Assembly: GCF_041956535.1 (NCBI RefSeq)
Contig: NW_027192215.1
Coordinates: forward strand, 62,001 to 126,000
From: Calcarisporiella thermophila CBS 279.70
Taxonomy: Eukaryota > Fungi > Calcarisporiellomycota
Length of the DNA stretch: 64,000 nt
Direction: 5' to 3'
Made by a program: the position numbers and the translations under genes. How positions within the stretch are numbered: the first letter of the stretch is position 1; every line of letters begins with the position of its first letter. Below are positions 1 through 64,000 of this stretch, one piece after another. Under the pieces are notes generated by a model. It worked only from the letters and a program-made list of their open reading frames with translations. It did no database searches and was not told the DNA's origin.

Positions 1-2354
1 TTGTGCACACTAAATACAAGGAGATGGGGGAGGTGACGAACTTAGTATAAGAATTCGAGGCTTTCTATACATTTGAATATTACTCTCTTGTTTTTGCAAC
101 AAACGAGGTTTCGCAATAAGCTCAGCGCTTCTTCTTGAATTGTATGGTTCGAGTCGTTGATCAAGCTAATAAAAAAAATAAATTATCGATCAAAATTTAA
201 TTTAGATATATTCACCATCTATTTAAAAAAATATATATGCCTTCTCAAATGTTCAAATGTTAAGTGCTGCATAACCATATTTTTAACTTGAGATTCCGCT
301 CGGCACAATAGGCTTTTTAAAGCCCACAACGCATTATACCGTAGCATATCGTCTTCCTCATGGACCAAGGATACCAACTTTGGAATGGCTCCGTTTTCGA
401 GCACAGCCTGTTTCATTGGGGAGAAATCAAGCACAATGTTACTAACAGTTGCAGCCGCCGCCACCTGCACATCGACAGAAGAGTCCGAAAGTAGGCGAAG
501 GATCGGCATCGCAATGCCGGCATCCAAAAGCGAAGTGCGCAGCTGCTTGACGGAACGGGAGAGGCTACGAGCGCAATGACATGCAGCAGCCCGGACACTC
601 GCCGAATGATCGCCAAGATTCTGAACAATATGGGGGAGAACATTCGCTTCAATCACCTGCTTGCGGCACTCCTCGGTGAGAGAACTGACGGCAGCAATGG
701 CAAGGAGAACATTCTACACGAGGGTGAATGTTAGTAGAGGTGCTAGTCGACAGTTGGAGTACCTAGTTACCCTCTTTAGTCGGTCTGCGTACTCCAGTGA
801 TTTATACATCCCACAATTGTTGTTGATTTGTGATATAATCTCGGCAAGCCGTGGGATAGCATCTGTTTCGGAGGCTGCGTTTTGCATATCCTTACTCTCA
901 CGCATCAAATCAGCTATCAGGCAAATTGAAGTAAACATGAGTGATCAGCTTACTAACTTGAATAACAATAGGATAATACCAAACACCAGCGGTGCCTTCT
1001 CTTTGACAACCCCAGGCTCATCGAGCAGCTTTATAAGCGTTGGGAGGACAATAAGTATCATATCTTCTCTGTGATTATTGATGACTTGATCGCGAAAGAG
1101 ATTTGTTAATCTGTCAACATCAAACAGTGAGCCGAGGAAAAATAAAAATTTTTTGATAGCAAAAGCGACTTCTTACACGGTAGCGGAGAGAAGTCGCATC
1201 ATAGGATTATCGTCACGGGTCAGCTTCAGAATGATGGAGACAAGCGACTCGCCCGATTCTTGAGCTATTATGCAAATTTTGAATAAGCGCTCAATATGCA
1301 CCGAAATAACGGTTGTAATTATCTGTAATAGCTACCTCGACAGTTAACAAGGCCGGCGCCGATATCCGGGTTTTCATAGCATAAAGAGGCAAGCGCATCC
1401 AATGCAGCTTCTTTCGCCTATTTGAATGACAAGATCATCTTGAAGTCATGATCAGAGATCCCAACCCATACCCACAAATTTACCTTGGCAATGTTACATG
1501 TTAGCAGCCGAATCAAAGGAGGTAGAACACCCATCTGCTCAAACGCCAACTGGTGCTCGGGAAGTTCACAACAACGTGCGATAATGGTTGCAGCGAGTTG
1601 CGCAATTCGTATACAAAGAGTGCTATCCATCATGGCAGGGCTATGAAACGAGACGAGATCAACGAGGACGACCAGGTCGGATATGTGGTGATCTTGCGTG
1701 TGTCCATTGGTCTGCGAATTATAGATTGCCCTTGTTAATAACTGCAAGAATGATGGCAGAAGGGGAGGAAGCAAGAAACTACCTTGAATACATCTAGTTT
1801 TGGACAGTTTGGCGATGAGAATAATGCCTTGATTGCACGCGCAGTCGCCTCGATGAGCTTGAGCGAGTGATTGCTCTCGGCTTGCGCAATCGAAATGTCA
1901 TGTCTCATTGCTAAACAATCGAGTAGAGGTGGGATCACGCCACTGTTGACCAAAGCCTGTACATTCTCATTGTTTCCTAGAGCCGATCAGAAAATTAGAA
2001 AATGGAGCGAGATCCCGATTTAGAACAAGCTGCAATCTAACCATAGGCTAAACTCCCCAGCACGGTTGCAGCCTGTATCTTAATTTCAATGTCCATGCAT
2101 GAACGAACGCTCAACAGCTCTACAAGCCTAAATATTCGGATTAATCCTCCATTTTATTTCCCAGTTGAGGGCAATGTTGAAATGCATTTCCCCACGGTTG
2201 CTTACCTTGGAATCGCCCCCAATTGTACATAAAGATCCTTTTTGGTCTTGTTACCGATTATATGGTTCTTGATAACTCGAATCGATTCCAAGATCGCAGC
2301 TGGATCAGAAGAATAGAGCTGTTTCACAACCAGCTCGTTGCGAGTGAGCGTCAT
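1..2354 (-). CDS. ARMC8: Armadillo-repeat protein 8 / Vid28 (Gid5)-like GID/CTLH complex subunit; multi-exon, 3' end runs off the window
   Basis: ATG at 2354 (MTLTRNELVVKQLYSSD...IKNHIIGNKTKKD). ARM-repeat exons include 'VRAAACHCARSLSRSVKQLRTSLLDAGIA..VSNIVLDFSPMK' and 'LRYNALWALKSL'. About 8 GT-AG introns. Confidence 0.85.
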
Positions 2355-3797
2355 TGCGGAGAGCACGTGTAGAAAAAGCGTGATAGAGAACCAATTGGAC
2401 TAGCTACCAAAGAGAATAACGACTGTTCAAGGTGCACGTCGTATGGTCGGATAGCACAATCAAACAATCCTCAATCGGTACGTTGCCCTTAACCCTATGT
2501 TAACTGTAGGTTGGAAATGGGTGGAAGGAACACCGATAAAACTAAATCGCTCAACCTTATGTGGGGAAATCGTGTAAGTTTTTTAACCTTGCCTTATTCT
2601 CGGACACCTTGTGCGAAGAATTGCTGCGCCCCGTTTATTTTTTTTTTAAAAGTTGTCCCCGGATGTCAAGAAACACGGCGGTGTGCACAATATATCATTA
2701 TTAACAATATTATTTTACTATTAGTGAAAGTAATAGTGGGGACAAAAATATTCTCTTTAGCCTTTTGCATACTACACCCTCATTTTTTCGAGTTCGTATT
2801 GTACTTGCTACATGGTTTAACTTTGGACAGCTATACTACCAAAATAAATGTGGCTGGATTCACGTGATCATTGTATCGATTTTTCGAAAAATTTGCAGGC
2901 CCCTTATAGCATGTATGTATGTTGCTCCTACAAATTTAAGAACGCCTAGCTCTTTGCGTTTAATCCTAATATAGACGAACACTTATAGCCCACTCTTTTT
3001 CTCGACATATTCCTCCTCGCAAGGCGCAAAAATGCCTCAACTCTTTATAAGCGTTAATTACAACATATTGAGGGTAGGGTTATTACAGCAATGAGGACGT
3101 CCATTTGATTTTTATTGCGGTTTGTAAGTGCGTTGATAGAGAAGTGAAACATTGAACCTCCTTGGTGGCTTTTAGGTCAAAGGCTTATTTTCTAGCTTTG
3201 AGAGGATGAATAAGCGGATGAGACAAAGTGCCATAAGGATCCTTTGAACCCAACCTAGCCATATAGCACCATCCGATCTTCACAATTCTGAGAATAAGCT
3301 GCCTTACAAAGTTTCACATGCGCGACACTAATTGTGCCGAAAGCAATACCTTAGGGCTTTAGAAGACTTCCAAGACTTGCTGCCATTCCATAAGCCGAGG
3401 AGGTTCCGCGATTTGGAAGGTGTGGCAATTTCACTATCCTTGAAATAAATATAGATTAAATAGGAGAAAAATTAAAAATCGCTTCTTCGTCGCGGCTAGC
3501 ATGGAAAATCTGCCCTATAAAAGTCTTGACAAGGAGGCCCTCCAGCGCACCCAGCGAGCCTAATGAAGACTCCACTCTTGTTAGCTTTTAGAAACATAGG
3601 AAATTGGCAATGCCGGTCTGTTTTTAGGAACAAGATGTACAATGCATTCACGTGACCTTGGACTTTCCGGCCCGCGAGTCGATGTCTGGCATTGATTGCT
3701 GTGGAAAACTATAAAAAGCGTGCCGTGAGGTAGAGCTTGTTTGTTGCTCCTCATCCTTTTTATTATTTGTTTCATTTGAGCAATTGTGATATACGCT

Positions 3798-4130
3798 ATG
3801 GACAATTCAAAGCATGCTACCGCTTGCAACTGTGGAGGGAGCGGCGTGAACTGTACTTGCGGAAGCTCTTGTAATTGTGGGACGAAAGACTCTGCCCGCC
3901 CTATGGCTCAAAAGAAGCACCACTGCGGCTGTCGAGGCGCTGGCTTAGGATGCACCTGCGGACCCAACTGCCAGTGTGGAGACGCAGAGAACCAAAGCTC
4001 GGCCACGGAAAATATTGCAGGGGGACTGGGTAAGATGGGCCAGGGCATGACAGAGATGTCACAGGATAAGGCAACCGAGGGATTCAACCAGGCAGCCTCG
4101 GGAACAAAGCAGCTCTTTGGTTTTAAGTAG
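3798..4130 (+). CDS. Metallothionein-like Cys-rich protein with two CxC-repeat modules and a hydrophilic C-terminal tail
   Basis: CNCGGSGVNCTCGSSCNCG and CGCRGAGLGCTCGPNCQCG (12 Cys in CxC pairs); TATAAAAA at ~3710. Confidence 0.7.
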   Translation: MDNSKHATACNCGGSGVNCTCGSSCNCGTKDSARPMAQKKHHCGCRGAGLGCTCGPNCQCGDAENQSSATENIAGGLGKMGQGMTEMSQDKATEGFNQAASGTKQLFGFK

Positions 4131-5039
4131 ATGAGAGGGAAAATTCATACGTATTGCCGTCAATTGGCAATGGATTTGTTATAATAAACAGAAAATCATG
4201 TTGGTAATAATTCCTCTACCAGTAGACTCCCGTCCCATATACACAGAATGGCAAAATATACGCTTAGTGCATCTACGAAAAGCCCATAGTCCAGCGCAGA
4301 AAAATGAAGTAGGCCTGATTGTGTAGACACACTTTCAAGCAAATGATTCAGAAGACTTTTGATTTGATAAAGTCTGGAATACACACCCTAACGCCATGAT
4401 ATTGTCAGAGGAAGGGGGCTACTAAATTTTCCCCACACCCTCCTCCAAGTCATTCTCAGAAGGGTTGTACCCTAAAAAAGCCCCGTCAACTTCTGCTTTC
4501 GAAATCTTGAATGCACTCCCCTCAAAAGCTGCTGCAGCTAGCCTCATGCTATGGGGCAGACCGATCTGTGTGACTTCGATTCCCAATGTAGCATGCTGCA
4601 ATGACGGTCGTCTGCTCTTACTAACTGGATGAGAATTCACCCTCGATTATTTTGAAAAGACATTGGGTGTATTTGTTGCGGAATGGCCAAAATCGCGCAA
4701 CTCAATATTTTCCAAACTTAAGCTCTAAATCCAATATTTGCTTTTTTTCCTTTTCATTTGGAGAAGGTAGGATTGTGTAATGATTGTATTTGGACGAGAG
4801 AAAGATCAAAATAGATGAAGACTAAATAAGGCACTGATGTAATGGCTGGATCAATAGTTTGACGTCACTACGTGTGTACATGGCCTTATTTTTTTCCGGT
4901 CATCTCCATATTCATCTTAAATCCATTCTCTAAGAAATAAAAAAAATATAGACATTATTAAACGAAAAAAGAGTCCAAAAAAGAGGAAACATTGGAAAGT
5001 AAAAAAAAAAAAAAACCTCTATTGTTTTATATCGCAAAT

Positions 5040-6582
5040 TTAGTCAGAGTAGTACTCGTCGCTGTCGTAGTTCATAGCATCGAAGTTGACCTTGTATCGG
5101 AGCAACCCCCCAATTCCACCAAAGCCTTTGACGAACTGTGCCCCTTCCTGCGAGCGATTGGTCACAAATTCGAGTGTTGCACCTAGGGAACATGAATAGT
5201 CAGCAACCACCGAAAAAAAAGACACACATCAAAGGAGACCTTTGAACTCACCAAAATCTTTGTACTTCTCGGCAAACCACTCGAGCAGTGATTCCTTGTT
5301 GACCATCTCCATCTCGTTGCCGGTGGTCTTATCGAGGAAGTTGCTACGATCCTTCTCCTGGTCCTTGTTCAAGTGCAGCACGATCTCCTCTCCCTCAGAG
5401 CTGCGCAGAGTATAGCGGGAGATTTCGAGGTTCTCGAACACGATCAATGTCTCCACAGCACCCAGCTCCAGTGCCTTCATCGTATCCTCTACACCGAAGC
5501 AGTATTTGCCGGTATCCTGGGAGATCTCGTCGAAGTACTTTTGGATCAGCTTCTTCTCCTGGACGAACTTGACGTTCTGCAAACTCTCCGCAGAGAGCTC
5601 AATCGCTTGATTGAAGCCGTTCTCGCCACCATATGACACGTCCACCACCTTTATGACCTTGGCCTGCAATCGCTGATCAAACATGTCGGACTGATTCAAT
5701 TCTGTCTTGAAGTCGGCCGAACCAGCTAGCACCAACCCGGCCACATTCACCTTGTCGTTCGTGACAAAGAACTGCACAGCAAGCTCTGCCACCTTGCGCA
5801 CGTAGTTGTGCCGCTTTTCCTCACGCAAACGGGCGAAACGCAGCGCAGACTGGCCACCACGCCCGTGCTTCTTCGGAAGATCCACCATCATCTTGTGGAT
5901 GATCTCGCGGGTATTTCCACTCACAGTGCCGAACAGCGCCCCGTTACCGTCCATCACGATAAACCCGAATTTGGCGTCGGATTCGAGCAGCTCAGACAGC
6001 GCCTCCGTGTGGAATTTGTTGTCACACAAGTACAGCGAGGTATTGATCGGCTTAAAGGGTTCAAAATCGATGTTCACCTTCTTCTCCTTCCCCTCCTCCG
6101 TCACAATCGTACCACAGTAGACGACAAGACCATTAGGCGGCACTCTATTGTAAAGCTTTAAACGCTGCTGTGTGGAGGTGATGGCTGCCAGTACTGATAG
6201 ACGATTCACACGCGATTTAATATTGGAGGCTGTCCCGAACTCATCCGCCAACATCTTAGCCACTCGTGAAATCTGGTCCTTCGGGGCTAAAGAAAAGAAA
6301 AGAAAAGGCAGAAAAAGTCCAAAATTAATAACCACAGCTCAGACATGGAACAAAATGCATATGGGAGACACTCAACGGATAATGAGGGAGATCATGGAGG
6401 TGCCATTTCTACAGAAAAGACAGAGCAGAGTGCATAAATATCGAAGGGAAGCAATCACTATTTTCGAAGGGAAAAAGCCGGAAAATTTACCCTCTTGCGG
6501 CCTCTAAGCTCTTTATGAGCTTCTTGATCTTCCACATCTCGATATTCTTGTCTGTTGAATCGGCTGCATTTGAGGAGCTCAT
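5040..6582 (-). CDS. SUP45: Eukaryotic peptide chain release factor 1 (4 exons)
   Basis: Spliced [31 protein letters not shown]|[11 protein letters not shown]|PKDQ. Motifs TASNIKS, YLCDNKF and GRGGQS; C-terminal [11 protein letters not shown]. Confidence 0.98.
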
Positions 6583-6758
6583 GATTTCGTTCGATTGTTT
6601 ATTTTTTCTTTTTTACAAAATGAACAGGAGAACAGTTTCTTGCGCCTTTATGAAAAATTTTTAACTTGCGGCGCAGCAATTCTTCCCTTTCCTGGGACCC
6701 CACCCAATTCGCGTCACATCCAATTCACTTCGATACACCTCTTTTCAAATCGCCTTAA
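6583..6758. promoter_or_regulatory. Compact bidirectional promoter region between eRF1 and SPC3
   Basis: Only 176 bp separate the divergent ATGs (6582 minus, 6759 plus). Confidence 0.6.
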
Positions 6759-7497
6759 ATGCACAATCTTCAAACGCGTGCCAGCACTCTACTCTCAACC
6801 TTCTTTGCGGGGCTGTGTGGGATCCTAGTGTTGTTGACCCTTTATAGTTTGGTGGTATCAACTTCTCCGGATGGATCGGTGGTCGTCCATGATATAAGGA
6901 TGTGAGTCTGCAATGCATTGAAAAGAGGCTAATGATGGCCGTATATTAATGCTCTCCACCAGCGTAAAAAATCGGTATGGCCCAGACTATTTTGACTACA
7001 AGGATAGTAAGAGCGAGTTTGCCGTGCTGAATATGGACATTGATGCAGGTACATCTTGGCTCTCCTCCCTCTTGGCATTGATTCCTTCCCCCCTTCATAC
7101 TGACGCAAAAATGGGTAGATTTTACATCTCTCTTCCACTGGAACACGAAACAAGTATATGCTGCCGTGATGGCCGAGTACACCACGCCCTCCCACGCAGT
7201 CAACAAGGTTATACTGTGGGACAAGCTTATTCTCAACAAGAAGGATGCGCGCTTGAAACTCAGAGGAGTGCGAAACAAATACGCTCTGATTGATATTAAT
7301 AGGCGATGGAAGTAAGTCTTTGTCCGAACCTATGCGTATGCGCATAGAATTTACGTGATGAGCTGAATTTTTTCTCCTTCCTATATTCCATCAGTCATCT
7401 GGACGCCAACATGTCTGTATACTGGGATGTATCACCGCATGCCGGTCTCTTGGCAAATAGCCGATCCTCTGGCTCCCAGAGTATCACTCTGAACTAA
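6759..7497 (+). CDS. SPC3: Signal peptidase complex subunit 3 (SPC22/23); 4 exons, not recovered by the ORF track
   Basis: Spliced MHNLQTRASTLLSTFFAGLCGILVLLTL... DIDA|DFTSLFHWNTKQVY...NKVILWDKLI...NKYALID...|...YWDVSPHAG. WNTKQ and LWDK are the SPC3 signature motifs. Confidence 0.92.
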
Positions 7498-7861
7498 CCG
7501 ATAACGCTATGAAATCGCGCTTGCTGAATATCCATTAATTTGCTTCTCTATCTTGCAAAAATAAAACTCTCTTTTTCTTTTTGATTGTGAACGGTTCAAC
7601 TTTGCTAGTATCGGCTCGTCTTTAGGCCTCTTCTCGTGCTTGCCCTACTGCTATTTCTCAGACTCCATTTTCTCTTCCCTTTACCTCCCGCCTTGCCCCG
7701 CTTTACAGCCAACTACAAATTGCCAACGGTGTGTGAATCACAGTCACAGAAAATGCAGTCCCTTGTGTGACGTCGACGTGTTTACCAGTAATCCATTGCC
7801 TACTCGTCGATATTCGTTTAAGGATCTATAGCCAAGCAATACATCCTCCATAAATTTAATC

Positions 7862-9595
7862 ATGACCGAGATAGAAAATAAACTCGATGAGCTCAAGCTC
7901 GCTGAACCCAAAAAGCATACGCAGCTGCTAGAATCGGAGGCCACCGTAGAGGTGAAGCTTGCCGATTTGCAGGCTGATCCGAACTCTCCCCTCTACTCGG
8001 CGAAAACCTTTGAAGAGCTGGGCCTGTGAGTAGAAGAGCTGGAATCGACCGCACCATAGCAAATAACCAATTTTCGCTGATTTTAGGCATGAGAATCTGC
8101 TAAAGGGAATTTATGATATGAAGTTCACAAAACCATCCAAGATTCAAGAACGCGCATTGCCCCTACTGCTTTCCGATCCGTAAGTGTCCATCAGTGAGCA
8201 ATTCAGCGTATTGATTATATTGATATTAATTCTCTTATTTATTTGAAGGCCGAAAAATATGATCGGTCAGTCTCAATCAGGCACCGGCAAGACGGCCGCG
8301 TTTGTCCTGACCATGCTCAGCCGGATAGACTTTACCAAGCAATGTACTCAGGTAATGGCGCTTCCTCCTCCTCCACTAGATCTAATTATCATCAGTCCAT
8401 TCTAACGCATTATCTCCTCTAGGCGATTTGTCTTGCTCCAGCACGAGAGCTTGCCCGCCAGATCATGGAAGTGATTAAAGAAATGGGCAAATACACCCCC
8501 GTCACAACCTGCTTCGCCATTAAAGACTCAATTGCCCGTGGCCAAAAGATTGATCAGCATATTGTCGTTGGAACACCCGGCACGGTGACCGACCAGATCC
8601 ACAAACGACAATTGGACGTGCGAAATGTAAAAATATTCGTGTTAGATGAGGCAGATAACATGTTGGATCAGCAAGGTTTGGGCGACCAGAGTATCCGGAT
8701 CAAGAAGTAGTGGAGAATTACTATTTGATTTATTTTGAGACACTATGCTAATCAATCACTTCCTCTTCCTATTTTCCCTAGCTTGATGCCAAAAACGTGC
8801 CAAATTGTGCTATTTTCTGCCACATTCGCTGACCCCGTGCGTCGCTTTGCTGAGCGCTTCGCACCAAACGCTAACCAAATCTCCCTGAAGACAGAAGAAT
8901 TATCTGTGGATGGCATCAAGGTAATGTCAAGTTCATATAGATTGAGAAGAGATCACCCCATTAAACACACAACCGTTTCCTTTTTTTTATTTTTAGCTAA
9001 TTTTACATGGACTGCAAGAACACCGAACACAAGTATGAGGTCCTTTGCCAACTCTATTCGCTGCTAACCATTGGTCAGAGTATCATTTTCGTGAGGGTAA
9101 GTTGATGGAGGGCGTATCTCAGATGTTTCCACCTTTTCTAATCGCTCCCTGTCCTCGTTCTCCTAGAAACGTGAGACCGCTGATGAGATCGCACGCCGTA
9201 TGACAGCAGAAGGCCACAAGATTATTTCTCTGCACGGTGGCTTGCAATCGGCGGACCGTGATGAGGTGATGGATTCGTTCCGCCTGGGCACCTCGAAAGT
9301 GCTTATCACGACCAACGTGATTGCACGCGGTATCGATATCCTGCAGGTCAACCTTGTTATCAACTATGACATGCCGGTCGATGGCAATGGCCGCCCCGAC
9401 CCAGAGACCTATTTGCATCGTATTGGGCGTACGGGTCGATTCGGGCGTACCGGAGTGAGCATCAACTTCGTGCATGATCGCAAGAGCTGGGAGGAGATGC
9501 ATGCCATTGAAACCTATTTCCAGCGTCCAATCCAGAAGGTACCCACAGACGATTGGGAGCAAGTAGAAAAGATCTTGAAGAAGGCGGTGAAATAA
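7862..9595 (+). CDS. DBP5: DEAD-box RNA helicase Dbp5/DDX19; multi-exon, with an apparent 1-nt lesion at 8997-9000
   Basis: [68 protein letters not shown]. Confidence 0.95.
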
Positions 9596-10871
9596 GCCGC
9601 GCCCTCCCCCTTTTTATATATAAATATATATATATATATATACATGGCTATTTTATTGTTTTTTTCTTTTTTGTCATTAATTCCTTCCTTTATTCAATAC
9701 AACTGACTACATTGTTAGATATGTGGATTTATAACCCCTACTCACTCAACCAAGGCTAACCCATCCAAATATCCATTCAAAGTAAACTTCACCTACAAAG
9801 TTATATTAAAGAAGTTGCTTTCAATCGAAGCATTAGTTATATAAAAGGCGAGCTCCCTTTTACCACCAATAGATAATCCCGACTCCTGGCTATTTGCATA
9901 GAAAGTTTAGCCTACCATTTCACAGGATGATGAGCATTTCCCTGGCGCCTCACTCCGGAGAGGTATCAACACTAGGTTCTGCATCATTAGTGCAAACGCC
10001 TACTCCTACTCTCTCCTACCACTAGTAAGCTTGTTCTCAAAATGGAGCATCCAACCTGCATATCGTATCCCTTTCCCACAATAAAGTGATCACCAAAGAA
10101 TCTGAAATTCAAGTGCCCTCAAGTATCGCGAGAAATAGGGATAAAGCTTGCCGCCCTTTATCCAAGTTAGTGAGCACACCTAGGAGGCTGCTCCGTGAAT
10201 CGATGTGGTTTATAGGTGGAAGTGTTTTATCAGGAAGAAACAAAGTTATTGCTATCCTTAATGAAGCACGGATCCTTGGACATTGACAAGAATATGGATT
10301 AGAGATAGGGATCGAGCCTCGAGCCTCTTAGGATATTCTTTTGATATATTATCCTTGGACGTAATTTCAGCAGCATTTTGCTTGGAGGCGCGTGGGTCTC
10401 TCTCTAGCCTAAGTCGTGCATATAGAACTCTACTGAGAAAATCTTCTATCTTAGGTTGTGGGACGGTCAGGTTGCCACCTGGTGTTTGCTAAGAAGGAAG
10501 ATTTTACAAGAAGATGCAAGCACAGAGAGATAATAAAGCCGGTCGACCCTCGACTCGAACCAGCACTTCAAGAATCTATCTATATATTGGGTTATTTGGA
10601 TGTAGAGATAGTACATACAAGTCGCATAAAATAAAGTTGGGTAGAAATTCAGAAGCAAAACAAAGTATAAAACAAAGTTCAAAAGGGTGAGAAATACGCG
10701 AAATAAAGTCAAATCAGCGATAGTGATAAATAATAATAAATAAAAGAGAAAAAAAAAGGAGAAAAAAAATCAAAAAGAAGGCTCATATTAACAGGCTGGA
10801 ATAAAAACACGGCAGAAGAGTCCCAAAAAAAAGAGATAGCCCAAAATGTGGAAATGAATAAACGCAATTCT

Positions 10872-12314
10872 TTAGTTCTGCTTTTTCTCGGGCATGTACT
10901 CTTCAATCGCCCGCTCTTTCAGCTTGGCTTTAGCATCTAGGACCACGCGATCGAACTCCTGGTTAATGATCTCGCATACGCGGTGGGCCTGGTCGGGATA
11001 GGCCTCGGTCTTGTCGGTGATGCATTGAACCGTAATGTTTCCGGCGTACGAGAAGATGGCCAGGCCGAGCGAACCCTTGCTATTTTGTGGGGGGAACGGG
11101 CGCAGTCCCCGAACCCGCTGGCCTCCATACTCGATCTCCTGATGGGGGCCGGGAACGTTGGTGAGCACACAGTGGATTTTCCCCAGGATCCAGTTAATAA
11201 ACCAGAGGGGGAGGAAGAGAGGGATTAACCCGGCGTAGGTCATATAGAAGTAGAAGAACTGGGGCACGAATCCACGCTTATAGTTCATCATCTCCTGGTG
11301 CACGGCCTTGGCCAGGGACTCGGTGGGCATATCGTAGAGTGGGAAATACCCCACGCTCCCGGTCGAGACATTGTACACCCGGTAGTCGTCGGGATAGCGA
11401 AGCGAGAAGGGGATCATCATGGAGACGTAGTCGTCGTGGCGGCCCTTGATGTCCTCGAGGTAGGTCTTCACTGCGCGCGTGACAACGGTGCACATGACGT
11501 CGTTGAGGGTGAGATCGTATGCCTTGCGAACCGTTTTGATGTCCTCCATCGACATGGGCGCCGTCCAGCTCATGAGCTTTTCCGTCGTCTGCTCGCCCTT
11601 GTAATTGAGTGATTTCCTCGTGAAGACCATCCCTTCAACCCAGAGTTTGAACATGAGCAAGAAGCCGACCACAAATGTCGCCACAAGCTGCAGCAGACCC
11701 ACCAGGCTAGCCCAAGCTGACAAGGCCGGTTTGGGCAGCTGCTCGGTGTAGGGGAGAAGCGCAGGGTTTCTAAGCAAGGGGAGATCTTTTGCCTGCAGAG
11801 GCTTTTGTTTCTTGAGGCGCATGGACTTCTTGTGCTCTTCCCATTTCTCCTCCAGCAGTTTGCGAGCATCGGTATGGTAGAAGAAAGCGCGAACGAAGCC
11901 TTGGCCGTCAGCGTAGCAGTGATGCCCCACCAAGACCATGGCGCCCCCACTCTTCAGCCCATTCACAAAAGCGACTCTCCAAAGGGGCTTGTTGCGATCC
12001 CAAGGCTTGGCATAGAATTCGGCGGTGAAATTCTGCAATTCGGCCTCGGTGCCTTCCTTGAGGGTGTGCTCGGTGCACTGATCCTCGAGCTTGAAGTCCG
12101 GGCAATCCGCCCACTTGGCCGTGGAGAAGAGGCCGCCTTCTACAGGGCGTTGCTTGACGCGCGGGAATGTCTCGACATGGCGGTGGATTTCCTCCAGCAT
12201 TTTTGTTTTGTCGATGGGTTCGTCATAGAGGAAGACGTTGCAGATGTTCATAGGCCTATTGGGGGAGTCGACATGGAGGAAAATGTGGTCGAGGCCTCGC
12301 AAACGTTCGGTCAT
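10872..12314 (-). CDS. Wax ester synthase / acyl-CoA:diacylglycerol acyltransferase (WS/DGAT), intronless
   Basis: Starts MTERLRGLDHIFL. Catalytic HHxxxDG (HHCYADG), KPLW, TLNDV, TNVPGP and FSYAG motifs. Confidence 0.9.
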   Translation of the reverse strand: MTERLRGLDHIFLHVDSPNRPMNICNVFLYDEPIDKTKMLEEIHRHVETFPRVKQRPVEGGLFSTAKWADCPDFKLEDQCTEHTLKEGTEAELQNFTAEFYAKPWDRNKPLWRVAFVNGLKSGGAMVLVGHHCYADGQGFVRAFFYHTDARKLLEEKWEEHKKSMRLKKQKPLQAKDLPLLRNPALLPYTEQLPKPALSAWASLVGLLQLVATFVVGFLLMFKLWVEGMVFTRKSLNYKGEQTTEKLMSWTAPMSMEDIKTVRKAYDLTLNDVMCTVVTRAVKTYLEDIKGRHDDYVSMMIPFSLRYPDDYRVYNVSTGSVGYFPLYDMPTESLAKAVHQEMMNYKRGFVPQFFYFYMTYAGLIPLFLPLWFINWILGKIHCVLTNVPGPHQEIEYGGQRVRGLRPFPPQNSKGSLGLAIFSYAGNITVQCITDKTEAYPDQAHRVCEIINQEFDRVVLDAKAKLKERAIEEYMPEKKQN

Positions 12315-13475
12315 GGTGAAGACAGCGTCACGGGGGTGGGAAGAGGAAGGGGTAATGAAAGGAAAGAATTGGGGAGGAAAAAAACAAACAAACGTGTGCC
12401 AAAAAGAAAGCCGGTTTGGGGAGGATCCCTGCAAGAGTGGGCGAGGCCAACCGAGGCGGCAACGGCTGCTGAATATATGGAATCGAGAATGCAGCTTCTC
12501 TCTCGCCCGGGCTTCCGACAAAGTTTATATAGGGAGAACACCGCAGCACTTCCCGAAGTTGCTTATTCACCTATTATTGCCCTCGCATGTTCCCTTCATA
12601 TGTCGGCTGGAGAGTGATTGGCGGGCTCGCCTCACAAGAAGTCCCTATCGTTTCAGTCGCTAAATTTGGGCTCAGGCTGTCTGCCCCACCCTCGGTCGGA
12701 TCATTTTCGGAACTGCCGGGCCACCAAGGGAGCCGCCCTCAGCTACGCTTGGAATGATTCTACTGTGTCTGCCAACTGGGTTGGAACTCTTCTTTTCACA
12801 AGGAAATCTGGCTCTGCGATGATATTATTAAGCCAAATATTGCCCTTGCGTTCAGGGCGGGCGCACGCCGCAATGCTTCGTTCGCAGATGCCGATATAGT
12901 CAGGGCTGTGAACAATGTTTATCCGAACCATTATCTCGACTATCCGCTTTGGGATAGACAGTTGAACGGATCTGCCTATTGGCGCTCAACCCGCGGTTAG
13001 ACCTCCGTCGAATACCAGCAGGGAGGGCAACGTTCTCCTTTCTCTTCTGGATGCGTGGCGGTTGGCATAGCTGCAACGCTGGCAAGCATCCGGCCTGGTT
13101 TCTAGCGCTGTCCTCAACTTGACATCGCCCTCTCCTCTCCGCCGATACATAATCTAGCAGCCTTCCTCTTTATTAAGCAATCATATGGAATGGATCCTTT
13201 CGCGAACAAACGGGCTCCCTAGCATGACACTGCAAGTGGTGCAGATGGTGAACAAGTGTCGGGGGGGTCTACTACACAGGTTGGTCAGGTTGGAGTTTCT
13301 CCAAGACCAATCGATCTCACGTGGAGCTTTGGCCCCATTTGGCTGTTCGAGTTGAATGATTCTGGAAATGGCTCACTAGGGTGTGAGTGGCTTGTGCACT
13401 TTATTAATTAAGGAAAAATAGGGAGGGGGATGAATAGGATCTAGATCTAGTTGACACGACTCCACTACTTGGCCA

Positions 13476-14826
13476 ATGCAAGAGAGTGAGGGATTCGAGC
13501 GCCAGCGCGAGAGCATCTTTGATCCCCCTCTATGGCGGCAACGACGCGAATGGCTTGCCCGCTTTCTCTGGGACAAGGGAATCACTAAGGTGGACGGTGA
13601 ATCGTTTTATTGCAGCTCTAGTTGGTTATGTTCTAAGTGAAAATAAAAAGGTTATGGATCTAGGCTGCGGCGAGGGTTCACTCCTCGACTACCTTTTAAG
13701 TGTTCGGTGGGATATTCAGGATCTCGGTGTTCCGAGACCTAGAGTACCGATGACGCGGTTGGTCGGGGTGGATGTATCAAGCGAGGCCCTGAATCTGTCC
13801 ACCGAGCGCTGTTCACCGGATGACGAGGATCGCTTGTATCCACGCTGGAACCCATTAAGCGTTGAATTATACCAAGGTATTAAAAATAACAGCAGTGCCA
13901 ATCGCATTCATTGGGTTAACCAGATATATGCGGCATGCATATATGCCTGAAATATAATCTCCTAAGGTTCGCTGGTGGAGGTGGATGATAGAATGCGCGA
14001 CATAGAAGCCATCGTTTGCTGTGAAGTGATCGAACATCTCCCGGAGCACTCCCTGGTCCACGTGCTCGACTCCGTGCTAGGTGGCTATGCGCCGCGATTC
14101 TTCTTGGTCACTACCCCGAATGTCGAGTACAACCCTTGCCTTGGGATGCAGTCCGGAACCATGCGGCATCCAGACCACAAGTTCGAATGGACACGCGAGG
14201 AGTTCCAGGTCTGGTGCAAGGCGGGCGCCGAGAAGCACGGCTATGCAGTGGAATTCACCGGCGTTGGGGGGGAAGGGTCGGCTCTGATCGGGTTTTGTAC
14301 GCAGATAGCTGTGTTTCGTGCCAAGGAGGCGGAACCCCGCCAGGCGGATCCGCTCGAGCAGGGGAATTCGCGGACTCAAGGGGCTCTGCGGGGGGGATCT
14401 GGCTGCCCTCGCTCGCTCCACACCCCTCTTCAACTCGTGTGGCAAGTCGCCTATCCTACTCGGACGGCCGCGTTCAGCGACGCCGACATTATGGAGCGAG
14501 TCGACCAAGTGCTGCCTTACCTGCTGAATCCAGTTTCGGACGGCGCCGCCCCTCAGCTGGACCGCCTCCCTCTGCCCTCGCTGTGGCAAGTCAAGGACAT
14601 TCGATACCGTGCTCGCACGGTGCAGCGCCTCATCGACGTCCTCCTTAGAAGCGAGGGGGCGTTTCAGGTGACGTGGGCCTCGCCCCAGTTACCGGAGGAG
14701 GCGGTCGTTCACGTCACGAGGGCGTATCCCCTTCCTTCCTCAGCCGACGATTTCGAAGAGATGGAGGAGGGCAACGGGTATGCCGAGGAAGAGGAGGTGG
14801 AGGCTGATCGATCGGAGTCGCCTTGA
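13476..14826 (+). CDS. HEN1: HEN1 small-RNA 3'-terminal 2'-O-methyltransferase (3 exons)
   Basis: Exon 1 IFDPPLWRQRREWL (FxPPL motif); VMDLGCGEGSLL SAM-binding motif; EVIEHL; TTPNVEYN; RHPDHKFEWTREEF. Confidence 0.93.
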
Positions 14827-15375
14827 ATGGGATGGGAGACAAGCCAAGGTCTCCAACGCAGTGATCAGCCCGGTACACGTGGATGGAGAAGATCGAAGAG
14901 CCTACCGCAGACCGCGGCAGCCATCCTATCCACACGTTACGGCAGCCGCTAGATGGCGACACATTGCGAAACGGCCGTGTAGATGACTTTGATTCTCATG
15001 TGGATCACACGTTCTCCTCTGCAAGAGAGGGGAACCGTGCCTAGGAATAGATGTGTTTCTCCAATTTCTGCGCGTTTCCATATTTGGTCGGCGGTGTCTG
15101 CTGCCTGCTTTTTTAAGGGTGAAGCCCATTTGTCTGGAATGCGATCTCCTCCGCCTTCCCGAACAACTCCGGGTCGACTCAAATTGTGGGCCTGATCTGA
15201 AAGCGGGACCCACTCGTGCTGCTTGCCTTTGTTGTTTTTGTTTTCCCCCTCTCACTTCGCTCCCTCCTTCCCCATCCCAATGCGCGAAGGCAAAACCGCT
15301 GATCATTGAAAGAGTGTGAAAGGATTTGTTGACCCAAGCAAACAACTGAGCACAGCTGTAAATACAACCCCATCC

Positions 15376-17024
15376 ATGACCGGACCCAATTCCTCCACAT
15401 TGCATACATGCATCGACGCATTGGATTCGCATAGGGCCAAAATGGACCCCCCATCCATGACGATGGGATCGAAATCAAGTTTCATTACCTCAAAGGCCAC
15501 CTTCTCCTTAGAAGAGAAAGAGCATTTCGTCCCCGAGCACTCGGCATTGCCCGAAGCTCGGCGTCTGCACATCCTGAAAGCCCTCGTCACCGACAATGCT
15601 CCTCCTGACAACCAAGCTGGATTCATCGATCGATACGCCCATCGTGTCACTCGAGCCGATGTATTCGACTTTGACAATACTCTCTTTGGCTCTCCCTTAC
15701 CGAGTCGCGAGCTCTGGGACTCGCATTTCATCGGGCTCCTGACTCAGAGCGGGATCATCTATAAGGGCTGGTGGCAGGATCCCCGAAGCCTTGAAGTGAG
15801 CGAGGAGCATCGATCGCAGGGATGGAATGAGGATGTGGTATGTTTGTGTATATTGTTTTTTTTTTTACATGCTTGAGGTTTTATCCTGGGATCTATCCCC
15901 GGGGCTCTGACGAGGGATCTAATTTATTCATCTACTCCCAATCCTAGGTCGCAGAAGTACGGCGTTCCATGGAAGACAAGAATACCCTAACTATCCTTCT
16001 TACCGGTCGCAAGCGACCTGCTTTCATCGATCTTATCCAATCCATGATCTCGGAAAAAGGATTTCATTTTGATATCATTTGTCTTAAGCCCGACGACGAC
16101 GAATTGTTCTCCAATACCCTCACCTATAAACTACAGTTCCTCGACCAGCTCCTCCTGACCTATCCGCTCCTCCGCGAGATGTATCTGTGGGAGGATCGAG
16201 TGGCCCATGTGAAGAAGTTCGATGGCTACATCGCCTCCAAGATCGCCGAGGGCCGGCTCCAGGCCGGTAAGGTGCATGAGGTGGAGGATCGGCGGGTGGT
16301 CCTTGAGCCTGCTCGAGAGCTGGAGATCATCGAGGGGATTCTGAGGGACCACAATGAGAGGGCGAGGCTGCTGCGGGACCGCCCCGATGAGTCCGCGGCC
16401 TTCGAGGCCCCCACATGGTGGGCGAAGCTGGTCGTCCCCCAACCATGCGAGAGAGCCGCGAATGGGCACAAGGGTGGTTACAACAAGGGATGCTCGGTGG
16501 TGAATGCCCTGGCTTCGTGGGCCCTCGGGCTGCTAGAGCGCGAGATTCGGCTGGAGCCCATAGTCCAGGGGGTGTGCGTGTTTCTCGATGAGCCATCTCG
16601 CCACCGCCTTCTGACCACATTTGGGCCTGCAAGTGCAGACGAAGGAAAAGTGCTGCAGCGATGGATCCGATCTGCCGATCGGATCATTCTGCAGAGAGGC
16701 GTTCCTTCAGATGCCGATCTTCTCCGATGCGGCGGAGTCGGCGCTAGGCTCAAGTACCGTGTGGTAGGACTCGGCCGCCACAAGAATCGCTGCATTGCGG
16801 TGCGCATGATTTCCGAATCGTCTGCGGAGGCAATGGCTCATGGCGTCTGCTGCATCGTGTACGATCCGGCCATGGGCGGAGGGCCTGACAAAGATCCTGC
16901 ATTCATAGAGAATTGGGAAGACGTCGAGATGGAGAGGCAGCTGATCGTCGAAGGTGAAGTAGGCCTGAAAACCGTTTTAGGAATGCCGGAACTTCTCGAT
17001 AAGCGGAAGCGTGCAACGCACTGA
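15376..17024 (+). CDS. HAD phosphatase of the 'Swiss Army Knife RNA repair' HAD_SAK_1 type, with a C-terminal degenerate 2H-phosphoesterase-like domain (intron 15838-15947)
   Basis: VFDFDNTLF (DxD), WW..P, WNEDV, LLTGR, LKP, T.TYK, WEDR..HV. The C-terminus has a GVFL...S...LL / G...V.G.G...AV / NW...L.VEGEV pattern. Confidence 0.75.
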
Positions 17025-18020
17025 TTTTTCCTTTTTGTAACCTATAATAATATTTATCTCTATCACATTCGTCATTTTTTTTTTCCTCTCTCTCTCTTCC
17101 GATGTATGATATATGATATAGGATGATGCATCCCTTGGTTTGTTGATTGCTTTCTTTTTGTCCTTGTTGTCTCTCCCCCATAGCACATATACACCTCGCT
17201 CTATTCACGCCGATATCATCGAGTCCATTGCCTCCTAGATAGTAGATTCCCCCGTTTGTTCTCGCCTCTATTTATTTACAGTTGTGGTTTTTCTATCGAA
17301 TAAAGGGGCTTTGTGAATCCATTCCTCGCCCGAAATCGGCTTGCAGCCACGGACTGACCATTGGCCTCGATTGCGCTGGTCATTATCTGGGCAAGATCAA
17401 GCTTTTTTTTTCTTCCAATTCATATGCTGAGCGCCAAACAACATTTATCCCGCAGCTCGCGACATGACCGAATGGCATGCCCTGGCCCGTTGCTTTCCAG
17501 CGCGTGAAAATCCCTAGTTTTCACGGGATTGTAGGCTCTGTGCGCGCATAGCACGAAATCCAAGGGCTACTGGAGTCGCACCAGGTGTAACTCCCGAATC
17601 CCAGCGTGAAGTCAGCCCCTCCTGGTAGCCGAGAAGGCCCAGCGGAGGCCAAAATCCGGTAGTAAAGTTCGATATCCATTTTACGGGCCGAAAGGGCATG
17701 TAATGTAAGCCTTCAATTTGTTATTGCTCAAAAACCAGTCATATAAAAAGCGTTCCGTGCGAGTGGGATTTTCTTTTTTTTTTGGCGTCTGCTTTTCCCC
17801 TTGTCTTGTTTACTAGGCCCTCCCTTGTACCAAGTGTACCATACACCCTATTTAATATATATATTCTGCCCGAGTTATATAGTTATTCTACATTGCTCGG
17901 TATTTATATATCGTATAGCCTCCACCCTTTTCTTATTTATACATAGTTTTGCTTTTTTTTTTTTCCTTCATTCTGTTTCACATCTTATTCTAGTTTCTTA
18001 CTGCACTTTCTTCTAGCATA

Positions 18021-20149
18021 ATGGCCGCGCCTGTTTCAACAAAGCACAGCAAAGAGCTGGACCACACCCCTGCCTCAAACGAATCGCGCATCCGGCGCCA
18101 CGCCCGCTTCGCCGATAAACTCATCGATGCCCCCGGCCCCAACATCAACTCCTTGCATGATTTCTTCCATAACGCCGCTCGGCGCCATGCCTCCAAGAAT
18201 TGTTTTGGTTATCGCGATGTGATCGACATTATCGAGGAGGAGAAGGAAATCACCAAGATTGTGGGCGGAGAGGAGCGAAAGGAGAAAAAGACATGGAAGT
18301 ACTTCCAGCTGTCGGAGTACAAGTACGTAACCTACACGGAAGCTTCCCAGCGAATCCTCCGCATCGGATGCGGTCTGAGGAAGCTGGGCATCCAGGCAAA
18401 GGAGCCGGTGGAGATTTTCGCGCAGACAAGTATGGATTGGATGTGCATGGCCCTCGGTAAGTATCTCCTTTCCTCTCTCTGTCTCTCTTTTGTGGCCGCG
18501 GGGGGTCTAACCAGCACTCTTTTTCACATCGCGAAGGCTGCTTCTCACAAAACATTTACATCTCTACCGCCTACGACTCCCTCGGGGAGGACGGGCTCTC
18601 CTACTCGCTCAATGAGGTCGAGGCGGTGAGTCTCTTCACCAATGCCGACCTCCTCAAGACGGTGGCCCGGGTGATTCCCAAGTGCGAGAGCCTGCGCGTC
18701 GTCATCTACAACGGCAAGGCCAAACAGGCCGATCTGGATGCGATCGGAGACAAGGTCAAGCTGGTGTCCATGGACGAGCTGCTGAAGCTCGGGGAGGAGA
18801 ACCCCGTCGACCCTGTGCCTCCCGCTGCGGACGATCTGTGCTGCATCATGTACACCAGCGGCAGCACGGGCAACCCCAAGGGGGTCGTCTTGACCCACCG
18901 CAACGCCGTTAGCGCCATGGGCGGCATCGAGGCCCACCTCGGAAAATTCCTGCAGCCCACCGACACCATCCTCGCCTACCTCCCCCTTGCCCATGTCCTC
19001 GAGTTCATGCTTGAGTCGGCATGCATTGGGCTCGGCATCACCCTCGGATACGGCACGCCCAAGACCCTCATGGACTCGTCGGTGCGCAACTGCTCGGGAG
19101 ATCTGAAGGCGTTCCGCCCCACCCTGCTCGTCGGCGTCCCCGCCGTCTTCGAGACGATTCGCAAGGGGGTGCTGACGCAGGTGCACAAGGGCTCGCAGCT
19201 CGTGCAGATGGCCTTCCACGGCGCCTACTGGGTCAAGTCGCGCACCATGAAGACCGGCGTGCTCTCCCCCGTGACGGGTCTGATGGATGCGGTGGTCTTC
19301 TCCAAGCTGAAGCAACAGACCGGCGGCCGCCTGCGGCTGGCCCTCTCCGGTGGCGCGCCCATCAGCCGCGAGACCCAGGAGTTCCTGACCGTGGCGCTGT
19401 GCCCTATCCTGCAGGGCTACGGCATGACGGAGTCGTGCGGCATGTGCACCATCATGAGCCCCGAGACGGTGGCTTACAGCGCGGTGGGTGCGCCCGTGCC
19501 GTGCGTGGAGATCAAGTTGGTGGACGTGGAGGAGGCGGGCTACAAGGCTAGCGGAGACCCGCCGCGCGGTGAGGTGTGGATTCGCGGCGCCAGCGTGTGC
19601 AGCGGCTACTACAAGAACGAGGAGCTGACCCGCGAGACCATCACCGAGGATGGGTGGCTCAAGACGGGTGACATCGGCGAGTGGAAGCCCAACGGGTACC
19701 TCAGCATCATCGACCGCAAGAAGAACCTGGTGAAGCTGTCGCACGGCGAGTACATTGCCCTGGAGCGCCTAGAGGCCATCTACAAGTCCAGCGTCTACGT
19801 CATCAACCTGTGCGTGCACGCGGATCCGGAGTTGTCGCGCCCCGTGGCCTTGGTCCACCCCGACGAGAGGCGCATCCGCGATTTGGCGGAGGCCAAGGGA
19901 GTGCAGGAGAAGGACTTTGCCAAGCTGTGCCAGCATGAGGCGATCATCAAGGAGGTGCACGGCTCCCTGCTCGCTGAGGGCAAAAAGGCCAAGTTCCGCA
20001 CCCCCGAGCTCCTCGCCGCCATCTCCCTGTGCTCGGAGGAGTGGACCCAGGAGAACGGCATGCTCACAGCGGCCCAGAAGCTGCGCCGCAAAGAGATCGG
20101 CCAGCACTATCGGGAGGAGCTGGAGAAGATGCGACCCGCGGCCAAGTGA
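18021..20149 (+). CDS. FAA1: Long-chain fatty acyl-CoA synthetase, Faa1/Lcf1 family (intron 18457-18536)
   Basis: IMYTSGSTGNPKGV, YLPLAHVLE, QGYGMTES, GWLKTGDIG, IIDRKKNLVK, GEYIALERLE. Confidence 0.95.
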
Positions 20150-22434
20150 AAAAAACTGCATTTTATGGTCACAACACTGAATTGAGAGGAGGCCTTTGAA
20201 CCAATTTATTTTTCCTGTTCTGGCTTTCGTCTCTTCATAACAACCTACACTATATACTATATATTATATATGTTTGTGAGTGTGTGAGTGAATGTGTGCG
20301 TGTTTTTTTTTCTCCATGATGTTTCATTTTTTTCATTCTAATATGTGAATAAATACCAAACTTAATGCTTTGTTTTTAGTACATTCCTAATAGATGGGGT
20401 GAAGCAGTCTCTTTTTGCCACCCATACCTATTCGGAGGCAAAGCTATTCGGAGCAAGGTGTGATCTACATACAGTAAGTGAAAAGCCAAGAATTGATTTG
20501 GAGACTTGATTTGAACGGAGATGCAGTGAATCGGTGAGAATTAGAAATGGTAGGAGAAAAGAAAGGATTTTTACGGAGTATTACTCGCAAAGAAATATTT
20601 CCTCTTAAAAGAAACTGATGCTCCAACGGGTATATCTTGGGCATCCAAACTATCAGTTATACATTATGTTTTGATTATTAATCTACTCTCAATCTTACGG
20701 TACTTTTGCATAAAATGAAAATTTTGGGAAGGGCTTTTTCCTATAAAACCTAATACCGTCTCTTGCCGTCCATAGTTTCATCTCACCCTGTTAACCCCAG
20801 AATTGACTACAAACAAATCTCTGTTTTATTATACAATTTGCCGTATAGTGCTAGTACATAATTTTTATTAATTAGGTAAGGGCATCTCTCTAGAAAATGC
20901 CTTAGTAAAATTATCTTACGCCCCAATCTAGTACTATTCCCCAAGTGCTTGCCTATCAAACATCTTTTGAGGACGAGTTTTGGATTGATGGAAGAAAGTG
21001 GATATTTCTAAACGCAGCTTCCTTTTTACAAACTTCTAGTTTTCTAGCATCGCCTAAGTGTTTTATCTGTTGGACACTCGGTCATTCACGACAAAGAATC
21101 CGTGGTTCCCTTCTCTATCTAGTGCCCTCATTTTCCCCAAAATTTCGAGAGCCTAGATGAAGGAACTATTATAATGCGCCGGAAATGATCCCAAAGTTTA
21201 CTGATGAATTGAATTGCCTTGTTGAGGTCCATGCGTGATATGATTTTAATATTCTGCACGCGATTATCAAGCTTGCAGACTTCCTCTTGAAGTGTAATCA
21301 GGGACAATTAGAGAGCGTGAAAATATATTCCATTAGCATCCGATAATTAAAGGGTTATCAAACTAGCAGGAAATGGCAATTGATAACTAATTAAATGGGG
21401 CAAGCAACATATATACGAAATCATACATTCTATTAATATCCAATATATGGAAGGTAGAGTGAAAACTGGTTAAGTATCTTGTAATTGTTGTAAGAGTCAG
21501 TGACCACGACTGGAGTCCTAAGTCCAAAATCAGAACATGGGGCTGTATTTTGGCATTGGATATGTTACTCATCCTAGCGTATGCCATGGACTAGTGTCTA
21601 TGCAACAGGCAGCTAGCTGCCTATGCTTCACGGTGATGAGATTGTTTTCTTGCACACAACACAAGCTATTTCCGGAGAAATTGCTTAGAAAATCAAATAA
21701 GTCAATGAAATTAAAAAAAAATTAATGATAGATTTAGGTCTCGTTTCTAATTAAAAATCCTTGGCTCTCCTAAGAAGATAAAATGGGAAAAATAGGTGAT
21801 TAAACAAGAAAGTACAAGGCAAATTAAACAATCAATCAATAAATGAAGAGTGAGATTATGAAGCATGGACTCCCGACGAACTCCACGTTCTGCATCCCTC
21901 GTATAAAAATCTTCCATAGTAGCCGTTTTAATTAAGCATATAATAAGACCTGGAATCGCATAAATTATTTAGGTAATATTGAATGTATATATGCAAGTCG
22001 AGTTTCCACTCTATTAGTCCACATGTGTCCTCTGAATTCGCGGTATTATAGAGTGTAGAAAACGGTACGGTGCGACTTGCTCAAAATCTGGACTAAGGAA
22101 TTTATTGCAAACACTACGTTAAGTTATAACAAATGAATTCAAATTTCCCTAATTTTTTTTTTCACAATGTGAATTTGAATATGAAGTTCTGTCTGCTGGA
22201 CAGAGAGGAGAGGGTACCTAACAAATAATAATTTTGCATTTTGTAAAACAAATGGCGATTCACTTTTTACCCGGGTATATCTATTATTACTACTACTAAG
22301 TCAGTACATTACTTCAAAATGGTTAATTTTTTTAAATAAGTAATCGTCAAATATAAAGCCAATTAAACTTATATAAGCATAATGCAGATTTTTGATTCCC
22401 AATATGATAATTTCACTTAGTGGTAATTAATAGA

Positions 22435-22592
22435 TATACCCAGCTTGCAAACGAAATTACTCAACCAATTTGATTAATTCTAGAAACAGGTTTAATTATG
22501 CATATATTGTATGCTTCTAACACCTCATCACATATAAAAAGAACACAATAAGTATACAATTTAGTGAACTTGCGAATGTAATAACCTAGAAG
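22435..22592 (+). promoter_or_regulatory. Promoter/5'UTR copy 1 (TATAAAAA 22533-22540), homologous to the hydrophobin promoter
   Basis: 22526-22577 matches 27007-27058 at 44/52 nt without gaps. Confidence 0.8.
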
Positions 22593-22895
22593 ATGTTTGC
22601 TACTATTATCTTTAGATTCGTATGCATTTTTGTCTTCCTACATTTTTGTACAGCACAATACAAGGGAAAAGTAATAGCTAAATCCGATCTCCCCGTTCGC
22701 ACTGGCCCTTCAACTAGTCATAAAGTCGTGGGGTCACTTCCTTCTGGTGCTGTAATAAGTATTGTGTGTAAAGTAAATGGACAAAATATTGGCGGCAACC
22801 CCAGATGGTACAAACTAAAAGATGGTCGGTATGTCGAAGGGTTTGTCGCATCACGCTATGTTGCAAATATAGGCGCTGCGCCGGAATGGTGTTAG
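22593..22895 (+). CDS. Small secreted bacterial-type SH3 (SH3b/SH3_3) domain protein, actinobacterial style, intronless
   Basis: Signal peptide ending CTA|Q, then L.VRTGPST...VVGSL..G..I.IVCK..G..IGGNPRWYKL.DG...GFVASRYV.NIG.APEWC. Confidence 0.85.
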   Translation: MFATIIFRFVCIFVFLHFCTAQYKGKVIAKSDLPVRTGPSTSHKVVGSLPSGAVISIVCKVNGQNIGGNPRWYKLKDGRYVEGFVASRYVANIGAAPEWC

Positions 22896-23650
22896 AAAAG
22901 GCCTAGTCAACCTAAAAACAAATTTCCTTATGAGTTGATATTTTGTTCACCTATACAACTAATTTAGTTTGATAACATTTAATCAGCAAATAATAAACAT
23001 TTTGCATTCTTTAATAAAATTCACCAAAAGGAGACGGCTCCATTTATTTTTTATTATATAATCAGCAAACAATATAAGTTGAAAACGAAACTATATAAAC
23101 GTAAGAGATGAATACATAATTTGAAATCGTGCAAAAATATAATCAACGAAGAATAAAAGATTAGAGCCAAAGGCTCCAGTTGTTCGACAACCGCAGAATT
23201 GAACTTATGGGCAGAGCATCAGCAAAGCGACGAAGCGCCAAACTCATGACCCAAATTCGTGAAAAAGAGGGTCGTTAGCTTGGGCAAGGGGAAGGGATAC
23301 TTTCTACACACAGTATGAAATCAGTCTTAGTATATATCTTTTTAATTAAATCCTAAGAGAGAAAAGCTGCCTCCGAATTGAACAATATTATGAACAAATT
23401 GAACTGTTTCAATCCTACTCGTCATCGTCCCCGTCCTCTTCGAGTTGATTCGCAGGAAGTACTTGTGCAGGTGTACATGAACCATCAGCTCGTGCAGCGG
23501 TTACAGATAATAAATTTGCATTACGTAAAACAAATGGTAAATCACTATTTACCTAGATATTGCTTTTATTACCGTTAAGTCAGTTAATTACTTCTAAGTT
23601 GGTTAATTATTTGTTTTAACTAAGGAATCACCAGATTAAATCTTCCCACA

Positions 23651-23682
23651 CTAAACTACACTAAACTACGATAAACTACGAT
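23651..23682. repeat. Short 10-bp tandem repeat, 3 copies (CTAAACTACA/CTAAACTACG/ATAAACTACG)
   Basis: Seen directly in the sequence. Confidence 0.7.
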
Positions 23683-23814
23683 GGGCAAGTATATCAATAT
23701 ACTATTGCCTTGCTCACAGCTTTCGAAGATACACAATATTCGAAGACAAAATGAGAAAATTGGGAGCAATAAAAGGAATGAATAACGCTCCCAAATTATT
23801 CAAGTTATTCAAAG

Positions 23815-24969
23815 CTAGATATTCAAATTATTCCGTTTCCCATAGCCAATGTTCCTCAGATAATCCTCCAGCAGCACCCACTCGATCCCTAGCTCCTTGT
23901 TTGATTCATACAGCTGTCGTTGCTGGGAATACATCCAGTTGAATAATTCAAATGTAACTGGGTTCACCCCGCTCTCTGGAGGAATACTTTGAGGTGGAAT
24001 AAATCGGTATTCGTGCTTGATTCCTGAAACTACAGCAATGAAAGAAAAGTCCGTCAGCTCAATCAGTGTAATTGAGTGAATACATTTGCAAGTAGAAGCA
24101 GTCAGGGAGATGCATACCTTTTGTTGCTATTTCTGCATACTCATTGAATGTGTAACACTTGCCAATTAGCGGTATAGTTTTTCCTAAATATTTATCTTTG
24201 TTTGAGAGTATTTTAACGACAGCTTTCTATTAAAGCAATAGTATCAGTCATCTTCATACACCATATGACGGGCCTGAGAATATGTCCACCATACTACCTA
24301 CCCCAAGATCAACACTAACAGCCAACATTGGAAGTTTGACATCGGGCTCGACGAAGTAAGATATATAAACCGTATCTCCCTCTTTTTTCATAACTGGAAA
24401 TGCAGTATCCCCGGCGATATTCTCATAATAAAATCCCAAATCCACAAACGTGGCTGGGAGTTCTATCTCTTTTACATACTCTTCTACTTGGTGCTTGTTA
24501 TCAAACTGGTCGTCTTTAAATCTCCCCTCAGACACTTGTTCTGAATTCACCAAGGTACTCCAAATGAAATGCTGCACCCCATTATTAAGGGCGGCGCTTG
24601 CCATGTTTTTGCCCTGTCGTATTTCCTCGCCTGCTTTCTGATTAATAGGGTCAAAAGTATTGGTAACTGCATAGACCGCGTAGGCTCCAGCGAAGCACCG
24701 TTTCATATCGTCAAGGCTTGAAGCATCTCCTTTAACAACTTCAGCGCCCAGTGAAGCAAGCAACTTGGCTTGTTCCGAATTAGTATTTCGCGTGATTGCA
24801 CGTACACTATACTCTCCCGATTGCAGGAGAGCTCTTGCAACAGATCCGCCTAACGACAAAAAGACGCGAAAAAGACTTAACAAAGGCTTGGAATAAAATT
24901 CCTTTTATATATTAATGATTTACCTTGCGATCCAGTTGCCCCAATTACTGCAACAATAGGCTTTGCCAT
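23815..24969 (-). CDS. NmrA-like (NMRAL1/HSCARG) atypical SDR protein (4 exons)
   Basis: MAKPIVAVIGATGSQG|GSVARALL...VRAITRN...GAEVVKGD...EIRQGKNMA.AA...GVQHFIWSTL...FDNKHQVEEY...GFYYEN. Confidence 0.9.
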
Positions 24970-24995
24970 CGGTTTAGATATTTTCTGTCTGGATA

Positions 24996-25351
24996 GAGTT
25001 ATTGAATAAAAAGTCTTTATCGAGCAATTTATACACTTATTAAACCGAATGCATCGTGTTTAGAAAGGAAATAGCAGGATTAGTTGATCATTACTAATAT
25101 TACATCAGATAAAAATCTCCATATTCGGCGATGCATATAATACTCTCAATATATGAAACGCTGCCAATTTTATGGAGTTACAGAATAAAAGGCCTTTATC
25201 GAGCAATTTATACACTCAGTAAACGAATGCATTATGTTTAGAATGGAAATAGCAGGATTAGTTGATCATTACTAATATTACATCAGATAAATAATCTCCA
25301 TATTCGGTGATACGTATTACTCTCAATATATGAAACACTGCCAATTTTATG
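24996..25351. repeat. Tandem direct duplication (~179 bp x2) of the NmrA proximal promoter
   Basis: Copies at 24996-25174 and 25175-25351 share long identical blocks such as GGAAATAGCAGGATTAGTTGATCATTACTAATATTACATCAGATAAA. Confidence 0.95.
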
Positions 25352-26927
25352 CTTGAATTTCCGGATCATACCTTCTATCCTAGTTAGAAAACAGGGAGTG
25401 ACTTGGAATCGATTTGTCATTGTTTAGAAATTTTTATTAATATTCACTAGTGTACTAGTTAATTCTCGCGTTAAAGTGTTAAAGTATTCCAATAGAAATG
25501 AGTAGTTAGAGGTGCTAAAACTTACATAACTATTTCATATAGCAATATACAGATATTAATAATAAGTATTCCTTAAGCTAATTGAGTTAATTTTTGGGTT
25601 TTTAATGGCTATGCTCTTTAATCCTACAAAAAAAAAATTCAAAAGAAAATCCCAAAGAGGCACGAGAAGGACAATGAATTGCTCAATCTTTTCAATTTTT
25701 TTTTTTTTATTTACAAACGAAAACTTAGAGAGTTTAGAGAGTGGCCAGTAATTTCTTTTGCTCCCGCTTATTCCTTTGTGATTTTTGCTTAGAGTGTTTT
25801 TTTTTTATATAAATAGCCCATAATATATTTCTTAGAATATCTCAATACAACACTTTCATTTAAATATGTATAAAAAATACTATGTAAAAATGAACATATA
25901 AAAATCACGCAAAAGCTTCTTCATAGTTAATATTTTTCAAATATTTTTCTAACTCAACCCATTCTATCCCATGCTCCTTTCTCGATTCAATGAGGTCGGA
26001 AAGTTATTCTCCATAATAAATACACAGGATGAAATTAGCACTAGTATATTCCTATTAATTCTCGGATTGCTATGTTTCGCAGAAATTGACATCAATATAA
26101 AAATGAGGAGCTCGTGTGTTGCAACTCAATTAGTTCAGCAGCTGATCGAAGTGTACATTCTCTAGCGAGATTGCTTGGTATTTTCGCAAGAATTGCTATC
26201 GGCCAAGTTGGTATGGCCTGAACTGAGTAATAGACTACGGACTTTGTCAGCAACCCACGCTTCACGATGATGAGGCCGGTTTATTGCATAAAATGAGCTG
26301 GTTAAATTCAAAACTCATACATTTTCAGTGGAATAAAGGGCTGCGTATGCTTGCTGCTGCCTCTGCGTAAAGTCCTGTTTCCTCCAACTCTTCTGGTCTT
26401 CTTATGGTACTCGACATTTCGGTCAATAAGCATTATAGTCAATAAAACAATACAATTCAGTGTATAATGTAAATTTGTTAATAGATGGCATTATTTCCAA
26501 CTAATTGGACACAATTATTTCAAGGGGGTGTGTAGATAATAAACTTATCACTTGGATCACACCAAATCAAGCCTCCAGGCTAATTCGTATTATGAAAGAA
26601 AATTCAGTGGATCGGGGTCCGTAAGAAAGAAGGTGGTGAGAAAAGGCTTTCGTCTCAATGCTTGCAGAGTTATTAGATCGGAATTGGAAAAACGAGGCAT
26701 TTTTAAAGGAGAAATGGGCAGTAATAAATTATAGTGCATACAAGCAACCGAAATTTATAAAATTTTATGTTGGTGCGTTAGCCATCTGGTTTTTATGTAG
26801 CTTGTGATTAGATAGTGCTGAATAATTAGCCAGTACTTACCCAAATTGGCGGCAATAATAGCTTTACCAGGGTACAAATAACGCCACCCGTAAAAAACTC
26901 GCCTATACAGGTTTGTTTTGCATACTA

Positions 26928-27064
26928 AATACCACCGCTTCAACGGATAGAAATTTGGATAGATCTACAATTTTTACCTACGTGTTTATTGCGGGCTTTT
27001 AATTCACATCACCTATAAAAAGAGCACAAAGAGAGTACAATTGAGTGAACTCGCGAATTCAAGG
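26928..27064 (+). promoter_or_regulatory. Promoter/5'UTR copy 2 (TATAAAAA 27014-27021), homologous to the SH3b gene promoter
   Basis: Same 44/52 match as copy 1. Confidence 0.8.
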
Positions 27065-27367
27065 ATGAAGTCAGTCTTCGTATTTTCCTTTTTAACTTTC
27101 GGGTCGTTATGCTTTGCCCAGTGTAATACTGGGTCACTTCATTGTTGCAATTCGGTTGTGAGCGCATCTTCTGATGAGGCTCAAAATTTAATCGGAATAC
27201 TTGGAATATCAACAAGTGATGTTACGGGCCCAGTAGGCCTTCAATGCAATCCCATCAGTAATATTGGTGGCAGCAACCGTTGTAATGCTCAGCCTGTTTG
27301 TTGCACGGGCAACAATTCCAATGGTTTAGTTGTTCTTGACTGTTCTCCCGTTAACGTTAATGTCTAA
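27065..27367 (+). CDS. Class I hydrophobin, basidiomycete SC3-like type, intronless
   Basis: Signal peptide ending CFA|Q. Eight Cys spaced C-X6-CC-X32-C-X11-C-X5-CC-X12-C; QCNTGSLHCCNS, VGLQCNPI, CNAQPVCC, GLVVLDCSPVN. Confidence 0.93.
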   Translation: MKSVFVFSFLTFGSLCFAQCNTGSLHCCNSVVSASSDEAQNLIGILGISTSDVTGPVGLQCNPISNIGGSNRCNAQPVCCTGNNSNGLVVLDCSPVNVNV

Positions 27368-30090
27368 ACCAAATGTTTACCGGGAGATGACATTAACTCG
27401 CTCGACTGAACTCAAAGTGCCATTTGATGGATTTGATTTGTGTGCATTTTAGTCCATCATGTAAAAAAAAATTAAATAAATTTAACTGCCGAGAATATGG
27501 ATCCTTATATTATATGGCGAAGAATTATCATGCAAATGGGACCCAGCTAAAGTTATGGCAATGTGAGGCTCACACTTGTCCAACCTAAATGCTACGTTAT
27601 CGGCCGCAAATATTGAATCGGAGAGAACATATTCATTTAGCTTATTCTGTATCAATATCTATAGCAATATATTGAATAAATTAAGGAATACACTGGAGAT
27701 GGCTTTAGGCTTCTGCCTCCGCTTCGAAATGCATTCACTACCCTCCTCTATGATGCCCACTCTGCTCTAGATCACATCTGTTTTTGGACGTGCTAGCAAT
27801 TTTCTCATCGTGATGCGTTGCGATTTACTTACTCCATAGGCGATGTACTACTGTATATGCTATTTTTCATCACTTTACAATAGGATGCAATGGGAAGGTT
27901 TTTTGACCGTTTTTAATATAAAATACCGTGTATCTATGCCTCCAATGTAATTTCATCAATTTTAAAAATAGTGTAGGTACTGTAGAAGGGATCCTCCATA
28001 TTCTTCTCTTAGATTGATGTTAAACGAGCAAAACATCATGTTTTTCCTTTTTTCAATACTGACATTACATGTCAAAGCACAAAAATATATGTTTTCCGTC
28101 CTCTGCCCTCCAGAAAACTCTTACTATATACCATTTGAAAAGCAGGTGTATTGCATGAGCTCTTCGAAGTGTTTCGGAGATAATTATCTGAGTCTTATAT
28201 ATATCAGACTTCCCCTCTCTTTCACAAACACTGCCATTGCACTCTCCACCTCTTCAAATGGACTGGAGGTGGGAGCTTTTTGGAGTTAGAGTGAATAATA
28301 CCTAGTTAATAACCAAGTGGCTCAAAATAAATAACAGCTGCGTTTAAAGATAGTATAAATCAATATAATTCGCCTCCTTATTTTCTGGCGATAGCCGCTA
28401 AACCATTTTCGCTGTCTCTGCCCATCCACAAATACCCAGTTATTGCTTCTGTTCATCGGAGGATCTTCCGAATTGTTGTGCAAACGGGCCGGTAGGACGC
28501 ACGTCCACTGCTCCCCCTAACCTCCGAGTCCTCTTTAATTACGTTCCAAACGGTCCACATGGCTTAGCCGGAGTGACAGCCCCTGAACATTACAAATGCA
28601 TATTGGTCCAAGTAGTACCAAAACTTTGGGTTCACCGAGGACGGTGTTGAATAGATTTGTGCGGAGACGGATCTGCTTATCTCCTCCTCTCGAAGTCGTC
28701 TGCAAACTCGGTTGACTTTTGAGCTGGACGGTCGGCTGAGCGTGTGCCGCAATCCCGGAGAGATAAAGCCCATTGCATTGAGTGATGTCAATGGCCATAG
28801 TTGAGCAGGCCAATCTCTCCAAAGACTCGCTCTCACCAGGACGGAGTTCCTTGATAAGGACATTCCCCGCTGGTTGCTTGCCTCGGCCCAATCATAACTA
28901 GAAACTCAGAGGGTAGCTTTGACTTTTAATACAATAGAGTTACGCGAAGACAGCATCCCACGTTCAACCGAAAGGATACGGTGAGTAGTTGCATCAGCTG
29001 CTCAATGAATTCGTTTAGTTCGGGCGTCATGTCTCTCTTTCGGCTGCCAAAGGACGATAAGAGCTGGTGCGTATGGGTCGTGAAAGAGGGTTTTTTTCTT
29101 TCATCCTTTCGGCTTAAAAATGAGCCGCGTGAGCAAATCGTCTCCGAGCTGCGGCTTGGAAGAAAAGCTTAAATTCTAAATCAAACGCCCATTATACCAG
29201 GAGAGGAAAGGGGGCATCATCGACCAGCTCTTCCCTGGCCTCAAAGCGGCTGGAGAGCCAAACCCGCCGCGGGCTCGGATGGGAGCCAAACAAAGAGGCG
29301 AGTGCAGCGCAGCCGAAAGGTTAGGTTCCCGATGAAGGTTAGCTTCGGCGGCCCAACGCTCTGCTACACTGTGCCTCCCGTTGTATCGCCTGCTTTGGTA
29401 ATGCAAAGAAATGTGGCTCATCCAGTACCACTAGCGTTTCTCCGGGTGCTGATCTTACCGCTTTTGTCTCGATCCCATGCGGAGGGATCAGAGGCTGGGA
29501 GAAAGCAAACACGGCCGGAGAAGGGAAAGGCCGCCAGGCATTTTTCACGGCCGGCCTCATTGCCACTCAAGCACCCTCCTCCCGGGGCTGGCCAGCACGC
29601 CACGAGAAAGGGGGATCCGGGGGCGCCGGGGAGTGATGGAAGACGGGAACTAAACCCTGCTCGTGAACTCAAGGTGGGCGCACGGTGTGCCCGAGCAGCG
29701 GCAGAATTAGGAAGCAACCGCCTCAGGCCTGGGCCGGTCAGTTGACTGCAGCTCAAAGAAACGGCCCTCAAAGAGAAATCCGGTAAGCACGAAAAAAAAA
29801 GAAGCGGTGCCACAGTGTGTGACACGTGCGCTCGCCCTAAAATAGAGTTATTTCTATGTGAACCGAACCATTGGAGTTCCCCGAGGCTCCGGCTCATCCT
29901 CACGACGCTTTAAATACTCGTGCTTATTTTCCTGTCCTCTCCGCCTTCCTCTTGACGCGCGCAGCCTCCTCTCCTCTCCTCTCTCCATTGCCGCAATTGG
30001 CTCCTTCTCCTCCTCGACACCTCTCTCCGTTCTGAATCCTCCCCAATCCTACCCCACCCTCCTCTCCACCACTTCTCTTTCTCCTTAGTC

Positions 30091-33000
30091 ATGGACAAGA
30101 CGATGATAGAAACCAGCAGCCACACCAACGACTTGGCTCTCGCCCTCTCCGCTACCAATGGCAGCGCCTCGTCTAGACGATCAATAGACGCGAAAGCGGG
30201 CAGTTTCACTATCCAGGTGACTCTTGCTCTCCCGGGCGAAGCCGCTCTCACAAAAACGCCAGAACAATGTCAGGTCACCGTGAAATCGGACGCGACCCTT
30301 GAGGCGGTCAAACAGGACGCTCAAAAAGCCTTGCATGTGGACATTACCAATGGTGAGGATTCCTTTCATGGTTGTCTCCTCTCCTCTTTCCTCTCTCCCT
30401 CTCTCCTCCCCTCTTTCCCTGAAAATGCTTTTCAGTTCCACTGTTAACAGCCTGTTCTGTTGAATGTCCTGCTGCGTAGATGTCCAGCTCGAAACCCCTA
30501 GCCAGCACTGTATTACCTCTGTCGCCGAGCTCCGGGACAACCGCAGCTTGCTCCTGAAAATTTTGAACTATAAGGCAGAGGCTCTTGGGCCCACGCCGCG
30601 GCCGCTCTTCGGGACCGTGATGGACTTGGTGCCCGACAGGTACACGAAAATTAAGGTTAATTTTGTGCTCGCGTCCATCGCGTCTAACCCAGCTCTCTTC
30701 TGTCCTATAGACATGCGAGCTTCGCCAAGTTCCACCAGAAATACGGCCAAATAGTTCGAATGTAGGTTCTCTTTGCCACTCCTTTCTCTCTTCTCAGCCC
30801 CATTTGACTGACGTGCCCATCCTCCATTTTCTCCTCCTTTTCAGCTATATGTTCGACCGTAAGCAATACTGGACTAACGATCCAGACGTCGCCAGAGCAA
30901 TCATCCAGGAGAGTGAGTACTGGACGAAGAAGATCCCCGTCGGCTCGACGCTCTGGAACGCAAAGAAGGTCGCGGGCCAGGGCCTCACCACCACCGACTC
31001 CGACGACCCGGACTGGAAGCTGGCCCACGATCTGCTCAAGAATTCGTTCAGTCCAAAGGCCATGCGAGGCTACATGAAGGAGATGTGCGACGTTGTGTTT
31101 GCCGCGGTGAAGCGCTTTGAAGCGATGCGAGAAGGCGAGTCCGTGGATATATTGCGGTGGAATTCTAATATCAGTAAGTGCTCAGGAATCCAAGAAAAGA
31201 GAAAAAGGCGAGAGTTTGTTTAGGTATGAGACCTCAAGTTCATCTTTTTTTCCTTTCTTCATAGCTCTCGAAAGTATCGGGAAGATCGGTTTCGACTACG
31301 ACTTCCACCTTCTGGATCCCGATCATGAAGATGACCCTTTCATCGACGCGATTGTTTATGCGGGAAATTCCGCGAGAAAGCGCACCTTCCGCACCGAGTT
31401 CTATCAGTCCATGCTCGTTGCTTCAAACATGCGTTTGCAGCGCAGCGTTAAGTATATGCACGAGACCATCGACAAGGTGATTGAGACTCGGCGGCGCATG
31501 TCTCCGACCGAGGCCGAGCAGCAGCGTGATCTTCTGCAGATCATGCTGACCGCAACGACCGCAGATGGCCAGCGAATGTCCGACAGCCTGATCCGAGACA
31601 ACGTGTTGACAATGCTGGTGGCCGGACATGAAACCACCAGCGCGCTGATGACGTGGACAATGTACTTGCTCGATAAACACCCCCAGGTACAGGCGCGCCT
31701 GCTGCAGGAGCTGGCCGATCTGGGCATCGATGGAAAGCATCCCGTGACCGTGGAGCAGCTAAGTAGCATGAAGTATATGATGTGTGTGCTGAACGAGTCG
31801 CTGCGCCTCTACCCGCCGGCCCAGGCCATTGTCAAATATTGTCTGAAAGACTGCATTCTTCCACACGGGTACCAGATGCGGAAAGGCGACACTCTTTTCA
31901 TCAACATCGTTGCGCTCCACCACAATTCCCGTGTCTGGTATGGGATGGCCATTGGTGCAAAGCATATGCCATTTTTATAGCTGCTGACGCTTCTCCGTTT
32001 CTCTAGGCCCAACCCCGAGGTCTTCGATCCCGATCGCTTTGCATCAGTCAAAAACCACGTTTGTGCATTTACCCCCTTCAGTATGGGCGCGAGGATGTGC
32101 ATCGGAAATCCCTTTGCCCTCCAGGAAGCTCAAATCATGCTCGCACTGATATTGCCCAACTTTGAGTTCCGCCGTATCAACAACAAGGAGATCAAATACG
32201 ATCCCAAGCAGCTGATTCTTCGACCTTACGAGTGTATGATGACGATTCACCGGCGCAAGAACTTCCCAGCACCATCGAAACCTATCGTGATGAAAAATGA
32301 GACGCCTGAAGAGACTAATGCTACTACTACCGCGACGGCGACGGGGGCAGCTCCTGCTGCGTTCATGGCGGCCAACAATACCCAAGAGCAAGAAGAGAAG
32401 CCGGTCGTAGTTGCAGCCACACCATCACCGAAACTCTCACCCACATTGCCCCTAGTGGAACAGCGGCCCCTTCCTGCCCTCACCGTGCTCTATGGAACCC
32501 AGACCGGCACCTCGCAAGATTACGCCACCAAACTTGCCGCCGCGGCGCACACACTTGGGTTCACGGACGTGATTCTGACAGGCATGGACGAATGGGTCGC
32601 GGTGCGCGAGGGCCGATACACCCCTCGCATCTTGCCCAACTGTGACCACGAGCTGCTGGTGGTCATCACCGCGACCTATAACGGCTTCCCCCCCGAGAAT
32701 GCGCTCGCTTTCGACAAGTTCCTCGACTCACTCGACGAAGACGAGGAGCCCCTACAGGATCTCAACTATACGGTGTTCGGGGTGGGCAACAGCCAATGGC
32801 GCTCGTACCAAAAATTCCCCAAGCACGTGTTCACGAAACTCGACGACCTGGGGGCCGAGCCTCTGTTTGATCTGGGGTCAGCCGACGCCGACGGCAAAGA
32901 TATGGATGCCGACTTTGAGAAATGGCACCAATGCTTCTGGGGCTATGTGCAGACCCTCTATGGGCGTGGCCAGCTCGCTCCCACCGCGGCCACCCAGGGA

Positions 33001-34426
33001 GCCAACACCGTCAATGAGGAGGCGGTGAAGGTGGCCATCTTGCCCGCCCACAATGATGATCAGCTGTGGGAGCGGGCATGCCAGAATTGCAATGGCGCGC
33101 AGAAGGGAAGGATGGTGGTCCAGCGAGAACTCCAGAACACAGACAAGAGTGGGCGCAGCACCCTCCACATCGAGATCGAACTGCCGGAGGAGGTCGTTGC
33201 CCCGGGCGAGGGAGGCCATGCCACGCCCTATCGGGCCGGCGATCACCTGGAGGTGCTGCCGAAAAACGACGCCGATTTGGTGGCCCGTATCGCTACCCTC
33301 TTCGAGTTTGCCCCGGACGCCGTGTTTGAAATCGTATCCGAAGACGCGACCTCGTCCAACTCGCGCTCGTTAGCCGCCACGATCAAAGGCCCTTGCACGG
33401 TTAAAAATGCTCTCACTTACTATGCCGACCTCACCGGTCGGCCCACGCGCTATTTCTTGGGTGTGCTCGCCAACCGGATTCAGAAAGATTACCCCGAGAA
33501 GGCCCGGGAATTGCTTGAGCTCACTCATCTTGGAGACAAAGCCAAGGAGGCCTATCGAGCCTTTACGGAGAAGTATCGTACCCTCCTCGATCTGGCCGAG
33601 GCGTACAGCAACGAGGTCCGCGAGTGCATGCGGCTCGAAGACTTCTTGGCTGCTGTACCGGCCTTGACTCCGCGCAGATATTCCATCTCTAGTAGCCCTC
33701 GCACTCACCCCAAGTCGGTCCACCTGACGGTCGGCGTGGTGAACGACGTTTGCAATGATAAGAAATACCCTGGCTTGGCGTCGGGATACTATCTCTCCCG
33801 GATGCCGCAAGATAGCCTATTGAACATTGCTGTAAAGTAAGTGAAGAGAGTTCGGCCCTCTGCACCTTTAGTGAATTGCATATTGATATTCACTGTTCCT
33901 CCCAATTTGTTATAGGCGTGCCAATGGTCCCTTCTATCTCCCCGACGACCCCACTGTCCCATTGATTATGGTTGCGGCCGGCACGGGCCTGGCTCCCTTC
34001 CGAGGGTTCCTCCAGGAACGCCGAGCTCTTGGGTGCAAGTCCGTTGAGAAAGGCGGGGTCTCGTGCACCTACCTGGTGTTCGGGTGCCGTCACCCGGAGC
34101 AAGATTTCCTCTACCATGATGAGCTCGAATCATATGTGGCGGACGGGACCCTCACCTCCCTCCTCACGGCTTTCTCCCGTAACGGCGGGCCGATGAAATA
34201 CGTGCAGGAGCGTATCTTGCAGGATGCCCGGCTGATATGGGAGTTGGTGAAGGATCAGGGCGCAAGTGTGTATGTGTGTGGAAATGCCAGTGGAATGGCG
34301 GCTGGTGTACGCAAGGCCTTTGAAAAGGTGGCCGAGCAGATTGGTGCATTAGAGCATGAAGAAGCCAAGAAATTCATTCGAGAGTTGACCGAGGCCGGAA
34401 GATACAATGAGGATGTCTGGGGCTGA
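30091..34426 (+). CDS. Self-sufficient cytochrome P450 / NADPH-P450 reductase fusion (CYP102/CYP505-like), 7 exons, with an N-terminal extension
   Basis: AGHETT, ESLRLYPP, FDPDRF, heme motif FSMGARMCIG; flavodoxin LYGTQTGTS; RRYSISSS; AAGTGLAPFRGF; VFGCR; YVCG; ends RYNEDVWG. Confidence 0.95.
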
Positions 34427-34986
34427 GAGGAATACAGCGGAGCGGTTTAGACCCCTTTTATTATCTAGTTAGGTCGCACTTTTTGTGTATGACTTGTAGG
34501 AATAGTTAATTACCTTGCACCATTCCACCATTGCCACCACCATATCCCATAGGATTTATTTTTTGTTTTATACTTTTTCCCGTTTGTCATTTTCCTGTTT
34601 TTCATAAGTTATATAGTATATTTCTCATATTAATACTTAATAAATATATATTCGTTATTATCGGTCGTTTGTATCAAGAAATCAATGGCGATGGACCTTT
34701 TTACGGGTTGGCGACGACTTAGAGCGGAGTACACTTTGTGCCATTTGTCTAATGTCTACTGTTTTAGTAAAAAATTAGCGGCAAGGACTCTATATACAAC
34801 GTGGAAAAGGGAGAATAAAATTTGAATGTGGACGGTTTGGTTAATGCGGCGGGGGAAACAAACAAGAACAAGCATTTATTCTTGGTTATTATTTTTTCGT
34901 AAAGTTCACTCGTAAATAAGACTATTATAGAAGATGGATTAAATGGCAAATAAATACAGCGATATCCAATAAAATATTTTGGCGGA

Positions 34987-37166
34987 TTATATTTCTGGCT
35001 TCACTTTCTTCCAATCAACGCCCCCAGAATCTTGGCCACGCCATCCACCTTGTCGCGAATCGAGTCGCAGTACACCGCGCGCACAATGCCCACTCCGAAG
35101 GGAATCGAGTCGCGAACGCGGCGCATCGGGTATTTCCACAGGGGGGGCAGTGGGGTTGAGATCAGGCTGGGGAAGGTGTCGACTGTCATCGACTTTTGGG
35201 TGCACATCGCACGCAGACCCTCTGGGCCAGCAAAGCGGCCATAGCCCGAGATGCCCACACCACCAAAAGGAAGCGACTAGAGAGGAATTGCAAAAGATAA
35301 TCAGTTAACAGGTTGCCCCCACCTCCATCCAAAGAAAAGCTACACTACCTGCACGAGATAATTGCAAGCAAAATCGTTAATGTTGCACATCCCCACCCGT
35401 AGTTTCCGCGCCATCTCGTCACCCTTGCGCACGTTGCGGGTGAACACGCTCGAGCCCAACCCGTATGGGCAGCGGTTTGCCATCTCCAGAGCCTCTTCGT
35501 CGGATGCGGCACGCATCACCACCATGACGGGGGCAAAAAGTTCGTTGTGGGCAATGGGCATATCGGGCGTCACATCCACAAGAAGGGTGGGAGCAAAGTA
35601 CTGGCCACTCGGATACTTTGGATTGACGTACGGTTTCCCGCCGGCAAGCAGGCGAGCGCCTCGTTGAACGGCATCGTCAATCAGAGCCACGAGCCGGTCG
35701 CTCTGCCCAGCCATGGTCATGGCCCCACAGTCTACATTCTCCTCGTCCAATGGACTCCCCATCTTCAGCTGGTCGATCAGCTCCTTGGCCTTGCTTACAA
35801 ACGTGTCGTAGAGTTTCGTGTGGGCAATGATGCGCTCGAGTCCAACACAGTTCTGCCCACAGTTCTGGAAGTTACCGCGCATGATGAGAGGGAACGCATG
35901 CTCCAAGTTGGCATCCTCGCATAGGATGGCGCAGTCTTTGCCGCCCAGCTCTAGCGTGCAAGGGCAGAGCTTGCTGGCTGCCGACTCTTGCACCTTTCGG
36001 CCCACCTCGGGAGACCCGATAAACGTAATGTGGTCCACGCCACTGGTCACAACCGCCTGGCCACACTCCACAAACCCAACGAGAAAATGCACCAAATCCG
36101 GAGAGTGCCCGCAAGCCTCAAGACAGCTGCGAATGATTTGCAAATAGTACGATGTAGACCAGGCGGCGTGCTCCGAGCATTTGATGATTGTGGCGTTTCC
36201 GGCAAAGAGCGACGAGATCACGGGGCCAATGGTGTTATGGAAAGGATAGTTCCAGCTCACCAGGGCGGCAGTCACTCCCCACGGCTGATAGATGACCTTG
36301 GCAGTTTTGTGGAGCATGAGTAAATTCACACTTCGATAATCGTCACGCAACGTCCGTTCCCCGTTCTCGATGGTCCAGCGGAGCTTCTCACAGGTGGTCA
36401 GAACCTCTCCGAATGCGGCATCCACCATCGTTTTTCCAGTGTCACGGCTGGCAACCCGTTGGATATCCTCTTGATTGTCAAGCACAAACTTAAGGATGGT
36501 TTTGAGCACACGTCTACGCTCACGGAAAGTCGTTTTCTCCCAAGCTTTCTGGGCTGCGCGAGCCTAAAAAATATTGAGCAAAGCAAGGGTGGAATGGGTA
36601 GGGTGAGTTAGTTAAAGGAAACAAGGTAGAGGGAGTAATGAGAGGGAATAGATAGACGCTAGATGTATTCATGAATTAACTCCTTCTCGGCCAACCTACC
36701 TTTTTAACGGCCTCTGCAACATCCTCTGCGGTATGAGCCTTGACATTTCCGAGATGACGGCCGGTTGCTGGGTCATAGCACACAATTACATCGGGATTAT
36801 TGGGATCCTAAAGGGTTTCATCATTTTGACATGTTAGCATCATCTGGTTCTAATAATATCTGCTGCAGATTCAATCAGGCTGCATACTCTGATGCTCGGC
36901 TTTTCTAACACTCGGCCGCCCTCCCATCCAGGCTGACTTGCCTCAGGGGCCGGCACACGGACGGTCGGAATCTTTTCACGGGAAAACAAGAGGTATACCC
37001 CACCCAAGACAGCGATTAAAATGGTGACTGTCAATGGTAGCGGTGAACGGGCTAAGGCCTCTTGAACAAAAAGGTATATATGTGCGGGGATTTCCATCAG
37101 TTCCGAGACCACAAGCGCGCGTAGTATGAAAGAAGCGGCTTCCCGAAATATCGCGATACTGAACAT
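34987..37166 (-). CDS. MSC7: Msc7/ALDH22-type aldehyde dehydrogenase with an N-terminal membrane anchor (4 exons; start uncertain)
   Basis: CYDPATG, DTGKTMVDAAFGEVLTTCEK, SWNYPFHN, LELGGKD, GQNCVGLER, LPFGGVGISGYGRFAGPEGLR. Confidence 0.88.
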
Positions 37167-37348
37167 CCCATTTTCAGCTCGAGTTTCTATATTCTGATCT
37201 TCTGATGACGTCACCTTTCGACGTAAAGACCGGGTGTAAAATTGCAAAGTGTAAGCGGGACAACAAAAAGCATCTCTTACTCATTCTCTTCCGGGATCAC
37301 CCACATTGAACATTTTTCTCTCCTCGTTTTCTCGGGAATAAAAACAAC

Positions 37349-39556
37349 ATGTGGCAAGTTTTAAAGACACGCTCGGGATCGAGATTTCTGGTAAGGGGCG
37401 GGCACCCACTGCCAAGCTTGACTTTAGTGTTCACCCGAGACGCTATTTTCTGCAAACTAAACCTTTCTAATTCTTTCATATTCTTATTTTCTCATTGGCT
37501 TCATTCTCAAATCACAGAAACACGGCGCCGCCCAAGGTGAGTTTCTCTTCATGTTCCTTTGCCATGTACCCGTGAAGCTATACTGACGCGTCCTATATTG
37601 ACCTAGGCTTCCGCGTTCGCTCATTCCATGCCTCCCCTGCCGCAATGAAGATTATGTCCTCGGAACCCTTGCGTGCTAAGGAAGCCCCAGTAAGCATGCA
37701 ACCTCATTTAGCTCTTCATGTTCATCCCTCTATATTAATGCCTTGCTGTGTAGCCATCGGTATCCAATAAGTACCCCGTTATCGATCATACATACGATGC
37801 TATTGTCGTGGGTGCAGGTGGTGCAGGATTGCGTGCCGCCTTCGGTCTTGCCGAGGCAGGATTCAACACCGCCTGCATCTCAAAACTCTTCCCTACGCGC
37901 TCTCACACAGTTGCCGCCCAGGGCGGAATCAATGCTGCCCTTGGCAACATGACCAAAGATGACTGGCGCTGGCATATGTACGACACGGTCAAGGGTAGCG
38001 ATTGGCTCGGCGATCAGGATGCCATTCACTATATGTGCCGTGAAGCACCTCGAACGGTCATTGAGTTGGAGCACTACGGTGTCCCCTTCTCCAGAACCGA
38101 GGAGGGTAAGATCTATCAGCGCGCTTTCGGTGGTCAGAGCTTGGAGTTCGGAAAGGGCGGCCAGGCTTATCGGTGCGCTGCAGTTGCGGACCGTACGGGA
38201 CACGCCCTGCTCCACACTCTCTATGGGCAATCGCTGCGACACAACACCAACTTCTTCATTGAATTCTTCGCGCTCGATCTCCTGATGGAGGACGGCGAGT
38301 GCCGCGGAGTGATTGCACTGAATCAGGAGGACGGAACCCTCCACCGCTTCCGTGCCCACAAGACTGTGCTTGCGACGGGTGGCTATGGACGTGCGTACTT
38401 CTCGTGCACCTCTGCCCACACTTGCACTGGTGACGGAAACGCTATGGTGGCGCGTGCCGGCCTGCCTCTGCAGGATTTGGAGTTTGTGCAATTCCATCCG
38501 ACCGGCATCTATGGCGCAGGCTGTCTGATCACGGAGGGGGCCCGTGGAGAGGGTGGTTACCTGCTGAACTCGCAGGGCGAACGCTTCATGGAGCGGTATG
38601 CCCCCACTGCCAAGGATCTTGCCTCGAGAGATGTCGTGTCTCGGTCCATGACGATGGAGATCCGCGAGGGTCGCGGAGTGGGCCCTGAGGCCGACCATAT
38701 CTATCTGCAGCTCTCGCATCTTCCGGCCGAGGTTCTTCGCGAGCGTTTGCCAGGAATTTCCGAGACCGCCGCCATTTTTGCGGGCGTTGACGTGACCAAG
38801 GAGCCCATCCCCGTGCTGCCGACCGTGCACTACAACATGGGTGGAATTCCGACGCGGTACACGGGCGAAGTGTTGACGGTGGACGAGAACGGGCAGGACA
38901 AGATTGTGCCTGGGCTGTATGCTGCCGGTGAGGCCGCATGCGTGTCCGTTCATGGCGCCAACCGCCTCGGCGCGAACTCGCTCCTCGACATCGTGGTGTT
39001 CGGCCGCGCCTGCGCACACCACATCCGCGATACGCTCACCCCGGGCACTCCCCACAAGCCTCTGGCCGGAGATGCCGGCGCCGACACGATTGCACGCTTG
39101 GACCAACTCCGCAACGCCGACGGATCCAAGCCCACGGCCGACATCCGCCTCAAGATGCAGAAGGTGATGCAGTCCGATGCCGCCGTGTTCCGCACCCAGG
39201 AATCCCTGGACGAGGGATGCACCCGCATCGACGAGGTGTGGAAGTCCTTCGACGACGTTCGCGTCACCGACCGCTCCATGATCTGGAACTCGGACCTGAT
39301 CGAGACCTGGGAGCTTACCAATCTGTTGACCTGTGCGGTGCAGACGATGTACTCGGCCGCCGCACGAAAGGAGTCCCGCGGTGCACATGCCCGCGAGGAC
39401 TACAAGGAGAGAGACGATGCCAACTGGATGAAGCATACGCTCTCGTGGCAGGATCAGAAGACCGGCGAGGTTAAGCTGGCATATCGCGGCGTCACCTCCG
39501 CAACCCTGGATGAGAACGAGTGCAAGTCGGTTCCCCCCGTGAAGCGTGTCTACTAA
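37349..39556 (+). CDS. SDH1: Succinate dehydrogenase flavoprotein subunit (mitochondrial presequence split over small 5' exons)
   Basis: [55 protein letters not shown]. Confidence 0.98.
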
Positions 39557-40034
39557 GCCGTCCCGCAGCTTAAAAATACACTAATAATAATAAACACCCA
39601 TATCTTCTCGCGCTCTCTCCCCTTTTTTCTCTTTCTCTCCTCTCTCTCTTCCCCACTCTCTTCTATTTTTATTTCTTGGATTCTCTTTTCGTTTTCTCTC
39701 CTCTGCCACAATGTGTTTTTAGAGTTTTTGTGTGCGCGGGTCCTGTTTCAAAATAAACACGATCATGTTCATATCGGTAAGTTGTTGAGGGAAGCCGTCT
39801 GAGTACGAAAAATGGGGGTCAAATTAATTTCGATTTTTCTGATCCAGAAATACGACGAGAGGTTCCCCGTCCTTGAAAATTTGGCAAGTTCTAAAGCACA
39901 ATCCCCCTTCCCATCTTCCTTAGTCTCCCGACCTGCTGAATTCCCTTGCATTGCTTGCATTCTCTTGCATCCCACTTCAAGATTGTCTTCAGCATCGCTA
40001 TTCCCACTAGAAGAGCCAAAGAATTAACTTGACG

Positions 40035-41425
40035 ATGTCCGTCTTTCAGTTTGGCAAATTTGACGGTGTATGTGAGGTAGTCTCTCTTCCTCTCTGCCCC
40101 CTTATCGGGCAACCGTCTCCTGGGACAAATCGTATTGACGGAGTGGAAGCGTAAGTGTTGCTCTAGATCCCGAGTGAGAGAATCGGTTCCGATAGCCCTT
40201 GAGCATTGGAATACGGGATGGGCCTGGACTTACATTCTCCCGATTCCCCCAATTCCCATTTAATTCGCTGGGCTAATCTAGTCTTTCATTACTTTTGCAT
40301 TGCATTTATAGAACATGCTATTCTCGTAATGTAGAACTCGCCAATACTCTCATTTTTCAGCCAGGTAACTATTGGACCTTTGCCGCTCTGAGATGGAACT
40401 TGTTCTGATACAAAATGTATTTGCAAACTTTCTGGAATTCCTCCTTAGCAACTTTGATAATTCACTTCATCTCGCTAATTATGACGTCCATCATGATCTA
40501 CCACATCAAATCAAAATACACGGCTGTCGGTAAGTCCTTGTTCATGTCTTGTTGCACTCCATTTTCGTCTCGCTTATTCTAATTCACTCGGGATCAGGAC
40601 GAAAGGAGATAGTCATGTTCTTCTATTTGTACATGGTAACTTCATTTCTCGAAATGCTGCTCGTTTCTGGCATCATTCCCACGGCCTCCAACGTCTATCC
40701 TGTAAGCTTTTCTCCTTTCTCCTCTTTGGTAATTTAGCTAATTGCTTCTCCTCTCAAGTACTTCACCGCCGTCCACATCGGCCTCATCACAACCACCTTC
40801 TGGCTTCTTATGCTCAACGGATTCGTGGGCTTTCAGTTCGCCGAGGATGGCACTCCCGCATCCCTCTGGTCCCTGCGGCTCACCTCACTCTTCATCTTCT
40901 GTGTGACCACCTTTATCGCCATTGCGACCTTCAACCGAATCGGGCCCTTTAACCCAACCACCCCGACGATTCTATGGCTCATTTTCTTCCCGCTGAATGC
41001 CCTGCTGGTGCTCATCTATGTCGTCAGCCAGGTCGTGCTGGTTGTGAACACCCTGGATGACCGCTGGCCGCTAGGCGATATTAGTTTCGGCGTGGTCTTT
41101 TTCGTCATCGGCCAGGTGACGTTGTTCGCGTTCTCAGTGAGAATCTGCGATGTGGCCAAACACTATATCGATGGGTTCTTCTTTGGGACGATTTGCAACC
41201 TATTAGCGGTGATGATGGTGTACAAGGTAAATCCAATTCTTGCCAGCTCTTGACATGATCCGAATATTGATCCCTGATTTTCTTCATCGCAAGTATTGGG
41301 ATTCGATCACTAAGGAGGATCTGGAGTTCTCCGTGGGCAGCAAACAAAATGTGTGGGAGATCAAGGAGCTCCTGGGGGATGAGGGGCATACGTCGTCACC
41401 CTATTCACAGCAGTATTATTATTGA
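40035..41425 (+). CDS. CHS7: Chitin synthase III export chaperone Chs7 (multi-exon)
   Basis: [68 protein letters not shown]. Confidence 0.95.
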
Positions 41426-42264
41426 GCAAACTGTATTTTGTTACCTTGTCTTCTTTGTATGTGATATTATCGCCCAGTATATATATATATATATTCAAAT
41501 ATATATCTTGCATTGCTCTATTCTTATAGTTTATCTGGTGTCTTTTCCCTATCTTGAACCCTGTGTTTATCCCTCTTAGAAATAAACGTCGGCTTGTACT
41601 CGTTCCTCTTCCCTTTTGCCTCTCAATCCGAATTCGAGCCGCCGCCAAGCTGCAGTAGAGGGAGTACGCCACTTTCGGGAGGGCAGGGAGGGCGAATAGG
41701 ATGGGGGACACGTAGCGGATTATTCGCTGCTTATTTGGAGGGCATTTTGAAAGGGTTGTTTTTGATTTTTTGATTGTTTGATATTTGCTGGTCAACGCGG
41801 GAGCGTGACGTGACGTTTTCTCCACAGTGGGGTTCCGTTTTAATTTCACCTGACAGAGGTTTCGATTGGCAGCCGTCTTTCTATTATTAACGCTTCCATC
41901 TTGGAACAGATCATAGTGTTGCCACCGAAGATTCGCAGCTGCATACAGCGCACCCTAAGCTTGATTTCAGCGCCTTGGTGCGGGAAAGAAAAGAACCCTT
42001 AGGATTCCTGTGCGGGGGGGCTGATTCGAGGAGATCGGTCGATTTGGTTGGTGTGCTAATGGAGATAAAGGGCCAATGCTAAGCCCCCAACCGGTTGCTA
42101 TCACATGCAGAATCCCTTTAAGCTTTCGTTGTGCCCGAACTTAACTAGGTTGACTAAAAGGGAGCCTGAAGAGATTGGCATAAGTTGAGCTAGCACACGC
42201 ACGCCAAATTTCCCTCACCCTCTCCCTGCTTTCCCTCTCATCTATCCTCTGTTTCCCGTCGAGC

Positions 42265-43813
42265 ATGGAAACCATCAAAGCCTACACAAAAGAGTACCTT
42301 GCACGGCAGCAGGAAATCGAATCGCTTCAGCAACGCCTTCTTTCCCACATCCCGGAGCTCGTGCAAAAATTCTCCTTGACCCCAACCCACGCCGAGCGTT
42401 TGCGAGACTATGTTTCCGACCGATTACACATATTTCGCTTCTACAAACGCGCCAAATACGACGAGGATAAGGCTCTAGCCAAACTGCAATCGACCCTCGA
42501 ATGGCGTATCACCGAGCAGATCGACATGATTGGAACGGAAGATCTGCATGTGCTCACGCATGGCCTCTTCTATTTCCACGGAAAGGACAAGATGGGCCGA
42601 CCGATCGGAGTGGTGGATGTGCGGAAGTATGCCAGAATATTGAAGGAAGTGCCCACGGATGAGATTAAGAAGAACATTGTGTTTGGAGCGGAAATGCAGA
42701 GACGAATCACATGGGCATACACGCAAGAGCAGAATCTGGAGGAAGGCGATGTCTTGATATTGCATTGCGTGGCATTGGTGGATCTGAAAGGAGTGGGGGT
42801 GTTTACGCCGGTAAGTGCCTTTGAGCCTCTTTTGCTCTCGCGTGCTCTTCCACGATACCGAAGGTGTCTGTGAGGAGGATGCTGTTTGTTTTTTCTTTGA
42901 CTTTTTCGGTGCCATATTACGAATTTTTCCGAGCGCCTTACTGACCTGATCTATGGTATCTTTCGGATAGGAAATGGATCTGGGGCGCTACTTATTCGAG
43001 GTGTTCTCTCGACATTTTCCCAGCTGCATCGGGACCATCTTCGTGCTTAACTTCAACTGGATGTTCTCCGGAGTGTGGCAGATCATGAAGTCGGTGCTTC
43101 CCGAGGAGGCTCGGAGCCGCATTCGATTCGTCGGCACGGCGGAAATCTACGATTTTATCGACGAGAAAAACCTGCTCGTGTCGATGGGCGGCAAGGACGA
43201 CTACGTGTTTGACTACGCGCGCGACGAGCTCTTGACCCGCTTTGGTAAGAAACCCTACGACCCTGCCGCAGCCGCCGCGGTGAAAGCCAATGGAAATGTG
43301 CCGCTCCGGCCCCCCGAAGAGAAGGAGGCCTTGGTCGTCACCCCTGCATCCGCCGCCTCCGCGACCCTCGAGACGTCGCTCCTTGCCTCGTTTCTCCAGG
43401 AGATCTCGCGGGTTCTCTCGTTTGGCCTCTTCACCTCCTCGCCGTCCCCGCAGATCTCCCCGCGGATCATCGAAACCAAACACGCTCTTTCGGGAAGATA
43501 CTACGCCGTCTCGCCCTACCTCTACAACCGCCAACCCCTCTCCGCCACCCGCCGTCGCCTGCGTACCCTCCTCTTCACCCTGGCCCATATTACCCGCAGC
43601 ACCACCGCTATTGTGCGGCTACTATGGAGACTCTCGTTGCGTGGCTATGGGGCTATTTATTGGATCGCGTTGATGGTGCTCTTCCGCGAGCGTATCCTGG
43701 GCGAGCTGGCGCAGTTCTTCTCCGTGCTTTTGCTCCGAAGTGGAGTATTGGACATGGCCATGCGAAGGCTCTTGAGCAGCAAGTACGACAAGAAGAGAAG
43801 ACAGCTCCGCTAG
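42265..43813 (+). CDS. CRAL-TRIO (Sec14-like) lipid-binding protein with a hydrophobic C-terminal tail (2 exons)
   Basis: RFYKRAKYD..KA...L..TLEWR, GKDKMGRP, LVDLKG, HFP..IG.I.VLN..W.F..VW..MK..L, LLVSMGG. Confidence 0.85.
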
Positions 43814-44191
43814 TTCGCCCCAATGCTTGAACGGGGAGAGCTTTGGAGTGGAATGTGTGTTTTCTTATATTTCATATTACCTCTTTGTATTTAATTTATG
43901 TATTGGTTTTGATTTTTCTTCTTTAGAATGGCGATACTTAGTCTCTCTGCCTTCGCCCTTTTGGTCTTGTTTTATTTCGCGCTCCCATCCTTTTGTTTTT
44001 CAAAGAAAAACTGTATTATTTATCCCCCTCACCCCTCCTCCACTATTTCTACCTAAAGCCCTCTGAAAGCGGATAAAATCAATTTCTTAGAGTCGGGATG
44101 GACTGCCGAGTTTGAGGGAGGGGCTTAGATTTAAAATGATGAAATTCCGTTTCTCTCAATACCAACACCGACTCGATCGGACAGAGTGAAC

Positions 44192-45352
44192 ATGGACGAT
44201 CCAGCAGCAGACACATTGACGCGCCAATCCCTCGACACTCCACGCTCCTCCTTCGATGTCACTTCTGCCGACGATGTCATCATTCCATCCTCTACCGCCG
44301 CGGATCATGATGCTTTACTCTCGCTACTTGTTCAACGCGGCCTCACTCTTTCCTCCTCTCCCTCCGAAGATACTGAGCTCCATGGCTATCTCAATCGTCT
44401 TACATCGCTCTCACTAGAGGCACTCAAAGCAGAGCCTCTGCATTTAAGTGAAAAAATGGAGGACATCCAGAGCAATCTTACGCGCCTTGCATTAGATGAG
44501 CATAAAGCCTTCATCGAGGCGTATGATGCTAGGGTTGAGACGGCTCACGCCTTGGAGCAGATGAACTCGCACGTCCAGGGGGTGATCAAGGACATTCCAT
44601 TGCTAGAAGAGCAGCTGTCCATCTTCTCCAAGGGGGTGGAGAGTATTGTTCGCGAGCGGCGGCGGCTGTCCCTTGTCCTCGAATCTCACTCCGCCCTCCT
44701 CGATATCCTGGAAATCCCGCAGCTGATGGACACTTGCGTGCGCAATGGCTATTATGCTGAAGCTATGGATCTCCATGCACACACCCAGCGTCTCACACTC
44801 CGCTACCCGGGGCCAGTCGTCGCTCGCGTTGCCGAGCAGGTGGCCAACAGCTGTACACGAATGATGGCGCAGCTCGTCACGCTGCTCCAAGAGCCCATCA
44901 AACTCCCAACCTGCATCCGAGTCGTGGGGTACCTTCGCCGCATGGATGTCTTTGCTGAGGACGAGCTGCGTCTGCTCTTCCTCAAATCCAGGGACTCCTA
45001 TCTCAGCGAGGCGCTTTCGAAGCTCAATCCGGAGAAGCGGGACCCAGCACGCTACGTAAAGAAGTACGTGGACACCTTTAGAGAGATATTTTTCGACACG
45101 CTGGCGCAATTTCGCTCACTTTTTGCCGCCGCCGAGGGGGGATGGGTTCTCTCGGACTATGTGACGCGGGGCGTCAGTGAACTGGACCGAATCCTAAGGG
45201 AATGGGTACCTCTGATCAAGGAGAGGGGAGCACTGGCTTCCTTGCACACACAATTGGTGTACTGCGCCGTGTCGCTTGGGCGAGTCGGCGTGGATTTCCG
45301 ATGGTTGGTGGAGGAGATATTTGAGGAAGCAGTGGAGCGGCTAGAGGATTGA
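44192..45352 (+). CDS. COG8: Conserved oligomeric Golgi complex subunit 8 (Dor1 family)
   Basis: LLDILEIPQLMDTCVRNGYYAEA, IRVVGYLRRM, TQLVYCAVSLGRVGVDF. Confidence 0.92.
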   Translation: MDDPAADTLTRQSLDTPRSSFDVTSADDVIIPSSTAADHDALLSLLVQRGLTLSSSPSEDTELHGYLNRLTSLSLEALKAEPLHLSEKMEDIQSNLTRLALDEHKAFIEAYDARVETAHALEQMNSHVQGVIKDIPLLEEQLSIFSKGVESIVRERRRLSLVLESHSALLDILEIPQLMDTCVRNGYYAEAMDLHAHTQRLTLRYPGPVVARVAEQVANSCTRMMAQLVTLLQEPIKLPTCIRVVGYLRRMDVFAEDELRLLFLKSRDSYLSEALSKLNPEKRDPARYVKKYVDTFREIFFDTLAQFRSLFAAAEGGWVLSDYVTRGVSELDRILREWVPLIKERGALASLHTQLVYCAVSLGRVGVDFRWLVEEIFEEAVERLED

Positions 45353-46388
45353 CGAGGGGTTGTCAGGGGAACCGAACATTGGTTGTTTTCATTGTCAATA
45401 TTGTTATGAGCGTACCTGCTTTAGATTTTTCTTGGCTAATTTTGTTGCTATTTCCCGTTTTGCGCTTGCTTTCACCGCTCTTATTGATTTGTTAATATAT
45501 TATCAGAACGATACCATGCCCCCCTCAGGGCTCTCCAGGATTCTCTTCTTGTCGAAATGCTTGGCTCTCCTGATGCACCGGCCCTAGTGGTTATTGCGCG
45601 GTTGCTGTGCAATGCATTCCGCTGGAAACCCATCCAACGCGCATGCATAGCCTCTCTCGCCTGTTTCTCGATTACCCTCGCTTTATTTTGGAGTTTGAGA
45701 CGGGATCTCCACCGTCCGAAGATACCAGGGGAAAAGCAGCCTTTTTCGGATGATGCACGGCATGTGTAGCCATCTTAAAAGTCTCGACGGGTTACACTGC
45801 CTTCGCCCGCCATTGTGCCGCCCTCTCTACACATTACGCCTGAGCATATAATATGCGTAAAGATTATATATATTACAAATCATGAAATACCCTTACGATT
45901 ACAAGATAGCCTTACACCAGCAAGGGGAAGCTGAGCTCGTCAAGCTGGTGTCTTTTGGAGGTGGGGTGCGCTGGGATGAGCGAGAAAGTAGCCCGAAGCA
46001 TCCATGACAATTCCCGTCTTCCAGTCACCATGCAGCCCCTTTACCCGGCCATGATGACGTCTAGCCATCCTCGAGAAACTTCTTTTTCGTATTTGGCGCG
46101 AGTGCACGTGCCTTGGGCTGTCGTCAAGCTTAAGCTAACCCAGCTATTAGACATCCGGATTGAACCCAGAGTCCCAATAGAGCGTGAGTGTAGATTTGTT
46201 TCAGCAACGGCGGCGGGCCCCCCAAAATCAGGAAAAAAACGATGACCAATTTGTCGGGAAAAGTATGGAGATAAAAACTCTAATCATTTCCGCTTACCTC
46301 TTCGGTGCTCCTGCTAACTTATATAAGGCGCGGCCATCATTATAAGGAACACCGGTGCATTCTGCCAATACCCATGCTTTGGAACACA

Positions 46389-47960
46389 ATGAGTGACTTC
46401 TACACGCCAGTCGACACTATCCCCAAAGTAAGGCCTTCGAACATGGCGGCCCCTCTGTTCTTCAGTCGTAGATATTCATCCTTCTCTATTTTGCCACCGC
46501 TCGCTTAGATTGTTGCGGATCTCCATGCCTCGTTCCGGGCCGGAATCGCGTCCCCAATTAGCACTCGTATTTCCCAGCTCAGTGCGCTTGCGAGTCTCAT
46601 TAAGGATAACTACAAAGAGCTGGAGGCGGCGTCTCGAGCTGATTTCAACAAATTTGCCACGGATGCTCTTCTAGTGGTGAAGGACATCAAGTCCATGTGC
46701 GAAAAGCTCGAGGAGTGGACCAAGGAAGAGATCGTGGGGCAAAAGGACGAAGAGACATACGCTTTGCGAAGAGAGCCTAAAGGCGTGGTCCTTGTGATAG
46801 GAGCTTGGAATTACCCGTTCGTACTCTCGCTGGGCCCGTTGGCCGGCGCGATTGCGGCAGGGAACTGCGTTGTCCTAAAGGCGAGTCCACCGCAGCCCAC
46901 TGCGCCCTTGTTTTCTAGCCCTATGCTAACTGTAACCTTAGCCTTCTGAGGTGGCCCCCAAAACTGCCAAGCTCTTGCATGAGCTTCTCTCGCGTTACCT
47001 CGACCCCCGGGTGGTCCAAGTGGTTAGTGGTGGGCCCCGCGAGACCACCGTGCTCCTAGAGCAAAAGTTCGACCACATCTTCTACACCGGCGGCCCCGCG
47101 GTTGGCCGCATCATCTACTCCGCCGCCGCTAAGCATCTGACGCCGGTCACGCTCGAACTAGGCGGCAAATCCCCGTTCATCATCGACTCCGAGGTGGATC
47201 TTGCGGACGCGGCCCAACAACTTGCTTGGGGAAAATTCGAGAATGCAGGCCAGATTTGCATTGCCCCCGACTATGTGCTATGCCCGCAGAGTATGGTGGA
47301 GAGGGTGGTTGCTGAGCTGCGCGGGGCGATCCAGAAGGCGTGGGGAGAGCCTCATCACGACGACGCCGAGAGCAAGTACGCGCGAATTGTGGCCGACCGC
47401 CATTATGACCGCCTGGAGAAGCTAATCCAGTCGACGCGTGGCGACATTGTGATAGGCGGGAAAGTGCTCAACCGTAGCAAGCGATTCATAGAGCCGACCG
47501 TCGTCGTGACCAAGGACGCGGAGGATCCGATCATGCAGGAAGAAATCTTCGGGCCCATCCTCCCGATCGTGCCCGTGCAAAACGTGCAAGAGGCGGTGGA
47601 GTTTGTGCGCAAACATCCGCATCCCCTCGCCGTCTATTGCTTTTCAAACAATGAGAGCACCATCGACTACGTGAAGTCTCGCACGCAGAGCGGCGGTTTC
47701 GTTGCCAACCGGGTGCTAGTGCAATTCTGGTGTGATGCGCTGCCATTCGGGGGAGTGGGAGAGAGTGGAATTGGGAACTATCGGGTAAGTGCCAGCAAGG
47801 CCTAATGCGTTGATTTGACTCTACACTCCTCTTGCTAACCCTCTCCTATCTCCCCTCCCTCCCCCTTTTCTCTTTGCTCTGCTAGGGTGATGGGAAATAC
47901 AGCTTTGAGACCTTCTCCCATTTGCGCTCCGTCCTGGTGCGGAAATCGGCCAAACTATAA
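46389..47960 (+). CDS. ALDH3-family fatty aldehyde dehydrogenase (Hfd1/CarD-like), 4 exons, one GC-AG intron
   Basis: EPKGVVLVIGAWNYP, AIAAGNCVVLK|PSE, FDHIFYTG, LTPVTLELGGKSP, GQICIAPDY, EEIFGPILP, PFGGVGESGIG. Confidence 0.92.
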
Positions 47961-48204
47961 TCATGCGTAGTTCATATCATCTCTTTTTGCTTTATTATCA
48001 ATAAGAAAAATTCTAATACTTCAAAAAGAAAGAGAGAGAAAAAGTGTTTGCAAAGAAGATATGGAGAGATGGGTGAGAAAATACTTCCCATGAATATAAT
48101 GGAGCATAGACAATGGAAGAAGAAAAAAAAAACAACAACAACAGAGACAAGGTAGAATTGGCAGAGAATCTTTGGATGGATGCTACGAAGAGGAAATCTT
48201 TTAT

Positions 48205-48744
48205 TTAGAGCAAAATGGCTGCGCCGACCGCCGCGGCTCCCAACAGCCCGCCCACCTTGAGCGAACTGCCGCTGCCCGCTGGTCTGATGGTGGAGGTGGG
48301 TCTGGTGCTGGTGGTGAAAATGGGGTTGGTCGACAGCGTGGGCAGGGTGGGGATCGACATGGAGCTCGACACGCTAGTGGAGCTGGCGGACTGGGTTTCG
48401 GACGCCGCGGTGATCAGGGACTCCGAGGCGGTGGTCGCACTTGCGGTCGCCGATTCGGACGCGGTGGTGACGAGGGCGGTGACGCCGTCGCTGACGGCGG
48501 AGGTGGCGCTCACGGCGCTGGCGGTGCCAGTGGTCGCGGTGGCGGTTTGCGAGGTTTGTGCTTGAGGGGAGGGGCCCGCGGCAATGAAATACCGCTGAAC
48601 GCAGTCCTGGTAACAGTCTGACACGTCGTCGCCCTTGCAACCCTGGACACAGCTATGCGTCCGCAGAACCGCCTCGAAGTCTTGCGCTTGCACACAAACG
48701 GCGCCGGCAACCAGCAGCGCAACGGTGGTGAGGGAAAGCTTCAT
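48205..48744 (-). CDS. Secreted, probably GPI-anchored Ser/Thr-rich cell-surface protein with a small 4-Cys N-terminal module
   Basis: Signal peptide; CVQGCKGDDVSDCYQDC; S/T/A stalk; hydrophobic tail GGLLGAAAVGAAILL. Confidence 0.85.
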   Translation of the reverse strand: MKLSLTTVALLVAGAVCVQAQDFEAVLRTHSCVQGCKGDDVSDCYQDCVQRYFIAAGPSPQAQTSQTATATTGTASAVSATSAVSDGVTALVTTASESATASATTASESLITAASETQSASSTSVSSSMSIPTLPTLSTNPIFTTSTRPTSTIRPAGSGSSLKVGGLLGAAAVGAAILL

Positions 48745-49457
48745 GATGGAGGATGCTCAATGCACGGTAAAGCCCAAGTGAGAGAAAGAGGTGGTGCAAG
48801 AAGAAAAAAGGCTATATCTGGGGGAGATAAATAGGCCCAAATGAAGGAAAAGCAAACCAAGGGACTAGGAAGCAGAGAGGATACAAATGGCCGGGCGGAA
48901 AGGGGGGCGGGGCGGATGGAAAGCCTTAAATACTCCACGAGAAATGTATAGCATTCCTGGCCTTGGGCTCTCCTCGGTCGGGGGATTCTTGTTGGAGAGG
49001 CGAGGAATATTGGGCCGGATGCATACCAGTTCTCCTTGAAATCCCTAAATTCCAACAGAAATTAAAATGGGAAAGAAAAGGTTAGGCGACCCCCCTCCCC
49101 CATATCAACCAATCGATCCAAAATCGTTACGGGACTTCGGTCTCCATCCTAACGCTGCGATCTTCCCTCCGTCGATGAGCACAGCCGCCCCCCGACCTAG
49201 CCCTTATGGCCAGAACGTGCCAGTCCCACAGGGGGGAGAGGCGGCCATTTGACTTGAGAGGCGCTGCTTGTCGGTGGCTTAGATTGTGGTTTCAAACTCC
49301 TCTTGGTTGGATTCGAAGAGCATTTTTCTCAAGAGATGTCGAAGAGACGAAGTGAATTGGCCGGAGACTCGCCTGTTCTTTCCACTGGAAAATCTCTGTC
49401 GATCCATCTTCTTGCTAGCTTCTAGCCCTCGTGCCTAGACCTTGATTGTTTCAGGAC

Positions 49458-51147
49458 ATGACCAACCCACCGGTGGGCATGCCAGGCTCTTATTCTACCA
49501 ATCCTCTCTACGAAACGCGCCCCACTGCCTCCCCAGTACCCCCGGGCGCCTTCCCTCCCCCTTCCCGCTCCTCCATCTCCCAACCTACCACGTCTGCTTC
49601 ATCCTCCGTTCCGGCTCTAGGCTCGCACTCGGACGAGCCCACGCTCCCCTACCATCTCAACCCTCACCAGCGACATCCTCCTCTCTACAGCGCCAATCCG
49701 TCACCCGCACAGATGCCAGCTTATAGTGGCGGGGGAGGGGTGGGGGGAGGGAAGGTCGGTGGAGGGGAAAGAAGACACATGCTAAGATATGAGGCGCCCT
49801 GGCCCATCTATGGCCTGGACTGGTCGAATCGAGGAGGAGAAGAGAGCTGGCGAATTGCCATTGGAAGCTTGGTGGAGGAATTCAATAACAAAGTAAGATG
49901 ACGTGCGTTCCAATACCGCCATGGAATTGGCGGGGTTTGTTGAGATGCTAAACAGTTCCCGGCTTAGTTGCAAATCGTCCAGCTTGCCGAGGAGGGGGCA
50001 CGCTACCACAGCGATTTCGTGCCCATAGCGGAAGCGGACCACGGATACCCGCTAACAAAGGTATTATGGGAACCGAACAAAGTAAGGGATAGAGCAATGT
50101 CGCTTTCTTTTGCTGCCCTCGGTTGGCTCTTATCGCTCTTGTGTTCTACTTCATTTCTAGGGCGGTGCAAGGACAACGGACCTCTTGGCCACCACTTCCG
50201 ACTGCCTCCGACTGTGGGAGCTTCACACTCCGGAAGATCGCTCCTCTTCCCACAAGCTCACCCTCAGGGCTCGCCTCACGAACACCAAGGCCGATTTCTC
50301 CGCCCCCCTCACCTCCTTTGACTGGTGCGACGCCGACCCATCCCTCGTCGTCACGTGCAGCATCGACACAACATGCACGGCTTGGAATGTGGAGACTCAG
50401 CAGGCAAAGACCCAGCTGATAGCTCATGATCGCGAGGTGTACGATGTTGCGTTCATGACGCATCACGCCAATGTGTTTGCGAGTGTGGGGGCGGATGGGA
50501 GCGTGCGCTTATTTGACTTGAGGTAAGGAGCCATTTTCTTCCTTGGTCCCGTATACGGGGGGCCGCCCTTGGCGGTCCAGGGCTCTATCGTTGCGATGGC
50601 GCACTCACGGCGAATCCGCCCGCTGTGTTTTGCTAGATCGCTCGAGCATTCCACCATCATCTATGAGACGCCCAACCCCCCTGATAAGCCCACGCCGCTC
50701 CTGCGACTGGCCTTCAACCGGCAGGAGCCCCACCATGTCAGCACGTTCCATATGGACTCGAGCTCGATCCAGATTTTCGACATTCGCGTGCCGGGCGTGC
50801 CCTATGCTGAGCTGCGCGGCCACGGGGCCAGCGTCAACTGCTGCGGCTGGGCGCCGCATTTGAAGAATTTGGTGGTGTCGGGGGGAGAGGACGCGCAGGT
50901 GCTGGTGTGGGACTTGGCGGTGGGGGGCGCTCAGCCAGGGGCGGAAACCTCGGTGGGGGGCTCGAGCTCCGCGACGGGCGACACGGGCAGGGGCGGGGGC
51001 TCGGGGCGAAACACGACGCGCCTTATCACCGACCCGGTGTTCGCCTACACGGCCGAGGCGGAGGTCAACCAGCTGAACTGGAGCAAAGTCAACACGGACT
51101 GGATGGCCATTGTGCATGGAAAGACCATGCAGGCATTAAAATTCTAG
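49458..51147 (+). CDS. DCAF7/WDR68/AN11-like WD40 protein (Ypl247c-like); multi-exon, start uncertain
   Basis: [59 protein letters not shown]|[10 protein letters not shown]. Confidence 0.92.
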
Positions 51148-51723
51148 GGCTTCGCCCTTCGTTGCGTCCCGATCGTGGATGTGTAGGTTGGGCAAACCGT
51201 TTAGATTGACATCGAACGATCCCCCCTTTTTCTTTTAGGTTTTCCTCACCCATCTTCAGCCTTATATAAGATAATATAATATATATATGTTTTTGTTTTG
51301 CCGTGGGCTGACCCCTCGCTGGTACAGCCAGGTGGATGTAGGATGGACTCTTGGCCGAGCGACCGCGGCCGCCCCTAACCGACTGCATATTCTTCGTGAC
51401 TATTTTTCTCTGTGTATTTGGAAAATAAATGCGGTTGGTTTCGAATCGAGTTTAGGGAGCCGCTCCCTCCCGGATGGGCTTTGCAGTCTAGTATTTCAAT
51501 CCTGGCCGGCATGCATGGCGTTGGGGACTTTCCCCTCTTTCATTATTAGTCTGGGGCCTTTGCCATAACCGCTAGAAAGGGTAAATGGAAGGGCTGGAAA
51601 TAAAACAAAAATAAAGCAAAGCATCGAATGTATTCGCCAACGTCAACGTGTGGGGGGAAAACATTAGTTTGTATAAATAAGAGATAAATAAAGCATTAGT
51701 CGGGTCAACGAAGGAAATACACG

Positions 51724-52590
51724 TTAGAAGAGGATAACGAGCGCGCCCATGAAAGCAGTGAGGGCGAGAGGAGCGCCGGACAGCGCGGATGCAGCAGCAG
51801 CCCCAGATGCAGGGGCCGGAGGTTTAGCCGCGCCGGAGGCCGATTGAGCCGGGGCCGCGCCAGAAGCAGAGGCGGATGCCTTGGAGACGGACGCGGAAGC
51901 AGCGCTTGCGCTGGACACCTTAGCTGAGGACGAGGCAACGGCGGAAGAAGAGGCCGCGATCGACGAGCCTCCAGCGATAGAGGAGCCCGCGGCGGCGGTA
52001 CTGGCGGACGCGGTTTGGACGAGCGTGGAGCTACCCTTCACAGCGGAGGATGCCGAAGAGGCAGCCGAGGATTGGATACCGCGCTTCACCTTGGCCGTGA
52101 AGAATGGATTGCCATTTGGCTGAGGGGCATTTGCAATGCCCGCGAGTGGCTGCGGGGCTCCAGGAGTGGGCGCGGGGCCGTTGATGAAGTTGAGCGTGGT
52201 GTACTGGATCAAGGGGGCGGTCACCCCGAATGGCTGGATGGTGAAGCGAGCCGAGTAGCTCCAGTCGGTTTCGCCGGTTCCGATTCTCAGCTGGTAGGAG
52301 TTGTCCGGAGGAACCTGAGGGGGGATGGCCCACTGAAGCTGCGACATCGCCCCATCGACGTTGAGGAACAGCGGGGTGAGCAGCGTGCCGTTCTTCAGCA
52401 GCTGAATCTGGACCTTCGGCGGGAGCATTGTGGAGATGCCGGTGAGCGGATCGATTTTCCACTTCAGCGTGACGCTCTGGCCCGCAGAGTAAACGGTGGT
52501 AGCCACCGGCTCGGTGAACGCCCAGGTCATCCCACTTGCGAGGGAGGCTGCGGCGGCGATGAGAAGAGTGATGAGGGCGGATTTCAGCAT
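51724..52590 (-). CDS. Kre9/KNH-like Ig-domain, Ser/Ala-rich, probably GPI-anchored protein
   Basis: Signal peptide; FTEP...T.Y.AGQ.VTLKW...IQLL.NG...W.IP..VP....YQLRI.....YSARFTI; low-complexity stalk; hydrophobic C-terminus. Confidence 0.8.
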   Translation of the reverse strand: MLKSALITLLIAAAASLASGMTWAFTEPVATTVYSAGQSVTLKWKIDPLTGISTMLPPKVQIQLLKNGTLLTPLFLNVDGAMSQLQWAIPPQVPPDNSYQLRIGTGETDWSYSARFTIQPFGVTAPLIQYTTLNFINGPAPTPGAPQPLAGIANAPQPNGNPFFTAKVKRGIQSSAASSASSAVKGSSTLVQTASASTAAAGSSIAGGSSIAASSSAVASSSAKVSSASAASASVSKASASASGAAPAQSASGAAKPPAPASGAAAASALSGAPLALTAFMGALVILF

Positions 52591-53045
52591 GGCTGCGTTG
52601 AGCTCGAGTCGAGATGAAAGACAGGAAGGGGGGCGAGGGCGGCTGGGAGGAGAGGGAGCAGGGCTGAGGGGGGAGAGGCAGGGGAGAAAGCGCTAGGAGG
52701 ACGAAGCTGACGAGGCAAGCTAGCGGGGAACAGGCCGCCCGCTAATCAAATTAAGGTTTCGCCAAAGAGCGCGTACTACTGCGGTAATGGCTGTGCGACC
52801 AAGCTCTGGGAACAAGCTTCTCGGCTTGGAAGCTAAAATTATATTTTATCCTTCGGGTCTTAAATAGGAGCAGGGCGGGCGAGGGGGCGACAGGATAAGA
52901 GAAACGACAAGAATATAAAACACAAGAGTCACGGGGGAGGACTGGCGTCGGCGAGGCGCCAGAAGCAAGGTATACATAGAAACACTAAGCTGTATATATA
53001 TATATGTATTGATAATATATATGTTATATAGAGTGTGGCTAGAGG

Positions 53046-54454
53046 CTAGAAGAAGTTTGGCTGGTCGGTCCCGTGCGGCATCTTGTGGTCTTGGCTGGTG
53101 CTGTTGAACATAGGGTGGGCCAGGAGCTGGCTGTAGGGAAACATATCGTGGTTGCCGTCTATTCTTGCTTCGGCGTGGATGCCTAAGGGGGCGGCGGCGG
53201 CGGCGGTGGTGGTGGCGGTGGCCGGCAGGGAGGAAAACATCCCGCCCGGCTGCTCTCGCCCCGCACCCCCAACGCCGTTGAAGCCCGCTGAACTCTCGCC
53301 CAGCATCTCCTGAGGCACCGCAGCCAACACGTCCATCTCCTCCGTCTTCAAGTCCTCTGCCGCCGAGGTGACCACGATGTGAGGGCGCCCGATGTTTGCC
53401 AAGAAGGTGTCCGGCTGCAATTCGGCGGGGGCCGATTGCTCTATACAGCACAATAACAATAAGCTTCACTGTTCCTAACCACCGCAGCTCCTACTAGAAA
53501 AAAAACATCCACTCAACTCACGCGTAATCAACTGTACAAGATTGGCCAGGCATGTCGTCATCGTCTTAATCTGATCGACGATGATGTTCTGCCGCCGAGC
53601 AATTTCATTCACGTCGTGCCGCGTTTCCTGCAACTGCTGCAGTAGGTCGCCGCAAAACTTGGTGATCTGTTGCGACTCATCCCGCTGGATCTTGGCCTCC
53701 CCCGGCTACAACATAGGAAAAAAAAATTGCAATGAGTGCACGCTCGAATAGGCCAGAGGCGGTCGCGGCGACTAGCGCGAAACCGCGCCCACGTACCTTT
53801 CGGCGAATGCCCATAATAAGATCCGGCTGATCCCGTAGAAACTCTTCGTTCATGTATTCCCATATCTCTTCATCAGGGCGCTGGCCGCTCCGAGCCGACT
53901 TGTTCACCTTGCTGAATTTATACCTATATCCAAAAGGAGGATACTGGGTTAGCCAACCAGCGCCAACCCCCTCCTCTACACCCCCCCCCCCCCCCAAGGA
54001 TCACTTACATGTTGAGCTGCCGCAGAAAAGAATTGAAGTTCCCATGTTTGAAGTTCTTGCTCAAAAGTTCACTGAACTCTCGATTGTTGTAGAAGATGAA
54101 GGACTTGCCGCTGCTGCTCCACCGAATCACATGTTGATTATTGGGATCATTCAGCATTCTATCAAGCAGTTGGCCGGGCCCATTAGACTTCCAAACCCTC
54201 CATGAGCACTCCCACGCACTTTACCATACAACTTACTTGTACAGGGTTCGCACGAATTTGTTTGTGCTGTTACGTCTATTCAAGCGCGATCCGGGCGGAG
54301 AGGGATCTAGCGTGTCATGATCGAGGAGCTCCAGATTGGGAGAAAGCCCTCCGCAGGTAGAGCTGGCATCGTTGTTGTCCCACAGGTCGGTGCTGGATGC
54401 AATGGAGGAATTCGAAGAGGAGCGAGGGCGGGTGAATTGGAGTGAGGGATTCAT
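53046..54454 (-). CDS. HSF-type DNA-binding transcription factor (5 exons)
   Basis: NKFVRTLYK|MLNDP...IRWSSSGKSF...FKHGNFNSFLRQLNM|YKFSKV...WEY.NEEFLRDQPDLI.GIRRK, followed by a coiled coil. Confidence 0.9.
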
Positions 54455-54941
54455 AAGGCTACAATGCTGGGAGGAAGGAGAGAAGTGGAGGAAAGAACAA
54501 AAGATTATATGGGGTGCAGGTTGTTGTAGTAGGAGTGGAGTGCAAATAGTAAGAAGCAATGGACGCTATGACGAGATGAGGGATTCTATTTGTGCCTTTT
54601 TCTTTGATGATCCTCTTATACTGCGTTCTCTTTCATCACAGGAACACTTCTCTTTTTCTTCACTGTCCAAAAAAATCCAAAGCATACACACACCACTTGT
54701 ATTTTTTCTTACTAGAGCTCCGAGAGCGACGATGGACAAACCAAGGAACTCCGATGCCCAGCCTCATTCCGAATCGTGACGTCAGCCCAGCCTTCTAAAA
54801 CCTCTGCAACCCTGACCGCGTTAGAAAAAGTGGATTAAGGTTAGCCTAGAGGTTCCCTTCTTATTCTCGCTAGCTCGCCCATCCGAACCCTATCCCCTCT
54901 TATACCCTATACTTACCCTCATTCATCCTTAGTCACTAGAA

Positions 54942-55811
54942 ATGGCTCAATATAAACCACTGGCTTGGTTCACAATGGCCTTCCTAGTCGTGTTTGCGCT
55001 GGGCGCGAACGGCCTCTACTTTTATCTGGAAGAAGGGGAAGAAAAGTGCTTCATGGAAGATCTGGTAAGTGCAAATGGCCCCGGATGATCTATTTAGATG
55101 GCCCCATCATTAACCAATGCTGCTCCCCAATTTAGCCCAAAGACACACTGGTTGTGGGTAAATACAATCTGCTTTCCCACCCTCATCCTCCCTCTCTTAT
55201 TTAATTTGCCTTTATTTTCAAAAATTCAGGGGTTTATAAAGCTGAAGTTTGGTCGCAAACTCAACAAAAATTCATCGAAGACGCTTCCCTCGGAATTGAT
55301 ATTAAGATAGAGGAGCAAGACGATGACCATCATCTCTCTTTTATTAAAGGAGCACACGCTGGAAGATTCACATTCACGACCACGGATTCAGTGGAGCATT
55401 ACGTATGTTTATCCACCAACACATCATCCTGGTGGAATACAGAGCGAGTGGTATGCTTTTTCTTGCACAGCTGTTAGCATTCCCCGCCCTAATCCCCTCT
55501 TTTCCCTTTGATAGCGGCTTCATCTGGACCTAACTCTCGCAGATCCAATTCACAAAGATGACCAGGATTCCCATAATGATAATCTCGGTGCCCTTTATGA
55601 AGCCCTACAAGAATTGAATGCGCGTGTACTCGAAGCGCACCGTGAACAGAGCTACCTTCGTGTTCGAGAAACACACTTCCGCGATATGTCTGAGCGCGCA
55701 AATAATAGAGTGGTGTGGTGGTCTCTGTCGCAAATCGGGGTATTGATCATGACCATGACGTGGCAGCTGAGACACCTAAGATCTTTCTTCATAAAGAGAA
55801 AGCTGGTTTAG
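54942..55811 (+). CDS. p24/emp24/gp25L cargo receptor, alpha (Erp1/TMED9) type (4 exons)
   Basis: Signal peptide; GLYFYLEEGEEKCFMEDL|PKDTLVVG; GRFTFT; REQSYLRVRE..FRDMSERAN.RVVWWS; WQLRHLRSFFIKRKLV. Confidence 0.92.
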
Positions 55812-56768
55812 GTTCTCTCACGCATCCGTCTTATTTATTTACTTTCGTTTAATATGCCACCCCGATTAATAAAGTTGCCCTTATGCTGAATATCACCGGT
55901 CAATTGGAATGGACTTCCACCTAAATTGGAGGCCAATTTTTATGGCGATCCGACCCACTCTTGTGCAAGCCTTTAGATGAAGTGAAGCCACGCACCCTTA
56001 AAAGTCCCTGAGCTTGGACGCGGATTCATCCCGGCTTCTGGTTGATTTCCCCAGGAGGATCGCAAGTATGGAGGACCCTCCAAAAAAAGGTTGGCTCTGC
56101 GGTGCCGTAGTCGGAATGGATGGCTTGATGATAAAAATGAATCATATTAGAGAGGGGTAACTAACTAAACGCGGTTATAGGAACATCACCGAATTTTGGT
56201 TCTGAATTTGCTACCGAACCCTGCTCCTTCTTGTGTGCTCTAAACATTCTTGTATGCTTTTTGGAGCCTATTCAATAGATCAATAATAATATGGCAACCA
56301 TGGTCAGAAAGACCTTTTGAACCCCCTAAGAGTATTATGCTATATTTTGTCAAAGGAAATAGTGCACTGAATATTAAAATGAATGAGTCTAATGCAAGGC
56401 TTTATTTTTATTCAGAATTCACTTCCCAAAGCTCTTCGCACTATGATTGCTAAAGAGCTCTCCGAAGTTTACCTGCCCTCGACAATTTTCATTCGCGACA
56501 ACAAAATTCGAGGGCAAGAGTAGAAATTTGCGCGAAAAAACGCAATAGTAAAAAAAAAGACGGCGGTGTGCACAACAGAAATCTTGAAGATCCAAGTGAT
56601 TATTGTCTTAAGAGAGCCTTGGCGTGTGCACTGTTACGATTGCCCCCCCGTTTATCTCACTATTTTTTGGTTTTATTCTGTAAAGTGTATACATTGGTAT
56701 ACATCTTTTCTGCCCTACAGGTTTCACTTTCATTACATTTCATAAAATTTTGAAAATACACACTTGCA

Positions 56769-59225
56769 ATGGAATCCGGCAACCAGGACGACGGTCAGCA
56801 TTGGAACAATGGCCGTAAACGCGATCTGGGTGATGATCCTTCTCTTTCGCCCAAGCGGCAGCGCACTGATGAGGAGCTTACACTCCAAACGCAATCGCCC
56901 TCACATCTACAACAATCTGGCGGTGAATCTCATTTGAGCGAGCAACAGATCGATCTTCCATCCAATCCAGAGGAATTTGGCGCTATGGAGGAGGGTGAAT
57001 CACCACATAGAAGGGGAGAGGATATGGAGGGAATTGAAGGTGAAGGAGCTGAGGAGGAGGAAGAGGAGGAAGGTAATGAGGAAGAGGAGGAAGACGAAGA
57101 GGAGGAGGGGGAGGAGGAGGAGGAAGACGAAGGGGAAGGTGATGAGGAGGGTGAAGGGGAGGGTGAGGATGTTCAAGCGGAGCAGAAGCTGGAGGGAGGG
57201 GAGGGTGGAGAAGCATTCCATCGGGAGGATGCTGCTGCCGCTGGTGAGGCGCAGAGAGAGCCGAAAGAGGTTGGAGGGGAAGAAAAGCAGGACGAGCCGG
57301 CCTCTGATCTCCAACAACTTGAAGAGCGGGCCAAGAGATACCTCTCTGAACAAGCTCACGAAACAATTATCCCTTCGTATGCTGCATGGTTCGATATGGC
57401 CCGGATCCACAATATTGAGCGAAAATCGCTGCCTGAATTTTTTAATGGGCGTAACCCATCCAAGACGCCTGCGGTCTATAAAGATTATCGCGACTTCATG
57501 ATTAACACCTACCGACTCAACCCGCAGGAGTACTTGACGGTGACTGCTTGTCGGAGGAACTTGGCTGGAGATGTATGCGCCATCATTAGAGTACATGCGT
57601 TCCTGGAGCAGTGGGGATTGATCAACTACCAGGTGGATCCTGAGACAAGGCCCAGCACCATAGGCCCGCCCTTCACTGGGCACTACCGGATAACGGCGGA
57701 TACCCCCCGGGGACTACAGCCATTCCGCCCCAACTATCCTGCAGCACCGGCCCCGCAACACGGGCATATGGGCAAGCCGCCTGGCCCTTCCGCCTTCAGC
57801 GCAAGCCCTATGCCTGGGGATTCATCAGGGGGTCCAAGTGGCCCCCCGGCCGGAGAGATGAAGTCGGGAAGCAAGGTAGAGGCCAACCTCGAAATGCGTA
57901 AGAGCATCTATCCCACAGATGGCTCTGCTCGGGTGAACGGATCGACGACCACTTCCGCCACCACTCCCACTACAGGTGAGGATAAAAAGCAGCAGCAGGG
58001 GTCGGGCGCTCACCACTACTGCTTCACTTGCGGAACCGATTGTTCACGCGTTCGTTTCCACAGCACCAAGGTGAAGAGCCTCGATCTATGCCCGAATTGC
58101 TTCAACGATGGTCGATTCCCCTCTACCATGTCAAGTGGCGACTTTGTAAAGCTGGAAGAGATGGCCTACAAGCACGCGACAACCGATGAGTGGAGCGACA
58201 AAGAGACGCTGCTTCTGCTCGAGGGGCTGGAAATGTATGACGACGATTGGAATGCGGTGGCGGAACATGTTGGGACACGGACGCGCGAGCAGTGCATTCT
58301 CCACTTTTTGCAGCTTCCCATTGAGGACCCCTACATCCCGGCCGTTGCCGTGCCAACCGCGACTGGAGGAGGCGGCAAGCCACCCTACAGCCAGGCAGAC
58401 AACCCTGTCATGAGCGTAGTAGCGTTTTTGGCCAGTGTGGTGAATCCATCGGTGGCAGCCGCTGCTGCGCAGTCGGCCATGAAGGAGATGACGACGGAGC
58501 TCCTTAAAAGTAGAAAGGAGAAGGGAGGTGCCGAGACAAAGGAGGGGGAAAAGGGTGAAGCGAATGAGAATGAGGAAGGGGACGAGAAGGACAAGGAGAA
58601 CAAGGGCGAGAAGGAGAAAGAACTAGAAAAGGGAGGCAAGGACAAGGGCGGAGACGAGGCGGCCCTGGAGGTGAAGACGGAGGATGCAATGGAGGTGGAT
58701 CAAGGCGCCGGCAAGGGTGACGCCGGAAGCGAGAAGCCGACGGAGACAACCGAAAAGGGGGCAGGAGAGAACCTCAACAAGGATGAGCGCTCCACCCTCG
58801 AGCGAGCTGCTGCCGCTGCATTGGGCGCTGCCGCAGCCAAGGCAATGACATTGTCGACCCACGAGGAGCGCGAGGTGCAACGCCTGGTGAATTCCGCAGT
58901 GGAGGCTCAGCTTCGGAAACTTGAGCTGAAAATGCAACAGTTTGAAGAGCTCGAAACCATTGTGGAGATGGAGCGAAGAGAGCTGGAGAAACAGCGACAG
59001 CAGCTTTTCCTGGAGCGATTAGCCGTCCAACAAATGATGCTGCAGCCACCGCCCCAAACGAGAGAAGAGGCGCACCAGCAACAGCAGCCGGACGAGATGA
59101 AGTTTGTAGCTCAGGAGGGTGCTGAAGGCTCCGCATCCATGTTTGGAAGCGAAAATGGCATGGCCATGAACATGATGCCTCTAAGTCGCGAAGGAAGGGA
59201 TGATGTAGTTTTGACTAATTTGTAG
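56769..59225 (+). CDS. RSC8: SWI/SNF-RSC subunit of the Swi3/Rsc8/Ssr2 (SMARCC) family: acidic N-terminus, SWIRM, ZZ, SANT, leucine zipper
   Basis: IPSYAAWF, YRDFMINTYRLNPQEYLTVTACRRNLAGDVCAI, CxxC...CxxC, WSDKETLLLLEGLE, NPVMSVVAFL, AAAAALGAAAAKA. Confidence 0.95.
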   Translation: MESGNQDDGQHWNNGRKRDLGDDPSLSPKRQRTDEELTLQTQSPSHLQQSGGESHLSEQQIDLPSNPEEFGAMEEGESPHRRGEDMEGIEGEGAEEEEEEEGNEEEEEDEEEEGEEEEEDEGEGDEEGEGEGEDVQAEQKLEGGEGGEAFHREDAAAAGEAQREPKEVGGEEKQDEPASDLQQLEERAKRYLSEQAHETIIPSYAAWFDMARIHNIERKSLPEFFNGRNPSKTPAVYKDYRDFMINTYRLNPQEYLTVTACRRNLAGDVCAIIRVHAFLEQWGLINYQVDPETRPSTIGPPFTGHYRITADTPRGLQPFRPNYPAAPAPQHGHMGKPPGPSAFSASPMPGDSSGGPSGPPAGEMKSGSKVEANLEMRKSIYPTDGSARVNGSTTTSATTPTTGEDKKQQQGSGAHHYCFTCGTDCSRVRFHSTKVKSLDLCPNCFNDGRFPSTMSSGDFVKLEEMAYKHATTDEWSDKETLLLLEGLEMYDDDWNAVAEHVGTRTREQCILHFLQLPIEDPYIPAVAVPTATGGGGKPPYSQADNPVMSVVAFLASVVNPSVAAAAAQSAMKEMTTELLKSRKEKGGAETKEGEKGEANENEEGDEKDKENKGEKEKELEKGGKDKGGDEAALEVKTEDAMEVDQGAGKGDAGSEKPTETTEKGAGENLNKDERSTLERAAAAALGAAAAKAMTLSTHEEREVQRLVNSAVEAQLRKLELKMQQFEELETIVEMERRELEKQRQQLFLERLAVQQMMLQPPPQTREEAHQQQQPDEMKFVAQEGAEGSASMFGSENGMAMNMMPLSREGRDDVVLTNL

Positions 59226-59815
59226 TTGATTTTTTTTATTTCATTTTTTTTTCTCCTCCTCTCTCTTTTTTCTTTACTTTTTACTTTTGCTTCTTCACTT
59301 TTGTATACACTAGTTGAATAAAATGTTTTGTGGTGGTGTGTGCATGATAATATATATTATAATCTATTTTTTTTTTCTAGGTTTTTTTATCGTTTTTTTT
59401 TCTCTTTCAAATTTACTACTCATATACTGAGATATGCCATTTTTTCGTTTATTTTTTCTTTTTTTTTTTTCTCTCTCTTCTTCTAAAAAGGAATAATACA
59501 AGTAGTATAGATCTAGCATGTGTTGCAAGAAAATCATTGTTTATTAACAGCGTGACTAACCCAGGTTTCGGCGGTGAAAAAGACATTAAATGGTTTGAAC
59601 GCTGGGGAGGGCGAAAATGAATGTGCGCGTTCAAAGACAAGCGCGACCAGGAAAAAGAAAGAAATATTACAGTTGCTGTAAGTATGAATTATATATATAA
59701 ATGTATATATATATAAATATTAAAAAGTATGGGGTGTGAGGAGATAGACATTAGGATATCCGGAATTTTTTTTGGAATTAGTGACGAGAAAATGAGAGGG
59801 ATGGGGTTTGGGCCC

Positions 59816-60748
59816 TTATTCGTCGCAATCGCACTTCTTCTTAGGCTTGCGGTGTTTGCGGCTCTTGCGTCCCTTCTTGCAGCCTTTCTCTGCTCCGCCG
59901 CCAATGACGACCTTGCCACCTCCGCCAACCACTACTTTGCCGCCACCGCCGACGTTGACCTTGCCACCGCCACCAACCTTTACATCGCCGCCGACATTGA
60001 CTTTGCCACCGGCGTCGACCTTGGCTCCGCCCTTGATTTTGCCACCGATCTCGACCTTGACCTTGGCCGTGGCATCCACGCACACCTTGACGACCAGATC
60101 CGTCACCAGCTTCACGACCTTCTTAATAGCAATGATTTCGGTCTCGCTCTTGCCCTTGCAGGCGTTGTTGACGGCAATCTTAAGCGCAGCATCCACATCG
60201 GCCTTGATCTTGGCTTGGACGGCGGCGGAGATGTCGCCGCCCACCTCACCGATCACTTTACCGCAGATCTTTCCGACGGTGGCACCGATGTCGGCACCAA
60301 TGTTGAGGATGGCGTTCACATCGATGCCAGCGACGAGTCCGGCGGAGGCGGCCAAGAGCTTGCCGACGGAGACACCCACGGTTCCAAAGGTATCGATGCA
60401 CACATCGGCGGAGATCTTTCCGGAGACGCCGATGGCGGTCTTGAGCATGCTGGCGGTGTCAGGAATGCACTTGTTCGCGACTGCGGTGGGCTCCTTCACG
60501 CCGAAGGATTCGAGGATGGAGAGGGGAGACTGGAGGGCGCCCTTGATGATGCCAACGGGGATGGTGCGGCGCACTAGATTTTGGTGGGTGAACTGGGGCT
60601 CGAGGGCGGAGGTGACGGGAAGGACATCGAGGGGAGCGACGAGCGGGTCGACGAGGGAATCAGTGATGGGAATAGAGACGGGGAGACGCGAGGCGCGAAC
60701 CACGCAAAGGGTGGAGGCCAGAGCAATTGTGACAGCAAGGAGACGCAT
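59816..60748 (-). CDS. Secreted Gly/Val/Lys-rich repeat protein of unknown function
   Basis: Signal peptide; RR site; amphipathic segments; GGKVxV repeats; basic C-terminus ending KKKCDCDE. TATAAG upstream at ~60865 and AT-rich 3' flank on the minus strand. Confidence 0.75.
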   Translation of the reverse strand: MRLLAVTIALASTLCVVRASRLPVSIPITDSLVDPLVAPLDVLPVTSALEPQFTHQNLVRRTIPVGIIKGALQSPLSILESFGVKEPTAVANKCIPDTASMLKTAIGVSGKISADVCIDTFGTVGVSVGKLLAASAGLVAGIDVNAILNIGADIGATVGKICGKVIGEVGGDISAAVQAKIKADVDAALKIAVNNACKGKSETEIIAIKKVVKLVTDLVVKVCVDATAKVKVEIGGKIKGGAKVDAGGKVNVGGDVKVGGGGKVNVGGGGKVVVGGGGKVVIGGGAEKGCKKGRKSRKHRKPKKKCDCDE

Positions 60749-61986
60749 TATTATAACGAGGGGGAGGGAGGATTATAATATTAAGATATAGAGGGGGAAT
60801 AAGAGAGAGGGTACAGAGGATGATTGATGGTTGAAGGAAAGGGGGAGGGGGGAGCAAGCGCTTATATACGTTTCAAACCATCTTTAAACTCACGTCTTGG
60901 GCTATCGATGAGCGCCTTTTCGGAACGCGAAAATAGTTCATCAACCTAACATTAGATCTCGAGTCTGGGAAGCCAGTCACAGAGGCGAACTGAGCGTTGC
61001 ACGAGCCCCGATTGACAATGTTTCAATTAATTTGATATTTGCACACAATTTGGTTGAGTCAATATTCACCATAAACCTCCCTTTGGTGTCTCCCGCGTAA
61101 TTAGGGAGGAACAAGCCTATTTTGTTCGGCCTCAATACAGACGCAAGCTTCTATTTCACCATTCTGGCACAAATAGCCTCGGCAGAATGCTTCGCTCGAT
61201 CACGTCGTACCACGCCTTCTAATAATTGTTTTATTGCCGGTATCTCCCTAATGATGCTGCTGCGTGGTACGGCAGCTCATTTTGCTCAGGGTTGCACCTT
61301 ATAGCGCAGCGGGAAAAAATAGAAAGCGCGCACAGTTTCTCCATCATCTGTGAGGCGCTCAGGGCCACTGTGTCTCGCTTCCCCCCTTCCATGCGGTTCG
61401 ATTGTTTGTTATACTCGAACAGGTTCGCATGAGAATACCTCTTGACACCACAGAGACGATCGCAAGCAGTACCCTAGAAGCTCGACGTTGCCGTGTGATT
61501 TCAGCGTGGGCTGATTCCGAAAAGATTCGATCTTAAATACACGTACTCTCACAAGCAATAAAATTTCACGGGTCTCTCGCCCCATTGCACCAGCTTCCCC
61601 GCTCAACTCTCTTAGAAAAAAACCGAGAACAAGCCAGGGAAGTGTCACCCAAACCACCTATCCGGACTCGCTCCCCGCCGCTGCTCTCCAGTCAGCAAAT
61701 TCCGGCCAGATCCATCCAAAAGAGAAAACCCGTCTTTTCCCTGGGTCAATTGCACGTCTTCCCAGTACACTTTCGCCCAAGTTTTTTTTATCGCAAATTA
61801 CCATGGAAACCAACTGAGATATATATACTTCGCTGTCGCTCTCGGAGCCCCTATTCCCATTTCCACACTATCTTTGTTCTTTATTCACTTCTCTCCCTCC
61901 ATCGTTGAAGGGCTTCATATACATTCATTTTTGTGTATTTTCCATATTGCATCATTCATTTCATTCTCATTGGGCATCATAGTATC

Positions 61987-63066
61987 ATGGTCAATCTTAT
62001 TGTCACGACTTTGTTTTTCTTTTATGCTTCCCTCGCAACCTCTGCCCCTGTCCCCTCGGCGCCCGAAAGCACGACCGCCCCCGCCGCCCATGCCCGTGAA
62101 CTTGCTAAGGATATGAAGTGGATGACTCCGGGCTATGTGTTCGAATACGGAATACGACCATTTGAGGTGATGGGAGATGCCGGGCTGATGAAGAGAACGG
62201 ACGGCATCATAGTCGAAAAGGAGAAACCGGAAAAGCCTAGCAGTCCGGTCAGCTCAGCCAAGCCCGAGGCAACGAAGACAAGCGTTGCAGCAAAACCGGC
62301 TGAAACGGGAAAAAAACAGACCACTGAGAACACGGGCAAGAAGGAGAACCCGAAGCCTAAGGGTAAAAAGAAGAACAAGAAGAAGAACAAAAATAAGAAA
62401 AAGAAGGGGAAGAAGGGCGGCAAGGATAAAAAGCAAAAGAATAAGGCGAAGAACGCTTCGTCCAAAGAAAATGCAACAGAGGCTGGCGCCAAGAAAGAAA
62501 CCACGGCTACTGGAGGCGCCGACACCAAGTCCATGGAAGCTACGAAGAGCACTGGAACCAAATCCAGCACAAAGGAGGGCGGAATCAAGAGCAACACTAC
62601 CGCAAAGGCAGAACCCAAGAGTAAAGGCAACACCAACACCAAGGTGGAATCCAAAAACGCGGACAAGACAAAGGCCAAAGATGTTTCCAAGGCTAAATCC
62701 GAGTCGCAGACTTCTGCAAAGGGCCAAAATACAAGCACCACTACGAAGACTGGAACCACCACGGCCACCTCCTCTTCCGGCACTGGCGGCGAGAAGAAAG
62801 TGTCTGAGGATAAGAATGGCAATAAGATTATTATTGAGGAGGAGAACTGCGATGACGAGGGTAATGGCTCCCGCACCGTGACTAAGACCGTGATCAAAAA
62901 GCCAAAGACCAAAACCACCGTGTCTAAAGGTAAGGACGGTTCTGTACAAAAGACCGTCTCAACTGAGTCAGGAAAATCGCAGAAATCAGTTACCACCGAC
63001 AACAACGGCGGGAAAACGGTCACCACTGTATCCGAATCTTCTAGTCAATCCTCCTCCTCCTCCTAA
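61987..63066 (+). CDS. Secreted Lys/Thr/Ser-rich low-complexity protein of unknown function
   Basis: MVNLIVTTLFFFYASLATSAP signal peptide; KR site; poly-Lys tract; T/K-rich C-terminus. Confidence 0.75.
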   Translation: MVNLIVTTLFFFYASLATSAPVPSAPESTTAPAAHARELAKDMKWMTPGYVFEYGIRPFEVMGDAGLMKRTDGIIVEKEKPEKPSSPVSSAKPEATKTSVAAKPAETGKKQTTENTGKKENPKPKGKKKNKKKNKNKKKKGKKGGKDKKQKNKAKNASSKENATEAGAKKETTATGGADTKSMEATKSTGTKSSTKEGGIKSNTTAKAEPKSKGNTNTKVESKNADKTKAKDVSKAKSESQTSAKGQNTSTTTKTGTTTATSSSGTGGEKKVSEDKNGNKIIIEEENCDDEGNGSRTVTKTVIKKPKTKTTVSKGKDGSVQKTVSTESGKSQKSVTTDNNGGKTVTTVSESSSQSSSSS

Positions 63067-64000
63067 ACTACCCTTTTCTATTTGAAATGAATAACTCTAT
63101 TTATTTCCCCCTCAGAAGATCTATCCTGCAATATTTATTTATTTATTTATTTTCTTTCGCATCGCGCTCTATTATTATATGAGACTTCGCTACACGGTGT
63201 ATTATACATGCAGCTATTCATTCCTTCAGGCGATATCAATACGTTTTACTCTCCACTAAAGTGCTCTATTTTACCACAAATAAAACGGTGAAAGCCCCCA
63301 TTTTAATACAAACTGGCAAACTAGCTATTTTTAAAAGAAAAAATATCAATAATATTAGGTAAATATACTCCCCAATATGTCCTGTGGATATACTCGGATT
63401 AGTTAAAATAATGTTGACTAATGAAAGAGGGACAATTTCAAGATATCAACCTTTGGTTACAAATATTGCGAGGAAGAAGTAGTCACGGGTCATTTCGTCT
63501 GCCAAGTCTGATTGTTTATGATATCTGTCCAAAAAGGAATTAAATGCCGCATCATGATTGGACTTGAAGACCACACAAAATTCTGATACTTTTCTGATGA
63601 TCGACGTCATCACAATCTCCACGTTGAGTAAAGATTTCTTATTTAAAAGGTCCAGTCGGTTAATTCGTGGTCTTAAAAATCGAGTGACACCTTTTTCCAC
63701 GGCCCCAGCATTTACCACGACTTGCGTCGCGCTAGTTTACTCTTGTCCAGGTCGCGTTTTGTCTCTCTATTTTTTGCCACCAAAGAGCATTAAGGTCAGA
63801 TGATGGGCACTCTATTATTTCACTCCCCCTCCGTTCCGTTGACATCTCTTTAAATTCTTCTAATTCCTCCTCCTTCAGGTAAAGGGGTCCCCTTCTCTGC
63901 TCAAGCTTAGTCTAGTACTTGTAGATCTAGTGTTTGGTCTTCCATGGCTACAAGGTAAACAAACATGTTCTATGAGATCGTGTGCTGGACTTGCCCATTG

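Follow-up and report, generated by a model that had tools for sequence, protein, structure and literature searches.

Two neighbouring genes for unrelated, putatively secreted proteins, an SH3b protein and a class I hydrophobin, stand behind two copies of the same putative promoter, and we consider it likely that this arrangement goes back to one local duplication of a block holding the promoter and the start of a hydrophobin gene, the two copies now differing by a 0.73-kb indel that bears the SH3b gene. In this history, an ordinary TATA-box core promoter with the start of its 5'UTR, about 135 nt in all, would have been duplicated once locally, and the duplicated block would also have included the beginning of a hydrophobin gene. 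Gain or loss of the 0.73-kb piece in a single event would have placed one gene under the other gene's promoter, and the hydrophobin start behind the SH3b gene would have decayed to a relic of 13 codons. On this reading the locus is a one-off record of promoter hand-over, with no cassette family behind it.

Results

A putative promoter present twice in the genome

The window is a stretch of 64,000 nucleotides, in whose coordinates all positions are given (Table 1) unless another sequence is named. Its host, Calcarisporiella thermophila, is a thermophilic, early-diverging fungus outside the Dikarya.

Table 1. Features of the island, in the order of their position in the window
Feature	Position	Strand	Description
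psi0, decayed hydrophobin fragment	21545..21714	+	homologue of the 3' portion of psi2
R, direct repeat copy 1	22221..22357	+	about 137 nt; flanks the SH3b unit
P1, promoter/5'UTR copy 1	22445..22577	+	upstream of the SH3b gene; conserved core 22526-22577; putative promoter
Segment in copy 1 only	22578..23305	+	about 0.73 kb: 15-nt leader, whole SH3b gene, tail of about 410 nt
SH3b gene	22593..22895	+	signal peptide 22593-22658 (MFATIIFRFVCIFVFLHFCTAQ, predicted); mature SH3_3 domain 22659-22892
psi1, hydrophobin start relic	23306..23347	+	ATG at 23315, MKSVLVYIFLIKS, then stop; 13 codons
R', direct repeat copy 2	23503..23640	+	
NmrA-like gene, between P1 and P2	23810..25439	-	Pfam NmrA, E 2e-40
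psi2, hydrophobin pseudogene	26019..26337	+	start at 26029, then frameshift; first Cys lost; stop after ...GQVGM
P2, promoter/5'UTR copy 2	26918..27058	+	upstream of the hydrophobin gene; putative promoter
Class I hydrophobin gene	27065..27367	+	intact, without introns; Pfam PF01185, E 1.5e-22

The two 52-nt strings singled out by the initial annotation were found at 22526-22577 and 27007-27058, identical at 44 of 52 positions without gaps. The colinear similarity that it had described further upstream is also real: it reaches 22445 and 26918, from where 97 of 129 aligned positions of P1 and P2 are identical. Their local alignment scored 47 (200 shuffles gave at most 22.5; z = 16.9), and a separate run gave 43, where no score above 18 arose in 500 dinucleotide shuffles and none above 28 among 826 real window tiles. 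The differences had been called mostly transitions, which holds within the 24-nt piece then considered; over the whole block, transitions and transversions stand at 15:17, and at this ratio of about 1:1 we reject a transition bias of the RIP kind for the duplicates.

Each copy carries a TATA box, TATAAAAAG, at 22533-22541 in P1, with the SH3b ATG 60 nt further on, and at 27014-27022 in P2, with the hydrophobin ATG 51 nt further on; from this box and its position we infer that P1 and P2 are promoters. The core is 85% identical without gaps, versus 69% both in its flank and in the neutral psi0/psi2 pair (binomial p 0.008), a difference that fits function in both cores. Because the stretch from TATA box to UTR has been kept in both copies, the SH3b and hydrophobin genes are probably governed by common transcriptional inputs. 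The block was also compared with the sequence upstream of two Agaricales homologues of the hydrophobin, and no similarity was found.

The initial annotation had taken many such copies as what would establish a cassette family. In a pattern search allowing up to 3 mismatches, each half of the core occurred twice in the 28-Mb genome (control pattern, 0), and a whole-genome search with a sequence-only covariance profile of the 148-column block returned two matches, P1 (E 1.7e-31) and P2 (E 9e-36). The next-best match, on C6, was rejected as a third copy; it is a TATA region of generic type that no secreted ORF follows. The core pattern had 0 matches in JGI metagenome contigs. These genome-wide searches contradict the proposed family, and two copies amount to a one-off duplication, an outcome for which the initial annotation had itself allowed.

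Two intact genes of unrelated type

As had been described, both ORFs comprise 100 codons plus a stop on the forward strand, counted from the ATG, and their mature domains are unrelated in Pfam; the equal length of the ORFs is a coincidence. Exact-protein look-ups found neither ORF on record.

The SH3b protein matches SH3_3 (PF08239) over residues 32-90 (49.6 bits, cut-off 27; E 4.4e-13) and retains the invariant GNPRWYKL motif and two cysteines. Its closest relatives are Streptomyces proteins, 59-65% identical over the mature part only; the named top matches all belong to Streptomyces, Streptantibioticus or Phytoactinopolyspora, and the others lie on contigs of 67-70% GC. Homologue searches found no SH3b of this type in other fungi, although fungal SH3-like muramidase modules do exist, and relatives in metagenome contigs came from high-GC bacterial loci only. 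The first 16 residues are unmatched in the best 150 of 2008 homologues, apart from two weak multi-domain matches. This pattern of matches suggests a foreign-looking ancestry of actinobacterial type. GC3 is 0.33, in line with the composition of the island, versus 0.84-0.95 in the closest homologues; where the amino acid is conserved, 75-80% of third codon positions have changed, and the tail of about 410 nt behind the gene is 25% GC. The SH3b segment is fully ameliorated, at compositional equilibrium with the AT-rich island.

The hydrophobin matches its Pfam family with 80.5 bits against a cut-off of 23, and its eight cysteines (20, 27, 28, 61, 73, 79, 80 and 93) align with those of Agaricales hydrophobins in the class I arrangement C-CC-C-C-CC-C. 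Agaricales proteins are its closest relatives, at 52-64% identity; the genome's own C18 hydrophobins are just 28% identical to it. The Agaricales homologues have introns, measuring 491-499 bp for 106-109 aa. A third Pfam hydrophobin match, on C7, was spurious. The intronless gene was also examined as a candidate processed retrocopy: a run of nine A residues lies 95 nt past the hydrophobin stop, and no target-site duplication was seen.

Hydrophobin relics and the 0.73-kb indel

The island holds four hydrophobin-derived pieces, three of them decayed, together with intact SH3b and hydrophobin ORFs. That only these two ORFs have been kept amid a graveyard of hydrophobin duplicates argues that both are functional. 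Among the decayed pieces, psi0 resembles 26178-26337 at 69% identity (z = 8.0, a score reached in 0 of 300 shuffles; blastn E 0.005), and psi2 is matched by an Agaricales hydrophobin profile at 26078-26230 (hmmsearch iE 3.8e-7; tblastn E 4e-4), its start region resembling the intact gene and psi1 (z 5 to 11). In psi1, 23312-23345 is identical to 27062-27095 of the intact gene at 28 of 34 positions, spanning the ATG and 10 codons (z 6.7 to 13.5). All three starts are mutually similar (z 8 to 13). A 31-nt pattern of the hydrophobin start, with up to 3 mismatches, occurs in the 28 Mb only in psi1 and the intact gene (control, 0). We also looked for remnants of a hydrophobin body after psi1 and of SH3b downstream of the hydrophobin, and found none.

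The position of psi1 is informative: it lies on the same strand as P1 and downstream of it, behind the complete SH3b gene. The offset between the copies is 4481 at the end of the promoter block (22577 to 27058) and 3750 at the hydrophobin start (23312 to 27062), implying that the promoter and the hydrophobin start abut at the hydrophobin locus, with 3 nt between them (GCGAAT-TCA-AGG-ATG), and lie 734 nt apart at the SH3b locus. The segment that separates them has a right edge uncertain by a few nt (23305-23311) and is unique in the genome; its flanks gave no tblastx homology to Streptomyces or Logan donor contigs. Because psi0 and psi2 form a further colinear pair upstream of both copies (z 8), the duplicated block would have spanned at least 1.5 kb. 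The immediate upstream neighbours differ, R before P1 and another segment before P2, and such ragged block boundaries imply that the history includes further indels.

As to direction, we lean slightly towards SH3b as the older resident, the hydrophobin copy having gained its promoter by losing the SH3b piece; the contending alternative is a move of the SH3b gene, by then domesticated, into the 5'UTR of a partially duplicated hydrophobin gene. The duplicated blocks have diverged neutrally by only about 31%, which by our own estimate, from a simple two-rate GC/AT model, allows roughly one quarter of the compositional change that SH3b would need. Composition thus makes a fresh bacterial insertion after the duplication unlikely. 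Gene conversion between copies 4.5 kb apart could make the duplication seem younger than it is and so weaken this argument.

The surroundings are themselves rich in duplications. R and R' are 75-80% identical (E 3e-20), and a third copy lies at C31:168458-168556. The region upstream of the NmrA-like gene is tandemly duplicated (24993-25174 and 25172-25351, 90-92% identical), and the gene itself matches C31:168723-170065 with 75% identity over 1356 nt. The AT-rich island is partly paralogous to a segment of contig C31; neither SH3b nor hydrophobin is present there, and a search of that segment for promoter or hydrophobin remnants found none.

Signal peptides and alternative histories

The initial annotation had read the locus as a modular host cassette of promoter plus signal peptide, duplicated and then given a new mature domain by exchange at the signal-cleavage site, as a general route of domestication. 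The promoter block before both genes fits such a reading, and so does the C-x-A-Q that ends both signal peptides; both N-termini do read so, but in the hydrophobin this Q is the first residue of a QC that is invariant among Agaricales hydrophobins. The best local alignment of P1 and P2, however, stops at 22577 and 27058 (GCGAAT), 15 nt short of the SH3b ATG. What was duplicated upstream of these two unrelated, foreign-looking genes is thus promoter and 5'UTR, as proposed, and not the signal peptide, which leaves no room for an exchange at the cleavage site; the hydrophobin start has its real homologue in psi1, 734 nt downstream of P1. The signal peptides, of 22 and 19 residues, show no significant similarity (p about 0.10 at the protein level). 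When the DNA of the SH3b leader and signal peptide was compared with the hydrophobin starts, one of three comparisons gave p about 0.02 (0.017; shuffle p was otherwise 0.08 to 0.35), and 2-5% of real island tiles match those starts equally well. The SH3b signal-peptide region faintly resembles psi2 (uncorrected p about 0.02), which we put down to T-rich composition. Since 82% identity to the hydrophobin start persists even in neutral psi1, an equally old signal peptide should be recognisable. With only two copies genome-wide as well, we give the cassette hardly any credence; each protein is predicted to be secreted via its own, unrelated signal peptide.

Nor does the block look like what is left of a transposable element or MITE lying by chance in front of the two genes. 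The island does contain other short dispersed repeats, such as R with its three copies on two contigs, but the block is present exactly twice in 28 Mb, the next profile match having E 0.07; inspection of its ends revealed neither terminal inverted repeats nor target-site duplications, and it finishes in a TATA box and 5'UTR at normal spacing from both ATGs, so this origin is extremely improbable. It is very unlikely, too, that gene conversion maintained or created the similarity, or that the promoter of about 140 nt alone was copied and pasted, with no larger block and with psi1 as an unrelated neighbour. The patchwork of short duplications in the island and the different sequences directly preceding P1 and P2 would suit such an event; psi1, however, shares the strand, follows in the expected order and is the nearest relative of the intact hydrophobin start, and psi0 and psi2 are colinear upstream. 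A partial hydrophobin duplicate might instead have received bacterial DNA carrying SH3b straight into its 5'UTR, the promoter being captured at transfer. SH3b is actinobacterial in type and was not found in other fungi in our searches, and the insert sits exactly between promoter and relic start. We nevertheless judge direct integration unlikely: against a neutral divergence of about 31% the segment is fully ameliorated (GC3 0.33; 25% GC in its tail), its signal peptide is eukaryotic and T-rich in type and unrelated to bacterial N-termini, and no donor-flank homology was found.

Discussion

That genes which have been relocated or acquired horizontally may capture promoters is a general concept in eukaryotic horizontal gene transfer and new-gene evolution, and the acquisition of eukaryotic promoters by horizontally acquired genes is usually inferred, not seen. 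The present locus resembles such cases in that a gene of apparently bacterial ancestry would stand under a eukaryotic TATA-box promoter common to a resident-type gene, through a simple local rearrangement. It differs in that a relic of the partner's start codon survives, and the capture, which we read from sequence, may have run in either direction. Because this relic, the promoter copy and the complete SH3b gene are all preserved, the rearrangement can be placed with a precision of a few bases. The analysis removes the reading of a reusable promoter-plus-signal-peptide cassette. That the hand-over left a fossil uniting an actinobacterial peptidoglycan-binding SH3b and an Agaricomycete-type hydrophobin as a co-regulated pair, acting at the surface or in interaction with bacteria, is conceivable, though we hold it doubtful. 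Were it so, one 0.73-kb indel beside a duplicated promoter would suffice to make an acquired gene part of the host's expression programme.

The solved structures nearest to SH3b by sequence (PDB 8b2f, 8b2g, 8b2h and 8b2s; E 1.6e-7 to 4e-6) are SH3-like cell-wall-binding domains of fungal GH24/GH184 muramidases, and the SH3b-type modules of these enzymes are secreted, fungal and modelled as peptidoglycan-binding (PMC10394673). Unlike them, the SH3b described here stands alone, without a catalytic module, and it is far nearer to stand-alone or tandem SH3b proteins of Streptomyces (59-65%) than to the muramidase modules.

Cyst nematodes offer a parallel in the DOG box, an effector-associated promoter motif (PMC10946958, PMC4901422), in that unrelated secreted proteins, some acquired by horizontal transfer, have one upstream motif in common. 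DOG-type motifs, however, are short and precede many genes, whereas here a single 135-nt duplicate occurs twice.

The tandem hydrophobin clusters of Agaricomycetes are a further point of comparison. The protein is likewise of class I and 52-64% identical to its Agaricales relatives, and the island has four hydrophobin pieces; here, by contrast, the host is non-Dikarya, the gene is intronless and three of the four copies are dead. The Agaricales homologues are also clustered: in locus L033, hydrophobin neighbours flank the homologue.

A putative promoter block duplicated once

The initial annotation had proposed that a cassette of promoter and signal peptide, perhaps one of a family, serves two unrelated secreted proteins, an SH3b protein and a hydrophobin. 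The 52-nt core strings before the two genes are indeed present, with 44 of 52 positions identical. The colinear similarity described upstream of them is also real: the putative promoter/5'UTR blocks P1 (before SH3b) and P2 (before the hydrophobin gene) align with a local score of 47 (z = 16.9), where shuffles reach 22.5 at most, and another alignment run gave 43, above the maxima of 18 in dinucleotide shuffles and 28 among 826 real window tiles. Both ORFs have 100 codons and lie on the + strand, and their products match SH3_3 (PF08239, E 4.4e-13) and Hydrophobin (PF01185, E 1.5e-22).

We therefore accept the pair, but not the family. Searched through the whole genome with up to 3 mismatches, each half of the core occurs exactly twice, and a reversed control pattern not at all. 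A sequence-only profile of the promoter block, built from a 148-column alignment, recovered both copies (E 9e-36 and 1.7e-31) and nothing further in the genome better than E 0.07; that best extra match is a generic TATA region, and no secreted ORF follows it. The core pattern was likewise not found in the metagenome collection. Two copies genome-wide had been set beforehand as the mark of a one-off duplication, and that is how we read the pair.

Features of the AT-rich island, in + strand order
Feature	Position	Strand	Description
psi0	21545-21714	+	decayed hydrophobin piece
A-run past psi0	21710-21726		
R	22221-22357		direct repeat, 137 nt
P1	22445-22577	+	putative promoter block; core 22526-22577
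Intervening segment	22578-23305/23311	+	15-nt leader, complete SH3b ORF including a signal peptide of its own, ~410-nt tail
SH3b gene	22593-22895	+	
psi1	23306-23347	+	relic hydrophobin start
R'	23503-23640		direct copy of R
Short tandem repeat	23645-23683		imperfect; units cactaaacta / cgataaacta
NmrA-like gene	23810-25439	-	
Tandem duplication	24993-25174 / 25172-25351		~180 nt
psi2	26019-26337	+	decayed hydrophobin piece
P2	26918-27058	+	putative promoter block; core 27007-27058
Hydrophobin gene	27065-27367	+	intact, class I
A9 run	27459-27480		in AT-rich stretch, 95 nt past the hydrophobin stop

A native, AT-rich setting

The window corresponds to C25:62001-126000 of a 28.2 Mb assembly; the CBS 279.70 genome was published with a set of thermophilic fungi (PMC11393059). 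The window contains an SDHA ORF (582 aa) whose product matches a Calcarisporiella thermophila protein at 100% identity; the next best matches (86-88%) are scattered across Mucoromycota and Glomeromycotina. Both cargo genes sit in an island of about 8 kb with 35-38% GC, bordered by genes of 50-61% GC. Parts of 22250-26874 have a paralogous segment on another contig of the same genome (C31:167712-170065, loci L026-L028), at 62-76% identity. Both carry the NmrA-like gene and the region upstream of it (together 75% identical over 1356 nt), repeat R, and a piece of 245 nt (26648-26874 in the window). The C31 segment contains no promoter block, hydrophobin or SH3b. Because part of the island has this counterpart, we conclude from sequence that its backbone is native repeated DNA and not a contaminant.

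The direct copies of R, 1282 nt apart, flank the SH3b unit, and a third copy lies at C31:168458-168556; the repeat may be a transposon end or a recombination scar. A short imperfect tandem repeat follows directly past R'. Upstream of the NmrA-like gene there is also a tandem duplication (90-92% identity), the sole island duplicate with an excess of transitions (11:3).

Homology ends before the SH3b start codon

The signal peptide had been taken as part of the shared unit, with the mature domains exchanged at the cleavage site. Homology between the loci ends, however, at GCGAAT (22577/27058), which leaves 15 nt to the SH3b ATG and 6 nt to the hydrophobin ATG. Alignment of the SH3b leader and signal-peptide DNA to the three hydrophobin starts yields scores of 8.5 to 12.5, which 2%-5% of real 76-nt island tiles equal or exceed (shuffle p 0.08, 0.35 and 0.017). 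Compared as proteins, the two signal peptides, predicted by eye and composition, give p ~0.10. The counterpart of the hydrophobin start lies instead further downstream: its AGG-ATG and first ten codons recur at 23312-23345, in psi1, with 28 of 34 positions identical (z 6.7 to 13.5), and the relic start there reads MKSVLVYIFLIKS, then a stop. A degenerate 31-nt start pattern, allowing up to 3 mismatches, has just two matches genome-wide, at 27065 and 23315; a more decayed recurrence is seen at 26019-26073. Because homology stops before the SH3b ATG and the start counterpart lies downstream, the signal peptide falls outside the shared unit, and an exchange at the cleavage site is not borne out. 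The Q remarked on after the signal peptides is present in the hydrophobin, but as part of a QC invariant in Agaricales homologues; the YKG after the SH3b Q is the conserved beginning of the Streptomyces domain.

The gap from promoter block to start block is 3 nt at the hydrophobin locus versus 734 nt at the SH3b locus (offsets 4481 and 3750), and the intervening segment is unique in the genome. At the level of sequence, these alignments establish that a single block was duplicated and that its two copies are set apart by an indel of 0.73 kb, which carries SH3b and lies between promoter and hydrophobin start.

A decaying hydrophobin array

An HMM from an Agaricales hydrophobin alignment, run on six-frame translations, detected psi2 at 26078-26230 (iE 3.8e-7; tblastn E 4e-4). 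This pseudogene has a frameshift past its signal-peptide remnant, has lost the first Cys and carries a premature stop; its 3' part is homologous to psi0 (z 8). The island thus holds four hydrophobin-derived pieces (psi0, the relic start, psi2 and the intact gene), of which one is intact. Since psi0/psi2 and (P1+psi1)/(P2+hydrophobin) are colinear pairs, the arrangement indicates that a block of 1.5 kb or more was duplicated and that indels followed. Identity is 69% for psi0/psi2, 69% for the upstream flank of the promoter, 82% for psi1/hydrophobin and 85%, gap-free, for the TATA-to-UTR core. This core has kept more identity than the neutral psi0/psi2 pair (binomial p 0.008; Fisher p 0.03 to 0.06), which is modest evidence for constraint on both of its copies. 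The duplicates show about as many transitions as transversions, and a RIP-like signature was rejected on that ground. The A-runs past the hydrophobin gene and psi0 resemble each other; they may have been left by the poly(A) of retrocopies, or may simply belong to terminator regions.

Origins of the two cargos

Named matches to the hydrophobin are all from Agaricomycetes (52-64% identity), and its nearest Atlas clusters are from Basidiomycota. Agaricales hydrophobin genes have introns; the window gene has none. Outside Dikarya, hydrophobins are rare, yet reported (bioRxiv 10.1101/2022.08.19.504535). A tandem pair on another contig (C18:373349-375051; L009, L010) is only 28% identical to the window hydrophobin, which argues that the genome holds two unrelated hydrophobin lineages. 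GC3 is 0.32 in the window gene, a normal 0.57-0.59 in the C18 pair and 0.61-0.90 in neighboring native genes. Because it is also low in the NmrA-like gene (0.41) and its C31 paralogue (0.43), we take low GC3 as a sign that a gene lives in an AT-rich compartment, and not in itself as a sign of foreign origin.

For SH3b, a word-based search gave five matches, three from Streptomyces, with 59-65% identity across the mature 78% only. An exhaustive search found 2008 homologues at E <= 1e-3, and practically none among those listed covers residues 1-16. The named top representatives are all Actinomycetota; the remaining top homologues carry signal peptides of bacterial type and come from contigs with 67-70% GC. 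Where the amino acid is conserved, the third codon position has changed relative to the bacterial genes in 75-80% of codons, and GC3 is 0.33 versus 0.84-0.95. Amino-acid identity to the bacterial proteins is nevertheless 59-67%, as high as the 56% between two of those proteins. From this we infer long residence under purifying selection. Among solved structures, the SH3-like cell-wall-binding domains found in fungal muramidases come nearest (PMC10394673), which makes binding of peptidoglycan or the cell wall the likeliest function of SH3b. No self-match for either 100-aa product turned up in a set of 5.8 billion proteins or by exact look-up, although one did for SDHA from this genome; the two genes may therefore be lacking from public annotation.

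Direction of the proposed promoter hand-over

Two histories fit the structure. The SH3b segment may have arrived in the 5'UTR of a hydrophobin gene that was only partly duplicated; or the ancestral order was promoter, SH3b, tail and hydrophobin, and after duplication of the block the hydrophobin copy lost its SH3b segment and the other copy its hydrophobin. The few junction bases do not separate them: compared with psi2, a single substitution and a single indel separate the hydrophobin AATTCA-AGG from AATACACAGG. Composition, used as a clock, tells them apart to some degree, although gene conversion between copies could blur it. The blocks have diverged neutrally by ~31%, uncorrected, which in our own estimate, with a simple two-rate GC/AT model, moves GC3 from ~0.9 to only ~0.65. 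Because SH3b stands far below this, at 0.33 (its tail has 25% GC), it had probably long been a fungal gene, adapted to high AT, by the time the blocks diverged. This disfavors a fresh bacterial insertion, and favors either the ancestral composite order or entry of SH3b by relocation within the genome.

What stands of the proposed cassette is a putative promoter, duplicated, with an unrelated secreted cargo behind each copy; the shared signal peptide, the cleavage-site swap and the family do not. We read the locus as a lone instance in which a local indel, within a hydrophobin array in decay, passed a promoter from one gene to the other. The TATA boxes lie 60 nt (SH3b) and 51 nt (hydrophobin) before the ATGs. 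Both would drive transcription from within a conserved 24-nt block, and similar regulation of SH3b and hydrophobin would be the outcome.
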